Below are positions 1 to 32,000 of a stretch of DNA of 32,000 nucleotides, piece by piece. Below the pieces are notes generated by a model. It was given only the letters and a program-made list of their open reading frames with translations. It did not search any database and was not told where the DNA came from. The position numbers and the translations under genes are program-made. Origin of the DNA: an uncultured Chloroflexia bacterium (GTDB taxonomy: Bacteria; Chloroflexota; Ktedonobacteria; Ktedonobacterales; JADMIN01); contig CAVRAI010000014.1 in the NCBI GenBank assembly GCA_963718915.1, forward strand, positions 180,001 through 212,000. Direction: 5' to 3'. Each line of letters opens with the position of its first letter. Positions within the stretch are counted from its first letter, which is position 1.

Positions 1-1
1 C

Positions 2-1247
2 CCGGTCACCCTGCTAGAGAGGCAGGCCACAACGCGCCTACCTGAGCTGATCCCTATCCGCTATGGGCGTATGCGGGTTTCCCCATTCGCGTTCTATCGT
101 GGATCGGCGATTGTGATGGCGCAGGACCTGGCCCGCACTCCCTCGACAGGCATCTATACCCAACTCTGCGGCGATTGCCACCTCTCCAACTTCGGGGATT
201 ACGCCTCGCCTGAACGTACGCTGCTCTTTGGCATCAATGACTTCGACGAGACACTGCCCGGCCCTTGGGAGTGGGATGTCAAGCGGCTCGCGGCCAGCTT
301 CTATATCGCCGGTCGAGGCAACGGTTTTTCGGAGGTGGACTGCCGCAATGCGGCGCTGGCGACGGCTCGATCTTATCGGTTGCATATGACAGAGTTCGCC
401 GGGATGCGCACCCTCGACGTGTGGTATTCAAGCGTCACCGCCGAGAAATTGCTGAACGTATTACGGAGTAGGCGCGATATCAGGCGTGAGCGGCGCGAGC
501 TAGCCAGGATTCGGGGCCACGATAGCCTGCAGGCGCTCACCAAACTGACCGAAATAGTTGATGGCCGCCTGGCCATTGCCGACAACCCTCCCCTGATCAC
601 ACGGCTCGAAGAGGAGGAGCTTGGGGCCAGCCTACGTACGCTCTTCTACCAGTATCAGCGTTCGCTCCAGGGCGCACAGCGCAATATGCTCGATCGCTTT
701 CATGTCGTTGACGTGGCTCTCAAGGTAGTGGGGGTGGGCAGCGTAGGGACACGCTGCTTTATCGTGCTGCTGATTGGGCAAGGTACAGACGACCCACTCT
801 TCCTGCAGGGCAAAGAGGCGGAAGCGTCGGTGCTTTCGGCCCACCTGCCCAGGAGCATTTACAGACATCAGGGAAGGCGGGTGGTAGCCGGCCAGGAGCT
901 TATACAGGCAGCGTCGGATATCTTCCTGGGCTGGAATAATGGGCCGCGCGGGCGCTATTTCTACTGGCGGCAATTGCGCGACATGAAAGGCTCGGTGGAG
1001 GTGGAGTATCTGTCAGCCCCCGATCTGGCGGCCTACGGCGAGCTTTGTGGCTGGGCCCTGGCACGGGCCCATGCGCATGCCTGCCCGACACGCGGTCGAG
1101 ATTGCGGCGTATCTGGGGACGTGTGAGAGCTTTGACCGGGCCATCGCCACCTTTGCTGAGATGTACGCCAACCAGAACGAACGTGACTATCAGTCGTTCT
1201 TGTCTGCCATCAACAGTGGACGCATCAAGGCAGCAGTGGTTGACTGA
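2..1247 (+). CDS. DUF2252 domain-containing protein (5' end off-window; apparent 1-nt frameshift at CCC 1084-1086)
   Basis: The frame-2 ORF is open from nt 2 (PVTLLERQATTRLPELIPIRYGRMRVSPFAFYRGSA..., LCGDCHLSNFG), which is typical DUF2252 N-terminal sequence. The conserved C-terminus (AVEIAAYLGTCESFDRAIATFAEMYANQNERDY) continues in frame 3 (ORF 1047-1247). Deleting one C at 1084-1086 joins the two frames. Confidence 0.8.
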
Positions 1248-1390
1248 TCCAGATATCCGGGTCGCTCATTCTACCGGCTCCTTGCCCAGATCCCTTCATG
1301 GGACGGTATCTGGCGCACGGGCCGCGCTGATCCCTGCTCGTCATCTCGCCTGAGCTGCTCATACCGATTTCGTTTGGGATGTTGTGGTTT

Positions 1391-1479
1391 GGCAGACATG
1401 CCATAGCCTGAAGGCCACGGCGAATTTCCGAGTCCCGCGCATCCGCCCATTCGCCGTAGCGTTCACGCTATGGTCTGCC
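1391..1479. repeat. About 90-bp imperfect palindromic intergenic element (GGCAGAC...CCTGAAGGCCACGGCGAAT / ATTCGCCGTAGCG...GTCTGCC), member of the dispersed hairpin-repeat family
   Basis: The left arm ggcagacatgccatagcctgaaggccacggcgaat pairs with the reverse complement of the right arm attcgccgtagcgttcacgctatggtctgcc. The same words recur at 17553-17587, 24301-24325 and 25973-26007. It lies between the convergent DUF2252 and recO genes. Confidence 0.7.
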
Positions 1480-1560
1480 TCCGCATGAGAACGGTCCAAC
1501 CGGATTTCGTATCACAATCCGCACCATCGCACTGGGAAAACGACTGACGCACCCGCGAAT

Positions 1561-2331
1561 CTACCTCGTTGGCGCGCGTTGGAGGAAGCTCCACGACTTC
1601 AGTTCCCTATCGAGGTGATAGCGCAGGGTGCTTTGCAGCACGCCCTCCATCTCGTTCTGCAGGTCGGGTTCCAGTCGCAGCCGGGGCGCCGCCTCCCAGG
1701 TGCTCGATTGCAGCAGTCGCAGCACCTTCAGCGCGTTGAGCGAGAGCCGCCGCTGGCCGAGATGGCGGCAGTTGGGGCAGAGTGCGCCGCCCAACTCCGC
1801 GCTATAGCTGTTCTCCTCTGGGCGCAGCGGACGGTCGCAGTTGACGCAGTGGTGCAGGTTGGGGCGGAAGCCCAGGTCGCTCAGCAGGTGCAGCTCGAAG
1901 TAGCGGAGCGCCAGCCAGCTTCGCGTCGTCTCATGCGTGAGCGCGTCCTCGTTGAGCTGCTCCAGCATCGCCAGGAAGAGCTTGTAGAGATGCGGGTGGG
2001 GGTCGGCGTCTTCGAGGAAGCGGTCCACCAGTTCGGCGAGATACCACGCCGCCGTCGCGTGCCAGACGTCGTCGCGCAGCGCCTCCAGCCGTTCGCGCGC
2101 CTCGGCCTGGGTGACGATATCGAGGTCGCGTCCATGCGCCAGCAAGAGTTGTGTGCGGGTGAATGGCTCCAGATGTCCCGCGAGGCGGCTGGTCGTCCGG
2201 CGGACGCCTTTGGCGATGGCGCGCACCTTGCCATAGGTGGGCGTGAAGAGCGTGAGGATGCGGTCCGCCTCACCAAAATCGCTGCGACGGAGGCTGATGG
2301 CCTCGGTTGTATAGACGTGTGGATGCGACAT
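1561..2331 (-). CDS. recO: DNA repair protein RecO
   Basis: 256-aa ORF. The N-terminal OB-fold sequence (EAISLRRSDFGEADRILTLFTPTYGKVRAIAKGVRR) and the C-terminal zinc motif (CVNC...CPNC) are characteristic of RecO. Confidence 0.9.
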   Translation of the reverse strand: MSHPHVYTTEAISLRRSDFGEADRILTLFTPTYGKVRAIAKGVRRTTSRLAGHLEPFTRTQLLLAHGRDLDIVTQAEARERLEALRDDVWHATAAWYLAELVDRFLEDADPHPHLYKLFLAMLEQLNEDALTHETTRSWLALRYFELHLLSDLGFRPNLHHCVNCDRPLRPEENSYSAELGGALCPNCRHLGQRRLSLNALKVLRLLQSSTWEAAPRLRLEPDLQNEMEGVLQSTLRYHLDRELKSWSFLQRAPTR

Positions 2332-2364
2332 GCGCTGCCCTCTGCTCGCCCAAGTAATCCGCGC

Positions 2365-2425
2365 GTCTGGGAGCCCGCGCAGGCGGGCTTTGCGGCGCAG
2401 CCCCTAGGCGCGGCTTCAGCCGCCA
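2365..2425. repeat. Hairpin repeat words (AGCCCGCGCAGGCGGGCT; GCAGCCCCTAGGCGCGGCTTCAGCCGCC) of the dispersed intergenic family
   Basis: Perfect 7-bp-stem palindrome agcccgc-gcag-gcgggct at 2372-2389. It is related to the GTCCGCCTGCGCGGAC / ACCCGCCTGCGCGGGT hairpins at 17720-17815, 23040-23060 and 26070-26160. Confidence 0.55.
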
Positions 2426-2584
2426 GCCCCCACCATCACGACAAATTGTGGCCGATTCCTGATAGTATACGATTTCTCCTTCTCTGGCTGCGCGCTCAGA
2501 ATGGAAGATGCGGGCACGGCGCTTGCCAGAAGGGGCGCCTGTCGGATACAATGCGGAGGCGAACGAAACACCACGTTTCGGCTG

Positions 2585-2668
2585 GCCGGTGTGGCGGAAT
2601 GGTATACGCGGCAGTCTCAAAAACTGCTGCCCTTCACGGGCTTGTGGGTTCGAGTCCCACCACCGGCA
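2585..2668 (+). tRNA. tRNA-Leu (anticodon CAA), class II with long variable arm
   Basis: Manual cloverleaf: acceptor GCCGGTG/CACCGGC, D-stem GCG/CGC with GG loop, anticodon stem GCAGT/ACTGC with loop CTCAAAA, variable arm GCCC-TTCAC-GGGC, T-arm GTGGG-TTCGAGT-CCCAC, discriminator A. CCA is not encoded (ACCT). Confidence 0.9.
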
Positions 2669-2738
2669 CCTTACCTCTAGTTTTCCTCTTTTACCTCTGC
2701 ACTGCACAAATAGTCAGGAAGTAGGGCCGCCCTACTCG

Positions 2739-3248
2739 ATGATATCTGTCCTCATGCGACCATTTTTTGGATATGCCTCGGAGGGAATGAGGGAACACTT
2801 CATGGAATCGGATTCTCGGCTATGTCCACGCTGCGGCGAGGTAAAGCCTTTAACGGAGTTTACCCGTGATCGCAGCAAGAAGTCTGGCTATCACGGCTTG
2901 TGTAAGCGGTGCAATTATCTTCGCCTGAAGGACAAACTCGGTTCCGAGCACTACCGACGGTATCGAAAGGAATGGGAACTTCAGCATCGCTATGGAATGA
3001 CCAGCGCTGAGTATGCTCAAAGAATAGCAGAGCAAAGCGGCCTCTGCCTTATTTGCGGATCGCAGTCTGAGAGGCTTGTAGTTGACCACAACCATAAAAC
3101 GGGACAGGTTCGAGGGCTTCTATGTGTCTCATGTAACGGCCTTCTCGGACTTGCCAATGACAGCGAACATGTTCTTATGGCAGCAATCGACTACCTGCGG
3201 GCGTTTGCCGTTAAGGAAGCCACTCAACCGAGTGCAGTTTGCGGGTAA
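2739..3248 (+). CDS. Recombination endonuclease VII-like (Endonuclease_7 / HNH-type) protein
   Basis: Motif LVVDHNHKTGQVRGLLCVSCNGLLG plus an N-terminal CPRCG...CKRCN zinc-ribbon pair. The computed ORF 2508-3248 overlaps the tRNA, so the real start must lie downstream of 2670. Candidates are ATG 2739, 2754 and 2802; 2802 has GAGGGA 7 nt upstream and may be the true start. Confidence 0.75.
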   Translation: MISVLMRPFFGYASEGMREHFMESDSRLCPRCGEVKPLTEFTRDRSKKSGYHGLCKRCNYLRLKDKLGSEHYRRYRKEWELQHRYGMTSAEYAQRIAEQSGLCLICGSQSERLVVDHNHKTGQVRGLLCVSCNGLLGLANDSEHVLMAAIDYLRAFAVKEATQPSAVCG

Positions 3249-3340
3249 GTCTCTCCAGATACTGCCAGGTGCTGCCAGGTGCTGATAAGAGGACGATCGT
3301 GGACGAAATGACGTGATCTTGAAATCCGTCACGTCTCATA

Positions 3341-4473
3341 CGGATTCCTTGACGGACCTGAGAGAATGGGTCCATGGCACGACGAATACGGTTGGCGACG
3401 CACCTGAGCGTCGAGGAGCTAGAACACCGCTATCGGGCGGCGCACGAGCCGCATGAGCGCACGTGGTGGCAGATCCTGTGGTTGCTCGCACGCGGGCAGT
3501 TGGCCAAAGACATTGCCGAGAGTACGGGCTACACGCGGACCTGGATCGGGCAGATCGCCAGGCGCTAGAACGCCGAGGGGCCAGCGGGCATGGTCAATCG
3601 GCAGCGCACCACCTCGTGGCGCGCCCTGCGGATGCTCTCAACGGCGCAGCAGGAGGAGCTGCGGGTGGCGCTGGCGGATCCCGCCCCCGACGGAGGCAAG
3701 CGTTGGCGCGCGCGTGACGTCGCCGACTGGATGGCAACTACACTGGGCCGTCCGGTCGTCACCCAACGGGGCTGGGATTACCTGCAACGGCTCAAGCACA
3801 GCCAGCAGGTGCCGCGGCCGCAGCATGCCCTGGCCAATCCAGAACAGCAAGCCACGTTCAAAAAAAACTAAGACCGCTGCTGCAGGCCGTAGCTGCAGCC
3901 TTCCCCCAGGCGACGATCGAACTGTGGGCCACCGATGAGCATCGCATCGGACTCAAGCCGCTGCTCCGCCGGGTCTGGGCTGGATAGGCGCCGATTAGCC
4001 AACGGCCTGTTGCCACGGTGCAGCACCGCTTCGCCTGGCGCTCCCTGGTCGGCTTCGTCCATCCCGCCTCCGGACGCACCTTCTTTCATCTGGCGACGAC
4101 CCTCAGCATCCCCGTCTTCGAAGTCGAGTTGGCCGAATTCGCGCGTCAGGCAGGGGCCAGTCCGACCAAGCAGATCGTGCTGGTGCTCGATCGCGCTGGC
4201 TGGCACACCAGTGGCACGCTGCGCGTGCCGGCGCATGTCCATCTGCTGTTCTTACCGCCGTACTCGCCCGAGTTGCAGCCCGCTGAGCACGTGTGGCGAT
4301 TGACCAACAGCGTACTGGTCAATCGCCACTTTGCCACCATCGAGGACCTGGAAGACGCGCAATTTGCCCACTGCGCTAACCTCCAGCGGCAGCGCGACCG
4401 CATCCGCTCCACCACCTGCTTCCACTGGTGGCCCAAACAGCTTCACCAACGTCGAGGACCGAAGCAGACCTGA
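3341..4473 (+). mobile_element. IS630-family insertion sequence, copy 1 (decayed)
   Basis: Collinear with copy 2 (7802-8925, opposite strand). Similarity between the copies stops at TA|CGG on the left (TA 3339-3340) and CTGA|TA on the right (TA 4474-4475), consistent with TA target duplication. Boundaries are good to about 3 bp. Confidence 0.8.
3374..4473 (+). pseudogene. IS630-family transposase, inactivated (two in-frame stops)
   Basis: The HTH part (3374-3871) carries TAG at 3566-3568 where copy 2 has Tyr (AKRYNEQG versus ARR*NAEG). The DDE part, in the -1 frame after the A8 run at 3860-3867, carries TAG at 3985-3987 within a 3-codon insertion relative to copy 2. The C-terminal DDE region (LDRAGWH...LPPYSPELQPAEHVW) is otherwise preserved. 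Confidence 0.85.
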
Positions 4474-4682
4474 TATAATAAGTGTTATATGGTATATTGT
4501 ATCTTTTCGTCAGATTCACAATCAAAGGCCTGTGGCATCAATCGGATGTCCTGGTTTTTCACTGATCTGCAGGAGTTGTTTGGCCTGCAGCCCACAAATC
4601 TCAGTAATGCTAGGTGCACAAAAGCACACATAGAACGTTACTTGTACTATAGCAAGGATGCAAATCTCTTCTTCTTTATGCC

Positions 4683-5183
4683 TTGCGCCGCAGCCACCTG
4701 AGCTACAAACGCGGACGGCGGTATGTCCATTCGCCTGATCCGCTCTACGCCGCCAAGTTGGCGACGATTGGCTATGTCCAGCAACGGGCGCAGGCCGAAC
4801 CCGAGCAGATCGTCGTCCTCTACGAGGATGAACTGACCTACCACCGTCGCCCCAGCCTCGGCTACGCCTATGTACCCACCGGCAGTGACGCCCCCCGAGC
4901 CGACCAGGGCTGGGGCAGTGATACGCTGCGCCGTATCGCCGCCTGTCTCAATGTCGCCACTGGCCAACTGCACAGTCAGCAGCGGGCGCACTGGACCGTG
5001 GCAGCGCTGACCCGCTTCTTGCAGCTGGTGGACGCGGCCTACCCAGCCGCCCAGCGGCTCTATGTGGCGCTGGATAACTGGCCCGTGCATTTCCACCCGC
5101 AGCTGCGCGCGACGCTGGCGACGACCACCAAGATCCGCTTGCTGCGGCTGCCGACCTACGCGCCCTGGACGAACCCCGTCGAA
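4683..5183 (+). pseudogene. IS630-family transposase fragment (DDE core only; N-terminal HTH region and C-terminus missing)
   Basis: The sequence LSYKRGRRYVHSPDPLYAAKL...VVLYEDELTY...VALDNWPVHFHP...LLRLPTYAPWTNPVE matches the IS630/Tc1-type DDE layout. It is divergent from the 3374/8892 copies. Homology ends at NPVE (5183), and only about 170 nt of AT-rich sequence separates it from the left IR. Confidence 0.7.
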
Positions 5184-5198
5184 CTAAAAGAGAGCCCT

Positions 5199-5282
5199 AT
5201 GGAACCTGACTATGAAGCAAAAGAAGGGCGTGAGCACTACGCTGCATGCCATTTCTCTGAATATGTCATGCCGATTGATTAG
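5199..5282 (+). CDS. Candidate 27-aa micro-ORF (MEPDYEAKEGREHYAACHFSEYVMPID)
   Basis: The last 19 codons are repeated at 5811-5870. Of the 9 codon differences, 7 are synonymous and 2 are conservative (M/T, I/V), which suggests selection on the peptide. The SD is weak (GAGAG). It is in frame with the upstream transposase fragment, so it could instead be the tail of a lost larger gene. Confidence 0.3.
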   Translation: MEPDYEAKEGREHYAACHFSEYVMPID

Positions 5283-5314
5283 TGCTGATCTGAAAGGGGA
5301 TAATTGATGCAGGG
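5223..5314 (+). repeat. Direct repeat A (about 92 bp): conserved ORF tail + stop + SD + ATGCAGGG start
   Basis: By eye it aligns without gaps to 5811-5902 at about 84% identity. The two copies flank the 5307-5798 membrane-protein ORF. Confidence 0.8.
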
Positions 5315-5798
5315 AGCTACGAAGAGGGACCTAGGCGCCATGATCGGGCGCTACATAATCTATGTGCCCACCGCAGGGTTCCTGATCAATCTCGCAATCG
5401 TTCTCGGCGGCGGTGTCGACGATTGGAAGATCTCCACTCTCAAGATCGGGCTCACATGGCTCGTCGGCGTGAACGGCATCATCACGGGGACCGGACACAT
5501 GTTCATACCCGCCCCGATCGCCGCTTCGATCGGGTGGCCCACGAGCCGGTTCCAGTGGGAGGTTGGGCTGGCCGATCTCAGCTACGGCGTGGCGGGAATC
5601 ATGGCTCCGAGCTTCGATCGCGGCTTCTGGCTGGCCACGATCGTTGTCTTCTCGATCTTCATGTTGGGGGCCGCCGTGGGCCATGTGCGGTCGATGGTTG
5701 CCGAGCACAACTTCGCGCCCGGAAACTCCGGCTTCATATTCTGGTACGACATCGTGGCCCCGACCGTGTTGATCATCCTTTACGTGCTCACTCGGTAG
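5307..5798 (+). CDS. Hypothetical integral membrane protein (about 4 predicted TM segments)
   Basis: 163-aa ORF from ATG 5307, with AAGGGGA 6 nt upstream. Hydrophobic segments: YIIYVPTAGFLINLAIVLGG, LTWLVGVNGIITG, FWLATIVVFSIFMLGAAVG and WYDIVAPTVLIILYVL. I do not confidently recognise a family. Confidence 0.6.
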   Translation: MQGATKRDLGAMIGRYIIYVPTAGFLINLAIVLGGGVDDWKISTLKIGLTWLVGVNGIITGTGHMFIPAPIAASIGWPTSRFQWEVGLADLSYGVAGIMAPSFDRGFWLATIVVFSIFMLGAAVGHVRSMVAEHNFAPGNSGFIFWYDIVAPTVLIILYVLTR

Positions 5799-5810
5799 CG
5801 CGCGGAGGCA

Positions 5811-5902
5811 GAGGGCCGCGAACACTACGCTGCATGCCACTTCTCTGAATACGTCACACCAGTTGATTAGTGCTAATCTAAAAGGAGGCAATTGATGCAG
5901 GG
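5811..5902 (+). repeat. Direct repeat B (about 92 bp), partner of 5223-5314
   Basis: Encodes ...EGREHYAACHFSEYVTPVD* in the same frame as the membrane ORF, immediately after that ORF's TAG. It is followed by AAAGGAGG and ATGCAGGG. Confidence 0.8.
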
Positions 5903-6032
5903 TACTGATCCTTCACCTATAGTAGGTGTCTTTAGAGATCATACTAAGGCGGACCATGCCGTAGGAGAGCTCAAGCAAGCTGGATTTAGAGAAGACCAGA
6001 TTACTTCTGCTCGCCTGTCAGTGCGAAACTGA
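5895..6032 (+). pseudogene. Truncated small ORF (MQGTDPSPIVGVFRDHTKADHAVGELKQAGFREDQI...), cut by the right IR
   Basis: Strong SD (AAAGGAGG, 6-nt spacing). The N-terminus resembles the 'VGVF-x-D...A-x-x-A-V-x-E-L...GF' start of small general-stress-type proteins; this is from memory and unverified. The TGA stop (6030-6032) lies inside IR 6029-6058, so the ORF looks truncated. Confidence 0.35.
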
Positions 6033-6373
6033 CGAAAAGATACAATGTACCATATAACTGTCAGAGATCACCGATCATCCTCGTTTTCCTCTAACAGTGA
6101 GAGCTGGAGAGGGAGCATATCCTCTTCTTCTTGCAAAGAAACAGCTTCTGTCTCCGCGCGCGCTACACGAGGAGGGAGATGTGTGCGTGGGCCGTGATAC
6201 TCGCGTAACGGACGAAAATCTCCTTCGAGTGCGATATTGGTAAAGTGATACGAGCCATTGAGGGGTCAGCATATCCAACCCTGCTTTTAGTACGTTAAGC
6301 GAGGTGAGGCCATACTGGAGGAACGGCAAAGAAGTCAACAGTGTGGACTGAACCCCATTTACCGGACCGCAGT

Positions 6374-7336
6374 TCAAGACAACTCATCAGTGGATAACGA
6401 GGAAGCGGCTTCAAACTCGACAGGCGGCAGATAGCCCAGGCTCGAGTGCAACCGTTTCAGGTTGTAGACCGCTTCAATGAAATGGCCGAGGTTGGTTTCG
6501 GCATCGGCAAACGTTCGATACTCCTGGAGATACACCTCCTCGCGTTTCAACGTCTTGAAGAAACTCTCGGCCTTGGCGTTGTCATACGGATTGCCTTTGG
6601 CTGACATGCTGACACGCGCCTCGGCCTGCTCTAAGCGCGCCACATAGGCGAGACTAGCATACTGCACGCCGCGATCCGAATGGTGGATGAGTCCCGAGGC
6701 CGGGCGCGGGGTGCGCTGGGTCAGCGCCATTTCCAGGGCGTCGAGCGTGAGCTGGGTATCAATCTGGCGCGAGAGCTTCCAGCCGACACAGCGGCGCGAA
6801 TACGCATCCAACACACAGGCCAGATAGACGAAATTGGTGGGCAAGCGCACATAGGTGATGTCGGCGACCCACGCTTGATTGGGCGCGCTCAGCGTCATCT
6901 GCGCCAGCAGATTGGGATAGGTCGGCAAGCCCTGCGCTGAATCGGTCGTGACCAGGAAGCGGCGTTTGAGCTGGCACAGCAACGAGTCCTGGCGCATGAC
7001 GCGCCAGACTCGCTTGTGATTGACCGCCCAGCCTTCCCGCTGCAACGCGTGGGTCACGCGCCGGTAGCCATAGCCAGGAAATTCCAGCGTGATGCGTTCA
7101 ATCGCATCGCGCAGAACCAGGTCGCCTTCCGCTCGCGCATCAGTGGCGGGATGCGCGTAGTACCAACTGCGGCTCACATCGAGTAAGCGGCAGAGACGCC
7201 GCACCGAGAGCGTCGGAAACTGTTCTTGGAGAACAGTCATCATGGCGTGTTGCTCGCTGATGGGGTCAGCGTGCTGCGCGAGGCTTGCTGCAAGGCTTTT
7301 TTTAACGCCGCATTTTCTAGCGCCAACTGCCCGCAA
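6374..7336 (-). CDS. IS3-family transposase OrfB (DDE integrase-like domain)
   Basis: Contains WVADITYV...LDAYSRRCVGW...HHSDRGVQYAS...NPYDNAKAESFFKTLKRE, the typical rve/DDE signature. It is expressed as an OrfAB fusion by a -1 frameshift. Confidence 0.9.
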   Translation of the reverse strand: MRAVGARKCGVKKSLAASLAQHADPISEQHAMMTVLQEQFPTLSVRRLCRLLDVSRSWYYAHPATDARAEGDLVLRDAIERITLEFPGYGYRRVTHALQREGWAVNHKRVWRVMRQDSLLCQLKRRFLVTTDSAQGLPTYPNLLAQMTLSAPNQAWVADITYVRLPTNFVYLACVLDAYSRRCVGWKLSRQIDTQLTLDALEMALTQRTPRPASGLIHHSDRGVQYASLAYVARLEQAEARVSMSAKGNPYDNAKAESFFKTLKREEVYLQEYRTFADAETNLGHFIEAVYNLKRLHSSLGYLPPVEFEAASSLSTDELS

Positions 7337-7572
7337 AAGCGCTCTAACTCGGCAATCCGCGTTTCTAGCGGTGTGGCGCTCGCCTCGGCTGCCGTCCCAG
7401 TGCGCGACGTGAAAGCCGCTTCGCCGCGCTCAGCATATTCGTGGCGCCAACGCGCCAGAAGGCTATCAGACAACTGGTGTTCGCGACACATCTGGGCCGG
7501 GCGTTTCGTCCCGTTGGCCAGTTGGCGCACGATCTCCAGTTTGAACTCACGCGTAAAGGTCCGTCCAGGCAT
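7240..7572 (-). CDS. IS3-family transposase OrfA (HTH)
   Basis: 110 aa. MPGRTFTREFKLEIVRQL... plus a leucine-zipper-like C-terminus (IAELERFCGQLALENAALKKAL) is the typical IS3 OrfA pattern. Confidence 0.9.
   Translation of the reverse strand: MPGRTFTREFKLEIVRQLANGTKRPAQMCREHQLSDSLLARWRHEYAERGEAAFTSRTGTAAEASATPLETRIAELERFCGQLALENAALKKALQQASRSTLTPSASNTP
7297..7303 (-). promoter_or_regulatory. Programmed -1 ribosomal frameshift site of the IS3 element (A AAA AAA G on the minus strand)
   Basis: T7 run on the plus strand at 7297-7303. OrfA reads ...ALKKALQ, and the -1 frame reads ...KKSLAASLAQHADP, which is the N-terminal part of the OrfB frame. Confidence 0.75.
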
Positions 7573-7801
7573 GGCGTCCCTCGCTTTCTGTTCTGCGGTG
7601 TCTGGCCTCAGTGTACCGCAGACTTTCGGCTGAGTTGTCTTGCCTCACTGGTCCGGGATGAGGGGTTCACTCCAGTGCATGCTGGGGAGCCACTTTACCC
7701 TATCCAAGAGAAATTTCTTTCCCATGTAGAATCTCACCCAGTCTCCCTCTTTCTTTCAATAAGCTTCACCTCGCTGATGGGCCTTCTCAGGCCAACTCAT
7801 A

Positions 7802-8344
7802 TCAGTTTCGCCTCGGTCCTCGACGTTTGTGAAATTGCTTAGGCCACCAGTGAAAACACGTCGTCGAGCGGATGCGATCGGGTCGTTGTTGAAGTACGGC
7901 GCAGCGGGCGAACTGGGCATCTTCGAGATCCTCAATCGTAGCGAAGTGCTGGTTGACGAGCGCGGCGTTGGTCAGCGGCCACAAGTGCTCGGCCGGCTGC
8001 AATTCGGGGGAATACGGCGGCAGAAAGAGCAAATGGACGTGGTCGGGCACGCGGAGTTTGACGCTGGTATGCCACCCCGCACGATCGAGCACCAGCACGA
8101 TCTGCTTGGTGGGACTGGCTCCGGCTTGGCGTGCAAACTCCGCGAGTTCCACCTCAAAGACGGGAATACTGACCGTCGTTGCCAAGTGGAAGACCGTGCG
8201 TCCGGAGGCGGGATGCACAAACCCGACCAGATAGCGCCAGGCAAAGCGGTGCTGCACCGGGGCGATTGGCCGCTGACCAATTGGCGCCCAGACCTTGCGG
8301 AGCAGTGGCTTCAGGCCGATACGGTGTTCGTCGGTGGCCCACAC
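7802..8344 (-). CDS. IS630-family transposase, DDE domain part (OrfB; this frame is open upstream to the A7 run at 8400-8406)
   Basis: Contains WATDEHRIGLKP...LVLDRAGWH...FLPPYSPELQPAEHLW. The -1 frame reads KLRPLVRAVADAFPQAQIEVWATDE directly after the FKK of OrfA. Confidence 0.85.
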   Translation of the reverse strand: MWATDEHRIGLKPLLRKVWAPIGQRPIAPVQHRFAWRYLVGFVHPASGRTVFHLATTVSIPVFEVELAEFARQAGASPTKQIVLVLDRAGWHTSVKLRVPDHVHLLFLPPYSPELQPAEHLWPLTNAALVNQHFATIEDLEDAQFARCAVLQQRPDRIRSTTCFHWWPKQFHKRRGPRRN

Positions 8345-8382
8345 TTCAATCTGCGCCTGGGGGAACGCGTCAGCGACGGCCC

Positions 8383-8892
8383 TTACGAGCGGGCGGAGCT
8401 TTTTTTGAACTCGGTTTGCTGCTCGAGATTGGCCAGGGCATGACGAGGCCGGGGCGCCTGGCGGCTCTGCTTGAGGCGCTGTAGGTAGTCCCAGCCCCGT
8501 TGCACCGACACCGGACGTCCGAGTTGCTCGGCCATCCAGTCGGCCACCGCCCGACAGGTCCAGTGCTTGGCGCCCTCAGGGGCTGGTCCGGCCAACGCGT
8601 GCCGCAACTCCTCCTGCTGTGCTGCCGAGAGCATGCGCGGAGCGCGCCACGACGTCGTGCGTTGCCGGTTGACCATGCCCTCCGGCCCCTGCTCGTTGTA
8701 GCGCTTAGCAATCTCTCCGATCCAGGTCCGCGTGTAGCCAGTGCTCTCGGCAATGTCTTTGGCCAACTGCCCGCGGGAGAGCAGCCACAGGATCTGCCAC
8801 CACGTGCGCTCATGCGGCTCGTGCGCCGCCCGATAGCGGTGTTCTAGCTCCTCGACGCTCAGGTGCGTCGCCAACCGTATTCGTCGTGCCAT
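8383..8892 (-). CDS. IS630-family transposase, N-terminal HTH part (OrfA)
   Basis: 169 aa, with winged-helix/HTH-like sequence (WWQILWLLSRGQLAKDIAESTGYTRTWIGEIAKRYNEQG). It ends 6 codons after the A7 run. Confidence 0.85.
   Translation of the reverse strand: MARRIRLATHLSVEELEHRYRAAHEPHERTWWQILWLLSRGQLAKDIAESTGYTRTWIGEIAKRYNEQGPEGMVNRQRTTSWRAPRMLSAAQQEELRHALAGPAPEGAKHWTCRAVADWMAEQLGRPVSVQRGWDYLQRLKQSRQAPRPRHALANLEQQTEFKKSSARS
8400..8406 (-). promoter_or_regulatory. Putative -1 frameshift site (A7) joining IS630 OrfA and OrfB
   Basis: TTC AAA AAA AGC on the minus strand. The diverged copy 1 has the homologous A8 (3860-3867) with the same -1 relationship between the HTH and DDE frames, which argues against a random sequencing indel. 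Confidence 0.55.
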
Positions 8893-9404
8893 GGACCCAT
8901 TCTCTCAGGTCCGTCAAGGAAACTGTATCAAAACCTTCTCTTCCTTCTCTTCCTGTGTCTCGGGCGTGTTGACACTATCTGGACCACTGCAGTGCCCCTT
9001 GATCAGCATCTTTCACCTGCGCCACTGCATGCAGTGAACAGACCGTTCGCTGCCTGGGACATGGGAGACTTCCCCCTCTGCATTGCCTTCGCGGCACAGC
9101 GTCGTCGCCGTGTAAAGGCTGCTTGTTACCACAATGCCGATAGCTCGTTCTATGACCAGGTAACCTTTGGATGCTCCCTTTGGCTATCGTGAACGTTGTA
9201 CGTTTGCTCAATGAATGAACCCCCTAGTTCCGCGGCATCTTTCACCTCACTTGCCATCTCTGTCGTTGGTAATGCCCAAAGACTCCGATTAGGTAGGAAT
9301 GACGAGCTGCTCTTCCCGTCAGGCGGCCAGGGGTAAGTGCTTCGTGACACCTAGTGGGCCTCGCGAGGTGGGGGTTAGGATGTGCCGAAGAAAGAAGGCA
9401 GAGA

Positions 9405-10742
9405 ATGCGACGCAAAGTACTCTGGGCGACTAACGCCGTCGCCATCATTGTCCTCATCGGAGCGGGAGTCTACTTCACCGTTCGCCCGCGCGCCGCGCAT
9501 GCGAATGTCCAAGCTGTAACCGCGAATGGAGTCACCATCGAGAACACGTTGGGCGGCCAGTACAGCAATCCCACTGCGATCAATGATGCGGGCATTGTCG
9601 TGGGCTCAGCCGATACAGGTTCCGGGTCGTCGTCCGGGTTCTACTGGCAGAATGATGGGACAGGCATGCATCCTCTGGCGCAGGGCAGTCCGACTGGCAT
9701 CAATAATAGCAACCAGATCGTGGGCAACGGCCCTGCCGGGCCCGTCGAGTGGATGAGCCCTTCTCAAGATCCGCCTATGCCGTTACCCCTCCCTGCCAAC
9801 ACGAGCGGTGGAGTTGCTCAGGCCATTAACGACCAAGGGCAAGTCATCGGGACAGTGACTGATGACACGACTGGCATGTCAGAGCTCGTCACGTGGGTAA
9901 ACGGTGTTCCGCAGCCACCTCTCCAGAACCCGACGGGAGTACCAGGCCTAACCGGGTGTGGTGCTGACGATATCAATAACCAGGGAGAAATCGTCGGCAA
10001 TTGTTCCCAAGGCGACGGACCCTACTCCCAGGGCTACTACTGGCAGAACGCAAATACTCTCCCTGTGGCGCTCGGCTCCCTGAACGGGGGAAGTGGTGCC
10101 GAGGTGTTTTCCGTCAACGATCAGGGGCACATGGTTGGCATCAGCGGCGTGACCTCATTCCAGTCACATGCCACGATGTGGCAGACGCCGTCCCTCGCAC
10201 CTATTGACCTGGGCGTTGCCGTCTCTCCGACCACCACGTGCAGTGATTGCAGCATCGCGAACGCGGTGAACAATGAGGACCAGACGGTTGGATACGCCTA
10301 TCCGCTAGGAGGTACCCTCTTCGAGGACGGCGACCTCATTCAACTGCAGACCCAGACCTCGTATTGCCAGGGGGGAACGTGGGGGCAAGCGATTAACAAT
10401 ATGGGTGACGCGATCGGGGTCTCGTTTTGCGGGCTGGGGGTCTTCTGGCATATCACAGGATCACCGCCTACGCCCCAGGAGCGCATAGAAGCGATGAGCG
10501 CTCAGGTCCAGGACCTGGTCGCGGCGGGCACGCTCAATGCCGGACAGGGCAACGCTTTGCAGGCGAGCCTGAACGCGGCGTTAGCAAGCCTCGGCAAAGG
10601 GAACAGTCACGCGACCTGCAACCAATTGCAGGCGTTCGTTAATAAGGTGCAGGCAGACATGGCGTCCGGTCGACTCACCGCAGCACAAGGTCAGCCATTG
10701 ATTGATGCGGCCACGCCCCTCATCACCAAGTATTGCAGTTGA
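9405..10742 (+). CDS. Secreted/membrane-anchored HAF-family extracellular repeat protein with C-terminal helical module
   Basis: N-terminal TM/signal anchor (MRRKVLWATNAVAIIVLIGAGVYF). At least 6 repeats of the I/VN[DN]xGxxVG type (INDAGIVVG, INNSNQIVG, INDQGQVIG, INNQGEIVG, VNDQGHMVG, INNMGDAIG). The C-terminal segment LNAGQGNALQASLNAALASL...CNQLQAFVNKV resembles helical modules found on secreted proteins. ATG 9405 is preferred over GTG 9354. Confidence 0.75.
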   Translation: MRRKVLWATNAVAIIVLIGAGVYFTVRPRAAHANVQAVTANGVTIENTLGGQYSNPTAINDAGIVVGSADTGSGSSSGFYWQNDGTGMHPLAQGSPTGINNSNQIVGNGPAGPVEWMSPSQDPPMPLPLPANTSGGVAQAINDQGQVIGTVTDDTTGMSELVTWVNGVPQPPLQNPTGVPGLTGCGADDINNQGEIVGNCSQGDGPYSQGYYWQNANTLPVALGSLNGGSGAEVFSVNDQGHMVGISGVTSFQSHATMWQTPSLAPIDLGVAVSPTTTCSDCSIANAVNNEDQTVGYAYPLGGTLFEDGDLIQLQTQTSYCQGGTWGQAINNMGDAIGVSFCGLGVFWHITGSPPTPQERIEAMSAQVQDLVAAGTLNAGQGNALQASLNAALASLGKGNSHATCNQLQAFVNKVQADMASGRLTAAQGQPLIDAATPLITKYCS

Positions 10743-11138
10743 ATGAGGCAACGGCTGAGGTAAACCCGGCAGGTTACATAAAGCACAAACACCACAAATA
10801 GAGAGGACAGGAAGAGGGATCGAAGAAGGAGCGCGACCTGGTTGCGACCAACCATCGCGCTCTCCCTGTCGTTGCTCGCCTGCACTTCCCGTTGAGCAAA
10901 TGCCAATGCACGACAGCGAGTTAGCGCCGTAAATGAGCTTGTTCCACAGTTGAGTTGGATTGGCTCTCCGCGCTGGGTGGCGTATTACTCAGTCGATTGC
11001 TCAATGATGCCAACGGTGATGCCAACCCCGGCACACATTCACGAACGAGCATGGACGGCTCGGCACTCTGCGGCTAGGATATAGAGCACATCAACAGACA
11101 ACGAGCAGGCGGACGATTCAGAAACCATTGCCCTCACA

Positions 11139-11170
11139 GGCTTGTGGGTTCGAGTCCCACCACCGGCACC
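11139..11170 (+). repeat. Displaced copy of the tRNA-Leu 3' end (attR-like direct repeat)
   Basis: Identical over 32 bp to 2639-2670 (GGCTTGTGGGTTCGAGTCCCACCACCGGCACC). Similarity extends about 8 bp further upstream with 2 mismatches. There is no 5' half of a tRNA here. Confidence 0.9.
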
Positions 11171-11589
11171 CATGCGCTTTCCCTTATCCTCGCTGCCATT
11201 TCTCTATTTCTACCCATCAGTCTTACCTTGCTACCATGCCACAGGTGTTGGGCGCATTTCCCTCCTTGACATATTGTGTCCGCGGCGCTCTACTATCAGG
11301 TACATGCAAGCCCTCGCCAGGTCATTCGCGGGGCGATCATCATAGCCGAGTGTGTGGAATCGTGTTCTTGTGGCGGTTGTTTCGGATTGGCCGCCAACGG
11401 CTTCTCTGAGTACGTGCACGCTTGTCCGCATGCCTTCAGGCGCTTTCTGGAACTCGCCGCGGCGGCGCGGAGGCATGTTCAGCATAGCAGTCCAGTAATT
11501 GCTCTCATCCGCGAGTCCCATGGGCGCATCGAGCCTCTCCAACTGCAATTGTGGCCCGCGTCACCAACGTCTGAGGGAGGTCGGCCCGC

Positions 11590-14462
11590 ATGAAGGACGC
11601 CCAAACACACGTCGATCCCCTTCTGGCGGGCCTGCGGCGGTGGCTGGCCTTGCTCTGGACGCCCATGAATCGTCGCCGGGCATTGCTCGTCCTCGCCTTC
11701 GCTTTCGCCTATGCGGCGATCTATCGCTTTCAAGATACCCTGCCGCTTCCCCCCGCCCTGGATCCCGCGGGCGCGCTCCTGCTGGCGAGCTGCCTGCTCC
11801 TGCCACCTCGCCGCTGGTGGCCGTACCTGCTCGCGGCAACTGTCGTCCAGGTCTGGATCTTTGGGATGTTTCACCTGCCAGCGCCGGTTGGGCTGATGAT
11901 CTGGATCGCGAATCTCGCTGAGCCTATCATCATTGTCTACCTGCTGCGGCGCGCCGACCCCTTCGGCACAATACCCACACGCATTACCAACGTGCGGGCA
12001 GTCGCCCTCTACGCAGCCTGCGTGCTCGTCGGCGCCGTTATCTCCGCTTCGCTGGCCGCCATCGGGTTCTCCGCCACTGGCCGCCTGTTCTGGGCCTCAT
12101 GGTGGACCTGGTTCCTCAGTGTCTGCTTAAGCGCGTTGGTGCTCGCGCCCACCATAGTCCTGTGGGCGATTGGCAACTATCGCGGCCCACAAACGGCCTC
12201 CAGGCGCCAGGCGCTTGAAGCTGGCCTGGTATTCGGCGCGCTCCTGCTCGTCGGGTTCGTGGTCTTCGATAGTCACTTGCAGGGCCAGTACGTGACTCTT
12301 GCGCCGGTGCTCATCTATTTCCCCGTGCCGTTGCTGCTTGTGGGTGGCGGCGCGCTTTGGCCAGCGCGCTACAATGACCGCCCTCTCGCTGATCTGCCTG
12401 CTCGCCATCGTCGGCGTCGCGCAGAGAGCAGGGCCGTTCATTTCCCTCTCAGCGCGCGACAGTGCGCTCGCGTTGCAGGTCTTTCTGCTCGTCATTGCGG
12501 TACCGCTTGTCATTGTGGTGACGCTGCTCGAGGAGCGCGTCCGGGTGCTTGCGAAGGAGCAGGTCAGCGAAAAGCGCTATCGTGCCTTCTTCGAGTTGAA
12601 TGCGGTCGGCGCGGCCCAGGCCGACCCGCACGAGGGGCGGCTGCTCAGCGTCAATGAGGCGTTCTGTCGCATGACTGGCTATTCGCGGGAGGCGTTGCTC
12701 GGCAAGCCCTTCACTGCGATCACGCACCCAGAGGATCGCGGGACGAATCTCGCTGAGTATCAGTCCCTGTTCCGTGGAGACATTCATCGGATTGGCGCGC
12801 AGAAGCGCTATATTCGTGCCGACGGCCAGACGATCTGGGTTCAGGCGGATGCGACGATGCTCCGCGACGAGAAAGGTGAGCCGCTGCAAATCCTTGTTAT
12901 CATCCAGGACATCACCGAACGTAAGCAGACGGAGGAGGCGCTACGACTCAGCGAAGCGCGCTACCGTATGGCCTTCGAGTCTGCCGCGACCGGCATGATG
13001 CTCGTCGGCCCCGATGGCCGCTCGCTCAGTGTGAATCGTCCGCTCATGGCGATGTTAGGCTACTCGGAAGAGGAGTTCCACACGCTCAAGTTTGAGGACT
13101 TCACCTATGCCGACGACCTGGATCCCAACCTGGACCTCTTCCAGCAGGCACTGGCCGGCAAGATTGATAGCTACCAGATGGAAAAGCGCTTTATCCACAA
13201 GCAAGGCCACGTGGTCTGGGGTCTGCTGAGCGCCGGACTTGTGCGGGATGACGCGGGCAAGCCACTCTACTTCGTCGGCCAGATTCAGGACATCACGGAG
13301 CGGCGGCGGGCCACGGAAGAATTACGGGCAAGCGAAGCGCGATTCCGCCTCATGGCCGATACAGCCCCGGTGCTGATCTGGCTCGCTGGCCGCGATGGAC
13401 TGGTGACGTTCCTCAACGTCCCATGGCTGCGCTTCACCGGACGCGCCCTCGACCAGGAGCTTGGCGATGGATGGGCCGCGGGCGTACATCCCGATGATCG
13501 CTCCCGGTGCCTTTCGACCTATCGCGTGGCGCTACAGGCGCGCCGGGATTTTACCATGGAGTACCGCCTGCGGCGTTTCGACGGCGAGTATCGCTGGCTC
13601 GTCGATACAGGCGTCCCGCGTTACTCGCCCGACGGGACTGTTCCTGGGCTATATCGGCTCAGCCATCGATATCACCGAGCACCTGCGCGCGGAGGAACAG
13701 CTCAATCGCCTGAGCACGCAGTTGCTGCGGGCGCAGGACAACGAACGGCAGCGAATCGCCCGCGAACTGCACGATAGCACGGTGCAGACCATCACCGCCG
13801 TCAAGCTGAACCTGGGCTTGCTGCGCCGTCACCTGGGGCGCGACGGATCGAGCGGCGGTAAGTTCGCCGACGTCCTGGACGAGGGCGAGGAGTTGATGGA
13901 TCAGGCCGCGACCGAGCTGCGCACGCTCTCCTATCTGCTGCATCCACCCATGCTCGACGATATTGGGCTGGCCGCGGCGATCTCGTGGTACGTCGAGGGA
14001 TTCGCCCGTCGCAGCGGCCTGCGCATCGAGCTGGAAGCGCCAATCGATCTGGGACGCCTGCCCGCGCAGGTGGAGACATCGCTCTACCGCATCGTCCAGG
14101 AGGCGCTCTCCAATGTGCATCTCCATTCGGGCAGCAAGAGCGCGCGCATCCGGCTGAACAAGCGCGCGAACGCGATATGGTTGCGCATCCAGGACCGCGG
14201 CAAAGGGATGCCAGCCGCGATCATGCAGAACGGAGCCGGGGGGAACGGAGGCGCGCTGGATAGCACACCCGACGGCGCTCCCGCGCTGGGGGTGGGCATC
14301 GCCGGTATGCGCCAGCGACTCAGGCAACTGGGTGGCCGCCTGGAGATCCGCTCGACGAGTCACGGCACGACGATCACGGCGGTTGTGCCGCTGGCCACAA
14401 TGCCCGCGCGTGAGAGCGTTCTGGAGGGCGCGCATAGCGATGATGAGCCTGGGATGGCGTAA
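11590..14462 (+). CDS. Sensor histidine kinase, MASE1 - 3x PAS - HisKA_3 - HATPase_c (two apparent 1-nt frameshifts as sequenced)
   Basis: Three overlapping ORFs (11590-12657, 12299-13777, 13461-14462) encode consecutive parts. First, a multi-TM MASE1-like N-terminus. Second, PAS modules (SVNEAFCRMTGYSREALLGKPF; SVNRPLMAMLGYSEEEF; FLNVPWLRFTGRALDQELG). Third, an H-box ERQRIARELHDSTVQ and an ATPase region (IQDRGKGMP...GIAGMRQRLRQLGGRLEI). Deleting one G at 12342-12344 and one G at 13634-13636 restores a single frame. GGGAGG lies 9 nt upstream of ATG 11590. Confidence 0.85.
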
Positions 14463-14576
14463 CCCCCGGCGCGCGCAGGTATAGTATTTCCACGGCGCCC
14501 TGAATCGCGAAAGTGATTCGGGCAACGACGAATGCGCTTGAATACGTCGCCGATACGCTGCCGAGGAGTATGCCGC

Positions 14577-15524
14577 ATGATCGCTATCTCGCTGATGATC
14601 GAAGGCCAGAATGGCCTCAACTGGCCGCGCTGGAAGCATCTCGTCGCCGAGGCCGAGCAACTGGGCTTCGCGGGCCTCTTTCGCTCTGACCATTTCACCA
14701 ATGGGCAGGGGCCGCTGCTTGATTCGCTGGAGACTATCGTCTCGCTGACCTATCTCGCCGACCATACCCAGCGTCTCCACTTTGGGCCGCTCGTCGCCCC
14801 CGTATCCTTCCGCGATCCGACCATCCTCGCCCGTCAGGCGACGGCGCTCGACGACCTCAGCGGTGGCCGGATGATCCTCGGCGTTGGGGCCGGATGGCAG
14901 GAGCGCGAGCATCGCATGTTTGGCCACGAGTTAGGGGATGTCCCAACGCGGATGGCGCGCCTCGAAGAAGGGCTTGAGGTACTCACCCGTCTGCTGCGTA
15001 GCGATGAGCCAGTCAACTATCATGGCCGCTTCTTCCAACTTCAGGACGCGCTCATCCTGCCGCGACCACAGCGTGCTGGTGGCCCGCCCATCCTGATCGG
15101 CGGCACTGGCGAGAAGCGCACTCTGCCGCTGGTGGCGCGCTACGCCGATATCTGGAACGCGCTGATGGTCAGCCCCGACGAGTTTCGCACCCTCTCTGGC
15201 GTTCTCGACGAGCTGCTGCGGGCCGAGGGCCGCCCGCCGAGCGCGGTCCGCCGCACGCTCATGACCAACCTCACCTTCGCCCCTGACCGCGAGAGTCTGG
15301 CGCGCCGACTCAATCTCACCGATGCTGGCGGTAGCTCACTGGAGGACGCTGTTGCCAGCATCCATGCGACACGCAAAAACATCGTCGGCACGCCAGAGAT
15401 GGTTCGCGAGCAGATTGCCGCCTATGCCGCGGCAGGTGTGGAAGAGCTGATGATGCAGTGGCTTGATCTGGACGACATCGATGGACTGCGCGCCTTCGCG
15501 CACACCGTGCTACCCTCGCGGTAA
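14577..15524 (+). CDS. Luciferase-like monooxygenase (LLM) family oxidoreductase, probably F420-dependent
   Basis: The sequence MIAISLMIEGQNGLNWPRWKHLVAEAEQLGFAGLFRSDHF...GGRMILGVGAGW is typical of the LLM class. GAGGAG lies 7 nt upstream of ATG 14577. Confidence 0.75.
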   Translation: MIAISLMIEGQNGLNWPRWKHLVAEAEQLGFAGLFRSDHFTNGQGPLLDSLETIVSLTYLADHTQRLHFGPLVAPVSFRDPTILARQATALDDLSGGRMILGVGAGWQEREHRMFGHELGDVPTRMARLEEGLEVLTRLLRSDEPVNYHGRFFQLQDALILPRPQRAGGPPILIGGTGEKRTLPLVARYADIWNALMVSPDEFRTLSGVLDELLRAEGRPPSAVRRTLMTNLTFAPDRESLARRLNLTDAGGSSLEDAVASIHATRKNIVGTPEMVREQIAAYAAAGVEELMMQWLDLDDIDGLRAFAHTVLPSR

Positions 15525-15869
15525 TTGTTGGCGCGATAGTGCTCACCATCTCCGATTCGTAGTATCCCCATAGACCTCGCCAGTGTCCCCCGCTGCCGTA
15601 TACTTTTGTGGGGGCCTTGGCGCGCGGGAGCGCCCATACGTTTCCCGTGGCACGGAATCTGAATGAGAATTCCCATGGAGTACAGAATCTGAGAAATCTC
15701 ACATACTAATCCAATGTTCTCGCCATAGGATTCAGTCATGATTGGGGTGTCAGCGTCGAACGGGAGCGTCTCTCCCTACGACCACCGGAATCAGCGTCCA
15801 ACGCCGCAGTCGGCGCGGCCAATTCTCTGGCCTGTCTGGCGCAACGATGATAGATGAGGAGTTATAGAT

Positions 15870-17261
15870 ATGCAGGGTACAACGATTCCGCCCTATCCAG
15901 GCGATTCACAGCAACCGGAGCAGCCGGCAGCCGATGCAGCCGATGCAGCGCCGCCACCGCCGCTGCCAGCGGAATCGGGGCCTGAGGCGACTGCGCCGTC
16001 GCTGCCCAACTACCCAGGCTACCCACAGTATCCAGGTTACCAGAATGGCTATCAAAACAACTATCAGGGCATGCCACCGTATCCGCCGTCCAATTTCGCC
16101 GAAGGCACGCCGCCGCGCCCGCGTCGCTGGGGGCTGCTAGCCATTGGCGCGGCGATTATGTTGCTGCTGACCCTGGCGGTTGGCATTGCTGGTGGTGTGG
16201 CGTTGAGCCGGGCGACCGCCTCGCAAGGCTCAAACAATGGCAACACAGTGGTGCTGGGGTCGAACTCCGCGCCAAGAGTCACCGTCTCATCCAGCACGAC
16301 GACGCTTGAGCAGGATGTCAAGAATGTCGCCAAGGCCGTCGCGCCCTCGGTGGTCAAGATCACGAGCACCGGATCCAGCGGCGAGGCGATTGGCTCGGGC
16401 AATATCCTGACGTCGGATGGCTACATCGTCACCAATGACCATGTGGTGACGGGTTTCACCAGCTATAGCGTTCAACTCTCGACCGGCGCGACCTATACCG
16501 CTCAGGTCATCGGCGAGTCGGCCGACGACGATCTGGCCGTCATCAAGATCAACGCGACTGGACTCACACCAATTGCCTTCGCCGATTCATCGCAGGCCCA
16601 GGTGGGTGATTTTGTCGTCGCCATCGGCAATCCACTGGACCTGGGCGAATCGGTCACGTTCGGCGTCGTCAGCCGACTGAACCAGACCGCCAGTGAAGCG
16701 CCAAACGGCCCGGCGGGCACGCTGACCGGCCTGATTCAGACGAGCGCGCCGATCAATCCGGGCAATAGTGGTGGCGCACTGGTCAACCTGAAGGGCCAAT
16801 TGGTCGGCATTCCGACACTGGCCGCCATCAACAGCGAAAGCCGTGGCACGCAGACCAGCATTGGATACGCGATCTCGTCCAACCGCGTGCAGTTCGTCGC
16901 GAAGCAGCTGATCGAGCAGGGCAAAGTGACCAGCACCGGTCGCGGATTCCTGGGCATCGAGGCGCAGGACGTGACGCCACAAATCGCGGCATCCCTTGGA
17001 CTGAATGTGCAGAGTGGCGTGCTGGTGCACAGCTTCGTCAACGACGCTGCCGGAGCAAGCCCCGCCCAGACAGCTGGCTTGCAGGCGAACGATGTGATTA
17101 CCGCCGTCAACGGCACAACGGTGAACGATAACAGCGATCTCTCCGCTGCGCTGCAGAATCAGGGGCCGGGCGCCAAGGTCTCGCTGACCGTCGTCCGCGG
17201 TAACTCGACGCTCACCGTCACGGTGACGCTGGGCGAACGCCCAGTCTCCACCCAGGGTTAA
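15870..17261 (+). CDS. S1C (HtrA/DegP-like) trypsin-type serine protease with C-terminal PDZ domain
   Basis: Pro/Gln/Tyr-rich N-terminus followed by a TM segment (WGLLAIGAAIMLLLTLAVGIAGGV). Catalytic triad context TNDHVV ... DDLAVIKI ... GNSGGALV, and a PDZ-like C-terminus (GFLGIEAQDV...GLQANDVITAVNG). GAGGAG SD. Confidence 0.9.
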   Translation: MQGTTIPPYPGDSQQPEQPAADAADAAPPPPLPAESGPEATAPSLPNYPGYPQYPGYQNGYQNNYQGMPPYPPSNFAEGTPPRPRRWGLLAIGAAIMLLLTLAVGIAGGVALSRATASQGSNNGNTVVLGSNSAPRVTVSSSTTTLEQDVKNVAKAVAPSVVKITSTGSSGEAIGSGNILTSDGYIVTNDHVVTGFTSYSVQLSTGATYTAQVIGESADDDLAVIKINATGLTPIAFADSSQAQVGDFVVAIGNPLDLGESVTFGVVSRLNQTASEAPNGPAGTLTGLIQTSAPINPGNSGGALVNLKGQLVGIPTLAAINSESRGTQTSIGYAISSNRVQFVAKQLIEQGKVTSTGRGFLGIEAQDVTPQIAASLGLNVQSGVLVHSFVNDAAGASPAQTAGLQANDVITAVNGTTVNDNSDLSAALQNQGPGAKVSLTVVRGNSTLTVTVTLGERPVSTQG

Positions 17262-17524
17262 GCGCTAACCCTGGAACGCTCACGGGAAATGCGCCCGTTT
17301 GATATAGATCTTTGCGCTGTTCCGCACAGGACGTTGTGGGGCAGCGTAAAGTTATTTTTCCGCCAGCATGATAGATGCACACACGGTTCGCGGCTGGAGC
17401 ACTTTGCGGCGCCTGGCGCGCAATGAGCTTTCAGAAATACTCTCGAACACTGTGATAGGGCGGGCCTGCCGGAGACGTTGGCCAGGGAAATTCGCCGGAG
17501 CGTAATGACCTTTCACTGTTCATT

Positions 17525-17929
17525 CCGAACACCCTACGGCGTGGGAGGCGAGGCAGACCGTAGCATTCATGCTACGGCTAATTTCCCGCCTCCCCGCCCA
17601 TTCGCCGGGGCCTTTGGGCTTCCGGCCTGCTCACCTCACCGCAATGCTCGTGTCCGTCGTAAATTGTAAAAGCACATAAGTCGCGCCTGAAGGGCCTTGC
17701 CTGCTGCGCACGCTCCGCCACGAAACCCGCCTGCGCGGGGTGCCCAGAACCCTGCGCCAACGGGGAGCGCGTTGGGACACGATCTGGGAGTCCGCGCAGG
17801 CGGACTTGGTGGCCGCAGGCCCTTCAGGCGCGGTTTGAACCGCCCGCCCCCCTCCGCGCATGTCCCTGGTACTTTCTAAAACACATCATGCTACGGCCCG
17901 CCTCGCCCACCACGACGTGCGGTGTTCGG
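17525..17929. repeat. 405-bp composite hairpin-repeat element bounded by about 42-bp inverted repeats
   Basis: CCGAACACCCTACGGCGTGGGAGGCGAGGCAGACCGTAGCAT (17525-17566) matches the reverse complement of 17888-17929 at 35/42 positions. The interior is built from the hairpin words CCGTAGCAT-TC-ATGCTACGG, GAAACCCGCCTGCGCGGGG, GAGTCCGCGCAGGCGGACTT and GGCCCTTCAGGCGCGGTTTGAACCGCC. These recur at 1391, 22851, 23034, 24301 and 25946-26205. Confidence 0.7.
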
Positions 17930-18029
17930 CGGTATTTCTGAAACCACATTAGCCGCCAGCGCCGGTAAAACACAAATATCCCTCCCCATACAAGATGGAG
18001 AGGGATAGAGCGAACGCTCTGGTTGAGGG

Positions 18030-19763
18030 TTAGAGGCTCACCGCCACCTCAGGTTCCTCGTCCGGTTCGGCTGACTCGATAGTCCCTTCCGGCATAACCG
18101 AGGGGCGTGCATCGCCCCGCAGCGGCAGCTCCTTGAGGAAGATGACCGCGACGACGCTCGCCACCGCGACAATCATCCCAACAAAGAAGATGCTGTGCAG
18201 GCTGCTCGCAATGCCAACCTTGACCGCCTCAAGCAGCTGGTTCAGGATCGACAGACCCTGAGGGCCAAACTGGCCAAACTGATGCTGTAACTGCGTCTGC
18301 GCGTTTGGGTCAAGCAGAATTTGCGGGTTATCGAACACCGCGATGATCTGCGCCGGAACAATCTTGCTGATCGCCGTCGGTATCGCGTCGCGGAAGGCCG
18401 TTGGGAAGGTTGAGTTGAAGACCGACCCCATCGCTGCTAGCCCGATGGTGCTGCCAATCTGGCGGAAGAATGTCATCCCCGCCGACGCCTCGCCAATCCG
18501 CGTTGGCAGCGCGTTCTGCACGATCAGGTTATAGAGCGACATCGCCGTGCCCATGCCCAGGCCCAGCACCAGCATCGCGATCACCACATCGGTGCTGCTC
18601 GAATGCACATCCAGGTGCAGCAGGAAGAACGAGCCAACCACACTGATGACCGCGCCCGCCAGCGCGAAGATCTTGTATCTACCTGTCCGCGCGACCAGCA
18701 GGCCCGAGGCGATACTCGCGACGATGGCTGTAACCATCATCGGCGTGAGCACTGTACCGCTCGCGGTGGCCGAGACGCCCGTGACGCTCTGCAAGAAGAG
18801 CGGGATGTAGTAGATGCTGCCCATCATCGCCATGCCAGCGAGCATCACAATGATCGTCGAGACGGCGAAGACGTTGTTCTTGAAGAGGCTGGGCGAGACA
18901 ATTGGCTGCCCGTTGTTGGCCTCCAGCCTGCGCTCGTACAAAATGAAGGCTACCAGCGCGATGACCGAGCCGCCCAGCAGAGCGATGATCTGCGGCGAGT
19001 TCCAGGCATACTGCGAGCCGCCCCATGTCAGGCCAAGCAATAGCGGCACCGTGCCCAAAATAAGCAAGGCCGCGCCGACGAAGTCAATCTTGGGATTCTG
19101 CACTGCACGATGGAGCGAGGGCATCAGGAAGATGAGCACGCCAAGAGCGATCAGGCCGATGGGCATGTTGACGTAGAAGACCCAGCGCCACGACAGATGA
19201 TCGGTAATCCAGCCGCCCGCCGTTGGCCCGACAATGAATGCCAGCATAAAGACCGCGCCCGTGACACCCTGCCACTTCGCGCGCTCGCGTGGCGTGAAAA
19301 GGTCGCCAATGATTGCGATTGCCATAGACATCAGACCGCCAGCGCCTATCCCCTGGAATCCACGGAAGAGAATAAGCTGCGTCATCGATTGCGATGCGCC
19401 AGAGAGGAATGATCCTGCCAGGAATACGATAACCGCGAAGATCAGGATGCCTTTGCGCCCGTACAGGTCAGAAAGCTTGCCATAGATCGGCACCATAACG
19501 GTTGAGGTGAGCAGATAGGCTGTCGTCACCCAGGTGTACTCTGAGAATCCATTGAGGTCGGCGATGATGCGCGGCATGGCCGTGCCGACAATCGTCTGGT
19601 CGAGCGACGAGAGTAGCATCACGAGCAAGACGCTGAGCATCGTCAGCAGCGTGATCTCGCGAGAATACTTTGGCTGCTCGAACACCTCTTCTTTCGTGGG
19701 GATGGCCTCAACCACCTCCGATTCCGCTTTTGTCCTGCGGCCGTTTGCTTCAGCCGTGCTCAT
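18030..19763 (-). CDS. MFS transporter, DHA2 (EmrB/QacA-like, 14-TMS) drug:H+ antiporter family
   Basis: 577 aa, highly hydrophobic. Contains MFS motifs (LDQTIVGTAMPRI, GKLSDLYGRKGILIF). Its size is consistent with the 14-TMS DHA2 type, and it is paired with an upstream TetR regulator. Confidence 0.85.
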   Translation of the reverse strand: MSTAEANGRRTKAESEVVEAIPTKEEVFEQPKYSREITLLTMLSVLLVMLLSSLDQTIVGTAMPRIIADLNGFSEYTWVTTAYLLTSTVMVPIYGKLSDLYGRKGILIFAVIVFLAGSFLSGASQSMTQLILFRGFQGIGAGGLMSMAIAIIGDLFTPRERAKWQGVTGAVFMLAFIVGPTAGGWITDHLSWRWVFYVNMPIGLIALGVLIFLMPSLHRAVQNPKIDFVGAALLILGTVPLLLGLTWGGSQYAWNSPQIIALLGGSVIALVAFILYERRLEANNGQPIVSPSLFKNNVFAVSTIIVMLAGMAMMGSIYYIPLFLQSVTGVSATASGTVLTPMMVTAIVASIASGLLVARTGRYKIFALAGAVISVVGSFFLLHLDVHSSSTDVVIAMLVLGLGMGTAMSLYNLIVQNALPTRIGEASAGMTFFRQIGSTIGLAAMGSVFNSTFPTAFRDAIPTAISKIVPAQIIAVFDNPQILLDPNAQTQLQHQFGQFGPQGLSILNQLLEAVKVGIASSLHSIFFVGMIVAVASVVAVIFLKELPLRGDARPSVMPEGTIESAEPDEEPEVAVSL

Positions 19764-20425
19764 TATTTCTCCCCCTCATCATGCCGTGGCTGGTGCGCCG
19801 CGGCTCCCCTGAAAAAGAACTGACTGACGTATGTGGTGAGTTCGTCTCGCGGAATACCATTTTCCGCCAGCAGCAACGAACCCCGGAAATTGACCGGATG
19901 CAGCAGCCCGGTGAAGATGGCCTGAAGCACGGGCGTGGGGATCGCCGGATCGAAGTCACCCGTCGCCTTCCCCTCGTCGAGCACCGCGCGCAGCCGCTCG
20001 GCAAAGTCACCCCAGAAACTCGCGATGGTCGTGGCTTTCTGCTCCGTCAGCCGCAGACGCAGCTCCGGCACGCGCAGCACCGCGTCCATCATGCGAATAC
20101 GCTCGTCGGACGAGCCGGTATAGACCAGGCGAATGACGCCTTCGAGCTTCTCACGCGGCGCGCTCTCGGAGTCGATGATGGCGTTCATGGATTCGACGAA
20201 TGTGCGCAGATTGGTTTCCATGATGGCCAGTAAGAGGTCTTCTTTGCTGGCGAAGTGCAGGTAAAGCGTCCCCTTGGAGACACCTACGCGCGTGGCGATG
20301 TCATCCATCGAGGTATCGTTGTAGCCCTTCTCCAGAATCAATGCCTCGCCCGCCTGGAGGATCAGTTGCTCGCGTTCCTCACGTTGCCGTTCCTTCAGCG
20401 AGCGTTGTGGTGTCACCGTTGACAT
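19763..20425 (-). CDS. TetR/AcrR family transcriptional regulator
   Basis: N-terminal HTH (GYNDTSMDDIATRVGVSKGTLYLHFASKEDLL). Its stop overlaps the MFS start (TAATG on the minus strand), which suggests translational coupling. Confidence 0.9.
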   Translation of the reverse strand: MSTVTPQRSLKERQREEREQLILQAGEALILEKGYNDTSMDDIATRVGVSKGTLYLHFASKEDLLLAIMETNLRTFVESMNAIIDSESAPREKLEGVIRLVYTGSSDERIRMMDAVLRVPELRLRLTEQKATTIASFWGDFAERLRAVLDEGKATGDFDPAIPTPVLQAIFTGLLHPVNFRGSLLLAENGIPRDELTTYVSQFFFRGAAAHQPRHDEGEK

Positions 20426-20473
20426 GTTCTCGCTCCCTTCCTGATTTGAATTTCTATCCTGAAATGTTGCGAT

Positions 20474-20507
20474 TGACTGCGCTGCTAATACTTTGACTCC
20501 CCAGTCA
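20474..20507. promoter_or_regulatory. Candidate TetR operator: TGACTG ... TGACT-CCCC-AGTCA palindromic half-sites upstream of the tetR-MFS operon
   Basis: TGACTG at 20474-20479 is the reverse complement of CAGTCA at 20502-20507. A tighter palindrome TGACT-cccc-AGTCA lies at 20494-20507. The region is 50-80 nt upstream of the TetR start. There is no experimental or comparative support. Confidence 0.25.
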
Positions 20508-20668
20508 TTATTTTATCACGCGGGTCAAATGCGCGTCAAGGGTGGGGCGCAAGGCAGCGGTTGATGGTGGGGGTAGAGAGAATTCCTCTGGCTGGAAATG
20601 AATGGGGTATTAGCAGGCCACCTCCCCGCCGGAGGGCTGGCAGAGAGGTGGCGTTGCCTGCGAATCGG

Positions 20669-21081
20669 CTACCGAGGAGGCATTGGCGCGCCCAGTTGCT
20701 CCAAAATGCCGGGGCTGCTCTGAACGACGGCGAGTGACACGAGTTGGTCGCCGCGCAATGTCGCGGTAAGGGTGTCTCTTGTGTCGAAGCGCTTGCCGGT
20801 TGCGGGGAACGGTGGCATGCCTGGTAGCTCCAGCGTGCCAGTGTGCGTGCCGGTAATGTGCGAGGTGGCACGAGCGGTGTCGCCGCTCACCTCCAGGTTC
20901 TCCAGATCGATGCGCCAGTCTGGCGCGCCTGCGGCCCAGCCCTGTTGTCCGGTGATAAACTCACGCTTGCCTACGGGTTGCGGTGTCACGCCTGAAAATA
21001 CGAAGTCATCGGTCAGGTAATCTGCTGCTGTCTCCCACTGCTGCGCATTCATAGCAGCATTGAAGGCATTGACGGTTTCGA
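20669..21081 (-). CDS. SnoaL-like / NTF2-fold (ester cyclase-like) protein
   Basis: ETVNAFNAAMNAQQWETAADYLTDDFVF...TGTHTGTLELPGMPPFPATGKRF is a typical SnoaL-like polyketide cyclase pattern. The start is set at GTG 21081 (AAAGGAG 8 nt upstream). The longest ORF would start at GTG 21133. Confidence 0.7.
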
Positions 21082-21307
21082 GAGCTCCCACGTGTTCCGC
21101 TCCTTTCGCCAGAAGCCTTTCGCGCAAGAACACATCACATCCTGCGCTGGTGGCATTCTACCTTCCATGGGTAGCGGAGTGAATCGCCCAAATGGGGTAG
21201 ACTGCTGTCTGACAACGGCGTACAAGACACCGTCACATGTACGATGTGGCACAGGAGATGCGTGCGGTCGAATAGCAAAGAAGCTCTCGTGCGAGAGGGG
21301 AAGCGGC

Positions 21308-22780
21308 ATGAACCTGAACGTAAACTGGAGCATCGTCGAGATTATCCTCACCGTCATCGGCTATCTGATACCTGTCGTGGCGCTCTTCATCGTGCCGGTG
21401 AACCGCAAGCCCACGGCGGCGACGGCCTGGCTGCTGGTGATGTTCATCTTGCCGTATGTCGGCGTGCTCATCTTTCTGCTGATTGGCAGCCCGAAGCTTC
21501 CACGCTGGCGGCGCGCCCAGCAGCACACGATGAATGAGCGCATCGAGGCGATTGCCGCGCAGGTCAAACTGCTTCCGGGCATGGAGCCAGTCTTCGAGAC
21601 ACCTATCCCGCCGCGCAATATGCCCTTCATCAATCTCTCGGCGAACCTGGGTGGGATGCCCGCCGTGGACGGCAATAGCGTCGTTCTGCTGGATGACTAC
21701 CAGGCGATATTTCAGCGCATCGCGGAGTGTATTGACGCGGCGGAGCGCTTCGTGCACGTGGAGTATTACGCGCTGAGTCTCGACGGCGATACCGAGGTGG
21801 TGTTTGCCGCGATGAAGCGGGCGCAGCAGCGCGGCGTGAAGGTGCGTGTGTTGATGGATCAACTGGGATCGCGCAAATACCGCTATTACCGCAAGACGCG
21901 CCAATGGCTGACGCAGGCGGGCATCGAGTGGCATTTGATGTTGCCGCTGCGTCCGGCGCACGGCGAATTTGCCCGGCTCGACCTGCGCAATCACCGCAAG
22001 ATTGTCGTCATCGATAGCAGCGTTGGCTTCACCGGCTCACAGAACCTCATCAAACGCAACTATTTCCGTAAGGATAAAATCTACTATGACGAGCTGGTGG
22101 CGCAGGTGAGCGGGCCTGCCGCGGTGGAGTTGAACGCGGTCTTCATCACCGACTGGTACGCCGAGTCAGGTGTGCTCCTCGATGGGCAGATCAACCCTGA
22201 TAGACTGGATATTCCACCACTGGCGGGTGAGGCGCTCTGCCAGGTGTTGCCCAGCGGCTCCGGCTTCGAATTCGAGAACAACCTGAAGCTGTTTACCGCG
22301 CTGATCCACGCGGCGCGGCACAAGCTGGTGATTACCAACCCCTACTTCGTGCCGGATGAGTCGCTGCTGGTCGCCATTACCAGCGCGGCCCTGCGTGGTG
22401 TTGACGTGAGCCTGATTAACTCCGAGGCGAGCGATCAGTTCTTTGTCAGCTACGCGCAGCGCTCATATTACGAAGAGTTGATGAAAGCGGGCGTCAAAAT
22501 CTACTGGCATCGCGCGCCGATTCTGATGCACTCGAAGTGCATGGCGATTGACGACGATATCGCGGTGATTGGATCGAGCAACCTGGATATGCGCTCGTTC
22601 CACCTCAACATGGAGGTGACGCTGATCGTCTATGACCACGACGCCGTGGTGCAACTGCGACATATCGAGGCCAACTATCTGAAACGCTCGAAGCGGGTGC
22701 GGCTGGACGAATGGGAGCAACGTTCGATACTGACGCGGCTGGCGGAGAATGTCTGCCGCCTCACCTCTGCGTTGCAGTAG
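21308..22780 (+). CDS. cls: Cardiolipin synthase (PLD superfamily, two HKD motifs)
   Basis: N-terminal two-TM region (IILTVIGYLIPVVALFIV, WLLVMFILPYVGVLIFLLIG). HKD motifs HRKIVVIDSSVGFTGSQN and HSKCMAIDDDIAVIGSSN. ATG 21308 has GAGGGG upstream. The longer ORF from 21092 lacks homology-like sequence. Confidence 0.9.
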   Translation: MNLNVNWSIVEIILTVIGYLIPVVALFIVPVNRKPTAATAWLLVMFILPYVGVLIFLLIGSPKLPRWRRAQQHTMNERIEAIAAQVKLLPGMEPVFETPIPPRNMPFINLSANLGGMPAVDGNSVVLLDDYQAIFQRIAECIDAAERFVHVEYYALSLDGDTEVVFAAMKRAQQRGVKVRVLMDQLGSRKYRYYRKTRQWLTQAGIEWHLMLPLRPAHGEFARLDLRNHRKIVVIDSSVGFTGSQNLIKRNYFRKDKIYYDELVAQVSGPAAVELNAVFITDWYAESGVLLDGQINPDRLDIPPLAGEALCQVLPSGSGFEFENNLKLFTALIHAARHKLVITNPYFVPDESLLVAITSAALRGVDVSLINSEASDQFFVSYAQRSYYEELMKAGVKIYWHRAPILMHSKCMAIDDDIAVIGSSNLDMRSFHLNMEVTLIVYDHDAVVQLRHIEANYLKRSKRVRLDEWEQRSILTRLAENVCRLTSALQ

Positions 22781-22850
22781 AGAAGAAGCGGGCGGTTAAT
22801 GTAGCTTTAGAAATAACCCCGGACAGGCGTGCTGGGGCGAGCGTGCCGGA

Positions 22851-23069
22851 GCCTGAAGGCCCCGGCGAATGGGCGCCTGCGCTGGTATGCGCAGGTGGGG
22901 CGGGGCAATTCGCCGGGGCATTTATGCTCCGGCAAGCGTCCCTCAGCAGACTGCTGGCGCAGCCCTGCAGATGCTCGTTCCGTCGCAACTGCGAAAACGA
23001 CATCAATCGCGCCTGAATGGCCTCATGGTGTTCGGCCACGAAGTCCGCCTACGCGGACTTCCCAGACCC
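22851..23069. repeat. Hairpin-repeat cluster between the convergent cls and DUF4383 genes
   Basis: A long stem-loop at 22858-22919 (GCCCCGGCGAAT...CCTGCGC-tggtat-GCGCAGG...ATTCGCCGGGGC) plus GGCCACGAAGTCCGCCTACGCGGACTTCCCAGACCC (23034-23069). A near-copy of the latter lies at 26064-26100. Confidence 0.65.
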
Positions 23070-23189
23070 AGCCGTCAACGATGCATCGTAAGTGCCAAAA
23101 TGTTCTGCTGAACTTGCAAGCGAATACCCCCTTACCAATAATGGCAGGGGGCAGGGGGATAGTGCGCCGGGTGGCGCGCTGGCGCTGCT

Positions 23190-23597
23190 TCAGGCGGTGG
23201 CGGCCTGCGGGCGCGGGCCGGAGATGAAGTAGACCAGCAGCGCCGAGGCGGCAATCGCGAGGTGGAGGATGTTGTCGGCCATGTTGACGGGGATCAGCCC
23301 CAGCAGACTGCCATCCATCACCAGCGGCGTGAAGCCGAGCACCGTCACCAGCGCGTAGACCACACCGAAGACCAGCGCATACATCCGCGCGAAGCTGCCG
23401 TTGGCGTAGTAGCCCGCGAAGATAGCCACCAGCCCGGTCACGATATGAATCACGTTGTGCAGCGGATTGATGGCGAAGATGCCCAGCAGATAGCCTGAGC
23501 CACTGCCTCCGGAGGAGATACCCGGCACGAATCCCAGGACGCCGATGAGCAGCGCGACGAAACCGAAGATGCGCGCGTAGGTTTTGGCGATGTCCAT
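23190..23597 (-). CDS. DUF4383 domain-containing membrane protein
   Basis: 135 aa, 4 TM segments. Contains FAINPLHNVIHIVTGLVAIFAGY and PVNMADNILHLAIAASAL, as in DUF4383. AAAGGGG SD. Confidence 0.75.
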   Translation of the reverse strand: MDIAKTYARIFGFVALLIGVLGFVPGISSGGSGSGYLLGIFAINPLHNVIHIVTGLVAIFAGYYANGSFARMYALVFGVVYALVTVLGFTPLVMDGSLLGLIPVNMADNILHLAIAASALLVYFISGPRPQAATA

Positions 23598-23713
23598 TGT
23601 TGATAACCCCTTTGTTTACTTCCCTTGGCGCTGCTCCCTGTGCCGCCGAATGAACTCAGCACAGGCGACCGGCGCCGTACAACTCGAACAGGACTCGAAG
23701 ACGCACTACAAGA

Positions 23714-24211
23714 TCAGGTATGCCAGCGGACGCCGACGCGGAAGGTGGCGTGAACCGGCGGCTGGCCTGGCGCGCTGATCGTGACGGTCAGTTGCCACGG
23801 CCCCGCCATGCTGAAGACCGGATGCGCGGTATAGTGGCCATGCGCCCAGACGGCGTCCACGGTTGGCACGGGCATCGGCATGGTGAGCATGTCGGCGGAG
23901 ACAATCACTTTTGCCCCCGTGATAGCCTTGCCCGTAGCGTTATTCGCCGCCAGCGAGATGGTGTTGTGATCGCCCACCAGCAGCTCGCCCGAATCGACCA
24001 GCAGTGTCACCCGCAGCGAACCAGCAGCGGCCACCTGTCGCGCCGGATCAGGCGCGGGCGGAAAGAGCAATGCATCCAGCCCCAGATGTACCCATGCCAG
24101 CAGCGCCAGCACCAGCAGCCCGGAGCCGACGATGACGCCACGCGCGAGGTAGGCCTGTCGGCGTGATGGGATGGACGCGCCAAGTGTCACGCTCGCTGTT
24201 GGTGTAATCAT
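23714..24211 (-). CDS. FixH/YtkA-like domain protein, membrane-anchored
   Basis: N-terminal TM segment (GVIVGSGLLVLALLAWV) followed by an Ig-like domain with a Met-rich segment and the W-x-L-x-V signature (VSADMLTMPMPVP...GHYTAHPVFSMAGPWQLTVTI). GGGAGGGAG SD. Confidence 0.55.
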   Translation of the reverse strand: MITPTASVTLGASIPSRRQAYLARGVIVGSGLLVLALLAWVHLGLDALLFPPAPDPARQVAAAGSLRVTLLVDSGELLVGDHNTISLAANNATGKAITGAKVIVSADMLTMPMPVPTVDAVWAHGHYTAHPVFSMAGPWQLTVTISAPGQPPVHATFRVGVRWHT

Positions 24212-24277
24212 GGCTCCCTCCCTGCTGCTTCATGGGCTATTCGCGCTGACTCATAGGCTGTTCGCAGCATGAATACT

Positions 24278-24326
24278 GCGGCGAATGGGCCGTCCCCTCG
24301 ATTCGCCGTGGCCTTCAGGCTACGGC
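24278..24326. repeat. Hairpin-repeat words (GGCGAAT...ATTCGCC; ATTCGCCGTGGCCTTCAGGCTACGG) in the divergent promoter region
   Basis: 24301-24325 is the reverse complement of the CCATAGCCTGAAGGCCACGGCGAAT word at 1401-1425, with 1 mismatch. Confidence 0.6.
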
Positions 24327-24543
24327 GCGTTGCTCGATACGACATCATCCCAAACGAATGCCGATTCATCCCTCACTACACACCGCTGAGTGGATTGGAT
24401 GACTGGCGGATCATCGCGTGGTGGTGGCCGATATTCGGCGGCTACAAGGTGTTCCAATGCGGTATAGTGGATGGCGTCACGAGGTTTTCGCGACCGCTCA
24501 CCTGATTGGGAACGCCGCGTGTATGAATGAGTAGGAGCGCGCG

Positions 24544-25140
24544 TTGGGGAATCCGGCACGCACAGACGAAGAGACGCTGCTCATGCGACGTGTGGCAGCG
24601 GGCGACGAAGAGGCGCTCGGGCTGCTCTACGACCGCCTGGGCCGCCCCGTCTACGCCCTGTGCCTGCGCATCGTTCGCGACAGCGGCGCTGCTGAGGAGC
24701 TCACGCAGGAGACGTTTGTCCGGCTCTGGCGGAGCGCGGCCAGCTTCGACGTGGAGCGTGGCCGGGTGAGCACGTGGCTGCTGCGCATTGCCCACAATCT
24801 GGCGCTCAACGAGATTCGGCGGCGGCGGAGTCGGCCCGTCGTCGCGCCTGAGGTGGAGTGGGAGACCGCCACCAGCGCGCTTGCCGATCCCAACACCGAG
24901 GGCGATCCGGCGCTGGCAAGCGATCTGCGCGAGCGGGCTGAGGTGGTGCGGGCGGCGCTGGCCGAACTGCCGACGCCACAACGGCAGGCAATCGAGCTGG
25001 CGTTTTTCGGTGGGCTTTCCCAGGCGGAGGTCGCCGCCGCGCTCGGCGATCCACTCGGCACGGTCAAGAGCCGTATCCGCATTGGCATGCAGCGCCTACG
25101 CGAGCAACTAATAGCAGCAGGGATGGATGGGACAGGCTGA
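24544..25140 (+). CDS. ECF-type RNA polymerase sigma-70 family factor
   Basis: Region 2 (LYDRLGRPVYALCLRIVRDSGAAEELTQETFVRLW) and region 4 (LPTPQRQAIELAFFGGLSQAEVAAALGDPLGTVKSRI). TTG start at 24544 with AGGAG 7 nt upstream. Confidence 0.9.
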   Translation: MGNPARTDEETLLMRRVAAGDEEALGLLYDRLGRPVYALCLRIVRDSGAAEELTQETFVRLWRSAASFDVERGRVSTWLLRIAHNLALNEIRRRRSRPVVAPEVEWETATSALADPNTEGDPALASDLRERAEVVRAALAELPTPQRQAIELAFFGGLSQAEVAAALGDPLGTVKSRIRIGMQRLREQLIAAGMDGTG

Positions 25141-25877
25141 TGGACAGGCAAGATAGGCAAGACGAACACGTGGACAACCTCCTAGACGCCTATGCGCTTG
25201 GCGCATTGGAGACGGACGAAGTCGCACAGGTCGAGCGGCATCTGGAGACATGTGACGAGTGTCGGGCGCTGCTCGATGCCGTGCGCGTCGTGACCGGTGA
25301 ACTGCTACTTGCCGTCCCCCAGGCTGCGCCGCCCCCCGCGCTACGCGGACGCATCCTCAGTCGCATCCACGACGAGGCCCAGCCAGCGAGTCAGCCCAGC
25401 GAGCACGCGCCAGCGCCTCAGACCGAGGCGACGCGCCCCGGACGTATGGGGCGGTTGCTGCGCTCGCTCTTCGGCGGTGAGACGCCAGAGATTGCCGATA
25501 GCGACGCCGATACACTGTTGCGCGATCTGCTGCTCGATCCACAGGTCACCATCAAGCCTATCGCTGGCGCCGAGCACGCCAGCCATGCGTCCGCCCGCTT
25601 TGTCAGCACCCCTACGCGCCATGAGGGAATCGTCCTGGCGCAGGGGCTGCGTCCGCTGGATGCCCAGCACGCCTATCAGGTGTGGTTATTGCGTGACGGC
25701 CAGCCGCAGCCCAACAACGTCTTCACGGTTGACCACGCTGGCAGGGGCATAGGCATCGTCCGCGCTAGTGAGGCGCCGCTCGACTTCGACGTGCTGGCGA
25801 TCACCCCGGAGCCAGTGGGCGGAAGCCCCGCGCCAACGGGCGAGATCATGCTGGCTGGCGCGCTCAGGGGCGAGTGA
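25140..25877 (+). CDS. Anti-sigma factor (zf-HC2 N-terminus, RskA-like C-terminal domain)
   Basis: The start overlaps the sigma stop (TGATG). Contains HLETCDECRALLD (HxxxCxxC) and a C-terminal YQVWLLRDGQPQP...LAITPEPVGGSPAPTGEIMLAG, typical of the anti-sigma-K/RskA extracytoplasmic domain. Confidence 0.85.
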   Translation: MDRQDRQDEHVDNLLDAYALGALETDEVAQVERHLETCDECRALLDAVRVVTGELLLAVPQAAPPPALRGRILSRIHDEAQPASQPSEHAPAPQTEATRPGRMGRLLRSLFGGETPEIADSDADTLLRDLLLDPQVTIKPIAGAEHASHASARFVSTPTRHEGIVLAQGLRPLDAQHAYQVWLLRDGQPQPNNVFTVDHAGRGIGIVRASEAPLDFDVLAITPEPVGGSPAPTGEIMLAGALRGE

Positions 25878-25945
25878 TACCAACTCCGTTTGGAGTGTTG
25901 TCGCAAAGGGGCGTGCCGTAGCGTAAAGAGGCTACACGTTTTCCT

Positions 25946-26205
25946 CCAAACACCACGCGCCGTGGTGGGCGAGGCAGACCGTAGCATGAACGCTACGGCG
26001 AATTTCCTGGGGGCCGCGCTCAGTGAGGAGTGCGGGCGGTTAAAACCGCGCCTTGAGGGCCTGCGGCCACGAAGTCCGCCGACGCGGACTGCCCAGACGC
26101 GCTCGCCATCGACCAGCCCGTCGCGAGCAGGTTCGTGAAACCCGCCTGCGCGGGTTTTGTGGCGGAGAGGAGCGAGGCCCTTCAGGCGCGGTTTTAACCG
26201 CCTGC
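25946..26205. repeat. Hairpin-repeat mosaic upstream of hen1 (same word set as 17525-17929)
   Basis: Words present: CCAAACACCACGCGCCGTGGTGGGCGAGGCAGACCGTAGCAT (25946-25987), CCGTAGC-atgaac-GCTACGG, GGCGGTTAAAACCGCGCCTTGAGGGCC, CCACGAAGTCCGCCGACGCGGACT, GAAACCCGCCTGCGCGGGTTT and GGCCCTTCAGGCGCGGTTTTAACCGCC. Confidence 0.7.
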
Positions 26206-26232
26206 GTCCGTTATCGTTGAAAGATTCGCACC

Positions 26233-27672
26233 ATGCTGATGACGCTTACCTGTTACGCGCCGAACGCCTCCGATGTCGGTTATCTGCTGGGCAAGAACCC
26301 AGCCTCGACCTTCGAGCGCCCATTTTCAGCGGGCACGGTCTGGGTCTTCTATCCTGAGGTGGCGGACGATCATGTCACCGTGGCGCTGCTCACCGAGATC
26401 GATCCGGTTGGTCTGGTGCGCGGCCCCGCTGCCCTCGCGCAGCTTGACCAGTATGTCAACGACCGGCCATATGTCGCGTCCAGTCTCACCAGCGTCGCGC
26501 TCAAAACCGCCTTCAGCACGGCGCTTGCGGGACGTAGCGCCAGCCCCAGCCGCAACGGACGCCTGGATGAGCGGATGCGCTGGGTGGTCACGCTGCCCGC
26601 AGTCGCCTGCGATGGCGGGGACGACCTGATCCAGCGTATCTTCGCGCCGCTCGGCTATACCGTCATCGCCGACCAGTCGCCACTGGATGAGCGCTTCCCC
26701 GCGTGGGGCATGGCGAACGTGTATCGCGTCACCCTCGACGGCGCGCAGACCGTACAGGATGTTCTCAGCCATCTCTACGTGCTGCTACCGGTGCTCGATA
26801 ACAGCAAGCACTACTACGTCGGCGAGGAAGAGACCGACAAGCTGCTGGCGCATGGCGGGGCGTGGCTCGCGGCGCACCCCGAGCGCGACCTGATCGCGCG
26901 GCGCTATCTGCGCTACAAGCGTCCGCTGGTGCAGTCGGCGATTGACCGACTCATCGCGGCGGATACTTCGGCGCCCACTGAGGCTGACGCTGAGGCCGAG
27001 GGCGACGAGACGGCCCCGCCAGCGGAAGACCCCGCCGAGCCAGAAATGGGCCTGCACGAGCTACGGCTGAATACCGTACTGGCGGTCATCCGTGAGGCGG
27101 GCGCGCACTCGCTGGCCGATCTCGGTTGTGGCGAGGGGAAGCTGCTCGCGCTGGCGCTCAAAGAGCGGACGCTGACACGCATTCTGGGCATGGATGTCTC
27201 GTCCGTCGCCCTGACACGCGCCCGTCGCCGTCTGCGCCTGGATACCTTGCCGACCGCGCAACGCCAGCGAATCGAGGTGGCGCAGGGTTCGCTGCTCTAC
27301 CGCGATCAGCGGCTGGCGGGCTTCGATGCGGTCTCGCTGGTGGAGGTGATCGAGCATCTGGACCCGCCACGGCTGGCGGCGATGGAGCGCGTCGTCTTTC
27401 AGCATGCCCATCCGCGCCGGGTGATCGTCACCACACCCAACCGCGAATACAACGCGCACTGGCAGCCCGTTGGCGAGACGCGCCTGCGGCATAGCGACCA
27501 CCGCTTCGAGTGGACTCGCGCCGAGTGCCGCGCCTGGGCGGAGCGTGTCGCCGCGCGCTATGGCTATCGCATGGCGCAGCGGGAGCTTGGCCCGGCTGAT
27601 GCCGACCTGGGCGCGCCCTCGCAACTGGTCATCTTTGATCGACTCACCGAGGGTGAGGGCGGAGAGCTATGA
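26233..27672 (+). CDS. hen1: Bacterial Hen1, 3'-terminal RNA ribose 2'-O-methyltransferase (RNA repair)
   Basis: 479 aa. The N-terminus MLMTLTCYAPNASDVGYLLGKNPASTFERPFSAGTVWVFYPE...LLTEIDPVGLVRG matches the bacterial Hen1 N-terminal domain. C-terminal SAM-MTase motif I is LADLGCGEGKLL. It sits in the same locus as pnkp. Confidence 0.85.
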   Translation: MLMTLTCYAPNASDVGYLLGKNPASTFERPFSAGTVWVFYPEVADDHVTVALLTEIDPVGLVRGPAALAQLDQYVNDRPYVASSLTSVALKTAFSTALAGRSASPSRNGRLDERMRWVVTLPAVACDGGDDLIQRIFAPLGYTVIADQSPLDERFPAWGMANVYRVTLDGAQTVQDVLSHLYVLLPVLDNSKHYYVGEEETDKLLAHGGAWLAAHPERDLIARRYLRYKRPLVQSAIDRLIAADTSAPTEADAEAEGDETAPPAEDPAEPEMGLHELRLNTVLAVIREAGAHSLADLGCGEGKLLALALKERTLTRILGMDVSSVALTRARRRLRLDTLPTAQRQRIEVAQGSLLYRDQRLAGFDAVSLVEVIEHLDPPRLAAMERVVFQHAHPRRVIVTTPNREYNAHWQPVGETRLRHSDHRFEWTRAECRAWAERVAARYGYRMAQRELGPADADLGAPSQLVIFDRLTEGEGGEL

Positions 27673-27682
27673 AGATGCGGCG

Positions 27683-27711
27683 TTGAACTGGGAAGTTCCG
27701 CTCTGTATGCT
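27683..27711 (+). promoter_or_regulatory. Candidate sigma-70-type promoter for the mntA-hepT cassette (TTGAAC-17 nt-TATGCT)
   Basis: TTGAAC at 27683-27688, a 17-nt spacer, then TATGCT at 27706-27711 (immediately followed by ATACTT). It lies in the 122-nt lower-GC gap after hen1. This is a pattern match only. Confidence 0.3.
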
Positions 27712-27794
27712 ATACTTTCCGTGCACTGCGTTAACACATGATTTGATGCTTGCGCCATATCGTTAAGCCAGATATTCAGGCGAATTAGGAGGAT

Positions 27795-28175
27795 ATGTCG
27801 GAGCTTATGAATACGTCAAGTTCCTCTAAATCCCCGCATATCCGAGCGCCGAACCGGATTACGCCCTCACAACGGTCGGCTCTCATCGCGGTGCTCCGCC
27901 GCTATGGTGTGCAGCGTGCGGGTTTATTCGGCTCGATTGTTCGTGGTGACGCCCGCCCCGACAGTGACGTCGATATCTTGATCCAACCCCCATCGACCAT
28001 GTCGCTCTTTGGGCTCTCGGAGCTGGCGCTGACGCTTGAGGATCTGCTCGGGCGCCCGGTAGATCTGGTCACCTATGCATCCCTGCATCCCCGCCTGCGC
28101 GAAAGCGTCTACGCACATTACGATCAGCTTTTTACGAATGATATGGACGAGGTCGGAGCCAACCCAACCGTATGA
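27795..28175 (+). CDS. mntA: MNT-type nucleotidyltransferase antitoxin (MntA-like, type VII TA)
   Basis: Contains GLFGSIVRGDARPDSDVDILI (GS-x-x-RG ... D-x-D), the minimal nucleotidyltransferase motif. AGGAGG precedes the ATG. It is directly followed by a HEPN/DUF86 ORF. Confidence 0.85.
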   Translation: MSELMNTSSSSKSPHIRAPNRITPSQRSALIAVLRRYGVQRAGLFGSIVRGDARPDSDVDILIQPPSTMSLFGLSELALTLEDLLGRPVDLVTYASLHPRLRESVYAHYDQLFTNDMDEVGANPTV

Positions 28176-28187
28176 TCACTGGCGATT

Positions 28188-28622
28188 GTGCTATTCCCAC
28201 GAGTGAGACAGGCCCAGAAGGGCAGAAAGTGGAATCGCATCGTGTCATCTGCCTCATCGCGCGCCCCAGACATTCTCTTGCGTGAAATGCTCGATAGCAT
28301 CGCCCGGATTCAGCATTATGTCCAGGGAACGACAGAGGCGCAATTCGTGCAGAATCTCGAAAAACAGGATGCGGTTGTGCGGCGTCTCGAAATTTTGGGT
28401 GAGGCTGCGGCGCAGTTGCCAGTGGACTGGAGAGCGCACCATCCAGGCATCCCGTGGAGGACAATCGCGGACACACGAAACCGCCTCATCCATGGCTACT
28501 TCAACGTTGATCTCGCTATTGTCTGGCAGACGATCACTCACGATATTGGACCACTAGAGATCGAGTTGCGAAACATCCTTGCCAGAGAATTTCCTCCAAC
28601 GTCCGCGCCACCGACTCCCTGA
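28188..28622 (+). CDS. hepT: HEPN-domain (DUF86) RNase toxin HepT-like
   Basis: R-x4-H motif in TRNRLIHGYF, preceded by LEILGEAA, typical of DUF86/HepT. The start is uncertain: GTG 28188 gives the longest ORF, and GTG 28242 or ATG 28287 are alternatives. Confidence 0.8.
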   Translation: MLFPRVRQAQKGRKWNRIVSSASSRAPDILLREMLDSIARIQHYVQGTTEAQFVQNLEKQDAVVRRLEILGEAAAQLPVDWRAHHPGIPWRTIADTRNRLIHGYFNVDLAIVWQTITHDIGPLEIELRNILAREFPPTSAPPTP

Positions 28623-28662
28623 TATTGAATCTTTGTGGGATACATTAGGAATACATCCATCG

Positions 28663-31266
28663 ATGAGTGAGCAACATCCAGAGGAAACGCAAGAGGCGCG
28701 GGTCTGCCCGATTCCCGATCTCTGCCTCGTCGCGCTGATTGGACCGACAGGTTCGGGCAAAAGCACCTTCGCCGCGCGCCACTTCAAGCCGACGGAGGTG
28801 CTGAGTTCCGACACCTTTCGTGCCATCGTCGGCGACGACCCGAACGACCAGTCCGTGACATCCGCTGCCTTCGACGCGCTGCACTACGTCGCCGGGTTGC
28901 GCTTGGGGTTGCGGCGGCTGGTCGTGGTGGACGCCACCAACGTCAAGCCGCAGGATCGCGCCGCGCTCATCCGCACCGCCCGCGAGCATGATGTGCTGGC
29001 CGTGGCGTTCGTCCTCAACATCGACGAGCGCATCTGCGTCGAGCGCAACAAGACCCGTCCCGACCGCCAGCTTGGCCCCCGAGTCGTCCAGAATCATCTC
29101 CAGCAGCTTCGTCGCGGTATGCGAGGCTTGCAGCGTGAGGGCTTCCGCTATGTCTATTACCTGAACTCGCCGCAAGAGGTGGATGCCGTCACCATCACCC
29201 GGACGCCGCTCTGGACCGACCGCCGTGGCGACACTGGCCCGTTCGATATCATCGGCGATGTCCATGGCTGCTACGACGAGCTACTCGAGTTGCTGGCTCA
29301 ACTGGGCTACCACTCGGACGCCGAGACGGGCGTGCGCCATCCCGACGGGCGGCGGGTCATCTTCGTCGGCGACCTGGTGGATCGCGGCCCGAAGGTCGTC
29401 GAGACGGTCACTCTGGCGCGGCGGATGGTAGCGACGGGGCAGGCGCTCTGCGTCCCCGGCAACCATGATGCCAAGCTCGCGCGCTACCTCAAGGGCAAGA
29501 GTAAGAAGATGCAGATCAGCCACGGCCTGGCGGAGAGCATCGCCCAGATCGAGGCGCTGCCCGAGGCGGAGCGGGCATCCTGGCGCAGAGACTATCTGGC
29601 CTTCGCCGACGAGCTTGTCTCGCACTACGTTCTTGCTGGTGGCGACCTGGTTGTGGCCCATGCGGGCATGAAAGAAGCGTTTCAGGGGCGCGCGTCGGGC
29701 CGTGTCCGCGATTTCGCGCTCTTTGGCGAGACGACCGGCGAGACCGACGAGTTCGGCCTACCGGTGCGCTATAACTGGGCCGCCGACTATCGCGGGCATG
29801 CCGCCGTCGTCTACGGCCATACCCCCGTACCGGAGGCCGACTGGCTCAACAACACGATCAACATCGATACCGGCTGCGTCTTCGGCGGCAAGCTCACAGC
29901 GCTGCGCTGGCCGGAACGCGAGCTGGTGAGTGTCGCCGCGCATCAGGTGTACGCCCAGCCCGCCCGCCCGCTGGCCGCCTCGGACGATGAGGCCACTGAC
30001 GCCATCAGTCAGGCGACCGATACGCTGCTGCGCATCGAGGATGTGGTGGGCAAGCAACTAGTCTCCACGCGGCTGGCGGGCAATGTCATCGTCGAGGAGG
30101 ATCAGGCGGCGGCGGCGCTCGAAGTGATGAGCCGGTTCGCGCTCGATCCGCGCTGGCTGATCTATCTGCCGCCGACGATGTCGCCCAGCGAGACATCACG
30201 CCAGCCGGAATGGCTCGAATATCCCTCGGAGGCGTTCGGATACTTCCGTGGTCAGGGTGTGCCGCGCGTGGTCTGCGAGGAAAAGCACATGGGTAGCCGT
30301 GCCGTGGTCGTGCTCTGCCGCGATCTGGCGACCGCCGCGCGCCGCTTCGGCGTCAGCGATAGCGCCGCCCCCGGCGCGTGCTACACCCGCACAGGCCGCC
30401 GCTTCTTCGACGACGACGCGCTCGATACCGTATTCATCACCCGGCTCTCGCATGCGCTCACCACCGCTGGATTCTGGGAGCGTTTCAATACCGATTGGGT
30501 CTGTCTGGATGCCGAATTGCTGCCGTGGAGCGCCAAGGCGCAGGGGCTGCTGCGCGAGCAATATGCGCCCAGTTGCCGCCGCTGGGCAGGCCGCGCTGGC
30601 AATGGCGCTAGCCTCCGCCGAGTCGGCGCTGGCGCAGACCGCCGGAGTGAGCGGCGCTCATCGAGCGGCTGCGCGCCCGCCAGGAGAATATCGCGCGCTA
30701 TGCCGACGCCTACCGCCGCTACTGCTGGGAGACGGACGGGCTGGATCGCGTGCGCCTCGCGCCATTTCATCTGCTCGCCACCGAGGGGCGCACCTACTTC
30801 GACCGCGACCATCTCTGGCATATGCGCGAACTGGCGCAACTGGCGGAGGCCGATCCGCTCTTCCTCGCGACGAACTATCGCGCAGTCAACGTGCTGGACG
30901 AGACGGAGTGCGCCGAGGCGGCGGCCTGGTGGGAGGCGGCGACCGATGCGAGCAGCGAAGGGATGGTCGTCAAGCCGCTCGACTTCATCGTCCGAGGCTC
31001 CCGTGGCCTCGTGCAGCCCGCGCTCAAGATTCGTGGCCGTGAATATCTGCGCATCATCTACGGGCCAGACTACACCGAGCCAGCCAACCTGGAGCGGCTG
31101 CGCCTGCGCGGGATTGCGCTTCAAGCGCGCACTGGCCGTCCGTGAGTTCGCCCTGGGTGTCGAGTCGCTGGAGCGCTTCATCCGCCGCGAGCCACTCTGG
31201 CGCGTGCACCAGGCGGTCTTCGCGGTGCTGGCGCTCGAATCGGAGCCGGTTGATCCGCGGCTGTGA
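28663..31266 (+). CDS. pnkp: Polynucleotide kinase-phosphatase/ligase Pnkp (RNA repair); ligase domain carries three apparent +1 frameshifts as sequenced
   Basis: P-loop kinase GPTGSGKST (about 28741). Metallophosphoesterase motifs GDVHGC / GDLVDRGP / GNHD (29254-29470). Ligase motif-I-like EEKHMGSR (Lys codon about 30283). Conserved ligase sequence after about 30570 is encoded successively in frame 2 (VAAAGQAALAMALASAESALAQTAGVS), frame 3 (LIERLRARQENIARYADAYRRYCWETDGLDRVRLAPFHLLATEG...EGMVVKP...KIRGREYLRIIYGPDYTEPANLERLRLRG) and frame 1 again (LRFKRALAVREFALGVESLERFIRREPLWRVHQAVFAVLALESEPVDPRL*). Frame 1 itself stays open throughout. Confidence 0.85.
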   Translation: MSEQHPEETQEARVCPIPDLCLVALIGPTGSGKSTFAARHFKPTEVLSSDTFRAIVGDDPNDQSVTSAAFDALHYVAGLRLGLRRLVVVDATNVKPQDRAALIRTAREHDVLAVAFVLNIDERICVERNKTRPDRQLGPRVVQNHLQQLRRGMRGLQREGFRYVYYLNSPQEVDAVTITRTPLWTDRRGDTGPFDIIGDVHGCYDELLELLAQLGYHSDAETGVRHPDGRRVIFVGDLVDRGPKVVETVTLARRMVATGQALCVPGNHDAKLARYLKGKSKKMQISHGLAESIAQIEALPEAERASWRRDYLAFADELVSHYVLAGGDLVVAHAGMKEAFQGRASGRVRDFALFGETTGETDEFGLPVRYNWAADYRGHAAVVYGHTPVPEADWLNNTINIDTGCVFGGKLTALRWPERELVSVAAHQVYAQPARPLAASDDEATDAISQATDTLLRIEDVVGKQLVSTRLAGNVIVEEDQAAAALEVMSRFALDPRWLIYLPPTMSPSETSRQPEWLEYPSEAFGYFRGQGVPRVVCEEKHMGSRAVVVLCRDLATAARRFGVSDSAAPGACYTRTGRRFFDDDALDTVFITRLSHALTTAGFWERFNTDWVCLDAELLPWSAKAQGLLREQYAPSCRRWAGRAGNGASLRRVGAGADRRSERRSSSGCAPARRISRAMPTPTAATAGRRTGWIACASRHFICSPPRGAPTSTATISGICANWRNWRRPIRSSSRRTIAQSTCWTRRSAPRRRPGGRRRPMRAAKGWSSSRSTSSSEAPVASCSPRSRFVAVNICASSTGQTTPSQPTWSGCACAGLRFKRALAVREFALGVESLERFIRREPLWRVHQAVFAVLALESEPVDPRL

Positions 31267-31455
31267 GCCAGACCTATCGCGCTTGTGTTATCCTGAGTGG
31301 CAAATACCACGAAACGACACATTGAAGGGGGTGTTGTCCAAACGTCCAGCGGCTATGGACGAGAGATTCGGTCCTCTGCTGTCTCTGAAGTCACTGAACC
31401 GACTGTAGATTTCTGAGTCACCGATGTTGGTGAACACACACAGGAGGCATCTGCT

Positions 31456-32000
31456 ATGTCCTGGTTCAAACGCAAAACAACCACTGCTGGGCCCGCTGTT
31501 GCCACGCCCGCCGCAGAACCTGTAACTCCGTCTCCGTCTCCGTCTCCGTCTCCAACTCCAGCGCCCGTGGTGGCTCCCGCTGCCCAGTCTCCGACGCCGA
31601 CAAGCAACGGATCGTCCATCGCGACGACAATGATGGACTATCCGCTAACGCTGCAATACGCCGCCGACCGCGCCAAAAACTATTTCGCCAACCGCGAGAT
31701 CGTGACCCTGACGGCGGACGGCTACGACCGGACGACCTATGGCCAGGTCTGCGACCGTGCGCGTCAGATGGCGAGCGCGCTCGAAAAGCTGGGCATCAGG
31801 CAGGGCGACCGCGTGGCCACGCTGGCCTGGAATACCGCGCGCCACTTCGAGCTATATCTCGGCGTTCCCTGCATGGGCGCTGTGCTGCATACGCTCAACC
31901 TGCGGCTGCCGCTCGATCAGTTGACGTTCATCATCAACGACGCCGCCGACCGCGTGATCTTCATCGACGCCGACCTGATGCCGATTCTTGAGAAAGTCGC
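31456..32000 (+). CDS. AMP-dependent acyl-CoA synthetase/ligase (long-chain fatty-acid-CoA ligase-like), 3' end off-window, with a 58-aa Pro/Ser/Thr-rich N-terminal extension
   Basis: From MMDYPLTLQYAADRAKNYFANREIV...GDRVATLAWNTARHFELYLGVPCMGAVLHTLNLRL the sequence matches the N-terminus of FadD-like ligases. The ORF is open from ATG 31456, which has AGGAGG 9 nt upstream. The internal ATGs at 31630/31633 have no SD. Confidence 0.8.
   Translation, partial: MSWFKRKTTTAGPAVATPAAEPVTPSPSPSPSPTPAPVVAPAAQSPTPTSNGSSIATTMMDYPLTLQYAADRAKNYFANREIVTLTADGYDRTTYGQVCDRARQMASALEKLGIRQGDRVATLAWNTARHFELYLGVPCMGAVLHTLNLRLPLDQLTFIINDAADRVIFIDADLMPILEKV
31528..31551 (+). repeat. Hexanucleotide tandem repeat (CCGTCT)x4 encoding (PS)4
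   Basis: Direct reading: ccgtct ccgtct ccgtct ccgtct, followed by cca act cca. Confidence 0.9.

Follow-up and report, generated by a model that had tools for sequence, protein, structure and literature searches.

A predicted HepT-MntA toxin-antitoxin pair conserved between hen1 and pnkp in an RNA-repair operon of Ktedonobacteria-like bacteria

Results

Genes and composition of the locus

The window, by which we mean the whole 32,000-nucleotide stretch of DNA that was analyzed, carries hen1, mntA, hepT and pnkp as four ORFs, all on the + strand and in that order. Apart from the start of hepT, the coordinates and identities given to these co-directional genes in a first-pass annotation hold by the ORF list and by Pfam. 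The features discussed here are as follows.

24544-25140, +, ECF sigma factor (Pfam Sigma70_r2/r4), upstream context of hen1
25140-25877, +, RskA-type anti-sigma factor (Pfam zf-HC2 and RskA_C), directly 5' of hen1
26233-27672, +, hen1 (Pfam Hen1_L, 3e-86, residues 1-240, and methyltransferase domains)
27683-27688, +, TTGAAC, proposed -35 hexamer, unconserved
27705-27724, +, conserved block GTATGCTATACTTTCCGTGC, likely extended -10 (TG 27708-27709, TATACT 27711-27716)
27795-28175, +, mntA, minimal Pol-beta nucleotidyltransferase antitoxin (Pfam NTP_transf_2 and Polbeta, 6e-14)
28176-28241, +, mntA-hepT spacer, 66 nt given the revised hepT start
28242-28622, +, hepT, predicted HEPN RNase toxin, 126 aa, probable GTG start (Pfam PF01934 HepT-like, 3e-28, full model)
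28623-28662, +, hepT-pnkp spacer, 40 nt, with an AGGAA ribosome-binding site
28663-31266, +, pnkp (Pfam AAA_33, Metallophos, PNKP_ligase), frame broken in the ligase domain
~30567-31113, +, pnkp segment between three single-base insertions, with ligase motifs IV and V in the wrong frame

The hen1 ORF is intact and 94% identical to P0001. It encodes an RNA 3'-terminal ribose 2'-O-methyltransferase whose Hen1_L domain binds Pnkp. The sigma/anti-sigma synteny 5' of hen1 recurs in L001, L002 and L115 and is missing in L112 and L119. A gap of 122 nt separates hen1 from mntA. As first noted, the toxin-antitoxin pair and its gaps are lower in G+C than their surroundings (0.53-0.58 across 27600-28800 versus 0.64-0.70 in the flanks), and GC3 is 0.59-0.65 in the cassette versus 0.79-0.82 outside.

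MntA and HepT resemble a type VII pair

Judged by sequence, MntA and HepT carry the full set of marks of a type VII toxin-antitoxin system and appear to be a standard pair, and the original HepT-MntA assignment is borne out by Pfam, motifs and structural matches. MntA has the motif GSIVRGDARPDSDVD (GS-x10-DxD, here DVD) and matches PDB entries 1WOT (9e-15) and Shewanella oneidensis MntA (5YEP_A, 1e-3) as well as the PADLOC model PDC-S09 (1e-25); a Pfam search gave no match to PF10127, the RlaP family. The gene is preceded by an AGGAGG ribosome-binding site and has a second possible ATG at 27807. HepT contains the catalytic R-x4-H motif followed by Tyr (RNRLIHGY), which a family profile aligned to R..H102..Y104 of S. 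oneidensis HepT (5YEP_B, E=1e-6); the profile was needed, as a search of the single HepT sequence against solved structures found nothing. By analogy with characterized pairs, MntA would hold HepT off by AMPylating the Tyr beside R-x4-H.

The hepT ORF opens at 28188, where the gene was first placed, and its Pfam domain begins at ATG 28287. The start is most likely GTG 28242, giving 126 aa, because relatives hold stops in 28188-28241 and 126 aa is the annotated length of database homologues; in the L083 lineage, hepT-frame stop codons lie within 28176-28241. The 12-nt mntA-hepT gap reported earlier is correct as read from 28188 but becomes 66 nt with the corrected start.

The window pnkp is frameshifted

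The kinase (~28726-29124), phosphatase (~29239-29832) and ligase (from ~30112) domains ascribed to Pnkp are all present, but the gene is not intact. DNA alignments against L084, L112, L115, L002 and L001 place 1-nt insertions in the ligase domain at ~30567-30571, 30649-30652 and 31113; all five relatives agree on these, and their own pnkp genes are in one frame. The true frame thus shifts 1->2->0->1, leaving EGMVVKP (motif IV) and KIRGREY (motif V) out of frame. The main frame covers positions 1-153 of the Pfam PNKP_ligase model and a different frame covers 211-334, and tblastn with the intact L002 Pnkp as query returned four pieces in frames 1, 2, 3 and 1. The long pnkp ORF remains open by chance alone, and the insertions would reflect either error or gene decay. 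A sensor kinase gene in the window is also frameshifted, which puts sequence quality in question.

A conserved promoter-like element precedes mntA

A promoter of the form TTGAAC-17-TATGCT had been proposed 5' of mntA. The site is present at 27683-27711 and its -10 part is kept in relatives, but the TTGAAC hexamer is not conserved (TGGAAC, TGAGGC or CCGGGC at the aligned position), and a two-hexamer consensus promoter scan did not report it. The sequence GTATGCTATACT(T/C)TCCGTGC is the same in seven cassette-bearing lineages except at the one T/C position, with variable flanks. The GTATGCTATACTTTCCGTGC block is likely an extended -10 (TGnTATACT) acting as promoter or operator of the cassette. 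Downstream, a terminator scan of the hepT-pnkp spacer (28623-28662) found no terminator-like site, and because there is no terminator after hepT, transcription from the cassette promoter would run on into pnkp.

The hen1|pnkp junction is a recurrent cargo slot

We surveyed 70 loci with both hen1 and pnkp. In every one (70/70), hen1 lies 5' of pnkp on the same strand, which overturns the earlier view that pnkp normally comes first and that the order here is reversed. The gap between the two genes is at most 100 nt in 48/70 loci, and other genes are inserted (>300 nt) in 20/70; the cassette does split the operon, as first described, but interruption of this kind is nothing rare. The junction is a recurrent cargo slot. 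Its cargo elsewhere includes paired RlaP nucleotidyltransferases (the most frequent, in nine loci), Shedu, PDC-M38 and an ApeA-type HEPN tRNase, and RNA-repair and nuclease genes are abundant in it; among the 114 nearest flanking ORFs outside the slot, no family recurred. The ApeA-like HEPN RNase (motif RNYFTH) is tightly packed in the slot of L051, a Planctomycetia genome.

The cassette is long conserved, with occasional loss of the toxin

The first-pass annotation asked whether the insertion is conserved or sporadic, and adjacency unique to one strain is not what we found. At least seven related lineages of Ktedonobacteria-like bacteria have the cassette at one and the same site (the window, L002, L083/84/106/119/120/123/124, L109/111, L112-114, L115 and L107/L085). 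These loci group as a single clade in the Hen1 tree, and the insert is missing from outgroups of at most 74% identity. Within the clade there are toxin losses and one absence. The hepT gene is inactivated by two stops in L002 and by one in L106, and is cleanly deleted in L107, with hen1 and pnkp intact in each case; L107/L085 keep an orphan mnt between the two repair genes, ending ~20-35 nt before pnkp. L001, nested in the clade, has the repair genes without the cassette.

Synonymous divergence of hepT from L083, L112 and L115 (dS 0.29, 0.52, 0.71) tracks that of hen1 (0.37, 0.50, 0.81) and pnkp (0.41, 0.39, 0.64), and dN/dS against relatives is 0.06-0.15 for hepT, 0.12-0.41 for mntA and 0.08-0.16 for hen1; the cassette has diverged in step with both neighbors under purifying selection. 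The mntA-hepT spacer is 95-98% identical in L002, L109 and L111, above the identity of hen1 or pnkp. The low G+C and GC3 of the cassette relative to its flanks, together with sequence-quality doubts raised by the frameshifts in pnkp and the sensor kinase gene, might suggest a selfish insertion that is recent and confined to this strain, or an assembly artifact joining unrelated DNA. Both are refuted by conservation across lineages: independent assemblies, and metagenomes from many samples, show the architecture at this site too, cassette divergence is in line with that of the flanking genes, and we give this explanation almost no weight.

The next-closest HepT (64% identity, L116-L118) belongs to a free-standing mnt-hepT pair at another place in the genome and in an unrelated context, with mnt and hepT overlapping by 4 nt in L116, and an MNT relative at 68% (L121/L122) also comes from a free-standing pair in an unrelated context. 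Low GC3 is common to captured and free-standing copies. A search for repeats bracketing the insert found none. Among 80 Hen1 loci of other taxa, none (0/80) had HepT/MntA.

Discussion

Our results favor, at somewhat better than even odds (roughly 0.55), a model in which a recurrent slot took up an ordinary toxin-antitoxin pair on a single occasion, after which the pair was inherited vertically and works on its own terms, with any repair being opportunistic. This capture into the hen1|pnkp junction, in the common ancestor of a Ktedonobacteria-like clade, would have broken an ancestral ATGA-type overlap coupling hen1 and pnkp and brought in the cassette's own extended -10 promoter. Vertical inheritance with hen1 and pnkp would have followed, under purifying selection and with the toxin lost now and then. 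The cassette most likely acts by itself as a toxin-antitoxin or anti-phage RNase, and repair of HepT products by Pnkp/Hen1 would be a gain rather than a requirement. The kept -10 block, the 0/80 result, toxin loss beside intact hen1 and pnkp, and L001 all count for autonomy. Counting against this model, purifying selection constrains hepT as strongly as its neighbors hen1 and pnkp up to dS ~0.9, which is steadier than expected of a tolerated insert.

Coupling of the cassette to RNA repair is nonetheless plausible. Under a rival reading, which we consider possible but clearly less probable, HepT would be the operon's cognate ribotoxin: phage attack or stress would release it from MntA control, RNA would be cut and translation would halt, and Hen1 would methylate the junction 2'-OH so that resealed RNA could not be cut again at that site; therefore the arrest would be reversible and self-limiting. 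The chemistry of HEPN products fits Pnkp/Hen1 substrates and counts toward this dedicated module, as do co-inheritance of the cassette with hen1/pnkp, with hepT at dN/dS 0.06-0.15 up to dS ~0.9, and the terminator-free hepT-pnkp junction. It is also favored by the slot itself, where an independent HEPN RNase of ApeA type, an anticodon-loop nuclease, sits in L051 (bioRxiv 10.64898/2026.01.26.701840) and RlaP repair nucleotidyltransferases sit in nine loci, such genes being missing from the flanks. Against it stand the 0/80 other Hen1 loci, the three lineages with dead or deleted hepT and intact pnkp, the cassette-free repair genes of L001, the cassette's own promoter-like element and a nearest outgroup homologue that is free-standing. 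The intact HepT beside a frameshifted Pnkp ligase in the window argues the same way only if the frameshifts are real. One characterized HepT homologue reportedly trims tRNA 3' ends; if the HepT of the window does so, the short fragment would be lost and ligation could not restore it. Moreover, MntA alone is enough as antidote in characterized systems (PMC13000451).

The strength of selection on hepT, the ApeA-like protein in the slot, the nuclease- and repair-rich cargo and the orphan mnt of L107 count against the autonomous model and favor a real functional link. Another reading, which we regard as improbable, is that MntA was co-opted and selected as an RlaP-like accessory RNA-repair nucleotidyltransferase, with HepT a dispensable passenger being lost. 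This would agree with mnt being intact in every cassette lineage, including hepT-deleted L107/L085, with its dN/dS of 0.12 between L107 and L115, and with RlaP, another Pol-beta-family enzyme, being the commonest slot cargo. Yet purifying selection is stronger on hepT than on mnt in five lineages, MntA lacks a PF10127 match and has antitoxins of free-standing pairs as its closest relatives, and the orphan mnt occurs in one lineage only. In addition, the antitoxin usually outlives the toxin when such pairs decay, and the same order is seen in L121/L122.

The two alternatives first put forward, a damage-plus-repair module and a selfish landing, each have evidence against them: long co-inheritance speaks against a recent strain-only landing, and the losses and the 0/80 loci speak against an obligate module. 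The analysis establishes the gene identities and motifs, the insertion site and its conservation, selection, gene order and what occupies the slot; AMPylation, RNase activity, promoter use, co-transcription and how far the cassette is coupled to repair are inferred. Long retention of an RNA cutter in the RNA-repair operon of one soil-bacterial group hints at, but does not show, the pairing of a cutter with its own mender.

Comparison with known systems places the locus among several relatives. With characterized HepT-MntA of S. oneidensis it shares mntA 5' of hepT, the PF01934 R-x4-H with an acceptor Tyr and the MntA GS-x10-DxD, although its proteins are only distantly similar in sequence to the solved ones. 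Unlike that pair, it is embedded and stably inherited in an RNA-repair operon, and it has a 66-nt spacer where the genes of the free-standing homologue overlap. With the Pnkp-Hen1 cassettes of Clostridium thermocellum and Anabaena variabilis it shares a Hen1 with Hen1_L and methyltransferase domains, a three-domain Pnkp and hen1-first co-orientation (PMC3675462); it differs in a 990-nt insert where the junction normally overlaps or adjoins, and in the three frameshifts of its ligase domain. In Hen1-RlaP-RlaP-Pnkp operons the same slot carries another, co-oriented member of the Pol-beta nucleotidyltransferase superfamily (RlaP, RNA-ligase-associated, PF10127), an enzyme that extends the damaged 3' ends of RNA by adding nucleotides (PMC12776372). 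MntA, in contrast, is of the minimal antitoxin type, is partnered by a HEPN toxin and has a putative promoter of its own, whereas RlaP genes are packed closely into their operons with no promoter-like spacers of their own.

ApeA in L051 is, like HepT, a HEPN RNase with R-x4-H in the hen1|pnkp slot, but it belongs to another HEPN family and another phylum, and was seen at one locus only. Breaks in tRNA anticodon loops are the lesion that has been shown to be mended by Pnkp/Hen1. ApeA cuts these loops as an abortive-infection tRNase and, unlike HepT, is a single large, ligand-activated protein with no antitoxin (bioRxiv 10.64898/2026.01.26.701840). A further parallel is the anticodon nuclease PrrC, cited as HEPN in the same work, since a HEPN-type tRNase is there too opposed by end-healing and sealing enzymes. 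In that case the nuclease lies in the host and the repair genes in the phage genome, whereas in the window both lie in one operon of one genome. The PrrC contest is one of host against phage, fought with the T4 repair enzymes Pnk/Rnl1.

Annotation of the hen1–mntA–hepT–pnkp locus

The four co-directional open reading frames (ORFs) described by the first-pass annotation are present where it placed them, and Pfam searches identify them as hen1, mntA, hepT and pnkp.

24544–25877, just upstream of hen1: ECF sigma and anti-sigma pair (Pfam)
26233–27672, co-directional with mntA, hepT and pnkp: hen1 (Pfam Hen1_L, 3e-86, and Methyltransf_12/25/23)
27795–28175, same strand as hen1 and pnkp: mntA (Pfam NTP_transf_2 and Polbeta, 6e-14)
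28242–28622 (probable start), same strand: hepT (PF01934 HepT-like, 3.2e-28, model positions 1–120 of 120)
28663–31266, same strand: pnkp (Pfam AAA_33 kinase, Metallophos and PNKP_ligase)

Pfam finds both the N-terminal Pnkp-binding domain and the C-terminal methyltransferase domain of Hen1. The motifs read earlier, GSIVRGDARPDSDVD in MntA and RNRLIHGY in HepT, are both there, as is the reported drop in GC content, which is 0.53–0.58 over 27600–28800 compared with 0.64–0.70 on either side; GC3 is 0.59–0.65 in mntA and hepT versus 0.79–0.82 in hen1 and pnkp. The hepT start, previously placed at 28188, is more probably the GTG at 28242, giving a product of 126 aa, because relatives of the L083 lineage carry stop codons within 28188–28241 and close database homologues of HepT have 126 aa and span 100% of the shorter form. 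Rfam searches at gathering threshold and tRNA searches of the window returned nothing near the operon, the sole match being a tRNA-Leu at 2585–2670. This tRNA-Leu(CAA) gene lies inside a long ORF (2508–3248) whose C-terminus matches Endonuclease_7 at 1e-23, and an integrated element may have its boundary here.

The catalytic residues are retained in every lineage that carries the cassette, and the HepT motif RNRLIH (catalytic R-x4-6-H) is also nearly invariant across 32 homologues. A PDB search with the single HepT sequence gave no match; with a HepT-family profile, RNRLIHGY aligns to R, H102 and Y104 of Shewanella oneidensis HepT (5YEP_B, E = 1e-6), so that HGY falls on H102-D-Y104 and the motif-adjacent Tyr (R-x4-H-x-Y) is preserved. 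In characterised pairs this Tyr is the residue oligo-AMPylated by MntA (PMC13000451). MntA is a minimal Pol-beta nucleotidyltransferase with GS-x10-DxD, and its PDB matches are 1WOT, a minimal nucleotidyltransferase from Thermus, and, with a weak score, S. oneidensis MntA (5YEP_A). It also matches the PADLOC model PDC-S09 (E = 1.3e-25), a name for a candidate defence system and not for a tested function; HepT matches no PADLOC model. In its sequence, the pair agrees with type VII HepT/MntA systems in every testable feature, and toxicity and AMPylation are predicted by homology.

The promoter-like site TTGAAC-17-TATGCT noted earlier upstream of mntA exists, but a two-hexamer promoter scan is silent there and the bases aligned with TTGAAC vary in seven relatives. 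What these relatives conserve instead is a block at 27705–27724, GTATGCTATACT(T/C)TCCGTGC, which reads as a putative extended -10 element, TGnTATACT. A terminator scan predicted none downstream of hepT before pnkp.

The hen1|pnkp junction is a recurrent cargo slot

A Hen1-alignment scan of species-representative genomes provided 80 loci from many phyla, out of more than 600 matching. Pnkp is detectable in 70 of the 80, and in all 70 it lies downstream of hen1 on the same strand; thus, the order in the window is the normal one and not, as had been supposed, a reversal of a usual pnkp–hen1 arrangement. The interruption of the operon, likewise taken to be unusual, has many counterparts. Of the 70 loci, 48 have hen1 and pnkp abutting or overlapping, and 20 (29%) have more than 300 nt between the two; ATGA-type overlaps are seen in close outgroups and in L001, a close relative. 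In the window, a 990-nt insert breaks their adjacency, with hen1 first and both genes co-oriented.

Cargo between hen1 and pnkp at comparison loci
Nine loci: paired RlaP (PF10127, RNA-ligase-associated Pol-beta nucleotidyltransferase), six by Pfam and three by similarity
L027, 8398–9537: Shedu SduA nuclease
L031, 1702–3488: PDC-M38A/B (AbiL-like ATPase and DUF3226 partner)
L051, 8371–9837: ApeA-type HEPN protein, motif RNYFTH (ApeA_NTD1, HEPN_Apea, PADLOC PDC-S58)
L074, 8377–10410: Mrr_cat-TPR protein
Other loci: HEAT-repeat protein, radical SAM enzyme, FMN-binding protein, PhyH dioxygenase and several unknowns

Most of this cargo is co-directional and closely packed, and that of L027, L031 and L074 is of defence type. 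The 114 largest ORFs directly upstream of hen1 or downstream of pnkp, taken as a crude control, held no recurrent family (none had more than two members; RlaP, RtcR and Thg1 occurred once each). With 20 of the 70 loci occupied and no recurrent family in the flanking ORFs, we conclude that the junction between hen1 and pnkp recurs as a cargo slot and that interruption per se is not unusual.

A protein of about 150 aa without a Pfam match, encoded directly upstream of pnkp at the unrelated loci L046 (3321–3779) and L022 (11395–11829), shares the motif VANI(K/R)KEHP(F/Y)GPGG.ETK.GTRQF. In the Ktedonobacteria-like locus L087 (7407–11185), two opposite-strand genes of 646 and 613 aa part hen1 from pnkp and physically split the operon.

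The slot bears directly on the proposal of the first-pass annotation that the locus is a module in which RNA damage by HepT is mended by Pnkp/Hen1. Both the contrast in gene content between slot and flanks and the presence in the slot of a second, unrelated HEPN RNase speak for such a link: the ApeA-like gene of L051, a Planctomycetia genome, lies only a few bases from hen1 and pnkp, and ApeA cleaves tRNA anticodon loops (bioRxiv 10.64898/2026.01.26.701840).

Cassette conservation is consistent with a single capture

Relatives were recovered by exact look-ups and a metagenome scan. The same cassette occupies the same site in at least seven lineages (the window; L083, L084, L106, L119, L120, L123 and L124; L109 and L111; L112–L114; L002; L115; L107 and L085), with Hen1 proteins 80–94% identical to the window's, which disposes of the earlier concern that the adjacency might be strain-specific. 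These lineages form one clade in a neighbour-joining tree of Hen1, and the outgroups (Hen1 identity of 74% or less) all have adjacent hen1 and pnkp or other cargo. Insert and flanks have similar nucleotide identity, and in comparisons of the window with L083, L112 and L115, dS for hepT (0.29, 0.52 and 0.71) tracks that for hen1 (0.37, 0.50 and 0.81) and pnkp (0.41, 0.39 and 0.64), which fits one capture followed by vertical descent. All four genes show purifying dN/dS values (hepT, 0.06–0.15; mnt, 0.12–0.41; hen1, 0.08–0.16; pnkp, 0.09–0.20). Such long co-inheritance of the cassette with repair genes under selection favours the damage-plus-repair proposal, which is also chemically coherent; the 2'-O-methyl mark left by Hen1 would stop recutting by enzymes that use the 2'-OH.

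One segment departs from this pattern. Across 28176–28622 (spacer and hepT), the window, L002, L109 and L111 are 95–98% identical, compared with about 89–91% for hen1 and pnkp, and hepT dS among these lineages is 0.09–0.16 versus 0.40 for pnkp, suggesting either recent exchange of the toxin segment or constraint on the spacer. Gene calls on the public contigs miss intact hepT genes and miss or truncate mnt (L119, L120, L123, L124 and L112–L114), so annotation-based surveys would under-count the cassette. Apparent degeneration of mnt in L112–L114 and absence of hepT from L119, L120, L123 and L124 were dismissed on translation, which shows both genes intact.

Toxin loss, cassette origin and a broken pnkp frame

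Within the clade, the toxin has been lost repeatedly while repair genes stayed intact, which counts against the damage-plus-repair proposal. In L002, two in-frame TAG codons interrupt hepT, and in L106 a single stop does; in L107 and L085 a clean deletion has removed hepT, so that pnkp follows mnt after a few tens of bases; mnt is intact in every cassette-bearing lineage. The L002 stops are substitutions (TTG to TAG), and hen1 of this locus (9660–11098) is split by a frameshift; the 1.65-Mb contig has many small indels relative to the window, and its assembly quality warrants caution. The same argument extends to L001, which nests within the cassette clade and has, at 94.6%, the closest Hen1, yet lacks the cassette and has an ancestral-type ATGAGTGA overlap of hen1 and pnkp. 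A candidate cassette remnant in L001, or duplicated pnkp 5' end in the mntA–hepT spacer, was rejected (best local alignment score of 20, reached in 101 of 300 shuffles).

The orphan mnt of one lineage is the sole observation in favour of a further alternative, that MntA has turned into a repair accessory resembling RlaP, an enzyme that extends damaged RNA 3' ends by one or two nucleotides (PMC12776372). We consider this quite improbable; MntA gives no hit to PF10127, which slot proteins of six loci (L022, L028, L034, L063, L069 and L076) do match.

Outside the clade, a local HMM scan of the 80 loci with 7-kb flanks found no HepT-like ORF and one weak MNT-like ORF, and this restriction of the cassette to one lineage group is another point against a damage-plus-repair module. 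The next-tier HepT homologues (64% identical) belong to free-standing mnt–hepT pairs in unrelated neighbourhoods. Another free-standing mnt–hepT paralogue, at 5001–5810 of L121 and L122, has an MNT 68% identical to that of L107; its mnt is intact, but a frameshift and a stop disrupt its hepT, which is ordinary toxin–antitoxin decay outside a repair operon. No direct or inverted repeats marking transposition were found around the insert.

The kinase, phosphatase and ligase domains attributed to pnkp are recognisable, but part of the ligase domain is out of frame and the gene is not intact. The PNKP_ligase match is divided between two frames, and tblastn with an intact relative's Pnkp places the window's pieces in frames 1, 2, 3 and 1. 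DNA alignments against five relatives agree in all five on three 1-nt insertions (about 30567–30571, 30649–30652 and 31113), which put about 540 nt of the ligase domain out of frame, including motifs IV and V (EGMVVKP and KIRGREY), so that the window encodes no intact three-domain Pnkp polypeptide. The long ORF stays open because the insertions total three bases and the DNA is G+C-rich. Six relatives (L001, L002, L083, L084, L112 and L115) have a single-frame pnkp, and alignment of about 11 kb of adjoining coding DNA with L084 and L112 reveals no indel that shifts a frame. The insertions may be sequencing error or real decay, and if they are real, the window pairs an intact HepT with a ligase-dead Pnkp, which would count against a damage-plus-repair module.

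Elsewhere in the window, a sensor histidine kinase (11590–14462) is likewise broken into three overlapping ORFs (frames 1, 2 and 0), with MASE1 model positions 4–230 in the first, MASE1 positions 230–298 and PAS domains in the second, and HisKA_3 and HATPase_c in the third. This implies two more +1 shifts (about 12338 and 13680–13745), which go the same way as the three pnkp insertions.

Discussion

Our results are best explained, with a probability of roughly 55%, by a model in which an ordinary Ktedonobacterial HepT/MntA pair entered the cargo slot once and retains its own extended -10 promoter. Transcription would continue into pnkp, since no terminator is predicted, and HepT/MntA would work independently as a toxin–antitoxin or defence RNase. 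The main alternative remains that HepT inflicts damage that Pnkp/Hen1 mends; the putative separate promoter adds to the evidence against it, and we regard it as unlikely, albeit a serious competitor. Even if the link proves non-functional, the locus clearly exemplifies a toxin–antitoxin pair that has settled stably in a host operon and is inherited vertically there.

Pnkp/Hen1 is known from reconstitution in vitro, and a ribotoxin kept by selection inside the operon would be a natural candidate source of the RNA damage to which it responds in its own host. The slot-wide pattern may outweigh the single cassette: some 29% of Hen1–Pnkp operons hold additional genes at this one position within the operon. 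A bolder and rather doubtful reading is that hen1|pnkp is a modular effector slot in which HEPN ribotoxins, of which two were seen (HepT/MntA in a Ktedonobacteria-like clade and ApeA in a Planctomycete), form self-contained, reversible RNA damage-and-repair immunity modules. Were this so, cutting of the cell's own tRNA or mRNA would stall the phage, after which the RNA would be healed, sealed and 2'-O-methylated at the junction against recutting, and the embedded toxins would be the long-sought sources of natural substrates for bacterial Pnkp/Hen1.

Finally, the parts of this locus are of known kinds, and the cassette alone is a modest curiosity. Full-text literature searches found no paper on HepT/MntA or HEPN proteins inside Pnkp–Hen1 operons, although an earlier mention may exist, and neither Hen1 nor RNA repair comes up in the 2013 HEPN survey. 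Conserved residence, a second HEPN RNase and 29% slot occupancy together are a testable lead on the natural substrates of Pnkp/Hen1. As a type VII system, the pair is an antitoxin-first bicistron on one strand, with mntA ending at 28175 and hepT starting at 28242; a spacer of 66 nt is atypical, because mnt and hepT overlap by 4 nt in the free-standing homologue L116. As for the repair operon, RlaP was already described in such a setting (PMC12776372, citing Burroughs and Aravind 2016), and it shares the slot position with Shedu, an AbiL-like ATPase pair and a HEPN tRNase from other loci, a mix suggesting that interchangeable effectors are built into RNA-repair operons.
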